A stretch of DNA of 64,000 nucleotides from an uncultured Gemmatimonadales bacterium (GCA_963798915.1 CAWCVB010000005.1:409291-473290), one strand, 5' to 3'; counted from the stretch's first letter, positions 1-64,000 are shown. The notes: generated from the letters alone by a model not told the origin. Translations and numbers: made by a program.

Positions 1-1351
1 GGATCATGACCCCGGTGAGCCGCTCGGCGATGCGGGGAGCCTCGGCCGCCGGCAGCTCGACCAGCGAAAAGCTGTCCCGAAGCTCGATCTTCCCGATCCA
101 GCCACGATCCACGCCCAGTTCCTTCACGAGTACCGCGACCAGGTCGGCCGGCGTTGCGTTGTCACGCTGGCCGAGACTGACCCACACCCGGGCCGTGGCC
201 GGTTCGGAAGCGGTCGGCCGTTCGCCGCCCGAGGGCCTGACCAGCCGGCTTTCCCACAGCGCATAGAGCGCCGCCGCCACCTGGGTGGCGTCGAATCGCT
301 CGAAGAGCGGCGCAAGCAGCAGCGCTTCGCTCTCGAGCGAACGCTCCTCCAGCGCCTGTTGGATTTCGGCGCGGCGGCTGGCAGCGTGCGTGCCGGCGTC
401 ATCGACGAATCCGGGCAGCCGCAGCGGCCGGACCAGGCTGCCCAGCTTGCCCGGCCAGCGTTCGGTTCCCGGTGGCACGATCATCACGACCTCGGCGACG
501 TCCCTGAGGCGGGCAAACTGCTCTGGCGTCGGTGCGTCCCACGCGATGATCAGGCTGGCCGATGACGGAGGGTCGGTGACCAGGGGCGCCACCGCCTCCG
601 GAACCACGGCGCGGAGCGTCGCCTCGTCGCCCCGGTCGGCCGCGAAGACGACCGGGTGTTCCGGGTCCAGCAGCTCGATAATCTGGGCAACTGCCAGGGC
701 CCGGCTCCCCCAGGGCGCCGCCGCTGCCCGGATCGGACCGGATGCGGCCGTCGGCGACGTGCTCACGAGCGGACCGGCCACCATGGCCTTCCGGGCGTAG
801 CGTTCGCCGACGTCGTCGGCCATGTCGGAGCGGGAGGTGACAATGATTCGCTGGACGTCGGCGGGCAGATCCGTCATCAGGTGCGATAAGGCGTCATCAG
901 CCAGCCGCTCGGGCCACACCAGCATGATGGTGGTGATCGACTCCAGCTTCAGGGCGCTGCGGCGAACCAGGGCCAGGGCGGATTCCGGTGTCAACAACAG
1001 GAGTTGCAGCTGGTCGGCGCGAAGGAGGCGGAGGGCACGGGCTTCGCCCCGGGCGGCATGCCAAGTGAGCTCGCCATCGCTCGTGAATCTGGCCACCAGT
1101 GCCGACCACTCCTCGAGCGCCTCGCGCGGAGCCAGCAGCAGGGCTCGGCCGCCCGAAGCCAGGCGGCTGACGACGCCAGCAACCACCGGTGCAGCCCACG
1201 CCGGCGAGGGCGGAGCGAGATACACCAGGTTATTGCCCCGGGCCACGGTCGCCGCGCTATCGCGCACCAGTGGAAGGGTGGCATCCCAGCCGGCCCGTTC
1301 CAGCGCGGAAGCTGCCGCTCTGCCCAGATGCAGGTCCTCGAATGCTGACAC
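1..1351 (-). CDS. Degenerate DEAD-box helicase-like protein with C-terminal DbpA-type RNA-binding domain (runs off left edge)
   Basis: Not in ORF track (no stop inside window). Read manually from GTG at 1351: MSAFEDLHLG... (Q-motif-like start); C-terminal part ARVWVSLGQRDNATPADLVAVL...IGKIELRDSFSLVELP is typical of the DbpA/DeaD RNA-binding domain. Confidence 0.8.
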   Translation of the reverse strand, partial: MSAFEDLHLGRAAASALERAGWDATLPLVRDSAATVARGNNLVYLAPPSPAWAAPVVAGVVSRLASGGRALLLAPREALEEWSALVARFTSDGELTWHAARGEARALRLLRADQLQLLLLTPESALALVRRSALKLESITTIMLVWPERLADDALSHLMTDLPADVQRIIVTSRSDMADDVGERYARKAMVAGPLVSTSPTAASGPIRAAAAPWGSRALAVAQIIELLDPEHPVVFAADRGDEATLRAVVPEAVAPLVTDPPSSASLIIAWDAPTPEQFARLRDVAEVVMIVPPGTERWPGKLGSLVRPLRLPGFVDDAGTHAASRRAEIQQALEERSLESEALLLAPLFERFDATQVAAALYALWESRLVRPSGGERPTASEPATARVWVSLGQRDNATPADLVAVLVKELGVDRGWIGKIELRDSFSLVELPAAEAPRIAERLTGVMI

Positions 1352-1508
1352 AGACGCCCTCAGTTCTCAAAAAGCATGACGCGACTGGCGCGGAAGGTAG
1401 CGCGGGGAGGACTCGGGGAGTAGGGCAGCGGTGCGAGTTGACATCGCCGGGTTCCGCTGGAACCTTTCTCGCGTTCACTCGCCCGGTTCCCCGACCAACA
1501 CGGAATGC

Positions 1509-2728
<1,220 letters not shown>

Positions 2729-2732
<4 letters not shown>

Positions 2733-3238
2733 GTCTTCAGGCCCATGTCGAGCCGCTCGACGGCAAGCTGCCCAGTCTGGGTTGGCGCTGGGATCCCGAG
2801 ACAGACATCCTCTCCGGCGCATTCAAGGCCGGCCGAAAGACCGGCGGACTCACCGGAACGTTGGAACTGAGCGACGACGCCGGCTCGGTGGCGGTGGTTG
2901 AGGTGAGTGATGGCATTATCTGCGGGCTGGACATGGTCGTGTGGCCGGAAGTGTCGACGCGGCCCATGCTCGCCGTTCCGCCCCAGCTGACGGACGGGAG
3001 GGTCGTCGTTGCGCGACGGCCCTCGCGGCCAGGGATCTCAGCAGTGGAGGTGGACACGACTCTCAGCATTGTCACCGACCCCAGCGAAACCGTCTTTCAT
3101 CTTCGCGTGGGCGAGGAGCGGGACGTCGAGGTGGTGCGGATTGCCGACCATCTGCATGTGGAAATCGACGGCGATGGTTACGTGGCCGGATTCTGGCTCA
3201 CCGGCGTACCTCCATTTCCGGATTTCGACGACAGCTGA
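2729..3238 (+). CDS. Hypothetical protein, possibly two tandem DUF2283-like domains
   Basis: 4-nt overlap with upstream gene; two similar halves WDPETDIL...GIICGLDMV and TDPSETVF...DGDGYVAGFWL. Confidence 0.6.
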
Positions 3239-3247
3239 GGACCGCTG

Positions 3248-4003
3248 CTACTTGAACTTGACCACCAGACCCGTGGTGAGTGTCCGGTCGTTCCGGAACT
3301 GCACGCCGGGTGGCGGACTGGCGTCACGGTTGAACGTGTAGGACGTCTGGAAGGCCAGCGCGTCGGTGAGCGCGACCTTGAGCGAAGTCTTTGACGTGAG
3401 CAGGTAGTCGTCCAGCTTGCCGGCCACCGGTTCCAGTTGTGACGAGTGCGTGACCGTCACGCCGGGCCGCAAAGGTGTTGCACCCCGGAACTGCAGGTTG
3501 AACCGGGTGGACGAGACGTCGGCCGCCTCAGTGCTTCCCACCGGCAGCGCGCGCGATTCGTAGTCCTGCAGCAGCGCAATCCCCACGGTAACGGAGCTGG
3601 GCCCATCCGTGATCAAGTTGAACTCGGCGCCGGCGGCCATGGACATGCGGATGTTCAGGTTGCGAATGGCGTCATGGGCCGCTGTCGCCCGCACGAACGG
3701 CGAAATCCGCCGGGCAGGCTGGAGCCGCAAGTTGAACTCGCCCTGGACGCTGGACACTGCCACATCGCCATCGCTGCGCCCATACTGGGCCGCCCCGGTA
3801 AGCGCCAGCTCGTAGTGACTATCATTCATCAAACGGGTGCCCAGCCCGGTATTGAGGAGTGAAAGCGACTTGTTGCCGGCGATATCGGTGAAGGAGAACT
3901 CGCCGTTGGCACTCCACTGCCCGCCGGGCGTGGAGTCGGGCGGCTGCACAGCCGCGAGCGTCGCGGGCAGCGTAAGGGCAAGGGCGGCAGCCCACAGGCG
4001 CAT
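3248..4003 (-). CDS. DUF481/YdiY-like outer-membrane beta-barrel protein
   Basis: Signal peptide MRLWAAALAL...; FTDIAGNK near N-terminus; amphipathic strands; ends GLVVKFK. Confidence 0.8.
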   Translation of the reverse strand: MRLWAAALALTLPATLAAVQPPDSTPGGQWSANGEFSFTDIAGNKSLSLLNTGLGTRLMNDSHYELALTGAAQYGRSDGDVAVSSVQGEFNLRLQPARRISPFVRATAAHDAIRNLNIRMSMAAGAEFNLITDGPSSVTVGIALLQDYESRALPVGSTEAADVSSTRFNLQFRGATPLRPGVTVTHSSQLEPVAGKLDDYLLTSKTSLKVALTDALAFQTSYTFNRDASPPPGVQFRNDRTLTTGLVVKFK

Positions 4004-4069
4004 GGTATCCTCCGGCGTCTGGTCGGTGCGTGACAAGGTCACGATTTCGGGGGAGCGGTAGTCTAACAG

Positions 4070-4990
4070 ATGTTCCGTTCGCATTGCAGTCGGCTTCGCA
4101 CCTCGCTCGGCGAACTGGGGTTGGTGACCGCCAGCGCGTCGCCCGAGGCCTCGGGCCGTCTCGAGGATGCCTGCATCCGTCCCGCACGGCTGCTTGAAGC
4201 CGACGCGCCCGCCGGACGCCCGGTCGGGACGGCCGTGCCTCTGGGCGAACCGCTGGCATTCGTGGACGGGGTACAGCGGTCCGAGACCGTGGCGTATGCC
4301 GGGTCCTCGCCGCTGGTGGTGGCCGAAGTGGCGGCTGCGGTGCGGCTGCGCGATGGGCGGACGCTGCGTACGGTCGAGGAGGAGCGGCTGTTGTTCGTCG
4401 CCGGTCGTGCTGACGCGCTCGCGCTCGCCAGCCCCGCGCTCGCGGCAATGGAAGTGCTTGTCGTGGACGATCCGGGGCCGCAGCACCCGCTGCGCGATCT
4501 CGACCTCGTGCGCCGGCTGGTTGATCGGGTGCGCGGCAACCTTGAGCTGGCCGTGTACGACCGGTTCCGCCAACGACACGACTCCTGGCTGGTGGTCGAT
4601 GGCTCGCTCACGGTCAGCCCACGGCTCGCAGCCGACCCGCGGGTGGTCGGGCTCTCCAAGAGCCACTCTGCCTTGCCCTTTGAGGGTGAGGCGCTGGATC
4701 ACTACCTCCGCCTGGCCCCGGGAGCGCGGAGCAGCATGTTCATGCCGGCTGGCGAACACGCGCCAGTGGTGGCGTGGGCGCTCCGGCTGTGGCCGTTCGA
4801 GGGTCGCGACCTGCTGCACGGACTGGTCCGGGTGGAGGTCGCCCCCGCGCTGGGCATCCCGTCCGTGGCAGACCGCATCTCGCGATGGATCCTGGCCGAA
4901 CGCTCGCCGATCAGCGCGGACGGGCGCTGGGACCGGCTGCTGTACGGCATTCATTCAGTGGAACAGTATCTGAAATCGGGAGCGCGATGA
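4070..4990 (+). CDS. nurA: NurA-like nuclease
   Basis: AFVDGVQR, LVVDGSL, VGLSKS motifs; overlaps the HerA-like gene. Confidence 0.75.
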   Translation: MFRSHCSRLRTSLGELGLVTASASPEASGRLEDACIRPARLLEADAPAGRPVGTAVPLGEPLAFVDGVQRSETVAYAGSSPLVVAEVAAAVRLRDGRTLRTVEEERLLFVAGRADALALASPALAAMEVLVVDDPGPQHPLRDLDLVRRLVDRVRGNLELAVYDRFRQRHDSWLVVDGSLTVSPRLAADPRVVGLSKSHSALPFEGEALDHYLRLAPGARSSMFMPAGEHAPVVAWALRLWPFEGRDLLHGLVRVEVAPALGIPSVADRISRWILAERSPISADGRWDRLLYGIHSVEQYLKSGAR

Positions 4991-6933
4991 GCGAACAGCA
5001 GAGTCCCACTGTGGTCGGCCGGGTTGTGGCTACGGAACAGAAACCCAGCACGCCACACCAGTTCTACTTCTGGGCTGCCGCCGGCGCTCCGATCGGCATC
5101 GGCGCCATTGTCCGGGTTGAATCGGATGGTCATGTGGTGCATGCCGTGGTCACTGATGGCGCGGCCTATTCTGACCTGCTCAGTGCCATGCACGAGGTGC
5201 TCGCAAGCGACGGCGACCCTGCGGCTTCGGCTCCGCCCTCATCGCGCACCGAAATCCGGCTCTACCTGGCCAGCGTGCTGAGGCATGAACCGCCGGAGCC
5301 GCTCCAGCCGGTGCCGCTGGGACCGGTCTACCTGGCAACCGACGCAGATGTGCGGATCGCGTTGCGGATGGACGGATACTGCGACGGCGCACGCGCCACG
5401 GGCGTACCGGTCGGTCTGTATTCCGGCGGCGGGCTGGAGGCGCCGGTGCTGCTGGACTCGGATTTCCTGCTCGGCCCCGAGGCCGCGCACCTGAACATTT
5501 CGGGCGTCTCAGGTCTCGCCACCAAGACCAGCGCTGCCGAGTTCCTGCTGACCAGCATCTTCCAGACATTCCCGGTACACAAAGGCTCGATCGCAGCCGT
5601 CTGCTTCAACGTCAAGGGTCCCGATCTCTGCTTCCTCGACCAGCCCGCCGAACTGGGTGACGAGGATCGCCGGCTCTATGCGCGGCTGGGCCTCTCGACC
5701 GAGCCATTCAGCCGGGTGCACTACTACGCTCCATTCAAGGGCGATAGCGTGAACCTCAATACGCTCCGCTCCCATCCGGCACTGAGTGGCGAGACCGAGC
5801 CGCTGGTGTGGGGTCTGCGCGAGATCCTGGATTTTGCCGAAGTGGTCATGAACCGGGATGACATCGATGCCAAGGCTGATGCATTCATCGACTTCCTCGG
5901 CGAGCGGGTCGTGGGCCGGACCTTCCACGACGAACTGCTCCGACGCGAGCCCTTCGAGGTCCAGACCTTTGCCGACCTGGAGGTGTTCTTCCGCGCCATC
6001 TTCGATTTTCTCGAGGCGATGGGGCGGGGTGGGGAAGTCTGGCGGACCCACCACGTCGCCACGATTCGCAAGGTACGGAACCGGCTGGGCAATATCAGTA
6101 CCCGGGCCAAGGGCCTGGTGACGGATGATGGCGTGGCCAATGACCTGCCGTGGGGTCACTTCGAGGACCGCGGGCTGTATGTGCTGGACATCGCCGGCAT
6201 CGATCCGCTGGCGCAGGACCTGGTGTTCGCACGCGTCGTCTCGCGCCTGCGCGAGCATCTCGAGCGCCGCGATCTCGGCGTCGAGCATGTGGTGGTGTTT
6301 GTCGACGAACTCAACAAGTACGCGCCCTCGGATGGGCAGGACACCTACGTCCGCAAGATGCTGCTCGACCTGTCGGAGCGGGGCCGCTACCTCGGGCTGG
6401 TCCTCTTTTCCGCGCAGCAGTTCCGCAGCCAGGTGCTGCGCCGGGTCGTGGGCAATGCCGGCACGTCGCTGTTCGGCCGGATGGACGCCGACGAGCTGGC
6501 GACGCCGGGGTATTCGACCCTGAGCGCCGCAACCCGCAGCAAGCTCGCGTCCTTGCCCAAGGGAGAGCTGATGCTGCGTCATCCCCACTTCACGCAGCCG
6601 GTCTTTGTCCGGTTCCCGCGGCCGGCGGTGCTGACCGGGCGGGAAGGCGTCACGCGATTCCCACCGGCACCCGACCTGCCGTTCGCCGACGCCGTGGCCC
6701 GTCAGCTCCGGACGCTCGACCGTTCGATCGCCAGCGATGTGGTGCGCGACCTGCTGGACGGCCACCGGGAGGACGACGTGCGGCGTGCGCTTGGCGCTAC
6801 CCGACGCGCCCGGCCCAAGGACGTGCTTGGCTACTTTCGCGCCGTACTGGGGAAGCGAGTGCAGGCCGAGACCTCGGCCGGGCGGCGCCACGTCGTTCAG
6901 TCCGTGACACTGCCTGAGGATCCATATCTGTGA
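4987..6933 (+). CDS. herA: HerA-like FtsK/HerA-family ATPase
   Basis: N-terminal HAS-barrel-like region; HLNISGVSGLATKTS P-loop; VVFVDE Walker B; RGRYLGLVLFSAQQ arginine-finger/Gln motif. Confidence 0.85.
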   Translation: MSEQQSPTVVGRVVATEQKPSTPHQFYFWAAAGAPIGIGAIVRVESDGHVVHAVVTDGAAYSDLLSAMHEVLASDGDPAASAPPSSRTEIRLYLASVLRHEPPEPLQPVPLGPVYLATDADVRIALRMDGYCDGARATGVPVGLYSGGGLEAPVLLDSDFLLGPEAAHLNISGVSGLATKTSAAEFLLTSIFQTFPVHKGSIAAVCFNVKGPDLCFLDQPAELGDEDRRLYARLGLSTEPFSRVHYYAPFKGDSVNLNTLRSHPALSGETEPLVWGLREILDFAEVVMNRDDIDAKADAFIDFLGERVVGRTFHDELLRREPFEVQTFADLEVFFRAIFDFLEAMGRGGEVWRTHHVATIRKVRNRLGNISTRAKGLVTDDGVANDLPWGHFEDRGLYVLDIAGIDPLAQDLVFARVVSRLREHLERRDLGVEHVVVFVDELNKYAPSDGQDTYVRKMLLDLSERGRYLGLVLFSAQQFRSQVLRRVVGNAGTSLFGRMDADELATPGYSTLSAATRSKLASLPKGELMLRHPHFTQPVFVRFPRPAVLTGREGVTRFPPAPDLPFADAVARQLRTLDRSIASDVVRDLLDGHREDDVRRALGATRRARPKDVLGYFRAVLGKRVQAETSAGRRHVVQSVTLPEDPYL

Positions 6934-6949
6934 CGGCGGCGGGCGCGCG

Positions 6950-8790
6950 CTAGATTCTTGGCCTCGAGCGATAGAAGCGGATTCCGCGGCGCGCCTTGGT
7001 CGCAGCATCGAGCCGTCGCTCATGTGCTTCCAGCAGGTCGCTGCGCGTGATGATTCCCACGACCGTGGTCGGCGCTGACCGGCGCACCACCGGCAACCGT
7101 CCCACTCCCTCCCGCACCATGTGATCGGCTGCGTTCCGGGCGCGTCTGGTCTTGATAGATGATGGCCGGCGGCCGATGAACCAGGGACCCGACCGTGCTG
7201 GTGGGCTCGACCGCCGAGGCGGTGATCTCCCGGCTCATTACCACGCCAAGCAGAGCTTCCGTCGGCGCGGATCACGGGAAAGCCCTGGTGGGTGCTGCCG
7301 GGTGCACCGGATGCCAGCCATTTTCGGGCCGATTCCACCGTGCGGTCCGCCTCGATCGTGCTCACCTCGGACGACGCACAGTCCCGCACCAGCACCTGCG
7401 ACAGATAGTCCGCGGTGTACTCGGTCTGCACCGGCGCACCCCGGCGCGCCAACCGCTCGGTCATGATGGTGCTGCGCATGCGAAGCAGCGACACCAGGAA
7501 CGCGCCGGTGCAGCCGGCCAGGAGTGGCAGCAGCCCCAGGGGCTGCCGGGTGGTCTCAAAGGCAAACACCACACTGGCAAGCAGGGCGCGCGATGCGCCG
7601 GCGAAGATGGCTGCCATTCCCACCAGTGCCGCCACCCGTGGATCTACGCCGGAGGCGGGGATCCATTGCTGCAGCGCGCCGCCCAGGAGGGCGCCGAGCC
7701 CGCCACCGATGGTGAACAGGGGGGCCAGGGTGCCCCCCGAGGTGCCGCTGCCCAGCGCGATGGACCAGGACACAAACTTGGCCAGCACCAGGATCAGCAG
7801 CGTGGCCCCCACGATGTTGCCACCAAGAATGCCGTGGATGTTGTCGTAGCCGACGCCCAGCGAGTGGGGCACGAAATAGCCGATGGCGCCCACCGCGATG
7901 GCGCCGATCGCGGGCCACCACATCCAGTGAATGGGCAGTTGCTCGAACCGATCTTCGACTGCATAGAGCGCCCGCGTCACCAGCACCGCGCAGTACCCAA
8001 TCGCCGCGCCGATCAGGACATAGGTGATGAGCGCGGCGTCACTGGGCTGGTCGATGATCGGCATGGCGAAGATCGGCGCGCTTCCCCGGAGGGCGATCCG
8101 CACCGCGGTGGCCGTGCATGCGGCCAGGGAAACGGGAATGAGCGAGCGGGGCCGGTATTCGAAGAGCAGCAACTCGATGGCCAGAAGCACGGCTGATACC
8201 GGCGAGCCGAACGTTGCCGCCATGCCGGCTGCCGCACCCGCCGCGAGCAGGACTTTGCGTTCGTCGGCGGTGGTCCGAAGCAACTGTCCGATCAGCGACC
8301 CCAGCGCGCCACCGGTGGCGATGATCGGTCCCTCCGCTCCGAATGGCCCCCCGGTGCCGATCGCAATGGCTGAGGATACCGGCTTGAAGAAGGTGACACC
8401 GGGAGCAATACGGCTTTCGCCATAGAGCACCCGTTCCATTGCCTCCGGGATGCCGTGCCCGCGGATGGCGGCCGAACCGAAACGGGCCATGAGACCAACA
8501 ATGATGCCGCCGAAGATGGGAATGACGAGCACCAGCAGGCCGACGGTATTGTCGGCCGGCGAGGCCTCCCCGATCGAGAGACGGTGAAAGAAGAAGAGAT
8601 TGGTCGCCAGGTTGATGAGCCGGAGCAGAATTTCGGCGGCAGCCGCGCCAGAGAAGCCAACCAGGAGCGCCAGCCCGCTCATTACCAGTATCCGGTGGCG
8701 GTCCTCGACCGGTTGCCAGGGGATACCGGCGGACCGGATGGCGGGCTCAAGCGAGGGGGCAACCGGCAGACCATCAGGCGTGGCGGGCAT
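6950..8790 (-). CDS. CLC-family anion channel/transporter with C-terminal CBS pair (two apparent frameshifts near 7257 and 7142)
   Basis: GHGIPE, GAEGP, GTSGGTLAP motifs; CBS domains continue in two successive +1 frames ending ...GIITRSDLLEAH...RPRI* at 6950. Confidence 0.88.
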
Positions 8791-8876
8791 GCGGCGAATT
8801 TCGCGACACCGGGCCCCCAAGGGCAAGCGGGTTGTGCGGGTTGCCCTTCCGTCAATGCGGAACCATTCTCCACCCT

Positions 8877-10055
8877 GTGAGAATCGCACACATCGCCGAC
8901 CCGCATCTCGGCATCCGCCAGTACCACCGCCAGACATCCGGTGGCATTAATCAGCGCGAAGCCGATGTGGCCAACGCGTTCCGTGCTGCCGTGGACGGCG
9001 TCCTGGCCGAGCAACCCGACCTGGTACTGGTGGCGGGTGACCTGTTCCACAGTGTACGTCCTGGCAATGCCGCCATCATCTTTGCCTTCCGCCAATTCCA
9101 GCGGCTGCGAGAGGCGCTTCCGGATGTTCCGATTGTGCTGATCGCCGGGAATCATGACACGCCGCGTAGCGCCGAAACCGGGTCGATCTTCGGGCTGTTC
9201 GAGGGGCTTGGCCTCGACGTGGCCGCGAATGATGCTCGCCGGTTCGACTATCCACACCTGGATCTTTCGGTGCTCGCCGTTCCCCATCAGGCACTCCTCG
9301 CGGCCGAGCGCCCCGCCTTGCGGCCGGCTGGCTCGGCCCGGCGTCAGGTGATGGTGCTGCACGGGGACATCGAGGGGGTGATCGCCCCGGCGCCCGGCGT
9401 GCAGGAGTACGGCGGTGCCGTCGTAACCCCCGACGAACTTGGGGCGGAACGTTGGTCGTATGTCGCGCTGGGACATTATCACGTGCAGCGGGAGGTGGCG
9501 CCGCGGAGCTGGTACGCTGGATCACTTGACTATGTAAGCAGCAATCCCTGGGGCGAGCTGCGCGAAGAGGCCGCGCGGGGTGTCAGAGGCAAGGGTTGGC
9601 TGCTGGTGGATCCCGATTCCGGGACCGTCACCCCGCGTCCAGTGCCGGTGCCACGGCGGTTTTGCGACCTGGAACCCATCGCGGGCGCAGGACTCAGTTC
9701 GCAGGAACTCGATGCGCTGATTGCCAGCCGCCTGCGCTCGGTGCCCGATGGTCTCGCTGGATGTGTGCTCCGGCTGGTGGTACGCGACGTGCCACGGCAC
9801 GTGGCGAGGTCGCTCGATCAGACGACCCTGCGCTCGCTGCGAGCGGAGGCCTTGCACCTTCAACTCGACATTCGACGACCGGAAATCACCCGGCATGTCG
9901 GATTGGGCGCGCCCGGCCGGCGCCAGACGCTTCCATCGCTCGTGCAGCAGTATCTGGAGCGTCGACCGCTCCCGGCGGAACTCGACCGAAGCGAGTTCGT
10001 CACCCTGGGCGTCGAACTGGTCGAAACCGCCGAGCGGGAAATCGCGAGCGGCTGA
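8877..10055 (+). CDS. sbcD: Mre11/SbcD metallophosphoesterase nuclease
   Basis: ADPHLG, AGDLFH, AGNHD, ALGHYH, YAGS motifs; GTG start at 8877. Confidence 0.92.
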   Translation: MRIAHIADPHLGIRQYHRQTSGGINQREADVANAFRAAVDGVLAEQPDLVLVAGDLFHSVRPGNAAIIFAFRQFQRLREALPDVPIVLIAGNHDTPRSAETGSIFGLFEGLGLDVAANDARRFDYPHLDLSVLAVPHQALLAAERPALRPAGSARRQVMVLHGDIEGVIAPAPGVQEYGGAVVTPDELGAERWSYVALGHYHVQREVAPRSWYAGSLDYVSSNPWGELREEAARGVRGKGWLLVDPDSGTVTPRPVPVPRRFCDLEPIAGAGLSSQELDALIASRLRSVPDGLAGCVLRLVVRDVPRHVARSLDQTTLRSLRAEALHLQLDIRRPEITRHVGLGAPGRRQTLPSLVQQYLERRPLPAELDRSEFVTLGVELVETAEREIASG

Positions 10056-12473
10056 TGCAGATCGAGCGACTGAAGCTGGTCAACTTCCGCCAGCATGAAC
10101 TCACCGAGCTCGACTTCGGCGCCGGCCTGACGGGGATCATCGGTCCCAACGGGGCCGGGAAGACCACGCTGCTCGAGGCCATTGCGTGGGTGATGTACGG
10201 CACCAAGGCCGCGAGAGGCAATCGGGAGTCTCTGCGGCGGCGTGGTGCGCCGCCGCGCTCCCGCGTGGAAGTGGAAATGGAGTTTGCGCTCGGCGCGCAC
10301 CACTTCCGCATCAATCGCAGCCTGAATTCGGCCGAATTGTACCAGGATGGCGCTACCTCCCCCATTGCGAACAGTATCGAAGCCGTCACCGAGACGATCA
10401 CCCGCCTGCTCGGCATGAGCCGGGACGAATTCTTCAACACCTATTTCACTGGCCAGAAGGAACTGGCCGTGATGTCTTCGATGACCGGACCGGAGCGGGC
10501 GCAATTCCTGTCCCGGGTGCTGGGCTACGAGCGGATTCGCACGGCACAGGACCGGCTCAAGGAGATGCGATCCAGCTTGCGGACCCGCCTGCGGCTGCTG
10601 GAAGAGGCGCTGGTTGGAGCGGACCAGCTCGCCGAGCGCGTGGCGCTGGACGAGCAGCGCCTCGCCCGCGCCACACAGGCCGAGGAGGAGGCAGGCGAGA
10701 AGGTGCGATTGGCGGAGACAGGGAGTCGCGGCCGTCGGCCCGGCCTGGCAGGGCGCGCAGGAAGTGCGCGAACGGTTCCTGAAACTGGATGGCGACCGGC
10801 GGGTGCTGGAGACCGACCTGGCGGCGCGACGGGAGCAGGTTGAGCGCCTGACTCGCGAGGCCGCCTCGGCCACCCTTGCCAAGGCCGAAGTCGCCGAGCT
10901 GGAGGCTCGCCTTGAGCCGCTCGCGCCGCTGCGCTCTGAGGCGGCCCACCTGGAAGCGCGTGCGCGTGCGGCCAGTCTTCGGCGTCAAGCCGTGGCCCAG
11001 CGCGATGCCTCGCTGAGCCGGCAGCAGGAAATTCTCGCGAGGCTCGCCGGATTGCCGCCCGATGATGGACATGCCGCCCTGCACGACCGCTTAGCCGCGA
11101 TCCGGGCCAAGGTGCTGGCGCTCTCGGGGCAGATCAATGACGTCCGCGCGGCATCTGTCAGGGACCGAACGGATGCCGAGGCCAAGCGCAACAGCCTGCT
11201 GGCGCAGTTCGAGGAGCTGACTGCGCAGCGAACCCGCCTCGCTGACGCCGGGGCGGAAGGCGTCTGCCCTACCTGCTCGCGGCCCCTTGGCTCGGAATTC
11301 GAGCAGGTGCTGGGCCTGCTGGACCGGCAGATAGACGAGGTGCGCTCTAACGGGAGGTACTTCCGTGGACGCATCGAGCAATTGACTCGCGAGCCGGCTG
11401 AGCTGGCTGCCCTGGAGGCGTCGCGACAGGCGCTCGAGTCCGAGATGAACGACCTGGTCAGCGCGCAGGGACGCGCTGAGGCCGAACTGGCGGAGCGTCA
11501 GCAACTCCGGGCCGAGCAGGAACGCCTCGCTGCCCGCCTGATCGACCTGAACGCGGCAGCGGGTGGCGACGAAACGCTTTATGATCTGGCTCGCCACGAC
11601 GAGGTCAAGCGCTTGATCAGTGAGCTGGAGCCGATTGCGCTGCAGGCCGAGCGATTGCGGGCCGAAGCAGCGCGGGCTGACCAGCTGGCGTCGGAAGCCG
11701 CCCGTGCAGCCGGGGCGCTGGAGGAGCGGGAGGCGCAGCTGTCGCGGCTGCGGACCGAGCTGCGGTCCGTTCCGTTTGATGTCGATACGTTCGAGCGGCT
11801 CCGCCGGGAAGATGCCGAAGCCGCCGCGGCGCAGCGCGCCGCGGAACTGGCGCAGGTGCGCGCGCGCGGGGAGCGGGAGTCGGCTGCCGAAGCCGTCGCG
11901 GCATCACGAGGCCGGCATGCGGAGGCGATCGGGCGCCAGCGCGAGCGGGCGCTGGTGGCCTCCAGGCTGCTGTTGCATGATGAGCTGGATCGTGCACTCA
12001 CTGACTTGCGCACTGACCTGAACCAGACGTTGCGGCCGGAGCTGTCGGAACTCGCCAGTTCCTTCATTCGGGACCTCACCAACGAGCGCTATACGGAACT
12101 GGAGCTCGACGAGAACTACCTGGCTACGCTGATTGATGACGGGGAGGCAAAGCCGGTCATTTCGGGTGGCGAAGAGGACGTCGCCAACCTGGCGTTGCGG
12201 CTGGCCATCAGCCAGATGATTGCGGATCGTGCCGGCCAGCCGCTCTCGCTGCTCATCCTGGACGAGATCTTCGGCTCGCTTGACGAAGACCGCCGCTCGG
12301 CCGTGGTCGAGCTGTTGCGCGGCCTGGCCGACCGGTTCCCGCAGGTCATCCTCATTACGCACATCGAGAGCGTGCGCGAAGGCTTCGATCGGATCATCCG
12401 GGTGGGATACGATGTATCCCGCGGCGTCGCCACGGTAGTTGACGAAGCGGCGGGAGCCCCGGTTGCGGCGTGA
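10055..12473 (+). CDS. sbcC: Rad50/SbcC SMC-like ATPase (apparent +1 frameshift near 10721)
   Basis: GPNGAGKT Walker A, coiled coil, CPTC zinc hook, ISGGE signature, LILDE Walker B; split between ORFs 9596..10843 and 10614..12473. Confidence 0.92.
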
Positions 12474-13410
12474 ACGCGCACCGGCGGGTCCGGAACGTCC
12501 CTCGCTCCGCGATGTCCAGGCCCTGAACCGCGTATTCTCCGAGGCCTTCACCGACCGATACCTTCGCGACGGCATTACCGGCGTGCGGGTGCCCTACCTC
12601 AATCCGCTGGTCTGGCGCTACGCCATCGAGGATGCTGGGGATGGCGCCATGGTCTGGCGCGATGCCGATGGCCAGATCGCGGCGTTCAACATGGTCCATC
12701 TCAGCGGGGTCGAGGGATGGATGGGCCCGTTGGCGGTCCGCCCCGACCTGCAGGGGCGCGGCGTCGGTACCACGATGGTTCGTGAAGGGGTCGAGTGGCT
12801 GCGGCGGGAGGGCGCCGAGGTCATCGGGCTGGAGACCATGCCGCGCACCGTGGAGAACATCGGTTTCTACAGCCGGCTCGGGCTCGTGCCAGGACCGCTG
12901 ACTATCACGCTGGTTCGGGACGTGACCACGCGGGGCGACCCGGGAGAGGAATTGGGTGAAGGGGCGGATGCCACGCGGCAGATGGAAGAGTGCCGGATGC
13001 TGACTGATCGGCTCCAGCCGGGCGTGGACTATTCGCGCGAACTGCAGATCACGCGAGAGCTGTCGCTGGGCAATGCCTCCCTGGTGCGCCGTCACGGGGA
13101 ACTGGCCGCCTTCGCGCTCTGGCATGCGGCGCCACTGGCGGCCGGGCGACCCCGGGACGAATTGCGGGTGTTGAAGCTGGTCGCGGTCGACGTGCCGGCA
13201 ATGGAATCGCTGTGCGAGCGCCTCGAAGCCGTGGCGGTCCGCCAGCAGGTGCGGCGGGTCGCGATCCGATGCCAGACGCACTACCGCGCAAGCTATCGGG
13301 CGCTCATTGAGCGAAGCTACCGGGTCCATTGGACGGACCTGCGCATGACCCTGCACGATGCTCCCGAATCCCCTGGGAAGGGCATCGTGATGTCCAACTG
13401 GGAGATCTAG
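12439..13410 (+). CDS. GNAT-family acetyltransferase
   Basis: LAVRPDLQGRGVG acetyl-CoA-binding motif, NIGFYSRLG; start uncertain. Confidence 0.85.
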   Translation: MTKRREPRLRRERAPAGPERPSLRDVQALNRVFSEAFTDRYLRDGITGVRVPYLNPLVWRYAIEDAGDGAMVWRDADGQIAAFNMVHLSGVEGWMGPLAVRPDLQGRGVGTTMVREGVEWLRREGAEVIGLETMPRTVENIGFYSRLGLVPGPLTITLVRDVTTRGDPGEELGEGADATRQMEECRMLTDRLQPGVDYSRELQITRELSLGNASLVRRHGELAAFALWHAAPLAAGRPRDELRVLKLVAVDVPAMESLCERLEAVAVRQQVRRVAIRCQTHYRASYRALIERSYRVHWTDLRMTLHDAPESPGKGIVMSNWEI

Positions 13411-13426
13411 CGCGCCAGTCGTGCCG

Positions 13427-13573
13427 CTACCGCCAGCGTCCGACTCCGTAGACCACCAGGATGGCGGCCACCGCCAGCAGCAGGTGGATGGCCGGTACGC
13501 CCACTGGCATGATCCATCCGAACACGATCCACGCGACGGTCGCGAGACCGGCACCGAGCAGAACGAGATTCAC
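13427..13573 (-). CDS. 48-aa small membrane protein
   Basis: Below ORF-track cutoff; GTG start with GAGGAG RBS (13579-13584); MNLVLLGAGLATVAWIVFGWIMPVGVPAIHLLLAVAAILVVYGVGRWR, two hydrophobic segments. Confidence 0.7.
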   Translation of the reverse strand: MNLVLLGAGLATVAWIVFGWIMPVGVPAIHLLLAVAAILVVYGVGRWR

Positions 13574-13884
13574 GCACGCTCCTCATGGTTGACGGTTGCC
13601 GTACCGACTCCTAGTTTAGGCGCGGGTGGCGGTGGCGGGGAACCCGTTACTGAGCCGATAAGTCCGATCCGGTCCTCACATACCGCGGCCGATGCCATGC
13701 CCGATGCGGGAAGGCAGGAGCCGGGGCGAGGGGACCAAGCGTAACTGATTGGGCTTCAGTAGACCTCTTCGTCATCGACCACCATTCTCGAATCGCCGGC
13801 CACATGCCGGCGATTCGTGCGTTGAGGCGCTTGACTCGCCTCTCGGGCCGGGCATCTTCCAACTGGCTCTTGACAGGACAACGC

Positions 13885-14298
13885 ATGCCCCGATGTGCCG
13901 TCACCCGGCGGTCCCATTTCAATGCGGCACACCGCCTGCACAATTCCGGCCGCTCCGATGAGTGGAACCGGGAGACGTATGGCTTGTGTAACAATCCGCA
14001 CTTCCACGGCCACAACTACGAACTCGATGTCACGGTGGCCGGTACAGTCGACCCCGAGACAGGCGAGGTCATGGACCTGGCGCGGCTGCGGGACGTCGTG
14101 GAACGCGAGGTGCTCGCCATCGTCGACCATCGCAACCTGAATCTGGAGGTCGAGTGGTTCCGCGACCTGATTCCGACCGCGGAGAACATTGCCGTCTGCA
14201 TCTGGCGGGCGTTGCGGGCGGCGTTGCCGGTAGAGCTCGAGCTGAGTCTCCGTTTGTGGGAAACCCCTCGGAATTACGTGGAATATGCCGGTGACTGA
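13885..14298 (+). CDS. queD: 6-carboxytetrahydropterin/6-pyruvoyl-tetrahydropterin synthase
   Basis: [36 protein letters not shown]. Confidence 0.9.
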
Positions 14299-14857
14299 AT
14301 CATTTGCGGACAATGTCCGCCAGATCCTCCTCGCCCTGGGCGAAGACCCCGACCGCGACGGACTTCGCCGCACCCCCGAGCGGGTTGAGGCCTCGTTACG
14401 GTGGCTCACCCGCGGGTATGCCATGACCGTCGAGCAGGCCGTTGGCGGCGCGCTCTTCGAGGAGTCCCACCAGAGCATGATCCTGGTGCGCGACATCGAA
14501 GTCTATTCGCTCTGCGAACATCACCTGCTTCCGTTCCATGGCCGGGCCCATGTCGCCTACATCCCGGACGGGCGAATCGTCGGCCTCTCCAAGCTTCCGC
14601 GGATCGTGGAGGTCTTTGCACGACGGCTTCAGGTCCAGGAGCGGCTGACCGATCAGATTGCCGACGCGATCATGGACGTCCTGAACCCGGCTGGGGTGGG
14701 CGTGGTGATCGATGCCGCGCACTTCTGCATGATGATGCGCGGCATCGAGAAGCAGAATTCCAGAACCGTGACGAGCGCCTTGCGTGGTGCATTCCGCGAC
14801 GACCCCAAGACCCGGGACGAATTTCTGCGCCTGGCCCATGCCCGGTCCATGGACTGA
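14285..14857 (+). CDS. folE: GTP cyclohydrolase I
   Basis: [35 protein letters not shown]. Confidence 0.97.
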
Positions 14858-14859
14858 GC

Positions 14860-16434
14860 ATGCACTTGCGCTCCCTGCTCCTGATCGTCACGATCGCATC
14901 ACCGCTCGCCGCCCAGGCTCCCCGGGCGCTGCCGGCCCTGCCCGACTCGTCGGGCTGGGGTGTCCATGTCCTTGCGGCGCGGCAGGACCGGGCGGGCGGC
15001 GTCTGGGTGGGTACGTATGGCGACGGCATTTATTATCTCGGGCCGGATGCCAGGAGCTGGCAGCATATCGTTGCCGATACCACTCCCCAGTCGATCTCGT
15101 GGGACTTTGTCCACGCATTCGGTTTCGGCCCAGCAGGCGAAGTATGGTACGGAACCGTTGGAAACGGCTGGGGCGTCTCGTTGGACTCGGGCCGCACCTG
15201 GCGGAACTGGACCTTCGATGAACTTGGCCCGGAATGGCAGTATGTCGCACCCGATGGCATCGTCACTCAGGGGGATACCACCATCGTGGCCACGGCGGAC
15301 GGCCTGCTGGTCACGACGGACGATGGCGATCATTGGACAGCCATAGTCGATAGCACCGGGCCCGCTGCCACCGGGCCCGCCGACACAGCCCTGGTGCTGC
15401 TCGCCAACGAGTACGTCCTCGGCCTGGCGCGCGCCAGCCGCGGACGCGTGGTGTTCACCACGTTGCGAGGCGGCTATGCGTTGTCGGCCAGTGACGGGGC
15501 CTGGCGGGTGGAGCCGGCAACCGTTACGCCACCAAATGAACCCGACCTCGTCTTTCTCCGGCGGCGGAGCTACACCCGCTCAACGTGTGGCCTGCACCTG
15601 GTCGGCACGCGCTGGTCCTGTACACCTGCCGCGGCGGCGCGCGCACCGCGTGCGCAGCCACCGATGGCGCCGAAGACGACCTGGTTCGGCCGGCCGATCG
15701 CGCCGGCCGACAACCCGCTGATCGACCAGACGTATCGGTACGGGTCAACGATGGGCGGCAATTTTCAGCAGCACCAGGGCGTCGAGTTCAACAACCCCGA
15801 TGGCACACCGGTTCATGCGATCGGAAGCGGTGCGGTGGTCTATGCCGGCCCGGCCGAGCGCGGTGCGCTCACGGTCGCCATCCGGATGGATTCGGTCCTG
15901 CAGACGCCGGAGGGAACCCAAACGCTCTTCTCCGTCTACTACCACAATTCAGCCCTGAAAGTCAGGGTCGGCGAGCGGGTAGCGCGTGGAGATGTCATTT
16001 CGCTCGTGGGCCACACCGGACGGGCCACCAACGATCATCTTCACCTTGAAGTGCATGCGGCCACCAATGATTCGGTGCCGCTCATCGTTGATTCCCTGGA
16101 GCGCTTTCCCCGGTTCACCACCAATCCGGAACTCTGGATAGTTCCCGTCGACGGCACCGGTATCGTGGCTGGCCAGGTCTGGGACTCCGCGGGCAATGCC
16201 GTGCCCGGTGCGCGCATCTACGGGTTGCGGAAGTCGGAGCCGCGCGAGACACCGTTCTCGTATGTCGAAACGTATCGCGACAAGACGCATCCCCATCCGC
16301 TCTACCACGAGCACTTCGCGATCGGGGGGGTGCCGCCGGGGAATTACCAGCTTGGCACCGAAGTGGACGGCCGGAAGGTGTGGCGCCGGGTCCGCGTCGA
16401 GCCGGGCCGAGTGACCTGGGTCGAGTTTCGCTAG
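14860..16434 (+). CDS. Secreted M23 metallopeptidase with N-terminal propeller/BNR-like repeats and C-terminal beta-sandwich
   Basis: Signal peptide; SLDSGRTW and TDDGDHW Asp-box-like repeats; HQGVE, YYH, GHTGRATNDHLHLEV M23 motifs. Confidence 0.85.
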   Translation: MHLRSLLLIVTIASPLAAQAPRALPALPDSSGWGVHVLAARQDRAGGVWVGTYGDGIYYLGPDARSWQHIVADTTPQSISWDFVHAFGFGPAGEVWYGTVGNGWGVSLDSGRTWRNWTFDELGPEWQYVAPDGIVTQGDTTIVATADGLLVTTDDGDHWTAIVDSTGPAATGPADTALVLLANEYVLGLARASRGRVVFTTLRGGYALSASDGAWRVEPATVTPPNEPDLVFLRRRSYTRSTCGLHLVGTRWSCTPAAAARAPRAQPPMAPKTTWFGRPIAPADNPLIDQTYRYGSTMGGNFQQHQGVEFNNPDGTPVHAIGSGAVVYAGPAERGALTVAIRMDSVLQTPEGTQTLFSVYYHNSALKVRVGERVARGDVISLVGHTGRATNDHLHLEVHAATNDSVPLIVDSLERFPRFTTNPELWIVPVDGTGIVAGQVWDSAGNAVPGARIYGLRKSEPRETPFSYVETYRDKTHPHPLYHEHFAIGGVPPGNYQLGTEVDGRKVWRRVRVEPGRVTWVEFR

Positions 16435-16444
16435 CGGTGCCACC

Positions 16445-17038
16445 GTGTTCATCGAGCTGACCGACCACCTGCGCTGCCCCGCAGACCACGATGAACACTT
16501 TCTTGTGCTCATTCCCGACGCCATGAACGGGCGAGATGTGGTCCGGGGTTCGCTCGGCTGTCCTGTATGCCAGCGTACCTATCCCATCGATCAAGGTGTA
16601 GCCTCGTTCGGCTCCGCCGGCCCTGAAACAGCGCCGACGCAACTTGATCCCGACGCACAGGCCGCCCTCGCCGGTCTCGGCGGCCCCGGTGGGTACGTCG
16701 TCCTTCTGGGCGGGGCCGCCCAGCATGCTGACCAGTTTGCGGAGCACCTTCCGAACGTCGCGCTGGTGCTGATGAATGCGCCCGCTGCGTCGCCCGCCGT
16801 GACCCTCGGCAGCAGGCTGGTCGGTCCCCGGCTTCCGCTCAAGAGTGGCTCCATGCGAGCGGCGCTCCTGGGTCCGGACTATGGGGACGATCCCGCGTGG
16901 GTCGCCGAGGCCGCGCGGGTCGTGCTGCCCGGGAACCGGGTGGTCGGGGAGGGCTCGCCGCCAAGCTTGCCAGCACTCGAATTGGCCGCCAGCGCGGCCG
17001 GCTGCTGGGTGGCAACCAAGGTCAACAGGAGGAGCTGA
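16445..17038 (+). CDS. Trm112-like zinc-binding domain fused to a degenerate methyltransferase-like domain
   Basis: LRCP...GSLGCPVCQRTYPIDQGV; C-terminal LPLKSGS...EAARVVLPG resembles the end of a class I MTase fold. Confidence 0.6.
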   Translation: MFIELTDHLRCPADHDEHFLVLIPDAMNGRDVVRGSLGCPVCQRTYPIDQGVASFGSAGPETAPTQLDPDAQAALAGLGGPGGYVVLLGGAAQHADQFAEHLPNVALVLMNAPAASPAVTLGSRLVGPRLPLKSGSMRAALLGPDYGDDPAWVAEAARVVLPGNRVVGEGSPPSLPALELAASAAGCWVATKVNRRS

Positions 17039-17067
17039 TCCGGTCCCTCTCCCGAGGGCGTTGAGGC

Positions 17068-18885
17068 TCAGTCGTGCGGGTGCTCGCGCTCCGCTTCGAG
17101 ATAGAGCGCATCGATTTCGCTGGCGAACCGTTTTTCGACGATGCGCCGGCGGACCTTGAGCGTCGGCGTCAGGTCGCCGGCCTCGATGCTGAAATCCTCA
17201 GGCAGCAGCAGGATGCGCTTGGGCATCTCGAAGTGCGCACGGTCCCGGAGCACGCGCTTGAGCTCTCGATCCATCTTGGCCTCCACCTCAGGGTCGGCAA
17301 GGAGGGCGCGCCAATCCGGCTGGTCGATGCCGTGCTGCCGCGCCCATGCCTCGAGCTGACCCTGGTTCGGCACGATCAGCATGATGGGGAACTTGCGGCG
17401 GTCGCCGAGCATCACGGCATTGGCGACAAACTTGCTGGTCTTGGCCTGATTCTCGATCGGTTGCGGCGCGATGTTCTTTCCGCCCGCCGTGACGATAATG
17501 TCCTTCTTCCGGTCGGTGATCCGCAGAAAGCCCTCGGCATCGAGCATGCCGATGTCGCCGGTGTGAAACCACCCACGCGCATCAATGACCGCGCTGGTCT
17601 CCTCCGGCTTCCGGAAGTAGCCCTTCATGACGTGCGGTCCGCGAGTGAGGATCTCCCCGTCAGGCGCAATCTCCACTTTCACATTGTCGAGCGGCCGGCC
17701 GACGGTGCCGAGCTTCAGGGCATTGGTTCCATTGACCGCAATGACCGGCGACGTCTCGGTGAGGCCGTAGCCTTCGAGCACAGGCAGTCCGGCCGCATAG
17801 AAGAACTTGGCGATATCGGCACCTAACGGCGCGCCACCCGAGACGAAGAAGCGAATGCGGCCACCTACGCGCGCGCGCAGCTTGGCGAACACCAGTTTTG
17901 AGGCCAGTCGGTACCGCAATGCGAGCCAACCCGGCACCCTGCGCTGCGCCAGGGTGTATTCGGCCCAGGTCTCGCCCAGTCGCTTTGCCCAGAAGAACAA
18001 CTGCTTCCTGATGCTAGACCCCGCGAGCGCTGCCTCCAGGACGCGGGCATACACCTTTTCATATAACCGCGGATGCGACAGCACGACGGTCGGGTGGACT
18101 TCGGCCATTTCCGCCGCGACACTGTCCATGCTGGTCGCGTAGCTGATGATGGCACCTGACTGCATCATGCAGAAGTGCCCGGCCATCCGCTCGAAGATGT
18201 GCGACAGCGGCAGGAAGGAAAGGCATTCGTCCGTGTCCCGCAGGGGCAGGCGAGCGAGCCCACCGGCAACGTTCGATGCGATATTGCCGTGGGTGAGCAT
18301 CACGCCTTTGGGCGGACCGGTGGTGCCGGAGGTGTAGATCAGCGTGGCAACATCGTCCGGGTCGGCCCGGAGCGCGGCCGCGCGCCATTCGGCATGGCGC
18401 GCGGTATCCCTGCGCCCAGCGTGCTGCACTTCTCCAATGGAGAGCGCCCCGTCGCCGGCCGCGTCGGCATCCATGGCGATGACGTAACGCAGGGCGGGGA
18501 GTTCGGCCCTGATCTCCTCCACCTTGGCGCGTTGCGCCGCGGTCGACACGAAGATTGCAACCACTTCCGCGTCCTTCAGCTGATATTGCACTTGCGACGG
18601 CGGCAGGGTTGGATAGATGGGAACGTCGGGGCAGCGGCCGGTCAGGCAGGCGTAGTCGGCAATGGCCCACTCGGGCCGGTTCTCGGCGAGGATGGCCACG
18701 CGATCGCCCTCCTGCACGCCGATGGCTCGCAGGCCCACGCTGAGGCAGCGCACCTGGTCCAGCAGATCGGCGTAGCTGAGCGTCTGCCAGCTGCCCTCGC
18801 GCTTGACGCGCATGACAACTGGACGCTGCTGCCAGCGCTCAACGGCGCCGAAGAACAGCTCGTTCAGCGTGCGCGGCGTGCTCAT
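17068..18885 (-). CDS. Long-chain fatty-acid--CoA ligase
   Basis: YTSGTTGPPKG, EGYGLTE, WFHTGDIG, TPTLKVRR. Confidence 0.93.
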   Translation of the reverse strand: MSTPRTLNELFFGAVERWQQRPVVMRVKREGSWQTLSYADLLDQVRCLSVGLRAIGVQEGDRVAILAENRPEWAIADYACLTGRCPDVPIYPTLPPSQVQYQLKDAEVVAIFVSTAAQRAKVEEIRAELPALRYVIAMDADAAGDGALSIGEVQHAGRRDTARHAEWRAAALRADPDDVATLIYTSGTTGPPKGVMLTHGNIASNVAGGLARLPLRDTDECLSFLPLSHIFERMAGHFCMMQSGAIISYATSMDSVAAEMAEVHPTVVLSHPRLYEKVYARVLEAALAGSSIRKQLFFWAKRLGETWAEYTLAQRRVPGWLALRYRLASKLVFAKLRARVGGRIRFFVSGGAPLGADIAKFFYAAGLPVLEGYGLTETSPVIAVNGTNALKLGTVGRPLDNVKVEIAPDGEILTRGPHVMKGYFRKPEETSAVIDARGWFHTGDIGMLDAEGFLRITDRKKDIIVTAGGKNIAPQPIENQAKTSKFVANAVMLGDRRKFPIMLIVPNQGQLEAWARQHGIDQPDWRALLADPEVEAKMDRELKRVLRDRAHFEMPKRILLLPEDFSIEAGDLTPTLKVRRRIVEKRFASEIDALYLEAEREHPHD

Positions 18886-18897
18886 GGGAGCAATGCC

Positions 18898-19608
18898 TTA
18901 CTGAAAGAGTAAGAGAAACACCTGGCCTGATCCGGCGACCGCCCCTCCACTGCGATGGCGTCCTTCAATCGTCACCCGAACGGTATCGGGCGTCGTGACT
19001 CCGGCCACTCGATTGACGGTGACGTCGGGAGTCGCCATCCCGCTGGCGTCGCTGAAGACCGTGTCCACCAGCACGCCGCCGGAGAGCTCCACCGTCCTGG
19101 CCGCAGGATCGGCGAATGTGGGACTGGTAATCGAGAAGATAAGCATTGCGCCGGACGCGGGCACAAACCCGCTGGCTGCGGTATCGCTGGCGGACAGCAC
19201 CATGGCCGCAAGCGGGGCAGAAGCCGTACTCGCCGGGTCCACGGTCAGCGTCTCGGGCGGGACCGCGATGCTGTCGGCCGCCGCCAGCACGGTCAGGGTG
19301 ATTGGTTGGCTCACCAGCGAGGTCTCGGACGCCTGGATTCGTCCGGTCTGTCCAGCGATGAGTCCGGTCACCCTGCCGGTGAGACTGTCGACCGCCACCG
19401 TGGTATCGGCGGTTCGCCAGATGATGGTGGCCGCGACGCTGTCACCCTGCTGGTCCAGCGCCCGTGCCGAGAGCTGGATGGTGTCGCCCACCTCCACGGT
19501 GGCTGGCTCCGGTCGCAACACTTCCAATGACACAACACCGCCCTCGTCGGCGGTGATGTTGCTGCAGGCGGCCAGCAGGAGGAGGCCGGACCATGTGAGC
19601 CGTCTCAC
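18898..19608 (-). CDS. Lipoprotein with Ig-like domains
   Basis: Lipobox LAAC; VEVGDTIQLSARALD...VAVDSLTGRVTG resembles a bacterial Ig-like domain. Confidence 0.75.
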   Translation of the reverse strand: MRRLTWSGLLLLAACSNITADEGGVVSLEVLRPEPATVEVGDTIQLSARALDQQGDSVAATIIWRTADTTVAVDSLTGRVTGLIAGQTGRIQASETSLVSQPITLTVLAAADSIAVPPETLTVDPASTASAPLAAMVLSASDTAASGFVPASGAMLIFSITSPTFADPAARTVELSGGVLVDTVFSDASGMATPDVTVNRVAGVTTPDTVRVTIEGRHRSGGAVAGSGQVFLLLFQ

Positions 19609-20048
19609 GTTGACTCCGGCGCCGGGGCGCCATCGAGTTCGCGCAGCGCCGTCTCGGCATGACGGACCCAGCGTTCGGCGTCGGGTCCGCGCGGTGGCCG
19701 GGACAGGAAGCTGCGCAGGTGGGCTGCGGCCTCCTCGCGCTCGCTGCGCTTGAGGAGCAGAAATGCCAATCCGTAATGCGCGCCGCTCAGGGAATCATCC
19801 AGCTCGAGCGCCCGGCGATAATGCCGGATGGCCTCCTCGGGCTGATCCACTTTGGTGCAGATGATGGCCATGTTGAGCAGGATCCGCGCATCGGCTGGAT
19901 TGTCACGATAGGCAAGCCGATACGAAGTCAGGGCGGCTTCATAGTCGCCTTGGCGTTCGAGCGCCAGGCCTTCGTTCAGATAGTCGAGGCGCTGGGGCTT
20001 CAGCGTGTCGCCGGTGTCCCGGCCGAGAAATCGTCGCCACAAGCTCAT
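19605..20048 (-). CDS. TPR protein
   Basis: Three TPR-like helical repeats. Confidence 0.85.
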   Translation of the reverse strand: MSLWRRFLGRDTGDTLKPQRLDYLNEGLALERQGDYEAALTSYRLAYRDNPADARILLNMAIICTKVDQPEEAIRHYRRALELDDSLSGAHYGLAFLLLKRSEREEAAAHLRSFLSRPPRGPDAERWVRHAETALRELDGAPAPEST

Positions 20049-20187
20049 GTTGCCGGTGCGGGCCCCGCGGAAGGTGATGATGCTGCATGAGATACGTCGT
20101 GTCGTCCGAAGATAGTCCGCGCCCCCGAGGGCCGCAACGCAAGCGGGCCCCGTTGCCGGCGCACCGGGGCGGGCCTACCTTCGGGCC

Positions 20188-20694
20188 ATGATGACGCGCG
20201 CGCAGTCCGGGCCACGCGGTGTCCTGGAGATCGATTGGACGCTCTTTGGCGAGCTTTGCCGCGCGCTGGCGCTCAAGGTCGCTCACGCGTACCGGCCTGA
20301 GGTCGTACTTGGCATTGCCAAGGCGGGCGTGATCCCAGGCGCCGTCGTCGCCTCCATTCTGCAGACCGAATTCGCCTCGATGGTGGCGACACGTTCCACG
20401 CAGGACGCGGAACCGGTGCTGGTGGCCGGCCCGCCGGCGTCGGTCCGAGGCCGGCGAGTACTCGTGGTTGACGAGACCTGTGACAGCGGCAGCACACTCA
20501 AGCTCGCGTTGAACGAGGTCCGCAAGCACGAACCCCTCGATGTCCGGACGGCGGTGTCCATTCGAACCGGGCCGTACCAGCCGGATTTCCACGCCTTCGA
20601 GACCGAAAAGCTGATCATCCTTCCGTGGGACCGCGAGGTGGTCGCCGATGGCGAACTGGTCGTCCGCCCCGACTACGCCAACTGGCTGGCCTGA
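20188..20694 (+). CDS. Type I phosphoribosyltransferase
   Basis: VLVVDETCDSGST PRPP-binding loop; IILPW. Confidence 0.85.
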   Translation: MMTRAQSGPRGVLEIDWTLFGELCRALALKVAHAYRPEVVLGIAKAGVIPGAVVASILQTEFASMVATRSTQDAEPVLVAGPPASVRGRRVLVVDETCDSGSTLKLALNEVRKHEPLDVRTAVSIRTGPYQPDFHAFETEKLIILPWDREVVADGELVVRPDYANWLA

Positions 20695-20749
20695 CAACCT
20701 TTCGGACCGTCGGCCGATCTCACTGTGGTACCCTTTCACTGGAGCACCG

Positions 20750-21751
20750 ATGCGCGCGCTCGTCCCTTGTGGCCTCACCCTCTCCGGACTCCTGCTCTGT
20801 GTCCCGGCGGCCCTGCCGGCCCAGCAGCCTGAGACGGACTTTCATCTCGCCGGCGGCAACTACGCCGTGTACAACCTCGCGGGCAGCCTCACCGTCGAGC
20901 GCGCCAGTGGCAACCAGCTCGCCGTTCATGTGAGCCGCCAGGGCGCGGACGGCGCCGCGCTGCGGGTGTCCACGGGTGATGTCAGGGGCCGTTCAGCGCT
21001 GCGCGTGATCTATCCCGACGCAGATGTGGTCTATTCCGGGATGGGGGAGCACGACGAGACGGAGCTGCAGGTGCGCGACGATGGGACGTTCGACGACGGC
21101 GTCGGTCATGGACGACGCGTGCGGATCCACGGAGCAGGCCGGGGAACGCGGGCCAGCGCCGATCTGAGGATCGGACTCCCTGCCGGCGCCTCGCTGCAGG
21201 TCCATCTCGCCGCTGGGCAAGTCATGGTGCAGAATGTCGAGGGGAATATTTCGGTGGATGTGGGCGCGGCCGGGGTCACGGTTGATGGCCTCACCGGCGA
21301 CTTCAGTCTCGACGCCGGCTCCGGGCCGGTGTCGTTGGCGCGGATCCGCGGCAAGCGGATCTCGCTCGACACCGGGTCGGGCGAGATCGAGGCCGCCGAT
21401 ATCGCTGCGACACAGCTCACCCTTGACAGCGGCTCGGGAAACGTCACGCTGGACGGGCTCGCGGCCGACGATGTCGACCTTGACACCGGCAGCGGCGCCA
21501 TCAGCGTAACGCTCGACACCGATGTGGAGTCGCTCAATCTCGACTCTGGCTCTGGATCCGTGACCATCCGCGCGCCTTCCGACCTGGGCGCGCACCTGAC
21601 GGTGGATGGCGGCTCGGGCCGCGTGGACGTGCGCCTGCCACTGGCGGACCGTCGAGGCGAGGATGGAGACCTTTCCGGAACGCTTGGGGACGGGAAGGGG
21701 CAGATTACGATCGACGCGGGATCGGGCGACGTCAGCATCCTTCCGAGGTAG
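20750..21751 (+). CDS. DUF4097-type beta-strand repeat secreted protein
   Basis: Signal peptide; many D[ATS]GSG repeats at about 19-20 aa spacing; GGAG RBS before ATG 20750. Confidence 0.85.
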   Translation: MRALVPCGLTLSGLLLCVPAALPAQQPETDFHLAGGNYAVYNLAGSLTVERASGNQLAVHVSRQGADGAALRVSTGDVRGRSALRVIYPDADVVYSGMGEHDETELQVRDDGTFDDGVGHGRRVRIHGAGRGTRASADLRIGLPAGASLQVHLAAGQVMVQNVEGNISVDVGAAGVTVDGLTGDFSLDAGSGPVSLARIRGKRISLDTGSGEIEAADIAATQLTLDSGSGNVTLDGLAADDVDLDTGSGAISVTLDTDVESLNLDSGSGSVTIRAPSDLGAHLTVDGGSGRVDVRLPLADRRGEDGDLSGTLGDGKGQITIDAGSGDVSILPR

Positions 21752-21807
21752 GCAACGCGCTGACAGGGGTTGAGCGTCGGCCCGTCAGGGCCGGTGGCAC
21801 GCGGACC

Positions 21808-22386
21808 TCAGCCCCTGTCGGCACCTTCCAGCAGGCCGAGTCCCTCCTCATATCGCATGCCCTGCGACATCCGGTCGTACAGGGCGGCGAGGGTCTCGGG
21901 TGATGCGGCCAGAAAGCGGCAACGGGAATCGCCTTTGCTGCGACACTCCACCTCCATGACCGCGACCGTCTCACCCGCCATGCGGCCCAGAAAATCTGCC
22001 AGCAGCCCGCACGAGAGATGGCACGACGGGTAGCTGGCACCGCCGTCGTCGCTGGCCTCAGCCCAGTCGGCGGAATCAAGCGCCAGTGATACCTCGCCCA
22101 GCTGCTGCACCTCCAGCGTGCCCCAGCCCGTGTCGGCAAAGAATCGGGACAGCACCTCGCTGAGGTGGCTGGCATCGAGCTGGCCTGGTTCGGCTACGCC
22201 ATGGGATTGCCCCAGCCAGGTTGAATAGGCGGCGAAGAGTTCTTCGCCAGCGGCGAAGCCCGCCTCCTGGAGATAGGATGCTGCCTGCAGGCCGGTGTCG
22301 CGCTCCAGGCTCACGCGCAACTGTTGCAAGGCCCGCCGGCCGAGGCCGACACAATGATGGTCAGAGAGAAGTGCAGCGGTGCTCAT
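21808..22386 (-). CDS. Stand-alone V4R domain protein
   Basis: GWG, CHLSCGLLA, EVECRSKGDSRCRF. Confidence 0.85.
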   Translation of the reverse strand: MSTAALLSDHHCVGLGRRALQQLRVSLERDTGLQAASYLQEAGFAAGEELFAAYSTWLGQSHGVAEPGQLDASHLSEVLSRFFADTGWGTLEVQQLGEVSLALDSADWAEASDDGGASYPSCHLSCGLLADFLGRMAGETVAVMEVECRSKGDSRCRFLAASPETLAALYDRMSQGMRYEEGLGLLEGADRG

Positions 22387-22416
22387 GATCGGCCAGTATG
22401 CTGAAGGTGAACCAAG

Positions 22417-25208
<2,792 letters not shown>

Positions 25209-25417
25209 GAGTCTGTCCCCGATGCCGTATGGAGTCCGAATCTAAGCAGGTTCGGCCCCGGCGGAATAGCATGCAGAAGCCGGCATTCCGGTGTACAATT
25301 ACTGGAGGCGTCAAGAAGCGATACGGCGCACTCACGGCATCCCGTGAGGCGAATCACGGCGGCCAGGCGGGCCTTGGGCCATGATACGTCAGGCCATCGA
25401 CATGGGAGGAACGCAAG

Positions 25418-25705
25418 ATGCGACATCATCACTCGGAGGGAAGTGCCGGCAGCCTGCTTTCGGGCATCCTGATTGGTGCGCTCGTGGGGGCCGGAGTCGC
25501 CCTCCTGTTCGCGCCACAGGCCGGCGAAGATACTCGCCGCGATCTATCCCGGCGTGCCCGGTCGGTCCGGGACGACGCCATTGACCGCCTGGACGATGCA
25601 TCGACCCGTGCCCGGCGCGAATTCAACCGCCGGCGTCGCCAGCTCCGTGAGCGCGTCGATGAGGGACTGGATGCCGTGAAGGAGCGGATCGCCGAGCATC
25701 GCTGA
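25418..25705 (+). CDS. YtxH-domain protein
   Basis: GILIGALVGAGVALLFAPQAGEDTR; GGAGG RBS. Confidence 0.88.
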   Translation: MRHHHSEGSAGSLLSGILIGALVGAGVALLFAPQAGEDTRRDLSRRARSVRDDAIDRLDDASTRARREFNRRRRQLRERVDEGLDAVKERIAEHR

Positions 25706-25711
25706 CCGGCG

Positions 25712-26492
25712 TCAGTGGCGTTGGGCAATCTTCAGAAGCAGGGCCGCAGCTTGCTGCTTGTTGCGCGGGTCATTCGGGTCGGCGGACGGCAGCCGTCCAA
25801 TGAACTCCAGCTGGGTGCGGGCTTCGGCCCAGCGCTTCAGGTCGACGTAGACCTGGGCGAGATCGAGGCGATGCACAATGCGGCGCGGGTTGAGTTCGAC
25901 GGCGCGCTCGAGGTTGGCTACGGCCCCGTCCCAGGACGCCTTGCTGAAGATCGCACCGCCCAGAAAGTTCCGGGCGACGAACCGTTCCACGCCCGACAGG
26001 CGCATGATCTCGGCGTTCCACCGGCCGAGGATGTGATATCCGCCGTCGTGCTCCGGGATTGAGCCGAATCGTCTGCAGCGCTTCGTCCCGTATTTCGCGC
26101 GCCCGCTCAACCCGTTCCTTCTTGCTCTTGGTGAGCGAGGCTCGGCCGATGGCGTCGGCCAGCACAAAGTGACCCTCGGCATCGTCGGGGCGAAGCGCCA
26201 CGGCGCGGCGCGCATACCGTTCAGCCAGTGCGTAGAGTGAATCGCGAGCGGCAGACTTGACGGTGTCCGGCGTTTGCTGGCCCACGTCGATGAGCGAGAG
26301 TGCCGTGCGCCAGTTCGCTTCGTAGCTGGCGGAATCCAGCTCCGCGGCCCGCTGGAAATCCTGCAGCGCGCCTTCCGCGTCGAGCGAGTCGCGCGCGGCA
26401 ATGCCGGCCTGAATCAGCTCGGCCGCCGTTTGGGCCGCCGCCGGCGCAGCAGCCGCGAGCGCCAGCGACAAAGATACCGCGAGTCCCCGCAT
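25712..26492 (-). CDS. Secreted TPR protein resembling RMDN/PTPIP51 family (apparent +1 frameshift near 26055)
   Basis: Signal peptide and TPR helices in ORF 25770..26492 continue as EHDGGYHILGRWNAEIMRLS... in ORF 25712..26401. Confidence 0.75.
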
Positions 26493-26534
26493 GCATTCTC
26501 CAGTCCACGGCTGTCCCGAGTGGGAGCCTGTTCA

Positions 26535-27860
26535 ATGGTCGTACCGCGGCTGATAGAGCGCAAGCGCGACGGTCAGGAGCTGGCGCCTGCTGAATGGACG
26601 GCGCTCATCGAGGCATTCGGGGCCGGGCAGGTGCCGGATTACCAGATGGCCGCCATGCTCATGGCGATCTTCTTCCGCGGTATGGGCGCGGCCGAGCTGA
26701 GTGCGCTGACCGACGCCATGCTTGGCAGCGGCGACTGCCTGCGGTTCGAGGGATGGCGGACGCCGCGGGTCGACAAGCACTCCACCGGTGGTGTGGGAGA
26801 CAAGACCAGCCTTCTGCTCGCCCCCATGCTCGCCGCCGCAGGCGTGGCTGTGCCGATGATGTCCGGCCGCGGCTTGGGGCACACCGGCGGAACCCTCGAC
26901 AAGCTCGAGTCGATCCGGGGATTCCGGACCGCCATTCCCCTTCGGGTCGCGGAAGAGCAGGTCAAGCGCCTCAACTGCGTCATGATTGGCCAGACACCCG
27001 AAATTGCGCCCGTGGACAAGAGGCTCTATGCCCTGCGGGACGTCACCGCCACCGTGGAATCGATCCCGCTCATCGCCGCAAGCATCATGTCCAAGAAACT
27101 CGCCGAAGGGTTGAATGGACTGGTGCTCGACGTGAAGACGGGCAGCGGAGCGTTTCTTCCCTCGACTGACGAGGCGCTGGACCTGGCCCGCACCATGGTG
27201 GCGCTGGGCGAAACCCGAGGCTGCCGGGTTACGGCGCTGCTGACCGCCATGGACCGGCCCCTGGGTCGGACTGCCGGCAACGCCCTGGAGGTACGGGAGG
27301 CCATTGAGGGCCTTCGGGGTGAGGGTCCCGATGACCTGATGGAAGTGACATTCGCGCTGGGCGCCGAAATGCTCGGTGTGGTCGGACTTGAAACCGATCC
27401 CGGAGCGGCGCGCAAGCGCCTGGCTGAAACCATTTCGTCGGGCCGCGCGCTGGAGCGACTGCAGCAGATGGTGGAAGCGCAGGGAGGGGACCCCGCGCTT
27501 GTCGAGCATCCCGAAGGGCTTCCGCTGGCGCCGACGCGGGAACCCTACCTGGCGCCGTTGTCAGGCTGGGTGACCTCGATCGAGCCGCGCGCCATTGGCC
27601 GGGCCATCGTAGCTCTGGGTGGTGGTCGCGCGCGCATGGAAGACACGATAGATCCGTCCGTCGGCTTCGTTTTCGAGGCCAAGCCGGGCGCATGGGTGGA
27701 GCGAGGTGAGCGGGTGGCCGAGATTCATGCGCAGAGCGCGGCGGCCGCTGCCGCCGGCGCGGACGCTCTCTCCGGCGCGATCACCATCGGGGAACGTGCG
27801 GAACTGCTGCCGCTGGTATCGCATCGCGTCACCGCCAACGGCGTGGAACGGGTGGCATGA
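26535..27860 (+). CDS. pdp: Thymidine/pyrimidine-nucleoside phosphorylase
   Basis: DKHSTGGVGDK, SGRGLGHTGGTLDKLESI, ASIMSKK. Confidence 0.93.
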   Translation: MVVPRLIERKRDGQELAPAEWTALIEAFGAGQVPDYQMAAMLMAIFFRGMGAAELSALTDAMLGSGDCLRFEGWRTPRVDKHSTGGVGDKTSLLLAPMLAAAGVAVPMMSGRGLGHTGGTLDKLESIRGFRTAIPLRVAEEQVKRLNCVMIGQTPEIAPVDKRLYALRDVTATVESIPLIAASIMSKKLAEGLNGLVLDVKTGSGAFLPSTDEALDLARTMVALGETRGCRVTALLTAMDRPLGRTAGNALEVREAIEGLRGEGPDDLMEVTFALGAEMLGVVGLETDPGAARKRLAETISSGRALERLQQMVEAQGGDPALVEHPEGLPLAPTREPYLAPLSGWVTSIEPRAIGRAIVALGGGRARMEDTIDPSVGFVFEAKPGAWVERGERVAEIHAQSAAAAAAGADALSGAITIGERAELLPLVSHRVTANGVERVA

Positions 27861-28099
27861 TCGTCTATCTTTTTGCGCTCATGGCCGCGCTGGCGCTGGC
27901 CGGATGGCTCATCCGTCGGGGCGAGCACAGCGAGTACCGCCAGCAGGATCGGCCGCCGGACGATGTGGACTGGGATGCACTGGAGGAGGCCGAGCGCGAA
28001 GTGCAGAGCTGGGATTCGACAATACGGCCGGAAGATGAGGCGCCGGGCGCCGATTGGGGGCCGGGCACTGGCCGGCCTCGGCCACCCGAGCTGCTGTAG
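27857..28099 (+). CDS. Small single-pass membrane protein with acidic tail
   Basis: ATGA overlap with pdp; N-terminal TM helix. Confidence 0.65.
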   Translation: MIVYLFALMAALALAGWLIRRGEHSEYRQQDRPPDDVDWDALEEAEREVQSWDSTIRPEDEAPGADWGPGTGRPRPPELL

Positions 28100-28106
28100 C
28101 ACCGGC

Positions 28107-28176
28107 AGGTCGTCGATGAGGCGACTCCGGTCTTCACCCGCTGCTGACGCCTGAAGACCGACGACCTATTCTGTTT
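28107..28176. terminator. Interrupted 16-bp inverted repeat between convergent genes (terminator or structured RNA)
   Basis: aggtcgtc (28107-14) plus ggtcttca (28129-36) pair with tgaagaccgacgacct (28152-67); T-rich run follows on + strand. Confidence 0.45.
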
Positions 28177-28186
28177 TCGTGTGAAA

Positions 28187-29458
28187 TTATCGGGACTGGG
28201 ATGGGGACGAATCGCGGCGAGTCTGGCGCAGCATCGCCAGCGCCAGGGCCACATTCACTGGCAGTGCGAAGGCTATGATCTCCCAGTTCATCTGGCTCCG
28301 TCCCGGAAGCAGCTTGACCAGCAAGCCCGCCACTGAGGTCAGCGCGACCACCAACGCCAGCCGCGCCGCCATCGGGGAAACGCGATGCCCGCGAAGCGCA
28401 CGCGGAAGGAACGGCAGGAGGAGCAGGGCCAGCGGGCACAGCTGCAGCAGGTTCTCGTTGGCGTACGTGGCCGTGTGATCGGTCAGCCCCCACAACCCCG
28501 CGACCAGCAGTCCACCCAGCCCGGACAGCAACAGCCAGCCAGTCGCGATGACCGCAAAACTCCAGCGCGCCAGACCTGAGTCCGACAGCCTCGACCCGGC
28601 GCCAACCAGCAGTCCGCCCGCGACCATCCCGGCCAGCAGGAACCACGGCCACCACCTTGGTGGTGTGATGGGTGGGGCTTCGCCGGTCGACCGGAACAAC
28701 AGTTCCTCTGCTTTGACCAGGGGCCGAGGCGTGCCGTCCGGGTCCCTCAGTGTAACGTCACGCAGATGGTCGCGCAGCGCCATCGGCAGGAACATCTCCT
28801 CATACTGGGAAATGGGGCGGTCGGTGGAGCGGCCCAGCCCCAGTTCAATGCCGACATAGACCGGCAGGCTATTCTCGGTCAGCCGGCGTGTCTCGGCGCG
28901 GAAGGTCGTCCCCGAAGGCAGGCCCTGTGTCTGCGCCTTGATGGCGCCGCCGATGACCCGGTCGAGGGCGTCTCGCACTCGCGTGGAGCAGTTGTCGTAG
29001 TAGTAATCGTAGTGATAGAACCGGTTCTCGGGCCGGACATTCCATTCCAGGAACTGCTTGAGGGCCAGGCGCTGTGGAGGCGAGAGGGCGAGTTCCTGGA
29101 TCCAGACCGACCGGTTGCGCTGGATGTAGGCGCCGAGTTCCGAGCGCACATTGCCGCCAGCCATCCAGTACAGCATGTCGCCCTTCAGGAAGCGCGGCCA
29201 GAAATCGGCGGCACCAAAGTCGAACATGCCGTAGTTATACCAGCGTGCCTCGCCGGTTATGCTGTCTTCCACCATGATGGCGTTGTGCCCGAAGCGCTCC
29301 CACACTTCGGCACCCGGGCCGATGGTAATGACGGAAATGCGGAGAGCTGTGCCAGAGGGCGAGACGGCCTGGCTCCGGAGGGAAACGAACGGCAGAACCA
29401 GAAGAAGGAGCAGCAACGCCAATATGCGGGACATGCTGCGGCCATGCCCGATGTTCAT
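28187..29458 (-). CDS. DUF4105 (Lnb-like) membrane protein
   Basis: FGHNAI, YNYGMFDF, YHYDYYYDNCSTRVRD, FLP motifs; C-terminal TM helices; start may be 29434. Confidence 0.85.
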   Translation of the reverse strand: MNIGHGRSMSRILALLLLLLVLPFVSLRSQAVSPSGTALRISVITIGPGAEVWERFGHNAIMVEDSITGEARWYNYGMFDFGAADFWPRFLKGDMLYWMAGGNVRSELGAYIQRNRSVWIQELALSPPQRLALKQFLEWNVRPENRFYHYDYYYDNCSTRVRDALDRVIGGAIKAQTQGLPSGTTFRAETRRLTENSLPVYVGIELGLGRSTDRPISQYEEMFLPMALRDHLRDVTLRDPDGTPRPLVKAEELLFRSTGEAPPITPPRWWPWFLLAGMVAGGLLVGAGSRLSDSGLARWSFAVIATGWLLLSGLGGLLVAGLWGLTDHTATYANENLLQLCPLALLLLPFLPRALRGHRVSPMAARLALVVALTSVAGLLVKLLPGRSQMNWEIIAFALPVNVALALAMLRQTRRDSSPSQSR

Positions 29459-32112
29459 TCGCCGCTCAGCTCCACCACCCATACATCGCTCTGCCGGTCG
29501 TTGATCGCAAAGAAGATGCGGTTGCCATCGGTCGCCCACTCGACCCGGTAGGACGGGCGCATCGGATCGTCGAAGATGACAAGAGGCCGGGGCGCGCTGC
29601 CGTCGCGCGGCAGCGCCCACAGCGTTGCTCTTCCCTCGGCATCGTGGCTCTTGAACCAGAGTGTGCGGTCGTCTGCCCCTTCGGCGGGCCATTCCGCATG
29701 CGGGTCATTCGTGCCAGGCCTCGGCGAATAGAGCGTGTCCACGGCGCCTGTAGCCGGCGAAACCTCGACAATGCGGCCATCGGGTGTATTGCCGGTCAGC
29801 CGCAGGCCATCATGGGACCAGCGTGGCCATACAAAGCGGCTGGCCAGTTGCCTGGCGGGGCCCCAGTGGCCATTCGCGCTTCGCTGCGAGATTGAGGTCA
29901 CGAACCCATCCCGGCTGTACCACGCAAGCGCCTTGCCGTCTGGCGCCCAATCGGCCACACGCTGTTCGCTGGCTGATGCCGCTACGCGCACCGGACTGCC
30001 GCCGCCCAGCGGGAGCACGAAAATCTGCCGCACGCCATCCTGAAGGGTGTGGTAGGCGATTTCGGTTCCATCCGGCGAGAGCGCCGGCTGGAACTCATCG
30101 GCGGCAGCGAATGTCAGCCGGCTCGCCTCGCCACCAGCAATCGGCATGCGGTACAGGTCGGAACTGCCGTGCAGGTTCGAATCGTACAGCAGCCACTTGC
30201 GATCGGCCGACACGCGAAATCCCTCGATGACCTGGCTGCCCGATGTCACCGCCCGCGCCACCGAAATTGACGCGGGCGGGGTATGCGGTACTGGCAGAGC
30301 CCAGATATTCGCCTTGGCGGTGTAGACCGCATAGGCGAGCTCCCTGCCGTCGCCTGCCAGGCTGACGGACATGGCGTTGAGGCCGGTCGTGAGGCGGGCC
30401 GGAGCTCCCCGCGGGTGAAAGGTCCGCGACAGGCGCAGCTGATAGATGTCGCGTGACCCGTCCCGGTCTGACACGTAGAAGAGCGAACGCCCATCGGGGG
30501 ACCAGACCGGGCTCTGGTTGTTGCGGATGCTGTCGGTCACCGGAATGGCCACGCCGCCCGTGACGGACAGGATGACAATGCCGCTCGGCGCGGTGTTCCC
30601 GAAATTGCTGCCCGGCTGCACGAACTCGGGATTGCCCGACACGCACGCAAGGGCGCGTCCCGTCGTTGACCAGGTGCAGGAGTGAAGCTGTCGGCCGGCC
30701 GCCACCGCAACGGCCATTCCCGTAGCGACGGTGAAATCGTACAGACTGTCACCGAGGGCGAACGCCACCTTCTTCCCGTCGGGCGACCACGCTGCCGAAC
30801 GAATGGCGACTCCTCCGCGGGCCGCGATCAACGGTCGGGCCTGCCCACCCAGCCCTGGGGCGGTGAAGACGCCGCCATTGGCCAGATACAGGATCGTGCT
30901 GCCGTCAGGTGACCAGCGAGGTTGCGTCTGGACCGCGCTGCTGTCATCGGTGAGCGGGATGACACGCCCGCCTCCGACCGGTCGGACAAAGATGCGGGTG
31001 CGGGTGGATGTGCCGGCGGCGTACGCCACGAACTTCGCGTCGGGCGCAATCGCTGGGAGAATTTCGAGGCCCGCATCGGCCGTAATCTGGGTCGCGGCCC
31101 CGAAGGTGACGCTCGCGGGCGGGCGCAGCAGTCGACCCATCGCAAAGGCCGCGGCCCCGACCAGCACGACCGCAACGCCGCCAAAAAGCAGGCCTCGCCG
31201 CCGGGTTGACGCGGACGCCACCGGTCGGGTGTCGGTTGGAGTCACGCCGCCGCTTGTGGCGGGCACGAGCTCCAGCTGCGCCAACAGCTCGTCGGCGCTC
31301 TGCCAGCGATCGGCGGCCCGCTTCTCCAGGCAGCGCATCACCGCACTGGTCAGCAGAGGGGAAATGGCCGGGCGCCGCTTGGAGATGGAATCGGGGATTT
31401 CGCTGACGTGGGCGGCGAGGACCTGTTGCGGCGTGTTCCCGATGAAGGGTGGCCGCCCGGACAGGAGTTCGTACGCCATCACGCCCACGGAGTAGATATC
31501 AGAGCGGTGGTCAATGTGGGTGTCAGCCGCGGCCTGCTCGGGCGACATGTAGGTCGGCGTGCCGATCGCCACGCCGAGGGTGGTGATGGTGTTGCGCCCG
31601 GTGGCCTCGCTGACCGCCTTGGCGACGCCGAAGTCGGCGACCAGCGCGTGGCGGCCGGAGAGCATCACGTTGTCGGGCTTGATGTCCCGGTGGACCACGC
31701 CGCGCGCATGGGCGTGGGCCAGCGCGTCGACGACTTCCTTGAGCAGCCGAAGCGCCTCGTGCAGGGGTAGCTCGCCCTCACGATCGATCCGTTCCCTGAG
31801 CGAGCCGCCCGAGACGAATGGCATGACGTAGTACAGGTACGCCGCGCCTTCGGCCCGCGTGATCTCGCCGGAGTCGAGCAGCGGCAGCACATTGGGGTGC
31901 TGAAGTTGGGCGGCGATTTCGATTTCGCGGAGAAATCGGGCAGGGCCGAGCGATGCGGCCAGATCCGCCCGCAGCACCTTGATGGCGACCTGCCGATGAT
32001 GCTTGAGGTCCTCGGCGAGATAGACCGTGGCCATGCCCCCCGTCCCCAGCTCACGGTCGAGCCGATACTGGAGAGCGAGCCCAGCCAGCAGTTCAGGTGG
32101 CAATTCGCTCAC
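29455..32112 (-). CDS. Hanks-type Ser/Thr kinase with TM helix and PD40/TolB-like propellers
   Basis: LGTGGMATVY, VAIK, HRDIKPDN, DFG, GTPTYMSPEQ; repeated P.WSPDG. Confidence 0.95.
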   Translation of the reverse strand: MSELPPELLAGLALQYRLDRELGTGGMATVYLAEDLKHHRQVAIKVLRADLAASLGPARFLREIEIAAQLQHPNVLPLLDSGEITRAEGAAYLYYVMPFVSGGSLRERIDREGELPLHEALRLLKEVVDALAHAHARGVVHRDIKPDNVMLSGRHALVADFGVAKAVSEATGRNTITTLGVAIGTPTYMSPEQAAADTHIDHRSDIYSVGVMAYELLSGRPPFIGNTPQQVLAAHVSEIPDSISKRRPAISPLLTSAVMRCLEKRAADRWQSADELLAQLELVPATSGGVTPTDTRPVASASTRRRGLLFGGVAVVLVGAAAFAMGRLLRPPASVTFGAATQITADAGLEILPAIAPDAKFVAYAAGTSTRTRIFVRPVGGGRVIPLTDDSSAVQTQPRWSPDGSTILYLANGGVFTAPGLGGQARPLIAARGGVAIRSAAWSPDGKKVAFALGDSLYDFTVATGMAVAVAAGRQLHSCTWSTTGRALACVSGNPEFVQPGSNFGNTAPSGIVILSVTGGVAIPVTDSIRNNQSPVWSPDGRSLFYVSDRDGSRDIYQLRLSRTFHPRGAPARLTTGLNAMSVSLAGDGRELAYAVYTAKANIWALPVPHTPPASISVARAVTSGSQVIEGFRVSADRKWLLYDSNLHGSSDLYRMPIAGGEASRLTFAAADEFQPALSPDGTEIAYHTLQDGVRQIFVLPLGGGSPVRVAASASEQRVADWAPDGKALAWYSRDGFVTSISQRSANGHWGPARQLASRFVWPRWSHDGLRLTGNTPDGRIVEVSPATGAVDTLYSPRPGTNDPHAEWPAEGADDRTLWFKSHDAEGRATLWALPRDGSAPRPLVIFDDPMRPSYRVEWATDGNRIFFAINDRQSDVWVVELSGE

Positions 32113-32204
32113 GATGAACGGGCGATCATTCGCTCAAACGGCGCGATCCCACGCCAGCCAGGAGCCGGTCGCCGGGCCCGACGACGTGAATGTGCCGCCG
32201 GCGC

Positions 32205-34466
<2,262 letters not shown>

Positions 34467-34470
<4 letters not shown>

Positions 34471-35531
34471 GCCGCCACCTTGCCACCTCGTACATGCCAC
34501 ACCGGAAGGGCCAATCCCGCCGGCAGGTGGTCCTGCCGGGGTGCGGTCAGGAACACCTGACGCTCGGCGCCCGCGAGCAGCCGGGCCGCGAGTCGCTCCT
34601 GGCGTTCGGCATCCAGCTCGGCGAAGATGTCATCCAAGGCGAGCGCCGGCTCGGTTCCGCGGTCCTCCGCCAGCGTCCGCAGCTCGAGCAGCCGGAGCGC
34701 AATGGCCGAGGTTCGATGCTGGCCGGTGCTGCCGAAGGTGCGCTGCTCTCGCCCATCGAGCACGAGCCGCAGGTCGTCGCGGTGGGGACCGAGCCCGGTT
34801 GCGGCATGGGCCAGATCCCGCGCGAGGTGCTCCTCGAGCAGCACTGCCCAGGCGTCGACCTCCGCCAGCTCGGGGTGGCCACGGTAGAGCAGCCGGGTGT
34901 CGGCCCGCTCTCCCAACGCTTCCATCTCCTCGACGAAGGCCGGCTGCGCCCGCTCCACCCAGGCAAGGCGTGCACGGATCACCGCAGCCCCTGCTCGCGC
35001 CAACGGCTGGTTGAAGGCCGTTGCCAGATCGCCGCGCCCCAGCCGCAGCGCGCCATTGCGCTGTGCCAGCGCGCTTCGATAGCGCGAGAGGGCGCCGAGG
35101 TACGCGCTGTCAGCCAGTGCGAGCAGCCGGTCGAGATAGAGCCGGCGCCCGGCAGCCGGGCCGGAGGCAAGGGCGACATCCCCTGGCAGGAAGGCGACGG
35201 CCAGCCAGGAGCCGATGGCATCGGACAGGCGACCTGCCTCATTCCCGCCGACGGCGATGCGCTTGCGTCGCTCCGCCGTGTTCCACTGGGCGGCCACTTC
35301 CCGGCCATGCCCCCACGTGACCACCCGGAAGCCCGTGCCCGAGAAGCGCACCAGTTCAGCATCGGCCGCTCCGCGGATCGATCGGCAGAGCACCGTGTAA
35401 CAGAGTGCCTCGAGCAGGTTGGACTTGCCCTGGCCGTTGTCGCCAAGCAGCAGCATGCCGGCGGCCGGCACAGCCAGATCCAGATCCTCGAGGTTCCTGA
35501 ATCCGCGAGCGACCAGTCGGTCGAGACGCAC
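34467..35531 (-). CDS. recF: DNA replication/repair protein RecF
   Basis: GDNGQGKSNLLEA, RRLYLD, GPHRDDL, STGQ, LDDIFAELD. Confidence 0.96.
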
Positions 35532-35960
35532 TACTCGACAATGAGCGTGCGCGCAGCCGTGTCGCCGCGCACGCCGCCGATATCTGTGGCAAACACCAGC
35601 ACGGTCAGGGTGTCGCCCTTGTGGTTCGACGTCGAGATGGGAAGGATGAATCGGAGTGTATCCGTCGGCTCCTCGGGCGTGAGTGGCGGGAAGCGCTCGC
35701 TACCACCCACGACCAGCACGTACACAGAGTCCACACCGTCTTCGTCGATTGACCGGCCGGCCACCAGCGCCATCGGCCCCGTCGGGCACGCGGGCCAATC
35801 CTGCCTCCGGCGAATCGATAAATGTCACCGGGCCCTTGGCCGTCGACTCGGGACCGAAGATGGGGCGCGCCCGGTCGTTACAGCCCACCGCCATCAGCAG
35901 GACGCCTGCGCAGAGCGGCGCCAGGCCGGCCCTCAAACGGCAAATTATGGGGTGCGACAT
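35531..35960 (-). CDS. Small lipoprotein with beta-sandwich domain (apparent +1 frameshift near 35778)
   Basis: Lipobox AVGC in ORF 35700..35960 continues in ORF 35531..35773; junction in a G-run on the coding strand. Confidence 0.6.
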
Positions 35961-36008
35961 CCATGGAAATATAGCCGCTACGCCCCGCGAAAACGAGGGT
36001 CGCGCAGC

Positions 36009-36791
36009 CTATTTCCGATGGAATTCAGGAGCTCGCCGCGCCAGGAACGCGGCGGTCCCTTCGGCCATTTCGGGAGAGGTCGAGAGCAGTCCAAAAACCG
36101 CGGCCTCCTGAGCCAGCGCGGGTTCCAGCGCGAGGTCACTGCTTCCATCGACCAGCGCAAGGCAGGCACGGACCGCCAGCGGGCCATTGGCAAGCATCTG
36201 CCGCAGCAACGCGTCGGCTTCGGCAAGCAGCGTGTCAGCGGGCACCACGCGATTCACCAGCCCGATGCGGCAGGCTTCGGCGGCATCGATCATTGCGCCA
36301 GTCAGGAGCAGCTCAAGCGCGCGACCGCGGCCCACGAGCCGGGGAAGCCGAACGGTCGCACCGTAGCCCGGAGTGATGCCGAGCTTCACCTCCGGCTGGC
36401 CGAACCGGGCTGACGCCGACGCGATTCGCAGGTGGCAGCACATGGCCAGTTCACAACCGCCGCCAAGGGCAAAGCCGTTCACTGCGGCGATCACCGGCTT
36501 GCCCAGCGTTTCGATCTGGCGGAACACGGCCTGTCCCGTCCGTGCGCGTTGAGCACCATCCAGCGCGCCCTGTGCGGCGATTTCAGCGATGTCCGCGCCA
36601 GCGACAAATGCCTTGGGGCCCGCACCGGTGAGAATGACGCCCGCGACCTGCTCGTCGGCCGCGAGCCTGGTGGCCACTTCGCCCAGCTCGCGAATCACCG
36701 TGGCATTCAGGGCATTCAGCTTGTCGGGGCGATTGACGGTCACGGTGGCGACCCGCTCGTGGACGTCCAGGATCAAGGTTTCGAAGGACAT
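36009..36791 (-). CDS. Enoyl-CoA hydratase (crotonase)
   Basis: NRPDKLNAL, AFVAGADI, GFALGGGCEL, FGQPEVKLG. Confidence 0.93.
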   Translation of the reverse strand: MSFETLILDVHERVATVTVNRPDKLNALNATVIRELGEVATRLAADEQVAGVILTGAGPKAFVAGADIAEIAAQGALDGAQRARTGQAVFRQIETLGKPVIAAVNGFALGGGCELAMCCHLRIASASARFGQPEVKLGITPGYGATVRLPRLVGRGRALELLLTGAMIDAAEACRIGLVNRVVPADTLLAEADALLRQMLANGPLAVRACLALVDGSSDLALEPALAQEAAVFGLLSTSPEMAEGTAAFLARRAPEFHRK

Positions 36792-36894
36792 GGCCAACTC
36801 GGCAGGTTGGAAGTGGTAGGTTGGTAGCTGGAAGATAGTTGCCAGACCCGCTAACGTGGCGATCTTGAAGGTTGATTCCCGCTTCCCACTGCTC

Positions 36895-38370
36895 ATGCCT
36901 TGCATCCTTGCGCTGGACCAGGGGACCACCGGCTCACACGCGCTCGTCCTCCACGACGACGGGCATGTGCTGGGCACCGGCTACCGTCCGATCACGCAGT
37001 TCTTTCCCGAGCCCGGATGGGTGGAGCATGATCCGGATGAGATCTTCCGGCTCACGGTGGAGGCGGCGCGCGACGCCCTGCGCGCAGCTGGCGAGCAACC
37101 GGACGCGATCGGTATCACCAACCAGCGCGAGACGATCGTTCTCTGGGACCGTCGCACCCTCGCTCCGGTTGCGCCGGCAATCGTCTGGCAGGACCGCCGC
37201 ACCGCGCCGCGCTGCCGGGAGCTGCAGCGGAATGGGCAGGAAGCGGTTCTGCGCGAGCGAACCGGGCTGGTCGCGGACCCGTATTTCAGCGCCACCAAGC
37301 TCGAATGGCTCCTGCGCCAGCCAGCGGTGCGCCAGCGGGCGGCGCATGGGGAGCTCGCCGCCGGCACGATCGACTCGTGGCTTGTCGCCCGGCTGACCGG
37401 CGGCCGCACGCATGTTACCGACCATACCAATGCGTCCCGCACACTGCTTTACGATCTCTCGACCCGCACCTGGGCCGATGAGCTGCTGGCAATGTTCGGC
37501 ATTCCGCGGGAGCTGCTGCCACGTATTGTCGCGTCCGGTAGTATCGTCGCCGAGACGGACGCGGCCTGGTTCGGGCGACCGATCCCCATCGCCGGCATGG
37601 CGGGCGACCAGCAGGCGTCGCTCTTCGGGCTCGGCTGCATGGCCACGGGCGAGGCCAAGAACACCTACGGGACGGGCGCGTTCCTGCTGGTCCACCAGGG
37701 CGACGTGCTCCCCGTGCCGCCGCAAGGCGTGCTGGCGACCGCCGCCTGCGGCGCACGGGGCGAGCCCGCCTATGCCCTTGAAGGTTCCATTCTGATCGCG
37801 GGCGCCGCCGTCCAGTGGCTGCGTGATCAGCTCGGCATCATCTCCACGGCGGGCGAAACGGAACGGCTGGCCCGCAGCGTGCCCGACACCGGTGGCGTGC
37901 ATTTCGTGCCCGCATTTGCCGGACTTGGCACACCCCACTGGGCGCCCGAGGCGCGCGGCATGATTACCGGCCTGACCCGCGGAACCAGCCGCGCACACAT
38001 CGCGCGGGCCGCGCTGGAGGCCATGGCCTTTGGCACGGCGGAGCTCTATCGGGCGATGGGTGCGACGTCGGGCCTCAAGGTGGACGGTGGGGCATCGGCC
38101 AATGACTGGCTCATGCAGTTTCAGGCGGACATCCTGGGGACTCCCGTGCAGCGGCCGGATGTGATCGAATCCACGGCGCTCGGCGCGGCCGGGCTGGCCG
38201 GCGTGACCGTCGGCATCTGGAAGAATGCAGAGGCCTTTCTTGCGGCACGATCGTTCACCGAATTTGTGCCCCGGATGTCCGCCGCGGAGCGCGCGCGCCA
38301 GCTCGCCGGATGGAGGCGTGCGGTGGCGGCAACGCTTGCATGGGCAACGCCCGATCAGGTCACGGAATAG
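36895..38370 (+). CDS. glpK: Glycerol kinase
   Basis: ALDQGTT, GITNQRET, WQDRRT, TNASRT, GDQQA, KNTYGTG. Confidence 0.96.
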   Translation: MPCILALDQGTTGSHALVLHDDGHVLGTGYRPITQFFPEPGWVEHDPDEIFRLTVEAARDALRAAGEQPDAIGITNQRETIVLWDRRTLAPVAPAIVWQDRRTAPRCRELQRNGQEAVLRERTGLVADPYFSATKLEWLLRQPAVRQRAAHGELAAGTIDSWLVARLTGGRTHVTDHTNASRTLLYDLSTRTWADELLAMFGIPRELLPRIVASGSIVAETDAAWFGRPIPIAGMAGDQQASLFGLGCMATGEAKNTYGTGAFLLVHQGDVLPVPPQGVLATAACGARGEPAYALEGSILIAGAAVQWLRDQLGIISTAGETERLARSVPDTGGVHFVPAFAGLGTPHWAPEARGMITGLTRGTSRAHIARAALEAMAFGTAELYRAMGATSGLKVDGGASANDWLMQFQADILGTPVQRPDVIESTALGAAGLAGVTVGIWKNAEAFLAARSFTEFVPRMSAAERARQLAGWRRAVAATLAWATPDQVTE

Positions 38371-39802
38371 CAGCGCCGTGGCAGACGGTGCACATCTCCG
38401 GATTCTTCCTCCGAAGCCGCTCCGCATCGAAGCCGGGACCATGCGGATTGAAGCGGCGCCCGCCGTTGGCCGAATGACAGGTGAGGCAGTCGCGCTCGAC
38501 ATGACAGCTCACGCAAGTCTCCAGGGACTGCCGGGCCGCCTTGCCGTGCCCGAGGAGGAAGGTCGGGTTGGCATCGTGATAGTTGCCCCGCAGCGGGCCG
38601 CTGGAGCGAAGCCCCGCCTCGGCATGGCAGGTCATGCAGAATGAGGCCGTGTTGTGGCAGGCCGCGCAGTCGGACGCGCGCGCAAATGCCGCGGCCGGGT
38701 GACGAGTGAGGAAGCCGGCCGGGTGATACTCCTGCGCGGTGCCGGGTGTCGGCACGTGGCAGTAGAGACACTCGGTCCGGGCGTGACAGGTGGCGCAGGT
38801 GCGCGGGGCCGCGCGAGCGAACGCCGCATGATCCTCGGAAAAATCAGCGCCATGCGTGGCGGGGCGCCGCCGGGTGACGACGGCACCGGTGGCCCGTCCT
38901 GGACCGGCCACGGCCAGGCGCTTCACTGCGCCGGGTTCACTCCCGGCATGGCAAGTGAGGCAGCTCTCCCGTGTGTGGCAGGTGGCACAGGTTGACGCCG
39001 TGCTGAGGCCCCGGCCATGTGACTGCAGGAAACCGGATGACTGGTGTGATTCGGGCGCCGCGAGGGTCGCTGCGATCGCGGTGGATCGCGGGTCGGGCGC
39101 GAGCGCCTGGATCGCCGGTGTCTCGGGCGCGTCCACATGACACTGCAGGCAGAAATTCCGGGCGTGGCAAGTTGCGCACGACGCCGCGACACCGTGGGTA
39201 GCCCCCATCGTGGCCAGACGTCCATGCCCGCTGCTGCCGAAGCCGGCAACCTGGTGCGACGCTGGCTCCGGGAAGCGAGCGATGTCCTGCCTTGAGAGCC
39301 GGGTCGCTTGGGACAACGGCACGTGACAGGTGGCACACGCCGTGTCCGGTGCAGCGAAGTGGCCGCCGGTCACACCGTGACAGGAGAGGCAGGCGCCGCT
39401 AACGGCAAGCGACACCTGCATCCAGCCCTTGCCAGGGGGGATGTGACAGGCAGCGCAGCGTTGTGCTGAATCGACGGCGATTCCGCGGGAGCGACTGTAC
39501 TTCGCGGCGTGCGCGGTGTGCTGGAAGTCGAGGTTGGTGGCCGGCAGTTCGGTCGGAGGCGTCCAATCCACCCGGCGCTCCACGCTCCCGTCGTGGCAGA
39601 TGGTGCAGGCCACGCCTGCGGGATATGGCTGGCTGCCGGTAAGCACGCCGGCATGACAGCTGGTGCAGCTCGGGAACAACTTGGCATGCTGGTCATGGTC
39701 AAAGCGATCGGTCTGTCGGCCCAGGCGGGCGCCGCCCAATCCGATGGCCGTGAGCCCGACCAGCGCGAGCGCCAGCCGCAGATGAGTTCGGATCCAGGTC
39801 AT
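38360..39802 (-). CDS. Multiheme cytochrome c, 16 CxxCH motifs
   Basis: N-terminal signal/anchor; 16 CxxCH counted by hand. Confidence 0.93.
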   Translation of the reverse strand: MTWIRTHLRLALALVGLTAIGLGGARLGRQTDRFDHDQHAKLFPSCTSCHAGVLTGSQPYPAGVACTICHDGSVERRVDWTPPTELPATNLDFQHTAHAAKYSRSRGIAVDSAQRCAACHIPPGKGWMQVSLAVSGACLSCHGVTGGHFAAPDTACATCHVPLSQATRLSRQDIARFPEPASHQVAGFGSSGHGRLATMGATHGVAASCATCHARNFCLQCHVDAPETPAIQALAPDPRSTAIAATLAAPESHQSSGFLQSHGRGLSTASTCATCHTRESCLTCHAGSEPGAVKRLAVAGPGRATGAVVTRRRPATHGADFSEDHAAFARAAPRTCATCHARTECLYCHVPTPGTAQEYHPAGFLTRHPAAAFARASDCAACHNTASFCMTCHAEAGLRSSGPLRGNYHDANPTFLLGHGKAARQSLETCVSCHVERDCLTCHSANGGRRFNPHGPGFDAERLRRKNPEMCTVCHGAAIP

Positions 39803-41298
39803 CGGCTGCGCTGCTCCGCGCCAGGCTTGCGCCGGCGCGCCGGGGGAAGCGGCGTCGTGCCGGCGCCACCGAAAAGCAGCGTAAGGCGGGCGTTGAGCCG
39901 AGTCTGGGTCCAGTCGAAGGCCGCGGCGTCCGGACGATCGCGGGTTTCCCAGTAACGCGCCACGCCGGCACCAGCCCGAATCCGGTCCGACGCATCCCAG
40001 TCCACCTCGAAGCCGACCGTGCTCACGGTTGCGTCGTCATACCGAAATTCCAGCGGTCGTTGAAGCGCGGCACCGTTGAGCTGAAATGAGAGCCGTGGAG
40101 CGGCGGTGTAGGTGACCGTGCCGTCGAGGCCTCGTGAGGCGGCGCCCGGCCCGAATTCGCGGTGCGCGCCAAGGTCGAACTGCCATTGCGGCGTGAGCCA
40201 GACCGATCCCCCTACAGTGGCGCGCCAGCCGGCGTCCTCGGCACGCACCAGCGGCGTCGACGCATCGCTGGCCTCAAACCAGTACCGCTCGCCCCGGGCG
40301 CGGAGCTCGATCCGGCGTCCAGGGCGTATCCAGACCGACCCGGCGATGCTGTTGAACGGCACCGGGCTGAACGCACCCCAGATGGTCCATAGATCGAAAT
40401 GCGGTCGGTAATGACGGGCGGCCAGCGCGACGGTCACCTGGGGACTGGCATAGCGCGCCTGGATGTCGGCGGTACCCCACAGGTTTGCCGCGATATCGTA
40501 CTCGCCTCCGCCGGCCAACGACATGTAACGGCCGACGCGAACGTCTCCCGAGAGTGCCATGCGCTCGGACACGAAGTAGTCGGAGCGTCCATCGAGCTCC
40601 CGCTGATATTCGAGGCGGAGATTCGTGCCGACGCCGCTGAAGCCGGCCGCCGCACCGTAAAGCCGGGTGCGCTGGTCTGGCCGGTACTCGTCGAGCGGGT
40701 TGAGGGCCGGGCTCGTGATCGGGAGCGCGGTGGCTCGTGCCAGGCCCCAGCCGGCGTAGGCTTCCGCCTCGACGCCGGATCTGCCCAGGCGGACTTTCGC
40801 CTGCGCACCATCGAACCCGGCGGCTCCGAGCCGCGTCAACATCGTCTGGCGCCCCACTCGCACCGTGACGGGCGTGGAAGCGTATTCCGCGTAGGCCTCG
40901 AGAAGTTGGGCCGACGGCTGCGTGCCAGGCCAGGCATTGCGGTCAGCCAAGTCAGTAAGCAGCCGGCCATCGAAATGCAGGCTGAGACGCGCCAGTCCAA
41001 GCCCCCAGACGGTCGCGACCGCTGATTGCGCGAATGGGGCGGCATGGACGACAGGGCCGGGCCGGAAGTAACGGCAGACACCGGCCGGATCACAGGACAC
41101 GGCAAAGCCAGCCTGGGTGACCGGGCCGCCGGTTGGTCCGGTCACGGTTTCCGCCTCCAGCACACTGTCTTCAACGACACCCCGGAAGTCCACCCGCTGT
41201 ATCCGGGAATCCAGGCGCAGGCTGTAGCCCTGGGCATGGAGTCCCGGTGCAACGCCGCCCAGTAGCACGGCGGCCACAGCCCATGCACGCACCCTCAT
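39799..41298 (-). CDS. Outer-membrane beta-barrel (putative porin of a porin-cytochrome complex)
   Basis: Signal peptide ending LHA-Q; long run of amphipathic aromatic-rich strands; overlaps both flanking cytochrome genes. Confidence 0.8.
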   Translation of the reverse strand: MRVRAWAVAAVLLGGVAPGLHAQGYSLRLDSRIQRVDFRGVVEDSVLEAETVTGPTGGPVTQAGFAVSCDPAGVCRYFRPGPVVHAAPFAQSAVATVWGLGLARLSLHFDGRLLTDLADRNAWPGTQPSAQLLEAYAEYASTPVTVRVGRQTMLTRLGAAGFDGAQAKVRLGRSGVEAEAYAGWGLARATALPITSPALNPLDEYRPDQRTRLYGAAAGFSGVGTNLRLEYQRELDGRSDYFVSERMALSGDVRVGRYMSLAGGGEYDIAANLWGTADIQARYASPQVTVALAARHYRPHFDLWTIWGAFSPVPFNSIAGSVWIRPGRRIELRARGERYWFEASDASTPLVRAEDAGWRATVGGSVWLTPQWQFDLGAHREFGPGAASRGLDGTVTYTAAPRLSFQLNGAALQRPLEFRYDDATVSTVGFEVDWDASDRIRAGAGVARYWETRDRPDAAAFDWTQTRLNARLTLLFGGAGTTPLPPARRRKPGAEQRSR

Positions 41299-43304
41299 GG
41301 GCTGCGTTTTCCGGTGAGCGCCGGACGATACGCGTCGGGTGGCTCGAGCAGATGGCACGTCGTGCATTCACGCTCCGGGAAGTGGCTCACCTGCTCGGTG
41401 TGGCAGGTGAGGCACAGGCTCCGCGTGGGATGCAGTTGCGCCACCGTGCCTGGTGCATGGCACGCGTCACAGGCACGGTGCCCCTCGACGGGACGCGCAT
41501 GCGCCGGACGCACGCTCGCGCCGGCATGACAGGTGGAACAGTCGCGTTGCTGCGTGTGATGCGCTTCGTGGCAGTTGGTGCACGTGACCACGGCCGCGGC
41601 AGGCGCCATCGAGACCCGAGCGGTGTGACAGGTGGTGCACGTCACGCTGTCGTGGGCGCTATGCTGGAAGGCCGCTTCGCGGACGCGCGGGGTCCGGATC
41701 CCGACCTGGACGGAGAGCGATTCAGGGATGGACGGCGCCAGGTCGTCGGCACCATGACAGGTGCGGCACGTGTTGGTAGCGGGTGCTTGATGGTGGCAGA
41801 TCTGGCAGCCGCGTGGCGGCTGGAAGGTCAGGCCGCCGTGGCCGGTGCTGGTCGAATGGCAGGTGAGGCAGGGGAGAGCGTGGTGGCGCGCATGCGAGAA
41901 CGTGTCGGCGCGGACGGTGCCGGCGGGGAACAGCGATGGGGAGTCACGCGTCGAGAATCCATCGCCGGCCGGCCTGAGGCCGGCCACCAGCTCAGGCGGG
42001 ACTGTGGCGCCCATCGATACGCGCTGGAGCGCCTTGGTCGTATCGAACGCTTCGGGCGGCCGCAGTTTCCCCCCGGTGCGCTCACGCACGGCCTCGTGAC
42101 ACCCGGTGCAGTCGCTGGCGTCCACCCTGGCCTGGTGTGGCAGGTGACAGGTCTCGCATTGCGTGGCGACGCTCCGGTGGCGCAGCCCCGTGTGGAAGGG
42201 GAACTTCTTCCAGTCCGCGTGGCAGCCGGCCGAGGCACACGACTTGAGGGCCGCGCCAGGCGTAGTCTGGCGGTGGGGGTTGTGGCAGGTGCCACAGGTG
42301 CCGTTGTGCGGGTCGTTTGCCGGATCGAACTTGGCCGTGAGGGCAAGCATCTGGTGGCATGACTGGCACTGCTCCATGTGAGGCACCAGCGTTCCCACGG
42401 CTGAGTCTCGGGTGGCCAGCCGCGGGACTTCCCGCGTGAACTGATGGCAAACGGTACAGTGGATGGTGGCCTGATCCGCCATCTTGCCAAGCCGGATGTT
42501 GACGCTGTCGACCAGGTGGCATCCCTGCTGGGCGCAAGTGGCGTTCACCGGCCGGAACCGGTGCGCAGTCTGGGCATGGCAGGTCAGGCACTCCAACTTT
42601 CCCCGGAGAGAATCGCTCTCCAGGTGGGCGCGGTGGCCTGCCGTCGAAGCAATCTGCTGCCACGTCTCCTTGGCATCCCCCCGGACGTGGCATCGCTCGC
42701 AGACATCGCGCGGTACCTTGGCATGCGGGGGGATTTCCTTGTCGCGGCGCCCTGACATCCAGAAGATCAGCTTGACCGCTTCCTTGGTCGGATGCAGCGC
42801 GTGGCAAACGTGACAGCTGAGGGTGTCGTGCTTGCCCTCCACCCGGTGCACCAGGCTGTAGTAGCCGGTATCCGGCAGCACCCAGGCTTCGCCGCTGCCG
42901 ACAAAGATGTGGCAACCGTTGCAGAACCGGTTGTCCTTCTCGATGAACTGGTTGGTGCGATAGCCCATGCCGGCGACGAGCAGCAGTACCACGCCAGCGA
43001 GTCCTGCCATGGCCAGCTTGAGCCCGAGCGATCGCGAGCTGAACCAGGTGCCGATGCCCCGGCGCTGAAGCCAGAGCCACCGGAGGACGACCACCGCCAC
43101 GATGACGGCGAGAATGGCTCCACCCCACATCAACCAGGGCGGCCGCTGGAAGATCCACTGGACGACGGTGATGACCGGGTCATCCAGTCGAGGGTGCGTG
43201 AGGATGGAGTCGAGCGCCACCTGCTGGCCAGCTCCCACAACACTGGAGTCCTGGCCAGGGGCCAGGACTCCAGTGAAGACTGCACGAATGGCGGCGCCGT
43301 ACAC
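41295..43304 (-). CDS. Inner-membrane-anchored multiheme cytochrome c, 18 CxxCH + 2 CX4CH
   Basis: Two N-terminal TM helices then NRFCNGCH, resembling a NapC/NirT-type start; motifs counted by hand. Confidence 0.9.
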   Translation of the reverse strand: MYGAAIRAVFTGVLAPGQDSSVVGAGQQVALDSILTHPRLDDPVITVVQWIFQRPPWLMWGGAILAVIVAVVVLRWLWLQRRGIGTWFSSRSLGLKLAMAGLAGVVLLLVAGMGYRTNQFIEKDNRFCNGCHIFVGSGEAWVLPDTGYYSLVHRVEGKHDTLSCHVCHALHPTKEAVKLIFWMSGRRDKEIPPHAKVPRDVCERCHVRGDAKETWQQIASTAGHRAHLESDSLRGKLECLTCHAQTAHRFRPVNATCAQQGCHLVDSVNIRLGKMADQATIHCTVCHQFTREVPRLATRDSAVGTLVPHMEQCQSCHQMLALTAKFDPANDPHNGTCGTCHNPHRQTTPGAALKSCASAGCHADWKKFPFHTGLRHRSVATQCETCHLPHQARVDASDCTGCHEAVRERTGGKLRPPEAFDTTKALQRVSMGATVPPELVAGLRPAGDGFSTRDSPSLFPAGTVRADTFSHARHHALPCLTCHSTSTGHGGLTFQPPRGCQICHHQAPATNTCRTCHGADDLAPSIPESLSVQVGIRTPRVREAAFQHSAHDSVTCTTCHTARVSMAPAAAVVTCTNCHEAHHTQQRDCSTCHAGASVRPAHARPVEGHRACDACHAPGTVAQLHPTRSLCLTCHTEQVSHFPERECTTCHLLEPPDAYRPALTGKRSP

Positions 43305-43318
43305 CGTGCCGACCAGGT

Positions 43319-44866
43319 CTAACGCATGGTGAGCGAACGGCGCGCCGGCTGCAGGCTCGAAGCCGGGAGCGGCTCGTCGAGCAAGCGCCGTGCAACGGCC
43401 GGCGGCGCGGGCAACGACGGATAGTTGGCCTGCATGTCCTTGATGCTTGCGCGCAGCAGCGCCTCGGCCAGGAAGGGATTGTGGACGCCAAGGCTCTTGT
43501 CGCCGTTGGCGTACAGTCCCTCGCCCACCAGGCGGGCGTTGAACTCGGCTCCTTCAGCAGACGTGATGATCGAGTCTCCGGCAAACTCTTCCGGATTGCT
43601 GCCCTTGATCGTCGGCAGATAGCCGGTGTCGGTGCCGGGATCAATGGCCTCGTTGCCATCCACATCCGTCCAGAGCACATCCGCCAGCGTCTTGAGCCGG
43701 TCACGCAGGTTGACGAGCAGCGACGCCGCCACGTCCTCCGATGCATGGCACCCGGAGTTGCTGCACGCGGCAAAGGTGCGCGCGCTGGTGGTGTAGCTGC
43801 AGCTGTTGTCGGCCACCGGCTTCCCGGTCCCATCAAGGCAGGGGATGGGCCGGAACAGGTGGCCGGTCGAGAAGATCTGCTCGCCAGTCAGGGTGTCGGT
43901 ATGCTGATAGGCATTGACGTGGCATCCGGCGCAGAGCCGCGGATTCCGCTCGGACGCATGGGACGTGAAGATCCGGGACGTGTCATATGCAAACCCGGCA
44001 GGGCGGTAGCCAGCGGTACCGAGAAGTACGGCGCCCTGCGGCGCGTGTGGCGTCGTTCCATGGCTCCCGCCGGCAGGTTCGGAGCGCCGGATGTGGCAGC
44101 GCATGCACAGGTTCAGCTCGGGATCCGGATTGGAGATCGAGAACCGGAGCTGCGACTCGTTGGGCGACCCATGCGGATCATGGCAGACTGCACACGTGGT
44201 GGCCATGGGTGTCGCGTCGTCATGTTCCACAAAGTTGGCATCCGCGTTCCAGGCTCGCAGGACCCCCTTGCCCTCGTGGCAGCTCTGGCATTCGGCGCGA
44301 CTCGCCGGCGAGGCAACCACCTGCGCATGGGCGGATTGTTTCCACTCATCGGCGAAGGGATTGTGGCCGCCCGAGTGGCACGCGGCGCAACTGGCAGCAG
44401 AATCATCCAGCGTCATGTGCGCCAACGGCACGTTACCGGGCAGGTCGGGGGCCTGCACATGCTCCAGCCCAGGGCCATGGCAGTTTTCGCACTGGACGTT
44501 ATGGTAGGCCGAATCCTCGACCAGATTCCAGCCGGCCGGTCCGGTGAGGCCGTTACCCTTCTCGTTCAGGGTATGGCAGCCAAAGCAGCTGGGCTGCGAA
44601 TGACCCGAGTTGATCAGCGTGGCATAGGCCTCGGCGTGCGCTGAGGTCTTCCAGTCCTTCCCGTGCTCGACATGGCAATTGCCACACGTCGTCTGGTTGC
44701 TGGCGACGTCGAACAGGCCAAGGAAGCCATTGATGCTGTCAGGTGGCGGGTTGAACGGCGGGCGGTCCCGGAAGACGATCTTGTCGGAACCGCAGCCTAC
44801 GAGCAAGGCGAGGGCCGTCAGGGTGAAACAGAGGAAGCTGGCACGGCGTCGGCTTGGCGCAGTCAT
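43319..44866 (-). CDS. Lipoprotein multiheme cytochrome c, 8 CxxCH + 1 CX4CH
   Basis: Lipobox LVGC; C-terminal helical region with DKSLGVHNP as in NrfA/ONR/OcwA-related proteins. Confidence 0.9.
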   Translation of the reverse strand: MTAPSRRRASFLCFTLTALALLVGCGSDKIVFRDRPPFNPPPDSINGFLGLFDVASNQTTCGNCHVEHGKDWKTSAHAEAYATLINSGHSQPSCFGCHTLNEKGNGLTGPAGWNLVEDSAYHNVQCENCHGPGLEHVQAPDLPGNVPLAHMTLDDSAASCAACHSGGHNPFADEWKQSAHAQVVASPASRAECQSCHEGKGVLRAWNADANFVEHDDATPMATTCAVCHDPHGSPNESQLRFSISNPDPELNLCMRCHIRRSEPAGGSHGTTPHAPQGAVLLGTAGYRPAGFAYDTSRIFTSHASERNPRLCAGCHVNAYQHTDTLTGEQIFSTGHLFRPIPCLDGTGKPVADNSCSYTTSARTFAACSNSGCHASEDVAASLLVNLRDRLKTLADVLWTDVDGNEAIDPGTDTGYLPTIKGSNPEEFAGDSIITSAEGAEFNARLVGEGLYANGDKSLGVHNPFLAEALLRASIKDMQANYPSLPAPPAVARRLLDEPLPASSLQPARRSLTMR

Positions 44867-45043
44867 ATTTGACCCTTGAGAGGGAATCTGCATACAATAC
44901 CTACGGACATCTGCGGAGTTTCGCAAGCGCTGTGGGTATCCCATGAGCGGATCGTCACATATTCTTCATGAAATCTGCGCTTCCCGGCCCCACTCTTCAT
45001 TGTTACAACCACACGGTCGTCGTCTCGTTATTCTAGGGGCTCT

Positions 45044-45731
45044 GTGATGAATCCACGGTTCTGCTCGGCGTGCGGGAGTCAGCTTCGGCCCGGCGGCCGC
45101 TTCTGCGGCGCATGCGGAGCGCCAGCCGATGGCGTCCCGGTGACGGCCTCAGGCGGAATGCGCCGCGTCGCCGGTCATCCTGGGTGCACTGGTGGTGCTG
45201 ACCGGGGTGGTGCTGCTGGCTCGGTCCCAGCGGCGGCCAGCGGAGCCGGACTCGTCGTTGGCATCGGCCGCCGGCGCCGGGGCGGTCATGCCACCTGACA
45301 TCAGTGGCATGTCGCCGCGCGAACGGTTTGACCGACTGTACAACCGCAGCATGACGGCAGCCGAAGCGGGCGATGCATCCACCCTGTCCACTTTTGCACC
45401 AATGGCCTTGCTGGCGTATGCCCAGCTCGACACCGTGGATGCCGATGCGCGCTATCATGCGGCCATGCTCCGGCTGCACACCGGAGACGTGCCCGGCGCT
45501 GCGGCGCTGGCCGATTCGATTCTGGCTGCAACGCCGGGCCACCTCTTCGGATACGTGATCCAGTTGACCGTGGCGCGCTGGCGGAAGGATACCGCCGCCG
45601 CCGCCGCCGCCCAGCGTGCCTTTGCGGCCCACTACGACGCCGAACTCCAGGCGGGCCGACCGGAGTACGCCGAGCACCGGACCATACTGGATGACACCCG
45701 CCGTGGCGCCTCGGCCACCGTATCGAACTGA
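45044..45731 (+). CDS. Zinc-ribbon, single-TM, helical periplasmic-domain protein (apparent +1 frameshift near 45150-45170)
   Basis: FCSACG...FCGACG in ORF 45044..45298; TM PVILGALVVLTGVVLL and helical domain in the frame of 45192..45731. Confidence 0.7.
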
Positions 45732-45809
45732 CGGGCCGGCGTCCATGCTGCTATGTTGCACGTGATTGCCCGGACGACGGGCATGACTGCCTCCCGGAGA
45801 TAGGTCGAC

Positions 45810-46238
45810 ATGAAAGCCGGAACCAAATTCCTGGTCGGGGCTGCGGTGATCGTCGCCGCGGTCAGCTGGCTCATCGTGGCTGGCGTGCGCGAGACCGGTG
45901 TCTACTACCTCACGCCCACTGAGCTGGCTCAACGGGCCTCGGTGGACTCGAGCTACTTCGGTCTTGGTGTACGGGTCGGCGGCGCCAAGGTCGTGCCGGG
46001 CTCCGTGACCCGGAACGTCGCGTCGCAGGACATCGACTTCCGCATTTCGGACGGCCGTCAACAGTACCCCGTGCACTATCACGGGATCGTACCCGACACC
46101 TTCACGGGTGCCGACGACATCGAGGTCATCGTTGATGGAAGCCTGGGGCATGATGGGGTCATACGCGCCACCGAAGTGCTGGCGAAATGCGGGTCGCGCT
46201 ACGAGGCGGCGGCCGAGGACGCGCGCCGCCAGGCCTGA
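45810..46238 (+). CDS. ccmE: Heme chaperone CcmE, CxxxY variant
   Basis: YYLTP, RVGG, YHGIVPDTF, EVLAKCGSRY. Confidence 0.93.
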   Translation: MKAGTKFLVGAAVIVAAVSWLIVAGVRETGVYYLTPTELAQRASVDSSYFGLGVRVGGAKVVPGSVTRNVASQDIDFRISDGRQQYPVHYHGIVPDTFTGADDIEVIVDGSLGHDGVIRATEVLAKCGSRYEAAAEDARRQA

Positions 46239-46244
46239 CGCACA

Positions 46245-48287
46245 ATGACCTTTCTCGGACAGTTCGCCCTCTGGACGGCGTTCCTGGTTGGTCTCTGGGG
46301 CGCCGTCGTGTCATTCTCCGGGCGCTGGCGCGAGCGGCCCGAGCTGGCGCGCAGCGTGCGCCGCTCGGTGTTCATGGTGTTCGCGGCCCTGGCCGTGGCG
46401 TCGCTGTGCCTCTGGAAGGGCCTGCTCGCGCACGATTTCAACATCGAGTACGTCTGGTCCTACACCTCGCGCAACCTGCCGACCTACTTTGTGGTGTCCG
46501 CGTTCTGGGCGGGGCAGAAGGGATCGCTGCTCTTCTGGGCCGTGGTGCTCTCCACCTTCGCAGCACTCGCGCAATTGCTGACGGCGCGCCGGCATGCGCA
46601 CCTCCTCCCATACGTGGCCGGCGTTACCAACTCGGTGGTGGCGTTCTTCGTGAGCGTCATGATCTTCGCTGCCAATCCCTTCAGCCGCCTGGACTTCACC
46701 CCGCTCGACGGTCACGGCCTGAATCCCCAGCTCCAGAACGTGGGCATGGTGATCCATCCGCCGATGCTCTACCTGGGCTACATCAGTGTCACGATTCCGT
46801 TTGCCTTTGCGGTGGCCGCGCTGCTCTCGCGCCGAATTGATTCGGGCTGGGTGGTCGCGATTCGCAAGTGGACCCTCGTGTCCTGGCTGTTCCTCTCGAT
46901 CGGCATCACGCTGGGGATGTGGTGGGCCTACGTTGAACTCGGCTGGGGCGGCTACTGGGCGTGGGATCCGGTCGAGAATGCCAGCTTCCTGCCCTGGCTC
47001 ACGATGACGGCCTTTTTGCATTCGGTGATGATTCAGGAAAAGCGCGGGATGCTGAAGCGCTGGAACCTTGGCCTCGTGGTGGGCTCGTTCCTGCTGAGCA
47101 TCTTCGGCACGTTCATCACCCGCTCGGGTGTCATTGCCAGCGTGCACAGTTTCACCCAATCCAACGTGGGCTATTTCTTCCTGGGTTTCCTGGCAATCGC
47201 GGGCGCGTTCTCGTACACGCTGCTGTACACCAGGTGGCCGTCGCTGGAACCCGACAGTCAACTGGAGAGCATGCTGAGCCGGGAGGCCGCCTTTCTCTTC
47301 AATAATCTGGTGCTAGTCGGGATCGCGTTCTCCGTCCTCTGGGGCACGCTCTTCCCGATTCTCTCGGAGTTGGTGCGAAACACCAAGATCACGGTCGGTC
47401 CGCCCTTCTTCAACAAGGTAAACATCCCGCTCGGGCTGCTGTTGCTGGCGCTGACCGGCATCGGGCCCCTCATCGCCTGGCGCCGGGCATCCCGCGCCAA
47501 CCTCCGGCGCCAGTTCACGGTGCCGCTGGGCGCGGGGCTTGGCACGGGCCTGGTGCTGCTCATTGCGGGCATGCGAGACCCGTACCCGATCATGGCCCTG
47601 GCCCTGGGCGGTTTCGTCACCGGCACGATCGGACAGGAGTTCTTCCGGGGGGTGCGTGCCCGGCGGCGGATGCACGGTGAGGGCGTGGTCGGAGCGCTGT
47701 TCCACCTGATTGCACGTAATCGGCGCCGCTACGGTGGCTACATCGTGCACGTGGCGATCGTCATCTACTTCGTCGCCTTTACCGGGATGGCGTTCAAGCG
47801 CGAGCGCGAAGCAACCTTGAAGCCGGGCCAGAGCATCCAGCTTGCCAGCCCCTTCGGCCATAACTACACGCTGACGCATGTGGGAGTCTCGCAATACAAG
47901 GCCTTGAACCGGTTTGTGACGGCCGCGAGCGTGCGCGTGAGCCGGGATGGCAAGGACCTCGGCATCATGACCTCCGAGAAGCGCCAGCATTTCACGGTGG
48001 AGAACGGCCAGGAAGTGGCCTCCTTCGAGCCGAGCACGGAGGTGGCAATCCGCAGCGACCTGCGCGAAGACCTGTATATCGTGTTTGCGGGCGCCGTCGA
48101 TGGCACCGAAGAGGCGGTCTACCGCTTCACCATCAATCCGCTGGTCTGGTGGGTCTGGTACGGAGGCGTCCTGCTTGCGATTGGCGGCCTGATCACGATG
48201 TGGCCGGGAGAGCCGCCGGGCACGACGCCCACACGCACGCAGGCAGGTTACACCGTGACGCTGGAAGGAGCTGGTGCCAGTGCCTGA
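46245..48287 (+). CDS. ccmF: Heme lyase CcmF
   Basis: IHPPMLY, WAYVELGWGGYWAWDPVENAS, SVHSF. Confidence 0.97.
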   Translation: MTFLGQFALWTAFLVGLWGAVVSFSGRWRERPELARSVRRSVFMVFAALAVASLCLWKGLLAHDFNIEYVWSYTSRNLPTYFVVSAFWAGQKGSLLFWAVVLSTFAALAQLLTARRHAHLLPYVAGVTNSVVAFFVSVMIFAANPFSRLDFTPLDGHGLNPQLQNVGMVIHPPMLYLGYISVTIPFAFAVAALLSRRIDSGWVVAIRKWTLVSWLFLSIGITLGMWWAYVELGWGGYWAWDPVENASFLPWLTMTAFLHSVMIQEKRGMLKRWNLGLVVGSFLLSIFGTFITRSGVIASVHSFTQSNVGYFFLGFLAIAGAFSYTLLYTRWPSLEPDSQLESMLSREAAFLFNNLVLVGIAFSVLWGTLFPILSELVRNTKITVGPPFFNKVNIPLGLLLLALTGIGPLIAWRRASRANLRRQFTVPLGAGLGTGLVLLIAGMRDPYPIMALALGGFVTGTIGQEFFRGVRARRRMHGEGVVGALFHLIARNRRRYGGYIVHVAIVIYFVAFTGMAFKREREATLKPGQSIQLASPFGHNYTLTHVGVSQYKALNRFVTAASVRVSRDGKDLGIMTSEKRQHFTVENGQEVASFEPSTEVAIRSDLREDLYIVFAGAVDGTEEAVYRFTINPLVWWVWYGGVLLAIGGLITMWPGEPPGTTPTRTQAGYTVTLEGAGASA

Positions 48288-48882
48288 GCTGGACGCAACG
48301 ATGACCCGCCGCGGTTTGCTGGTCGGACTCCTCACGACCGGTGGCGCTGCCATGCTGGGGGCGCAGACCCAGTCCCAGGGTGACAGCCTCGCGGGTGGCG
48401 GCTCCATTGGCACCCTCGGGGCGCCGGGCCTGGCCGGGCGGCCCATGGCCCCGACCACCGCGGCTGACAACGACCTTGCCATTCAGGCGCTCGAAAAGCG
48501 GCTGCGCTGCTCCTGCGGATGCGGACTCGACATCTACACCTGCCGCACGACTGATTTCACCTGCACCTACTCACCGCAGCTCCATCGCGAGATCATGGAG
48601 TTCTGGAACAACGGCCAGTCAGCCGACCAGATCATCGCAGCGTTTGTCCAGGAGTATGGCGAGAAGGCACTGATGGCGCCGCCGCCCCGCGGCTTCAATC
48701 TGGCCGGATATCTGGTCCCGGGCATTCTCATTCTCATGCTGGGTGCCGTGCTCGCGTGGGTGCTGTTGCGCCGGCGGGCGCTGGTGGCGCCCGAGGGCGT
48801 GGCGGAACCACGGGCGATCGATGCCTCCGAAGCCGAGCTGGCAGAATTGAAGCGCGCCATCTCCGACGCGGATGCGGGATGA
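48274..48882 (+). CDS. ccmH: CcmH/CcmL-like cytochrome c biogenesis protein
   Basis: LRCSCGC, QIIAAFVQEYGEKALMAPP followed by a TM helix. Confidence 0.8.
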   Translation: MPVPELDATMTRRGLLVGLLTTGGAAMLGAQTQSQGDSLAGGGSIGTLGAPGLAGRPMAPTTAADNDLAIQALEKRLRCSCGCGLDIYTCRTTDFTCTYSPQLHREIMEFWNNGQSADQIIAAFVQEYGEKALMAPPPRGFNLAGYLVPGILILMLGAVLAWVLLRRRALVAPEGVAEPRAIDASEAELAELKRAISDADAG

Positions 48883-49364
48883 TCTGGGAACTGATCGGTG
48901 CACTGGCGCTGGGAGCCGCCGCCGTCTGGTTTGTACTTGCTCCGGTGGGCCAGCCACTTGCGCCCGAACGCGCCCGGCCTGCGGATCCCTTTGACGTAGA
49001 CGAAACCCCACGCTCGCGCGCTGTCGAGGCGTTGCGCGAAATCGAGTTTGATCGCGCCACCGGCAAGCTGTCGGACGCAGACTACGCCGCGCTCAAGTCC
49101 CGCTATACCGGCCTCGCGGTGCAGGCGATGCGACAGGAACGTGCGGCTGCGCCGGACGATGCCGACCTCGAGGCAATGATTGCCGCTCGACGAGGGCAGG
49201 CGTCCAGCGCCTGCGAGACCTGTGGGCCTCGCCCGGAGCCCGATGCGGTGTTCTGTTCGACCTGCGGCGGCCGGCTCGCGACCGGCCGCCTGTGCATGTC
49301 GTGCGCCGCCCCGGTGCCCGCTGACGGCGTATTCTGCGAGCGTTGTGGAGCCCGCGCCGCCTAG
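48879..49364 (+). CDS. CcmI N-terminus-like protein with C-terminal double zinc ribbon
   Basis: TM, LREIEFDRATGKLSDADYAALK, four CxxC pairs. Confidence 0.7.
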   Translation: MIWELIGALALGAAAVWFVLAPVGQPLAPERARPADPFDVDETPRSRAVEALREIEFDRATGKLSDADYAALKSRYTGLAVQAMRQERAAAPDDADLEAMIAARRGQASSACETCGPRPEPDAVFCSTCGGRLATGRLCMSCAAPVPADGVFCERCGARAA

Positions 49365-49365
49365 T

Positions 49366-49959
49366 CTACATCCGAATCAGCACTCCCATTTCCATCCGCA
49401 CCCAGGCCATGGCCGTTCGCCGGTATCCCTCGGCCAGGTCGTCACCGCTGAACACGCTCTGCGAGATGCCTGACGTCAGCCGGTTCTCGAATCGGAGCGG
49501 CCCCGTGCCGAAGCGCAGGGCGATGCCGGCGCCAGCGCCCAGACGGGTTCGTCGGCTTGCACTGCTCAACGTCCAGATGTCACCGCGGACTGCGAGGTCC
49601 AGCAGGAGCGTGGCCCCGCCGGTGCGGTGTACCGGATGCGCCAGCGACAGCACCACGCCGGTGCGCGAAAACGGCACTGCAGAGAGCTGAACAGCCGATG
49701 CGGAATCCGACGCCCGGAGAGCCGAGGGCTGCACTTCCACGGCGAGACCAAACTCAAGGCTGCCGGCACTGCGACGCACCCCCACGTCCGCACCCAGCCC
49801 TGGGCCAGGTCCAAAGCTGGTGCCGTCACGGTGTGCAGCCGGACTGAACCAGGTCTGACCGATGGCGCCCGTGGTCCACCAGCCGTGCTCCTGGGCCCTG
49901 CCTGCGCTCGGCAGGGCCAGCAGGAGTACGGCGACCGGTGCGATGGTGACCCGGTTCAT
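49366..49959 (-). CDS. Small outer-membrane beta-barrel protein
   Basis: Signal peptide GRA-QE; amphipathic strands; overlaps upstream lipoprotein gene. Confidence 0.6.
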   Translation of the reverse strand: MNRVTIAPVAVLLLALPSAGRAQEHGWWTTGAIGQTWFSPAAHRDGTSFGPGPGLGADVGVRRSAGSLEFGLAVEVQPSALRASDSASAVQLSAVPFSRTGVVLSLAHPVHRTGGATLLLDLAVRGDIWTLSSASRRTRLGAGAGIALRFGTGPLRFENRLTSGISQSVFSGDDLAEGYRRTAMAWVRMEMGVLIRM

Positions 49960-51173
49960 CGCATCTCCAACGCGATGTACCCATTGGTCTCGGCGTTCTT
50001 GCCCTTGATGATCCAGTTGTAGCCGGCGTGCCGCTCGGTCGTGGTGATATCCTCCACCGCATTGCCGATCAGGTCGTCGTTGGTCTTGATCAGCGAGCTT
50101 CCCAGCGACACAACTTGCTGCACCACCGGCAGATATTTCCAGACCTTGCCGTACCATGTGGTAACGTCGTTTCCGCCGGCAAGCCCCTTTACGAGCGCGT
50201 CCACGGCCTGGATGATCGACTTCAGGTCGGTCTGACTGGCCTTCATGACGCAGGGCGTGTCATCGTCCTCCACAAAGAAGAGCCGGAGCGCCTGGCCGGG
50301 GTGGGCGACCTTGAAGTTGTCCAGCTGTGCCTGGCTCATCAGCAACGCGGAGCCGATCCAGTCCTTGTTGTCCTGATTGAAGGAATAGGGCGCGACGGCT
50401 CGTTCGTTGATGCACTGGTACGAGGTGAGTGAATCCGTGCTCCCCTTTTGGCCGAGCACTGAGATCTCGATCTCCGGCGCACCCTTGAGCCAGGACTCGA
50501 AGGTGCTGTTGAGGTGACTCTGCGTGAGGTACAAGCCCGGCACCGGGCCGGATGACGTACTGACGCCGGAGGAGGTGCCGCCGCCGGACGATGTACCACC
50601 GCCGTCACAGTCGGTACACATCGCAAACGACAGGCTGCGCCGCCTGATCGCATTGAAGTCGGTTTCCCGCGGCACGACGGCCAGGACCGGGACATCAGGC
50701 GGGTGGTCGGGATCCAGGGCGATGCGCTTGCCATCGAGTGTGAACCCGACTGGGAGCGTTCCGTCGGCGCCGATGGTGCCCACCAGCAGATCGGGCCCTC
50801 CGTCCCATTTCGCGCGATGCTGCGGCACGGGGAAATAGACCTCCAGCTGCGCTGCGGCGGCCATGTCCACCGCGGCCCCGTCGGCACTGTGCAGGGCGGT
50901 GGCACCTCGCCCACCCGCCGCGGCCAGGAACCGGTCGACCGCGAGTTTGCCTTCGGGCACGGAGGCGCTGTCCAGTGCCTGATGGATATACGCACGAAAA
51001 TCCTCGTGAGCGAGCGCCCGGGAAAACCGGCGGGCAAGTTGCTCCCGCTGGATGTCCTGGTTGGCGCTCGCAGTCCGAGCTACGGCAGGGGTATCTGACT
51101 CCAGGACGGGCGATTCCGTTCCGGTGCTGCATGCCACGGCGATCAGGAGCAGTGGCAGAAGTGACTTCCTCAT
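49956..51173 (-). CDS. Two-domain lipoprotein, possibly DUF3103-like
   Basis: Lipobox AVAC; GGAGG RBS; G/S/T linker; ESWLKGAPEI motif. Confidence 0.7.
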   Translation of the reverse strand: MRKSLLPLLLIAVACSTGTESPVLESDTPAVARTASANQDIQREQLARRFSRALAHEDFRAYIHQALDSASVPEGKLAVDRFLAAAGGRGATALHSADGAAVDMAAAAQLEVYFPVPQHRAKWDGGPDLLVGTIGADGTLPVGFTLDGKRIALDPDHPPDVPVLAVVPRETDFNAIRRRSLSFAMCTDCDGGGTSSGGGTSSGVSTSSGPVPGLYLTQSHLNSTFESWLKGAPEIEISVLGQKGSTDSLTSYQCINERAVAPYSFNQDNKDWIGSALLMSQAQLDNFKVAHPGQALRLFFVEDDDTPCVMKASQTDLKSIIQAVDALVKGLAGGNDVTTWYGKVWKYLPVVQQVVSLGSSLIKTNDDLIGNAVEDITTTERHAGYNWIIKGKNAETNGYIALEMR

Positions 51174-51287
51174 GGTGTCCTCCGGTGGAGTGAAGCTCCA
51201 AGCTCGGAAGGACCGCCATGGTTACCGGTACCGGAGAAACGCGTCCGGTGTTGTAAAAATGAGGTGGGAGATTGCTGCGAGGTTTGT

Positions 51288-53009
51288 CTAGTGCTCGATC
51301 TGCTCCAGCCGGCGCACGGCCAGACTGAGTGAAATCACCGCCGTGCATCCGCAGAGCAGCAGCACGGCGCCCAGCGCCAGCACCAGCCCGGGCGAGAGTC
51401 TGAAGGATTCGCCAGCCTGGTGGGCCCGCATGTACGCGCTGACCGGAATGGCCTCGACCGCAATGAGAAGGCCGAGCAGCGCAATGCCGCTCATCATGAA
51501 CACCAGCCCGCCGAAGCTGGTCGGTATCTGGGCCGCGTTCTCAGTGTCGAACTTCGGGTAGAAGGCACCCAGACAGAGTGCCAGGGCACTGGCCGCGACG
51601 GCGAAGGAGAGGATCGTGCCGCAGCTCACCAGCATCATGAACGACGAGGCATGCAGCAGCAGGTTGGTGGTGATCGTGATCAGGAGCGCCAGGACGGCGA
51701 GCGGGGTGACGCCGAGCCAGAATTTGCTCAGCAGCAGCGTGCGCAAGCGCAACGGACTGGACTGAATGAGCCAGAGCTGGCGGCCCTCAAGCGAGACGGA
51801 CGGGAAAATGAACCGGGCCGCCACGGCCGTGAGCACGAACCCGGCCAACCCCAGGTTCAGGAACACGATGATGGTCACCAGAAAGAATGGGACCTTTTCG
51901 CCCGAAAACAGCGGCAGCGACTGGATGTTGAAGACGTACACCACGACCAGCACACCCAGCAGGATCAACTGGCTCCACTGGGTTGGATCCCGAAAGAACA
52001 CCCGCACGTCCTTGAGCAGGAACTCTCGCCGAGCGGGGCCCATGCCTCCCATGAAGCGGCTGATGATGGCCGACCATGAACGTCCGCGGACAAAGCGCTC
52101 GGCACCTTCCTGGGACTTGCTGTACCCATCGCGAAAGAGCCGGCCGTGGAGCCACCCGCCCATCATGACGAATGCAGCAGCCGTGGTCACGAGGAGCAGA
52201 ATCGGCAAGGGGTCCGCGATGTGGCGGAGCCAGTTCATGATCATGTCCGACGCCCACTGCGTCGGCAGAAAGGGGTTGGTTGGCGCCCGGAGAACGGCGA
52301 GAAAATCCACCAGGCTCTCAAAGCCCTCAGGACGGGCCAGCCGCTCCGGCCGTACGAGGCGGAACAGCAGCGCCACGCCGCCGGCCGCGCCCAGGGCCAC
52401 CAGGGTGAGCAGGTCCCGGATGCGCCGCGCGGGGAAGACATTCACCAGCAGCAACGTGATCCCGGCGCCAACGACGGCTGGCAGAATGATGAACGGCAGC
52501 AGTGCCGCCATCGCGACGAAGGGGAACAGCGGCCCGCCATGGAAGACGATGCCATAGGCGGTGAGGATGGGCACTGCCATCAACAGCACCATCCAGGAGC
52601 TGTGCCCTGCGGTCTCGAGCAGCTTGGCAAGGTACAGGCGGAACCAGTGCAGCGGTGCGGCCACCAGCAGGTCGAGGTCGCGTGCCAGGAAGAAGCTGGA
52701 GAGCGACGTGATCAGGTTCGACAGCAGCAGGATGGCGGCGAAGGCGAGGAAGATGACACCCAGCATCTTGGAGGCGAGGAGCACGCCGATTTCCTGGGTG
52801 CCGACATACCGGAGCACCCGGTAGCAGATCCCGAAGGCGGCAGTCCAGAACAGGGCGCCCACGATCAGGAAAAGGAGCATGCGAGTGCCGCGGCCATGCC
52901 GCCTGCTGCGGCTCCGCGCAAGCGCGCTGCGCCACTTGGGAGCGAGGACGTCACCGAGGCTGGGCTGATGCGGCACCTGCCGCACCGAGACGGGGAGGCC
53001 GCTATTCAT
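51288..53009 (-). CDS. ABC transporter permease (about 12 TM)
   Basis: Multiple TM helices; DLDLLVAAPL and SLEGRQLWLIQSSP motifs; overlaps ATPase gene. Confidence 0.88.
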   Translation of the reverse strand: MNSGLPVSVRQVPHQPSLGDVLAPKWRSALARSRSRRHGRGTRMLLFLIVGALFWTAAFGICYRVLRYVGTQEIGVLLASKMLGVIFLAFAAILLLSNLITSLSSFFLARDLDLLVAAPLHWFRLYLAKLLETAGHSSWMVLLMAVPILTAYGIVFHGGPLFPFVAMAALLPFIILPAVVGAGITLLLVNVFPARRIRDLLTLVALGAAGGVALLFRLVRPERLARPEGFESLVDFLAVLRAPTNPFLPTQWASDMIMNWLRHIADPLPILLLVTTAAAFVMMGGWLHGRLFRDGYSKSQEGAERFVRGRSWSAIISRFMGGMGPARREFLLKDVRVFFRDPTQWSQLILLGVLVVVYVFNIQSLPLFSGEKVPFFLVTIIVFLNLGLAGFVLTAVAARFIFPSVSLEGRQLWLIQSSPLRLRTLLLSKFWLGVTPLAVLALLITITTNLLLHASSFMMLVSCGTILSFAVAASALALCLGAFYPKFDTENAAQIPTSFGGLVFMMSGIALLGLLIAVEAIPVSAYMRAHQAGESFRLSPGLVLALGAVLLLCGCTAVISLSLAVRRLEQIEH

Positions 53010-53760
53010 CAAAGATGGCGTCGAGGCCGACACCCTGAAGGCCGCCCGTGAGGCGCAGGAACAGCGCTTCCAGGCTTTCGTCGCCGGCAATGCTTTGCCG
53101 ACGAAGCTCGGTCATGGTGCCCTCGGCAATGAGTTGGCCGCGCTGGACGATGGCGATCCGGTCGCACATCCCCTCAGCCACCTCCAACGTGTGGGTGCTC
53201 ATCAGGATGGTGCCGCCCCGATCGACATAGGCCCGGAAGAGATCCTTCAGCGTCCTCGCGCTCTTCGGGTCCAGGCCGACCATCGGCTCATCAACGATGA
53301 TGACTTCAGGCCGATGCGCAAAGGCGCTGGAGATGATCAGCTTCTGACGCATCCCATGGCTGTAGCTCTCGGTCAGTTCATCCCGCCACGGCGTCAGCTC
53401 AAAAACTTCCAGCAGTTCATTCATCCTGCGTTCGACGCCGGCACCTTCCTGGCCGTACAGGGCGGCCACGAACCGGACGAACTCGGCCCCGGTCAGTTTC
53501 TCGTACACGTACGGGCGATCGGGGATGTAGCCGATCATCTGCTTGATGACCTGCGGCTTCTCCCAGGTCGGAACGCCGCCGATACGGATCTCGCCGGATG
53601 TTGGCCGGAGGATCTGGGCAATCATCCTCATGGTGGTCGTCTTGCCCGCGCCGTTGGGGCCAAGGAACCCGTACAGCGTGCCTCTTGGCACCTTGAGGGA
53701 CAAGTCATCGACGGCGGTAAAGTTGCCATAGTGCTTGACGAGGTGCTCGACTTCGATCAT
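53002..53760 (-). CDS. ABC transporter ATP-binding protein
   Basis: GPNGAGKT, YSHGMRQK, IIVDEP, STH. Confidence 0.95.
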   Translation of the reverse strand: MIEVEHLVKHYGNFTAVDDLSLKVPRGTLYGFLGPNGAGKTTTMRMIAQILRPTSGEIRIGGVPTWEKPQVIKQMIGYIPDRPYVYEKLTGAEFVRFVAALYGQEGAGVERRMNELLEVFELTPWRDELTESYSHGMRQKLIISSAFAHRPEVIIVDEPMVGLDPKSARTLKDLFRAYVDRGGTILMSTHTLEVAEGMCDRIAIVQRGQLIAEGTMTELRRQSIAGDESLEALFLRLTGGLQGVGLDAIFDE

Positions 53761-55091
53761 TGCGGGAGTCTCTCGAGGGAAGCCAGCAGGCCGCGGTACT
53801 GGATGGGACCGCCGCCACTCCTGGCGCGAACGATGTGAAGCGTCGAATCCGCCTGGACCCGCCCCGTGTTGAGGTCGGCCGCCAGCCAGTGCTCCAGGAA
53901 GACCTGCGGCAGCAGCACCGGTGACCATCCGGACGAGTCCCGCCGCGCGCCAAGGGTCAGGCGAGCCGGGATGTGGTGGTGACGGAGCGTCGCGATGAAG
54001 AGCCGAGCCCGGCCCAGCTCCGACCCGCGGCGGGACGCCAGTGTCGCGATGGCATCGTCATCCTGCCCATCGCCACCGATCCGGCGGGAAACCCAGCGGG
54101 CCAGGCCGCTGACGGAATCGGCCCGGCTGGTGGCGCCACGGAAGGCCCCCGCCGTCCTGGCGCTGATCGCCGGATCCTCGGCGGGAAAGTCCAGCGTCTC
54201 AGCCGTATCCTCGGCCATCAGCAGATCGGGAAGGGCAGGCGGAAAGCGATGAAGTTCCTCGGTGATGGTCGGCCGCGCGCCGTTCCGGAAATTGAGATGC
54301 GCGATCTCGAAGGCGGTCCGTTCGAGCAGTAGCCCGTTGGGCAGTTGAGCGCGGAGCGGGAATCCGGCCGGGTCGAGCCACAGCATGATCGGCGCGCTGC
54401 TGCCAAGTTCGACGAGCAGTCGGGCCTGAATGGTGTCAGTGAGGGCAGGAACCCACTGGCCGCTGGCCCGGTCAAGCCTGGCGCTGTCGACCACGATGAG
54501 CGGGCCCGTGGGCGGCACGGAGACGAACCTGGCACGATGGACCGCCCCGCTCAGCGGGTCCAGGAGGTCCAATGAAATCGTGTCGCGCGGCACCAGCAGC
54601 CCATACACCGAAATCCGGAGAGCTGCCGCAAGCACAGGCAGTGCCCGCGCATCAGCTATTCGTATGGAGCGCACCGTTCGGGTTCCAGTCCGAAGCTGAG
54701 CGCGAAAGACACCGTTGCTGTCCCGGCTTCCCTCCACGACGATGGATGGTGCAAGCCCGGTCGCACGGGCGGTCCAACCGCGCAGTGTCAGCGTCGGAGT
54801 CAGCGTCACCGTCTCGAGATAGCTCTCGATGCTGTCGCGGGTCCCGATGTCGAGCCGCTGTTCCACGCGTGCGCCATCCGCCAGCGTGTCGGCAGTGAAT
54901 GACGCAGTGCCCACCTGGATGCCACCGGCGTACACCGCGTAGAACCTGCTGCCTGGGGCAAGTCGGTTGGATGCTGTTATTCCGGGCTCGAATCCGCGGC
55001 CCGACTGCTGGCGCTTGATCAGCCAGCCGAGGCAGGCAAACCACGATGCCATGACCAGCACTCCGGCGACATGAAGCCGGCGCGGTCTCAT
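53757..55091 (-). CDS. Membrane-anchored transglutaminase-like domain protein, apparently non-catalytic
   Basis: N-terminal TM; LARWV, ATLASRRG, ARLFIATLR..IPARLTLG fold motifs but no catalytic Cys. Confidence 0.7.
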   Translation of the reverse strand: MRPRRLHVAGVLVMASWFACLGWLIKRQQSGRGFEPGITASNRLAPGSRFYAVYAGGIQVGTASFTADTLADGARVEQRLDIGTRDSIESYLETVTLTPTLTLRGWTARATGLAPSIVVEGSRDSNGVFRAQLRTGTRTVRSIRIADARALPVLAAALRISVYGLLVPRDTISLDLLDPLSGAVHRARFVSVPPTGPLIVVDSARLDRASGQWVPALTDTIQARLLVELGSSAPIMLWLDPAGFPLRAQLPNGLLLERTAFEIAHLNFRNGARPTITEELHRFPPALPDLLMAEDTAETLDFPAEDPAISARTAGAFRGATSRADSVSGLARWVSRRIGGDGQDDDAIATLASRRGSELGRARLFIATLRHHHIPARLTLGARRDSSGWSPVLLPQVFLEHWLAADLNTGRVQADSTLHIVRARSGGGPIQYRGLLASLERLPQ

Positions 55092-55582
55092 GGCCCGCCG
55101 CGGCCGATCGCCGCTTCGACGAGTTCCCGCTCGGCTTCCCGTTCCACGACAATCGTCAGCTCCGGCATCGGTCGTGGCCCTGCGCCGAGTGTCTCGACCA
55201 TGAGCGCCGCGGCCTCCTCGATGTCGAGCAGCCCGGGTCCGGTGCCGAGCGGCGCGCTGGCCAGCCGCTTCAGTCCCCACTCGCTGGCGCGTCGCCACGC
55301 CGAGGCAAGCGCACGGCGCAGGACCTCGGGCGTGATCGCCGAGTCCCGATCCTGGAGAATGACGTGCAACATGAATGGCGCTGACAGTTCGCCAGCCCTC
55401 GTAATGACAGCCGAGCCGGCATCCAGCGGCATCGCGGTGCGGCAGTCGGCGGCAAATGCGGGACCCGCCTGGCGGTCGAGTCGGACTCCGGCCGCCGTCA
55501 CCGGTTCCAGCCGATCGTTGGCAGCCCGGAGTATCGCGTCCGCTTCAATAAACGCGAGATCATCGACGACGCATCGAATCAC
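55088..55582 (-). CDS. Macro-domain protein (divergent)
   Basis: DDLAFIEADAILRAAN, GSAVITRAGELSA, APLGTG; GTG at 55582 overlaps upstream stop. Confidence 0.75.
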   Translation of the reverse strand: MIRCVVDDLAFIEADAILRAANDRLEPVTAAGVRLDRQAGPAFAADCRTAMPLDAGSAVITRAGELSAPFMLHVILQDRDSAITPEVLRRALASAWRRASEWGLKRLASAPLGTGPGLLDIEEAAALMVETLGAGPRPMPELTIVVEREAERELVEAAIGRGGP

Positions 55583-56256
55583 AGATCGAATCCCTGGGCT
55601 CGGCGATAGGCCTGGGCCGCTTCCTCGGGCCGGTTCAGCCGGTCCAGGACGCGGCCGTAAATGTGCCACGCACGGCGGTCGGCCGGATTGCGCTCTGTCG
55701 CCTTGGCCAATGCTTCGGCGGCGGCCGGCAGTTGGCTGGCGCGGTTCAGCGCATCACCCAGCGACACGTGAATGCCGGGACGGTCGGGCTGCAGCGCGAG
55801 GGCGCGCTGAAGCAGCTCGGCGGCCTCTTGCACCAGGCCGCGGTTCATGAGCACCACTCCCAGCTCATGCAATGCCGGCGCGTGTGCCGGATGCAGCCGC
55901 AGCACTCGGCGAAGGTCGGCCTCGGCCTCGGGATATTGTCGCAGGCGCCCTCGCAGCGCGCCCCGAACCACGAGGTACTCGGTCTGGTCAGGCGCCGCCT
56001 GGATCGCCTCATCCAGCGATCGAAGTGCCGCCTCGGGTTCTTCGGCCAGTTCCAGTGCCCGGGCATGGCCAATCCTGGCCTCCACGAACGTGGGCATCGC
56101 CGCAAGTGCCGCCGCGTAACGTGCGGAGGCATCGGCATAGCGGCCTTCACGCCACGCAGCTTCCGCCGCCTGGAAGGCGGCATCGGCGGCCCGCCGGACT
56201 TCGGCCTTCTGCTTGTCCGGCTCCTCAGGGGTGGCGGAGGGGCTGGGTTTGTCCAT
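55579..56256 (-). CDS. TPR protein
   Basis: About six TPR-like repeats. Confidence 0.85.
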   Translation of the reverse strand: MDKPSPSATPEEPDKQKAEVRRAADAAFQAAEAAWREGRYADASARYAAALAAMPTFVEARIGHARALELAEEPEAALRSLDEAIQAAPDQTEYLVVRGALRGRLRQYPEAEADLRRVLRLHPAHAPALHELGVVLMNRGLVQEAAELLQRALALQPDRPGIHVSLGDALNRASQLPAAAEALAKATERNPADRRAWHIYGRVLDRLNRPEEAAQAYRRAQGFDL

Positions 56257-56403
56257 GAAAAACTCCGGATGCCGGCAGCGCCGGCTGCTCAGGAATGTGC
56301 GGAACAGTAGAAAAAGCCGTGCCGCTGCGGAAGTTGGCCTCACGGCCGCCGGTCGCAAACCTCTCATTGAAGCAGGTCCGGCTTTCGGGTATCTTTCGGG
56401 GCT

Positions 56404-59280
56404 ATGGCTCAGGAATACCTTGTCGTCCGGGGAGCGCGCGAGCACAACCTCAAGGACATCTCGGTGTCCATCCCGAGGAATCGCCTCACCGTCATTACCG
56501 GCCTCTCCGGCTCAGGCAAGTCTTCGCTTGCCTTCGACACCATCTACGCCGAGGGGCAGCGACGCTACGTCGAGTCGCTGTCCGCGTACGCCCGGCAGTT
56601 TCTCGGGCTCATGGAAAAGCCTGACGTCGATGCCATCGAGGGGCTTTCGCCCGCCATCTCCATCGAGCAGAAGAGCACGGGCCAGAATCCGCGGTCCACC
56701 GTTGGCACCGTCACGGAGATCTACGACTACCTGCGGTTGCTCTGGGCTCGGACCGGCGTGCCTCACTGTCCCAATGACGGCAGCCCAGTGGCACGGCAGA
56801 GCGCGGCGCAGATTGTGGACGCCGTGTTGCAGCTGCCCGAAGGTACCCGTATTGAGGTTCTCGCACCGCTGGTGCGAGGAAGAAAAGGCGAGTTCCGGGA
56901 AATGCTCGAGGACGCGCGCCGGCGCGGCTTCGTCCGGGTGCGGGTAGACGGCGAGACCTACGACCTGGCCGACGTGCCCAAGCTGAATCGTCGCAAGAAC
57001 CACGAGATCGCGCTGGTCGTTGATCGGCTGGTGGCGCGGGCTGCCGACCGCTCGCGGCTGCATGACTCGATCGAGACGGCGCTGAAGGAGGCCGACGGCA
57101 TCGTCGAGGTGATTCGCCACGACGGGCAGGGCGGGCGTGGCGGGAAGGTGTCGTCGGTGTTGTACTCCGAGCGCCTGGCGTGTCCCGTGTGCGGGCTGTC
57201 CCTTCCCGAGCTCGAGCCGCGCCAGTTCTCGTTCAATTCCCCGTATGGCGTCTGCCCCGATTGCAACGGCCTCGGTACCCGCAAGGAAGTGACGCCGGGG
57301 CTCATCCTTGGCGATCCGAGCATTTCCATTCTCGAAGGAGTCGTACTGCCCTGGGGCGAGCCCGGGGGGTATCTCCGCAAGGTCGTGATTCCCACTCTTG
57401 CCCGCACCATCGGGTTCGACCCGGCTGCTCCCTGGGGCGATTTGCCACCGGCCGCGCAGGACGCCCTGCTGCACGGAACCGAAGGCAAGATCCGGTTTGC
57501 TGCCGACGGCGCCAAGGGAAAGACTGCCTACGAGGCAGAATGGGAGGGCATCCTCCGGAACGTCGAGCGGCGCTACCGCGAGTCGACCAGCGACGCGGTG
57601 CGCACCTCGCTCGACCAGTACATGGTCGAGATGCCGTGCAGCACCTGCGGCGGCCACCGGCTCAAGCCCGAGTCGCTCTCGGTGCTGGTGCAGGGCCGCA
57701 GCATCGGCGAAGTCATTGATCTTCCGGTGGACCGCGCGCTCGAATTCGTCTCATCGTTGCCGCTGCGCAGTGGCGAGAACGTGATCGGGCTGGATGCCGA
57801 CGTGGCCGGCCCCATCCTCAAGGAGGTCGCCGACCGTCTGCGCTTCCTGGCCGACGTCGGTCTCGGCTACCTCACCTTGGGGCGTGGCGCCGGCTCGCTC
57901 TCCGGTGGCGAGATGCAGCGCATCCGCCTCGCCACCCAGATTGGGTCGCGACTGGTCGGGGTGCTCTACATCCTGGACGAGCCGAGCATCGGGCTTCACC
58001 AACGAGACAACGAGCGTCTGCTGGATACCCTGCGCGGCCTGCGCGACCTGGGCAACACCGTCATCGTCGTGGAGCACGACGAAGACACCATTCGTGCGGC
58101 CGACCATGTGCTGGATCTCGGCCCCCGTGCGGGGCGGCTGGGTGGCGAAGTCGTGGCTGAGGGCACGCCGGACGAAGTGACAGCGGCACCGGATTCGCTC
58201 ACCGGCCGCTACCTGCGCGGCGAGCTCAGGGTCAACGTGCCGGAGCGGCGCCGGTCCGCCAACGGGCGGGCCATCACCGTCGTCGGCGCGTCTGCCAACA
58301 ATCTCAAAGATCTGGACGTGCGCTTCCCGCTCGGCGTATTCACCGCCGTCACCGGAGTTTCCGGTTCAGGCAAGTCCACGCTCGTCACTGACATTCTCTA
58401 CCAGTCACTGGCACGGCATTTCTATCGGGCGCGGGTTCTTCCGGGGGCGCACCAGCGGATCGATGGATTGGAGCAACTGGACAAGGTCATTGATATTGAC
58501 CAAAGCCCCATCGGTCGGACGCCACGCTCAAACCCGGCAACGTACACCGGGCTGTTCACCCCGATTCGCGAGCTGTTCACCCAGTTGCCCGAGGCCAAGC
58601 TGCGCGGTTATGGCCCGGGTCGGTTCTCATTCAATGTGAAGGGCGGGCGCTGCGAGGCCTGTCAGGGTGACGGGCTGGTCAAGATCGAGATGCATTTCCT
58701 GCCTGACGTTTACGTTCCCTGCGAAGTCTGCAAGGGTCGGCGGTATAACCGCGAGACGCTCGAGGTGCGCTACAAGGGGCGCAGCATCGCTGATGTGCTC
58801 GACCTCACGGTGGCAGACGCGCTGGACTTCTTCGCGAACCAGCGGCGGATCGCCGACCGGCTGGAGCTTCTCAATGACGTCGGCCTGGGGTACATCCATC
58901 TCGGTCAGCCGGCCACGACACTCTCCGGCGGCGAGGCGCAGCGGGTCAAGCTGGCGGCGGAACTCGCCAAGCGCGACACCGGGCGCACGCTCTACATCCT
59001 CGACGAGCCGACCACCGGTCTCCACTTCGAGGACGTGCGGCTTCTGCTCGAGGTCCTGCATCGTCTGGTCGACAAGGGAAACTCGGTCGTTGTCATCGAA
59101 CACAACCTGGACGTAATCAAGACGGCCGACTGGATCATCGACCTTGGGCCGGAGGGCGGTGAGCACGGGGGACGCGTCCTGGCGGAGGGTACGCCGGAGC
59201 AGGTGGCGCAGACCACCGGAAGCTTTACGGGGCAATACCTCCGGAGAGCGCTGCAGGGACGACCCGCCGCCTCGCGCTAG
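56404..59280 (+). CDS. uvrA: Excinuclease ABC subunit A
   Basis: GAREHNLK, two Walker A motifs, LSGGE twice, zinc fingers. Confidence 0.99.
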
Positions 59281-59350
59281 GATCGGAGCACGTCCGTCGC
59301 CCCACTAGCCAGCTACTTGCCGCCGACTAGCTTCAGGCGGAGGAGGCTGC

Positions 59351-59584
59351 ATGCGCGAGGCCCATACCCACAGATACACCAATGGAGACCTTACGGTCCT
59401 TTGGCAGCCTGCGCTCTGCCAGCACTCCGGCGCATGCGCTCGCGGCCTGTTGGCCGTCTTTGATCCCCGACGGCGGCCATGGATCGACATGACGGCTGCC
59501 CCAACCGACCAGATCGAGGCCCAGGTACGTCGCTGCCCGAGCGGAGCGCTGAGTTGCGCGCGAGTTGAGCGTCGGCCGTCGTAG
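59351..59584 (+). CDS. YjdI-like divergent 4Fe-4S protein
   Basis: CQHSGAC, VFDPRRRPWI, CPSGAL; strong GGAGG RBS. Confidence 0.88.
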   Translation: MREAHTHRYTNGDLTVLWQPALCQHSGACARGLLAVFDPRRRPWIDMTAAPTDQIEAQVRRCPSGALSCARVERRPS

Positions 59585-59647
59585 CGCTCAGCGCTCGGCC
59601 CGCACTTCCTGGCTCTGAATCTTCCATACCATCCGAGGAGACATCCC

Positions 59648-59863
59648 ATGCGCTACGATGATATTCTCTCCTTGCTCGGCTATGCTGGCGACCACGACCA
59701 GCGGGTCAGGATCGTGACCTCCGAACACACCGAAGTGGTCGGCATTCCCACCAGTCTGGATACGGACGTTACGGCCCACGAGGTCTACCTGCGGCCCGAA
59801 GAGTCGGACGAGACGGAGATTGCGGTTTCGCTGGGCGCCATCGCCTCGGTTGAGCTGGTTTGA
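59648..59863 (+). CDS. 71-aa hypothetical protein, possibly Sm/SH3-like barrel
   Basis: GAGGAG RBS; helix plus about five strands, ending IAVSLGAIASVELV. Confidence 0.65.
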   Translation: MRYDDILSLLGYAGDHDQRVRIVTSEHTEVVGIPTSLDTDVTAHEVYLRPEESDETEIAVSLGAIASVELV

Positions 59864-59877
59864 CTCCTGGCCGTGAC

Positions 59878-59903
59878 GAAACAAACTGAAACATCAGGAC
59901 GTA
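59878..59903 (+). promoter_or_regulatory. Candidate ECF sigma promoter for the array-pspA operon
   Basis: GAAAC (59878-82) N17 CGTA (59900-03) in a locally AT-rich patch. Confidence 0.4.
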
Positions 59904-59960
59904 GGGCTGCGCGTTGCCCGGTCTGACCGCCGGCGAAGGCCCGCTCGAGGAGGCGATGGA

Positions 59961-60218
59961 GTGGAAGGCATACTGGCTATCATCTTCATCTTCGGCGTGC
60001 CAGGAGTGATCGCGCTGTCCTTTACCCCCATCGGGAAGGCCCTGACGGAGCGGATCCGCCACGGCGTTCAGCCCCGGCTGGTCGAGTCAGAACCGGCGAT
60101 GTATGACGAATTAGACGCCTTGCGCCGCGAGGTCGGGGAGCTGGCCGAACGAGTAGATTTTACGGAGCGATTGTTGGCCAAGCAGAATGAGCCCCGCCTG
60201 GTGGAGGGCGGCGAATGA
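59961..60218 (+). CDS. PspB-like array paralog 1
   Basis: GAGGAGG upstream; 1 TM; ELAERVDFTERLLA. Confidence 0.85.
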   Translation: MEGILAIIFIFGVPGVIALSFTPIGKALTERIRHGVQPRLVESEPAMYDELDALRREVGELAERVDFTERLLAKQNEPRLVEGGE

Positions 60219-60535
60219 TGCAGACCGCACCCGTCCTGGCCGGAGATGGCATCCGTCTTGAGCCCTTCATCGTCGGCATCGTCATTGTGATCGCCATTAT
60301 CGGTGGCGTCCAGCTGCTGCTGCCGTTGGTGCGGGCGCTTGCGCGCCGATTGGACGGGGGCGGCGAATCGGCACAACTTCATGACGAACTCGAGATGTTG
60401 CGGGCCAGGGTCCTCGATTTCGAGCCGATGACTCAACGGGTGGCCGAGCTGGAAGAACGCCTTGACTTCACGGAACGCATGCTTGCTGCCAGCGCCCAGC
60501 CCGCCCCCCGGCCTGTCTCGCCGCAGGAGCCCTGA
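60215..60535 (+). CDS. PspB-like array paralog 2
   Basis: 1 TM; ELEERLDFTERMLA. Confidence 0.85.
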   Translation: MMQTAPVLAGDGIRLEPFIVGIVIVIAIIGGVQLLLPLVRALARRLDGGGESAQLHDELEMLRARVLDFEPMTQRVAELEERLDFTERMLAASAQPAPRPVSPQEP

Positions 60536-60538
60536 CCG

Positions 60539-60589
60539 GTGGAAGACGTCATCAAGGTGTTGCTGCTCATCCTCGGTGGGAGGGGGTAA
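60539..60589 (+). pseudogene. 16-codon mini-ORF, probable N-terminal remnant of another paralog
   Basis: AGGAG RBS at 60525-29, GTG start, MEDVIKVLLLILGGRG*; resembles paralog 1 start MEGILAIIFIFG. Confidence 0.5.
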
Positions 60590-60592
60590 CTC

Positions 60593-60949
60593 ATGAGGCG
60601 GGAAAAGCAGGAATGGATCGGTGCCGCCTTTGTCGGAATCGGGTTGGGGGCGATGGCACTGTTTGGCGCGCTCGCTGCGGCGTCCGCCGTGCTGGGTCCG
60701 ATCTCCGTGCCGATCTGGGCCATCGCCGCATTCATGGTGATGGGTATTGTGAGGTCGCCTGTCGGGAAGGCATTTGCGGAGCGCCTCGCGGGCCGCACCA
60801 CTGACTCCGACGACCCGGATCTGCCCGCGCTCTACGCCGAACTTGACGAGTTGCGGGCCCGCCTGAGCGAGATGGAAGAACGCCAGGATTTTGCCGAGCG
60901 GTTGCTGGCGCAGCCACCGCAGGCGGGAATTCACGGGGAAGCGAGCTGA
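60593..60949 (+). CDS. PspB-like array paralog 3
   Basis: 2 TM; EMEERQDFAERLLA. Confidence 0.85.
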   Translation: MRREKQEWIGAAFVGIGLGAMALFGALAAASAVLGPISVPIWAIAAFMVMGIVRSPVGKAFAERLAGRTTDSDDPDLPALYAELDELRARLSEMEERQDFAERLLAQPPQAGIHGEAS

Positions 60950-60952
60950 CTC

Positions 60953-61270
60953 ATGATGCTTCAGGGAACTCAGTCGGGCGAGTTTGGCATGGCGCTGGCG
61001 CTTGGCGCCGTTGCGATCTGCCTGATCTTTGTGGTGCTGCGGCCGCTGATGGCGGCGCTGATGCATCGGATTGCCCGCCATGATGATGAGTCGTTGCTCG
61101 AGCTCGAGGCCCGGGTGGCGCGCTTGGAGGAGGGCGGGATGATGGGAGCGCTTCCCTCACAGACGGAGCAGAGGGTGGCTGAGCTGGAAGAACGCCTCGA
61201 TTTTGCCGAGCGATTGCTGGCGCAGCCACGGACGCCCGGTTCGCATGGCGCCGAGGGAGTGATCCGATGA
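60953..61270 (+). CDS. PspB-like array paralog 4
   Basis: 1 TM; ELEERLDFAERLLA. Confidence 0.85.
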   Translation: MMLQGTQSGEFGMALALGAVAICLIFVVLRPLMAALMHRIARHDDESLLELEARVARLEEGGMMGALPSQTEQRVAELEERLDFAERLLAQPRTPGSHGAEGVIR

Positions 61271-61596
61271 TGATCCAGGTTCCGGCGCCACCGGCGCCTC
61301 CTGACATCCCCAGCTTTCTGGTCCAGACGGGCGGTCCTCCGGCCTGGGCGTTTGTCATCCCGATCGTTGCGATCCTGGTCGCGGGGATCGTGTTCTTCCC
61401 CTTGATGCGTGCGCTGGCACGACGGATAGAAGGGAAGATCAGCGGCGGTGTGCAGGATGAGCTGGAGGATCTCCGGTCACGGATCATGACCTTGGAGGAA
61501 CAGGCGATGCGCGTGCCGGAGCTGGAAGAGCGGGTGGACTTCGCGGAGCGACTCCTGGCCAGCACCCGCACGGCCGACCGGTTAACGGAGGGATGA
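61267..61596 (+). CDS. PspB-like array paralog 5
   Basis: Pro-rich N-terminus, 1 TM; ELEERVDFAERLLA. Confidence 0.85.
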   Translation: MMIQVPAPPAPPDIPSFLVQTGGPPAWAFVIPIVAILVAGIVFFPLMRALARRIEGKISGGVQDELEDLRSRIMTLEEQAMRVPELEERVDFAERLLASTRTADRLTEG

Positions 61597-61599
61597 GTC

Positions 61600-61974
61600 A
61601 TGGCGGATGACCAGGATCGCGGCGCTTTCACCATGCTCTGGATCGTCTCGGTACTGCTCTCCATCGGCATGGGGTTCATGTGCCTGGTCGCTCTGAGCGA
61701 AAATCAGGAAGTCGCGGCGCTGTTCGGGTTGGGCGGTTTTGGTGTTGGCGGCTTGCTCGCTACCACCTACCAGCTCACACGCAACCGGCGTCGTTCGCGG
61801 CCATCGGACGAGGCCCTCGAGCCACTGGTGGAGCGACTGCAGATGCTCGAGCAGGACCAGCTACGGATGGCCGAACTTGAAGAGCGGGTAGATTTCGCCG
61901 AACGGATGCTGGCCAAAGCCGAGGAGCATCAGCCCGCGGTGCGCTCAGGCGAGCGGGAACCACCCCTCACATGA
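61600..61974 (+). CDS. PspB-like array paralog 6
   Basis: 2 TM; ELEERVDFAERMLA. Confidence 0.85.
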   Translation: MADDQDRGAFTMLWIVSVLLSIGMGFMCLVALSENQEVAALFGLGGFGVGGLLATTYQLTRNRRRSRPSDEALEPLVERLQMLEQDQLRMAELEERVDFAERMLAKAEEHQPAVRSGEREPPLT

Positions 61975-62336
61975 GCTGGCGCAGGACTTTCGGGCTTGAC
62001 CCGATTGAGTTCATCATCTTCTGGCTGCTGGCCTTCGGGTTGGGCGTGGGCCTGGCCGACCTCAGCCACGAGGACGGATTCATTCCTCTCGCGCTCTCGG
62101 TGGCGGCGGGGCTCTATGTGTTCGTCCGGCGCCGAGCACTCGGGCGGCTGGGGCGGGAAGGGCAGGCCGGTGATGACCTGGCGGAATTGCGCGACGACCA
62201 GCGCGCCGCCACCGACTACTTTGAGCGCCGGATCACGGAGATCGAGGAGCGCCTGGACTTCACGGAGCGGATGCTGGCGCGGGCTCAGGATGAGATGCCG
62301 CTGCTGGAGCCCCGGCGGGGCGGGCAGGGCTCGTGA
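61971..62336 (+). CDS. PspB-like array paralog 7
   Basis: 2 TM; EIEERLDFTERMLA. Confidence 0.85.
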   Translation: MSWRRTFGLDPIEFIIFWLLAFGLGVGLADLSHEDGFIPLALSVAAGLYVFVRRRALGRLGREGQAGDDLAELRDDQRAATDYFERRITEIEERLDFTERMLARAQDEMPLLEPRRGGQGS

Positions 62337-62722
62337 GCTGGCGGGGTGTTTTCGGGCTCGACGGAGTCGAGTTCGTGCTCTTCTGGGCTGGCTCCATCGT
62401 TACGGCGATCCTCGTCGGGGTGGCCTCGGAGGAGCCGGCAGCAGCGATGTCAATGCTGGTACTGGCCGCGTTCGTGTACGCGGTGCTGCGACGGCGGGCG
62501 CTCCGCGGCCTGCCGGCGCAGGACGGGGGCAAGCTGGAGGAACTGGTGGCCCAGCTGCAGGACGAACAGTCGGCCGCATCCGAGTTCTTCGAGCGACGCA
62601 TTGCCGAGCTGGAGGAGCGGGTGGACTTTGCTGAGCGCATGCTGGCGCGAGGGCAGGAAGAACGGCTGGAAGCTGGCCGTCAGTCATCGGTCATCAGTCG
62701 ACCGTTGACTGACGACCCTTGA
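62333..62722 (+). CDS. PspB-like array paralog 8
   Basis: 2 TM; ELEERVDFAERMLA. Confidence 0.85.
   Translation: MSWRGVFGLDGVEFVLFWAGSIVTAILVGVASEEPAAAMSMLVLAAFVYAVLRRRALRGLPAQDGGKLEELVAQLQDEQSAASEFFERRIAELEERVDFAERMLARGQEERLEAGRQSSVISRPLTDDP
62678..62714. repeat. Heptamer-based inverted repeat
   Basis: cgtcagtca (62678-86) / tgactgacg (62706-14) perfect 9-bp arms; cagtcat-cggtcat-cagtcga heptamers. Confidence 0.55.
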
Positions 62723-62757
62723 CCGGCACGAGCGACGACTTACTCACGGAGCACCAC

Positions 62758-63153
62758 ATGGTCACACGGGAAGATATTCAGTCCTGGCTGGACCGGCTGG
62801 ATGGAGGCGGGCTCCAGATCGAAGAGCCGGAGTCCAATCTCTGGATTGCCACGACGCCGGACGGCGGCGAGATCGTATGTAACTATGCCCCTCCGGTCAT
62901 GATTCTCCGGGTGCGGGTCATGGAAGCTCCGCGGGACGATACCCGCCGGGCCGAGCTCTTTCGGGAGCTCCTGACCTTGAACGCCCACGAGCTGGTCCAT
63001 GGCTCGTACGGGCTGGAGGGTGACCATATCGTGCTGACGGACACCCTCGAGCTCGAGGACCTGGATTATTCCGAATTCGAAGCCAGCTTCGATTCCATGA
63101 CCCTTGCCCTGGCGTCGCACATGTCTGCGCTGGCGCCCTACCGAGACAGGTGA
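62758..63153 (+). CDS. CesT/YbjN-like (type III chaperone fold) acidic protein
   Basis: GGAG RBS; small acidic protein; ELFRELLTLNA..LVHGSYGLEGDHIVL pattern; immediately upstream of pspA. Confidence 0.75.
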   Translation: MVTREDIQSWLDRLDGGGLQIEEPESNLWIATTPDGGEIVCNYAPPVMILRVRVMEAPRDDTRRAELFRELLTLNAHELVHGSYGLEGDHIVLTDTLELEDLDYSEFEASFDSMTLALASHMSALAPYRDR

Positions 63154-63162
63154 GAGACGACG

Positions 63163-63930
63163 ATGGGAATCTTTGACCGCTTCTCGACGCTGCTCCGGTC
63201 GAACATCAACGACCTCATCTCCCGGGCCGAGAATCCCGAGAAGATGCTGAACCAGCTGATCACGGACATGCGATCACAGCTGGGCAAGGCCAAGACCGAG
63301 GTGGCGGGTGCCATCGCGGACGAGAAGAAGCTGGAGTCCGACGCCCAGGCCATGAAGAAACAGGCCGAGGAGTGGGAACGCCGTGCCATGCTGGCGGTCC
63401 AGGAAGGGCGTGACGACCTGGCCAAGCAGGCGCTGACTCGCTACAACGAAAACCTGCAGGGCGCCCAGCAGCTGCACGAGACCTGGGTCAAGTCCAAGCA
63501 GGAGACCGAGGCGCTGAAGCTGTCGCTCCGGCAGTTGAATGACAAGATCGAGGAAGCCAAGCGCAAGAAGAACATTCTGATTGCACGAGCGCGGCGGTCC
63601 GAAGCGCAGCAGCGCATTCAGCAGACCATGGCTGGCATGTCGGACAAGAGTGCCTTCGAGTCGTTCGAGCGGATGGCGGAGAAGATCGAATCCAACGAAC
63701 GCAAGGCGCTGGCGGCGGCCGAATTGCACGAAGAGTTTACCGGCGACTCGCTGGCCAGGCAGTTCGAGGTGCTCGAGTATCACGGCAGCGCCGACCAGCA
63801 GCTGCTCGAATTGAAGCAGAAGATGGGACTGCTCGGTGCCGGCAGCAGTGGCGAGGCAAGGCGCCTCGGCAAGGGAATGGATGACGTGCAGGATGCCGAG
63901 GTGGAGGAGGAGGGGGGAACTGAAGGCTGA
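63163..63930 (+). CDS. pspA: PspA/IM30 (ESCRT-III superfamily) protein
   Basis: MGIFDRFSTLLRSNINDLISRAENPEKMLNQLI, GRDDLAKQAL, FERMAEKI. Confidence 0.96.
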   Translation: MGIFDRFSTLLRSNINDLISRAENPEKMLNQLITDMRSQLGKAKTEVAGAIADEKKLESDAQAMKKQAEEWERRAMLAVQEGRDDLAKQALTRYNENLQGAQQLHETWVKSKQETEALKLSLRQLNDKIEEAKRKKNILIARARRSEAQQRIQQTMAGMSDKSAFESFERMAEKIESNERKALAAAELHEEFTGDSLARQFEVLEYHGSADQQLLELKQKMGLLGAGSSGEARRLGKGMDDVQDAEVEEEGGTEG

Positions 63931-64000
63931 GGGCGGAATGCTCGCCGCTGAAGGCTGAACGCTGAACACCCGGGCCGGGCACCGTGTTAGTATTCACGGC

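Follow-up and report, generated by a model that had tools for sequence, protein, structure and literature searches.

Organization of the locus

The DNA analyzed here, referred to as the window, is a stretch of 64,000 nucleotides from an uncultured Gemmatimonadales bacterium (GCA_963798915.1 CAWCVB010000005.1:409291-473290). ORF calling identified eight co-oriented, mostly overlapping ORFs on the + strand, designated g1 to g8 and encoding proteins of 85 to 129 aa, with a CesT_Tir_1 gene and then pspA downstream. The gaps from g1 through g8 were -4, +57, +3, -4, +3, -4, and -4 nt, that from g8 to the CesT-like ORF was -4 nt, and the CesT-like ORF and pspA were 9 nt apart; these overlaps and short gaps suggest that the array and pspA are co-transcribed. 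A Kyte-Doolittle scan gave one transmembrane (TM) segment in g1, g2, g4, and g5 and two clear segments in g3 and g6, while g7 had one clear peak and g8 overlapping peaks, the second TM segment of both being read by eye. Pairwise identity among the eight proteins was 28 to 48%. An initial sequence-only reading of this DNA had described the locus in the same way, as eight consecutive co-oriented genes of 85 to 129 aa with one or two TM helices each, mostly joined by 4-nt overlaps or 3-nt gaps (six of the seven junctions are -4 or +3 and one is +57) and followed by a CesT/YbjN-like gene and pspA, both of which were borne out by the profile matches given below.

All eight array genes lie on the + strand and carry the same motif near the C terminus. 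The first, g1 (59961-60218, 85 aa, core subtype), begins with GTG, has GAGGAGG 8 nt 5' of this start, and encodes a TM helix that starts at residue 2, then a juxtamembrane helix (PIGKALTERIR), and lastly a long helix with the motif at its end; its AlphaFold2 model contains helices at residues 2-20, 23-34, and 39-75 (mean pLDDT, 86). Single TM helices are found in g2 (60215-60535, 106 aa), whose short N-terminal tail lies outside the membrane, in g4 (60953-61270, 105 aa), where a Gly/Pro-containing loop interrupts the cytoplasmic helix, and in g5 (61267-61596, 109 aa), which has a proline-rich N-terminal tail. Two are found in g3 (60593-60949, 118 aa; motif EMEERQDFAERLLA) and g6 (61600-61974, 124 aa). 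The last two genes, g7 (61971-62336, 121 aa, read as having two TM helices) and g8 (62333-62722, 129 aa, GTG start), are 48% identical and form an "MSWR..FGLD" subtype. The topology that places the long helix in the cytoplasm is a predicted one. Since g1 has essentially no periplasmic part, any sensing by it would be intramembrane; the loops of the two-TM types are only a few residues long. Pfam and NCBIfam scans found no ligand-binding domain in the array proteins.

The CesT/Tir-like (YbjN-like) gene (62719-63153, + strand) encodes 144 aa by its longest ORF, with a TTG start, and matched PF22550 CesT_Tir_1 with an E value of 7.7e-24. The ATG at 62758 (MVTREDI...) matches the starts of orthologues and is therefore probably the true start rather than the TTG at 62719. 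The pspA gene (63163-63930, + strand, 255 aa) encodes a bacterial ESCRT-III-like PspA/IM30 protein that matched PF04012 PspA_IM30 over residues 2-220 with an E value of 2.2e-47 and 162 bits, compared to a cut-off of 33.9, and scored 137.9 bits against TIGR02977, below the equivalog cut-off of 242.95. By these profile scores, it is a PspA-family member and not the proteobacterial equivalog.

Upstream of the array, between the stop codon of a 71-aa ORF and g1, at a distance of 58 nt from the latter, the + strand carries a promoter-like motif of the ECF sigma type, GAAAC-N17-CGTA (59878-59903), with a second GAAAC 10 nt downstream of the first. We searched from -300 to +120 of the first array ORF in 69 related loci (described below) for GA[AC]AC-N16-18-CGTA and found it near the array start in 48, compared to an expectation of 0.68 calculated from the remainder of these loci; it was missing from 21, some of which are cut by contig ends. 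The motif has the form of an ECF element, with a -35 (G)AAC and a -10 CGT(A/C) approximately 16 to 17 nt apart that are conserved in relatives, and a -35 tgaAAC/-10 CGTA class is described for Bacillus subtilis ECF sigma factors in a portion of PMC5758882. Neither a sigma-70-like promoter nor a convincing terminator was found at the locus. The array may be controlled by an ECF sigma factor. Among the RNA runs listed, none contained this sequence.

A conserved C-terminal motif shared by all array proteins

The near-invariant C-terminal motif claimed for all eight proteins was recovered by a regular expression, E-[LMI]-[EA]-E-R-x-D-F-[AT]-E-R-[LM]-L-A, which matched the C termini of 8/8, and E..ER.DF.ER.LA was invariant in an alignment of the eight (A1). 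A relaxed version of the motif, searched in all six frames of the 3.3-Mb genome, gave eight matches, all within the array. Across the eight copies, two or three synonymous codons are in use for each invariant motif residue. This codon variety, together with the 28 to 48% identity of the proteins, indicates that the motif has been kept by selection at the protein level and not by recent gene conversion. The motif also holds across the bacterial family to which this genome belongs: in the 363 of 368 family proteins that could be anchored, R5, E10, and R11 were conserved in 100%, F8 in 99%, E4 in 95%, and D7 in 92%.

Hydrophobic residues at -8, -5, -1, 2, 6, 9, and 13 form a heptad pattern. In the coiled-coil register that this pattern suggests, R5 would occupy position g, E10 e, R11 f, F8 c, E4 f, and D7 b. 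Of the residues under strict conservation, most (E4, D7, F8, and R11) would thus fall outside the a/d core of regular heptads, a placement that fits a predicted shared docking surface.

Linkage of the array to pspA

We compared the window with 69 pspA loci belonging to other genomes in its Gemmatimonadales family, representing 69 species of mostly different genera. In 68/69 loci, at least one array member immediately preceded pspA in the same orientation, and at least two were upstream in 67/69, with a range of 1 to 13 and a median of 5. In 32 loci, no gene intervened and at most 180 nt separated the end of the last member from pspA, and the CesT-like gene was between the array and pspA in 33; the latter count rules out the CesT-like protein as a universal partner of the motif. 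The surroundings recur as well, with uvrA upstream in 60 of the 69 loci and DUF1611 downstream in 43. The family that has this layout is an uncultured soil bacterial family. Single-copy pspA orthologues were present in 76/81 of its genomes. In sister families, a CesT-like ORF beside pspA was recognizable in 15/21 loci, and the PspA proteins of families without arrays align over residues ~1-250 with 55 to 65% identity, a comparison in which no array-specific PspA feature was seen.

The link between the array and pspA that had been proposed from one sequence is therefore family-wide. When copy number and linkage were mapped in relatives, this held within the family (68/69), but motif-bearing relatives outside it are often not beside pspA. 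Motif-bearing relatives away from pspA included a three-gene array (genome G049), single genes (G061 and G132), and, in the window's own genome, one fused to a TM2 domain, demonstrating that the helix is not exclusively a module of pspA operons. As the sequence-only reading had supposed, no description of such an expanded array was found in the literature searched.

Distribution, subtypes, and origin of the array family

The array proteins belong to a family for which there is no Pfam or NCBIfam model. It was found in all 71 genomes sampled from the window's family (4 to 20 matches in each) and in 10/31 genomes of a sister family (f2) as single weak matches only. At an E value of 1e-3 or less, 2751 representative clusters matched. 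At least 4728 proteins matched the family; among the 120 listed, none had a Pfam domain and the names were mostly "hypothetical" with a few generic labels. By manual count, 78 of the best 80 genome loci had titles beginning with "Gemmatimonad."

N-terminal clustering into communities over 70 loci was used to define subtypes. The core subtype, represented by g1, was present in 66/70 loci and has a conserved TM helix in which F11, G25, and A27 are invariant. The community of g3 was found in 45 loci, that of g2 and g5 in 36, that of g7 and g8 in 16, usually late in the array, and the subtype of g6 in 2; g4 was a singleton, as were 43 of the 57 N-terminal clusters. By this clustering, the main paralog subtypes are old, and each is conserved across genera together with its TM helices. 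The combination of copy numbers from 1 to 13 with 43/57 singleton clusters also points to birth-and-death turnover.

Single genes upstream of cesT-pspA were found in 7/21 sister-family loci (families f5, f6, and f8) and were homologous to the core type (hhalign probability, 97.8%; E value, 9.9e-13). On this homology, the ancestor of the array family was a single-copy gene of a small-TM/cesT/pspA operon like those of the sister families. Amplification would have taken place between uvrA and pspA and given rise to old subtypes, each conserved, of which one, the core subtype, was kept almost everywhere.

Relationship to PspB

The array proteins had been called PspB-like, which was weakly supported, by architecture and gene context but not by curated family cut-offs. 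PspB has ~75 aa, with a single TM helix at the N terminus and a helix in the cytoplasm; four of the array proteins have one TM helix and four are read as having two, with lengths of 85 to 129 aa. None of the eight matched PF06667 at an E value of 1 or less, the genome's best match being elsewhere (E value, 0.68), and the PF06667 cut-off was passed in 0/151 genomes of the phylum. Three of the eight scored 14.8 to 17.8 bits against TIGR02976, compared to a cut-off of 51.7, which was passed in 0/81 genomes. Nonetheless, these sub-threshold matches were consistent. The genome's best TIGR02976 match was g5 (C5:470632-470856; E value, 0.017), and 30/69 core-type proteins matched at an E value of 0.1 or less (best, 1.1e-4), compared to 6 for the next family. 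In 26 of the 50 published genomes with any TIGR02976 match, the best genome-wide six-frame match fell within the pspA-adjacent array, coordinates being compared by hand. Against PspB alignments that are enterobacterial and of low diversity, hhalign gave probabilities of 29.8% with 346 family proteins, 13% with A1, 2.7% with the ancestral type, and 0.85% with the core type. The nearest named ESM Atlas cluster was PspB (0.81), which we treat as a lead only. Taken together, these weak but consistent signals leave PspB homology of the array proteins unproven. A search of the genome for PspC turned up a single domain, on another contig (C2:65253-65423); pspA adjoins the array and pspC is unlinked, in accord with the earlier statement that the window contains no pspC.

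Proposed function

Because the layout of array and pspA recurs throughout the family, the array proteins are probably undescribed membrane partners of PspA. We lean, if only slightly, toward a reading of the locus as one envelope-stress operon whose eight small proteins are stress-induced membrane adaptors that dock PspA. Such an operon would consist of an ECF-sigma-type promoter, the eight membrane proteins, a CesT-like chaperone-fold protein, and PspA. In each array protein, an anchor made of one or two TM helices lies at the N terminus and is followed by a short juxtamembrane helix and a predicted cytoplasmic coiled-coil helix ending in the invariant E-x-x-E-R-x-D-F-x-E-R-x-L box. The proteins would dimerize or hetero-oligomerize via the heptad core, and the outer face formed by E4, D7, F8, and R11 may bind PspA, serving as a common dock that tethers or nucleates it at the inner membrane, a role equivalent to that of PspB/PspC in enterobacteria and LiaI in Bacillus.

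The sequence-only reading had gone further and proposed that the TM part of each paralog senses its own insult or marks its own site while the common helix signals to PspA. The N-terminal parts do diverge strongly between paralogs next to an invariant helix box, and copy number (1 to 13 between genera) and the many singleton clusters would suit this proposal. However, the claim of freely variable TM parts did not survive the comparison across genera, in which the main subtypes were old and their TM helices conserved (core type, 66/70 loci), a pattern better fitted by fixed distinct roles or a fixed heteromer. With neither an extracytoplasmic part in g1, nor more than a few loop residues in the two-TM types, nor a ligand-binding domain, separate sensors appear unlikely. 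We regard with similar doubt the possibility that the array proteins are co-regulated stress effectors that do not bind PspA, forming a hetero-oligomeric coiled-coil/TM assembly that stabilizes or reorganizes the membrane and using the box for paralog-paralog assembly only. A parallel would be E. coli, where PspG and PspD are induced together with PspA. The heptad pattern, like the R5(g)-E10(e) pair, would fit paralogs joined in a parallel coiled coil, and members and arrays do occur away from pspA in other families, one member being fused to a TM2 domain. Yet a simple dimer interface would not need invariant F8, D7, E4, and R11 at positions b, c, and f, and pspA adjacency has been kept in 68/69 genomes from species mostly of different genera.

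Much less probable still is that these are true, highly diverged PspB orthologues in a classical PspB/PspC/PspF-type circuit. The sub-threshold TIGR02976 matches are consistent, and the one-TM types resemble PspB in size and topology, but no score reached a curated cut-off, hhalign gave 0.85 to 30% against a low-diversity PspB alignment, and pspC is unlinked on its other contig. In addition, the upstream signal is of the ECF type, and 58424-60246 contained no match to TGGCAC-N5-TTGC with up to 2 mismatches.

Returning to the adaptor reading, a more elaborate and rather speculative form of it, which we do not expect to be correct, is that the array provides combinatorial "address tags" for the ESCRT-III-like PspA, with the old, conserved TM subtypes pairing via a shared coiled coil as varied homo- and heterodimers whose common E4/D7/F8/R11 face nucleates polymerization. 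If this is true, one ECF-controlled operon would let the cell send PspA to membrane sites or lesions of several types by an adaptor logic comparable to that of eukaryotic ESCRT-III targeting factors.

PspA/Vipp1 proteins are the ESCRT-III superfamily's bacterial members, and to our knowledge, their recruitment to membranes outside Proteobacteria and Firmicutes is largely unknown. Here, a whole bacterial family carries 1 to 13 copies of an unnamed small membrane protein before pspA, with a sharply defined candidate interface of ~14 residues, four of them conserved in 99 to 100% of members. For binding studies, the motif is a compact target open to mutation, and the loci form a natural copy-number series; the locus also illustrates the probable in-place amplification of a single-copy partner gene and adds a protein family of more than 2700 sequence clusters lacking a Pfam or NCBIfam model.

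Comparison with known systems

In enterobacteria, PspB/PspC tether or nucleate PspA at the inner membrane. The array proteins are like PspB in being small proteins, predicted to sit in the inner membrane, in which an N-terminal TM helix precedes a helix in the cytoplasm and which are encoded in a pspA operon, and PspB is the only named family that gave them repeated weak matches. They differ in that their genes are upstream of pspA with no adjacent pspC, in copy number (2 to 13 versus 1 to 2), in the two TM helices of some members, and in the E-R-x-D-F-x-E-R box, which is specific to the array family. PspB duplicates within an operon are mentioned in a portion of PMC11237479. The array's promoter-like motif is of the ECF type, whereas E. 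coli psp is regulated by sigma-54 and PspF, according to a section of PMC9239133.

The last two genes of the operon correspond to the CesT/Tir-like-PspA dyad (Ravi et al. 2024, mSystems, PMC11237479), in which a gene of the CesT/Tir superfamily lies just upstream of a co-oriented PspA/IM30 gene, here 9 nt away. In the main text and one supplementary file of that paper, the string "Gemmatimon" has 0 occurrences, and in the passages retrieved by term search, the dyad is presented alone or with band-7/flotillin, an AAA+ ATPase, and a 3-TM protein, and not with a small-TM array. The same text associates SHOCT and SHOCT-like bihelical domains with PspA; neither SHOCT nor DUF1707 had a Pfam match at an E value of 1 or less in any of the eight array proteins.

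Likewise, no Pfam or NCBIfam match to a LiaI/LiaF-type domain was found in the array proteins. In Bacillus subtilis, LiaI is a small membrane protein that is co-expressed with the PspA homologue LiaH and acts as its membrane anchor; it is encoded by one gene, which a two-component system controls, and Bacillus pspA is controlled by sigma-W. The array resembles LiaI-LiaH in having a small membrane protein beside a PspA homologue and a putative envelope-stress promoter, a likeness that is a functional analogy only, and its -35 GAAAC/-10 CGTA pair matches the sigma-W class as set out in part of PMC5758882.

Organization of the array

Eight co-oriented ORFs encoding proteins of 85 to 129 amino acids each (g1 to g8) were listed on the + strand at 59961 to 62722, followed on the same strand by a 144-aa ORF of the CesT_Tir_1 family (62719 to 63153; PF22550, E 7.7e-24) and by the 255-aa ORF of pspA (63163 to 63930; PspA_IM30, PF04012, E 2.2e-47). 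The ORF listing, the protein alignment, and these Pfam matches bear out the sequence-only reading of eight tandem small membrane-protein genes leading into a CesT-like gene and pspA. The junctions from g1 to g8 were, in order, -4, +57, +3, -4, +3, -4, and -4 nt, g8 overlapped the CesT-like ORF (-4 nt), and 9 nt separated the latter from pspA. All ten of these genes end in TGA, and a clear Shine-Dalgarno-like purine-rich stretch was seen ahead of five of the eight array starts (g1, g2, g3, g5, and g6). The array genes, the CesT-like gene, and pspA are probably co-transcribed. By hydropathy, g1, g2, g4, and g5 have one transmembrane (TM) segment and g3 and g6 two clear ones; g7 gave one clear peak and g8 overlapping peaks, the second TM segment of both being read by eye. 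Neither the eight array proteins nor the CesT-like protein had a match in PADLOC, and PspA had weak coiled-coil matches only.

Between uvrA and the array, the + strand encodes a 77-aa divergent 4Fe-4S mono-cluster protein (59351 to 59584; PF06902, E 1.3e-23), which was found in none of 69 related loci. A 71-aa ORF on the same strand (59648 to 59863), without a Pfam family, has relatives that precede the array in 24 of the 69.

Linkage of the array to pspA

A profile of the eight aligned proteins (A1) was used to scan 69 pspA loci of the Gemmatimonadales family to which this genome belongs (f1). These loci come from as many species, mostly in different genera, whose genomes are published. Of 81 f1 genomes sampled, 76 have pspA as a single copy, a tally that takes in the unpublished G159 and G189. 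The linkage on which the sequence-only reading turned was upheld: in 68 of the 69 loci, pspA was immediately preceded by at least one co-oriented family member (1 to 13 copies), 67 carried at least two, and the scan found no member on the opposite strand. The median was 5 copies per locus and the maximum 13, with no copies in 1 locus, one copy in 1, two in 7, three in 8, four in 14, five in 12, six in 7, seven in 6, eight in 4, nine in 5, ten in 3, and thirteen in 1. Since the flanking genes recur (uvrA upstream in 60/69 loci, DUF1611 downstream in 43/69) while copy number varies, the array occupies a fixed chromosomal site at which copy number changes in place. The largest array, that of locus L141 (G195:C64), counts 13 members and closes with three copies of near-identical type, and that at L148 (G178:C6) has three copies of the g1 type; both point to local duplications of recent date in some lineages.

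Only 33 of the 69 array-bearing loci (window included) have a CesT-like gene separating the array from pspA. The gap is at most 180 nt, too small for a gene, in 32, and 410 to 464 nt in 4. An array-specific feature of the PspA C terminus was rejected, as orthologues from array-free families also align to about residue 250.

The shared C-terminal helix

The eight paralogs are 28 to 48% identical, and the residues invariant in their alignment form a C-terminal box, E..ER.DF.ER.LA; the motif pattern first proposed for them indeed matched 8/8. Each invariant box residue is encoded by two or three synonymous codons among the eight copies (for example, D by GAT in four and GAC in four, and F by TTT in four and TTC in four), which argues that selection on the protein, not recent gene conversion, keeps the box. 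When the 3.3-Mb genome was searched in six frames with a relaxed form of the box, eight matches were returned, every one in the array.

AlphaFold2, run on an alignment of the g1-type or core subtype, predicted helices at residues 2 to 20 (the TM segment), 23 to 34, and 39 to 75, with a mean pLDDT of 86 and values of 97 to 98 across residues 50 to 70; the g1 model had three helices and a pTM of 0.40. Box conservation was counted in the 363 of 368 array proteins that could be anchored. Hydrophobic positions relative to the box fell at -8, -5, -1, 2, 6, 9, and 13, the 3-4-3-4 spacing of a regular a/d heptad, and L, V, M, A, or T was tolerated there. Strict conservation was found at R5, E10, and R11 (100% each), F8 (99%), E4 (95%), and D7 (92%), which, with position 6 as a, take heptad positions g (R5), e (E10), f (R11), c (F8), f (E4), and b (D7). 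The g-e' salt bridge is a classical feature of parallel coiled coils. R5 and E10 are spaced as such a bridge would be, and E4, D7, F8, and R11 would then face outward, as would be expected if a dimeric stalk displayed a shared surface for docking.

In a search of solved structures, a C-type lectin matched best through its coiled-coil neck (E 2e-4), and the other matches (E of at least 0.07) were coiled coils and ion-channel helices; all were treated as compositional. A likeness of the box to the 'F..FER' segment of PspA or to MIM motifs, considered by eye only, was dropped.

Subtypes and distribution of the family

The N-terminal parts of the 368 array proteins, from 70 loci, were clustered into subtypes. 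The core subtype (MEG-ILAI-FIFGG ... SP-G-A) occurred, for the most part as a single copy, in 66/70 loci, the g3 community in 45, the proline-rich g2/g5 community in 36, and the two-TM g7/g8 type in 16. One further subtype, present in 17 loci, was always last in the array, and the loci of its listed members lacked a CesT-like gene; 43 of the 57 N-terminal clusters were singletons. In the core-type TM helix, F11, G25, and A27 were invariant and G12, G13, S22, and P23 were conserved at 90% or more. This helix is thus itself conserved, and the N-terminal parts are old and differ from one another, each being conserved in its own right, with some turnover around the edges.

None of the eight proteins had a meaningful Pfam family at an E value of 1 or below, and none reached an NCBIfam cut-off. 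Of 1.84 billion representative clusters, the A1 profile matched 2,751 with E values of 1e-3 or below, including 593 at E ≤ 1e-10, and in the 90% clusters it matched at least 4,728 proteins. The 120 proteins listed were mostly named 'hypothetical', with a few generic names (PilN/PilO, CcmH), and none had a Pfam domain. In one-genome-per-species contigs, relatives were encoded in 457 candidate stretches, the best 80 of which were titled Gemmatimonad* in 78 cases, 'uncultured bacterium' in one, and Chloroflexota in one; the last (L120) is a 1,946-bp contig, so short that its label may well be a binning error. Among 151 genomes sampled from the phylum (one, G057, unpublished), the family was present in 71/71 f1 genomes with 4 to 20 matches each, in 10/31 genomes of the sister family f2 as single weak matches, and sparsely in the remaining families. 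A search for longer family proteins gave one match, which, like most multi-stretch representatives, looks like a read-through or frameshifted gene call. Protein P0151 (209 aa, on a 935-bp contig) is an apparent in-frame fusion of a core-type and a proline-rich-type unit and may be real.

Origin and relatives away from pspA

We turned to 21 pspA loci in further families of the same class. In at least 15 of them pspA has a CesT-like ORF next to it, and in 7 a single small TM/coiled-coil gene precedes the cesT-pspA pair (f6, 5/7; f8, 1/1; f5, 1/1); no such gene was found before pspA in f2 (0/5), f7 (0/6), or f4 (0/1). The box of these single-copy proteins (alignment A4) reads L-x-E-E-Q-x-F-[LM]-x-x-L-L, and their match to the core type (hhalign probability 97.8%, E 9.9e-13) shows that the array family derives from a single gene in an ancestral small-TM/cesT/pspA operon. 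A genome of family f3 of the same order (G069) has a five-gene array adjoining pspA.

Away from pspA, a three-gene array was found in G049 and single genes with LEERQDFTE[RK]LI in G061 and G132. Two relatives lie outside the window on the - strand of contig C6 of this genome (G000). One is a 128-aa TM2-domain protein (L012, 4382 to 4768; PF05154, E 1.8e-20) with the C-terminal box LSERLDFAERLLA, so the box is also carried as a module by an unrelated membrane anchor at a distance from pspA. The other (L013, 4388 to 4669) is a 93-aa ancestral-type protein, SPIGRAIARRLEG ... EDNAFLQRLIED, which aligns with the A4 single-copy genes upstream of cesT-pspA in sister families and is encoded between murJ-like and bshC-like ORFs (assigned by eye). 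No recurring partner was found near unlinked relatives in other families, whose neighbors included a tricorn-like protease, a solute symporter, an MFS transporter, a GNAT acetyltransferase, and DUF423.

A promoter-like motif upstream of the array

A promoter-like motif, GA[AC]AC-N16-18-CGTA, lies at 59878 to 59903, between the 71-aa ORF, whose stop precedes it, and g1, which begins 58 nt farther on. The same motif occurred within -300 to +120 of the first array ORF in 48/69 loci versus 0.68 expected, a value derived from 48 matches on both strands in the remaining 2.05 Mb of these loci, and TGAAAC was present in 40/65 upstream regions. A -35 tgaAAC with a -10 CGTA is the class that ECF sigma factors for envelope stress recognize in B. 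subtilis (PMC5758882), and the motif before the array may act as an ECF-type promoter. No sigma-70-like promoter site was found in 59200 to 64000, and no convincing terminator (3 terminator-like sites versus 2.3 expected, all inside genes). A sigma-54 consensus pattern had no match between 58424 and 60246, with 93 matches versus 77 expected in the whole window. A sequencing-run search listed no RNA run with the array sequence, and one soil DNA run contained 0.09 of the sampled words.

Two further sites lie outside the window. About 36 kb before it, at G000:C5:373266 (+), a second copy of the double motif (GAAAC...TGAAACAT...CGTA) precedes an 81-aa very hydrophobic protein, which could share an ECF regulon with the array. 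At G000:C3:69508 (+), GAAAC-N17-CGTA stands before a 200-aa ORF in which H-x3-C-x2-C, a motif of zinc-binding anti-sigma factors, was recognized by eye; a cognate ECF sigma/anti-sigma pair might be encoded at this site.

Possible roles of the array

In the best-supported reading, an ECF-controlled envelope-stress operon would encode the array proteins, and these small membrane proteins would act as PspA adaptors, contacting PspA through the invariant outer face of their coiled coil. A complex prediction pairing PspA (alignment A3) with residues 21 to 85 of g1 (A2) gave scores of 0.01 and 0.20 against a mark of 0.32, in a run without controls, and speaks neither for binding nor against it. We regard it as improbable that the proteins act as effectors independently of PspA and have no more than the operon in common with it, an explanation to be weighed with the unlinked relatives on one side and the near-constant linkage to pspA on the other. 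We are equally doubtful of the multi-sensor version put forward in the sequence-only reading, in which each paralog would detect a different membrane insult. Its picture of variable TM parts on a constant motif stands insofar as these parts are distinct between paralogs, but they are not hypervariable, given the conserved TM helix and wide occurrence of the core type.

That the proteins are true PspB in a PspBC/PspF circuit is less probable still. The label 'PspB-like' holds for architecture and context but not at curated cut-offs: PF06667 (PspB) matched none of the eight proteins and nothing above cut-off in this genome or in the 151 genomes of the phylum, and TIGR02976 (PspB) gave 14.8 to 17.8 bits for three of the eight versus a cut-off of 51.7. 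Comparison by hhalign with enterobacterial PspB alignments of low diversity, whose listed proteins all share 72% identity or more with E. coli PspB, gave probabilities of 29.8%, 0.85%, 13%, and 2.7%, values counted against membership. In favor of a remote but genuine likeness, 30 of 69 core-type proteins matched TIGR02976 with E values up to 0.1 (1.1e-4 at best), and 6 matched the model next in rank. TIGR02976 had some match at E ≤ 0.05 in 50 published f1 genomes, and the best genome-wide six-frame match lay inside the pspA-adjacent array in 26 of these and elsewhere in 24 (coordinates compared by hand). The nearest named ESM Atlas cluster was PspB (0.81, a lead only). We file the family as PspB-like in architecture and context, without established PspB membership.

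Comparison with known Psp systems

The sequence-only reading knew of no description of such an expanded array, and our full-text literature search agreed, none of the titles or abstract starts among the top-ranked results describing one. Gemmatimonadota does not occur in the main texts of PMC11237479 and PMC9239133 or in one supplementary file of the former; the web tables of both papers may list such neighborhoods. The array is a real, conserved expansion of a PspA-linked small membrane-protein family, apparently undescribed so far, and stands beside the CesT/Tir-PspA dyad and occasional PspB duplicates already described (PMC11237479) and the Psp neighborhoods already surveyed (PMC9239133).
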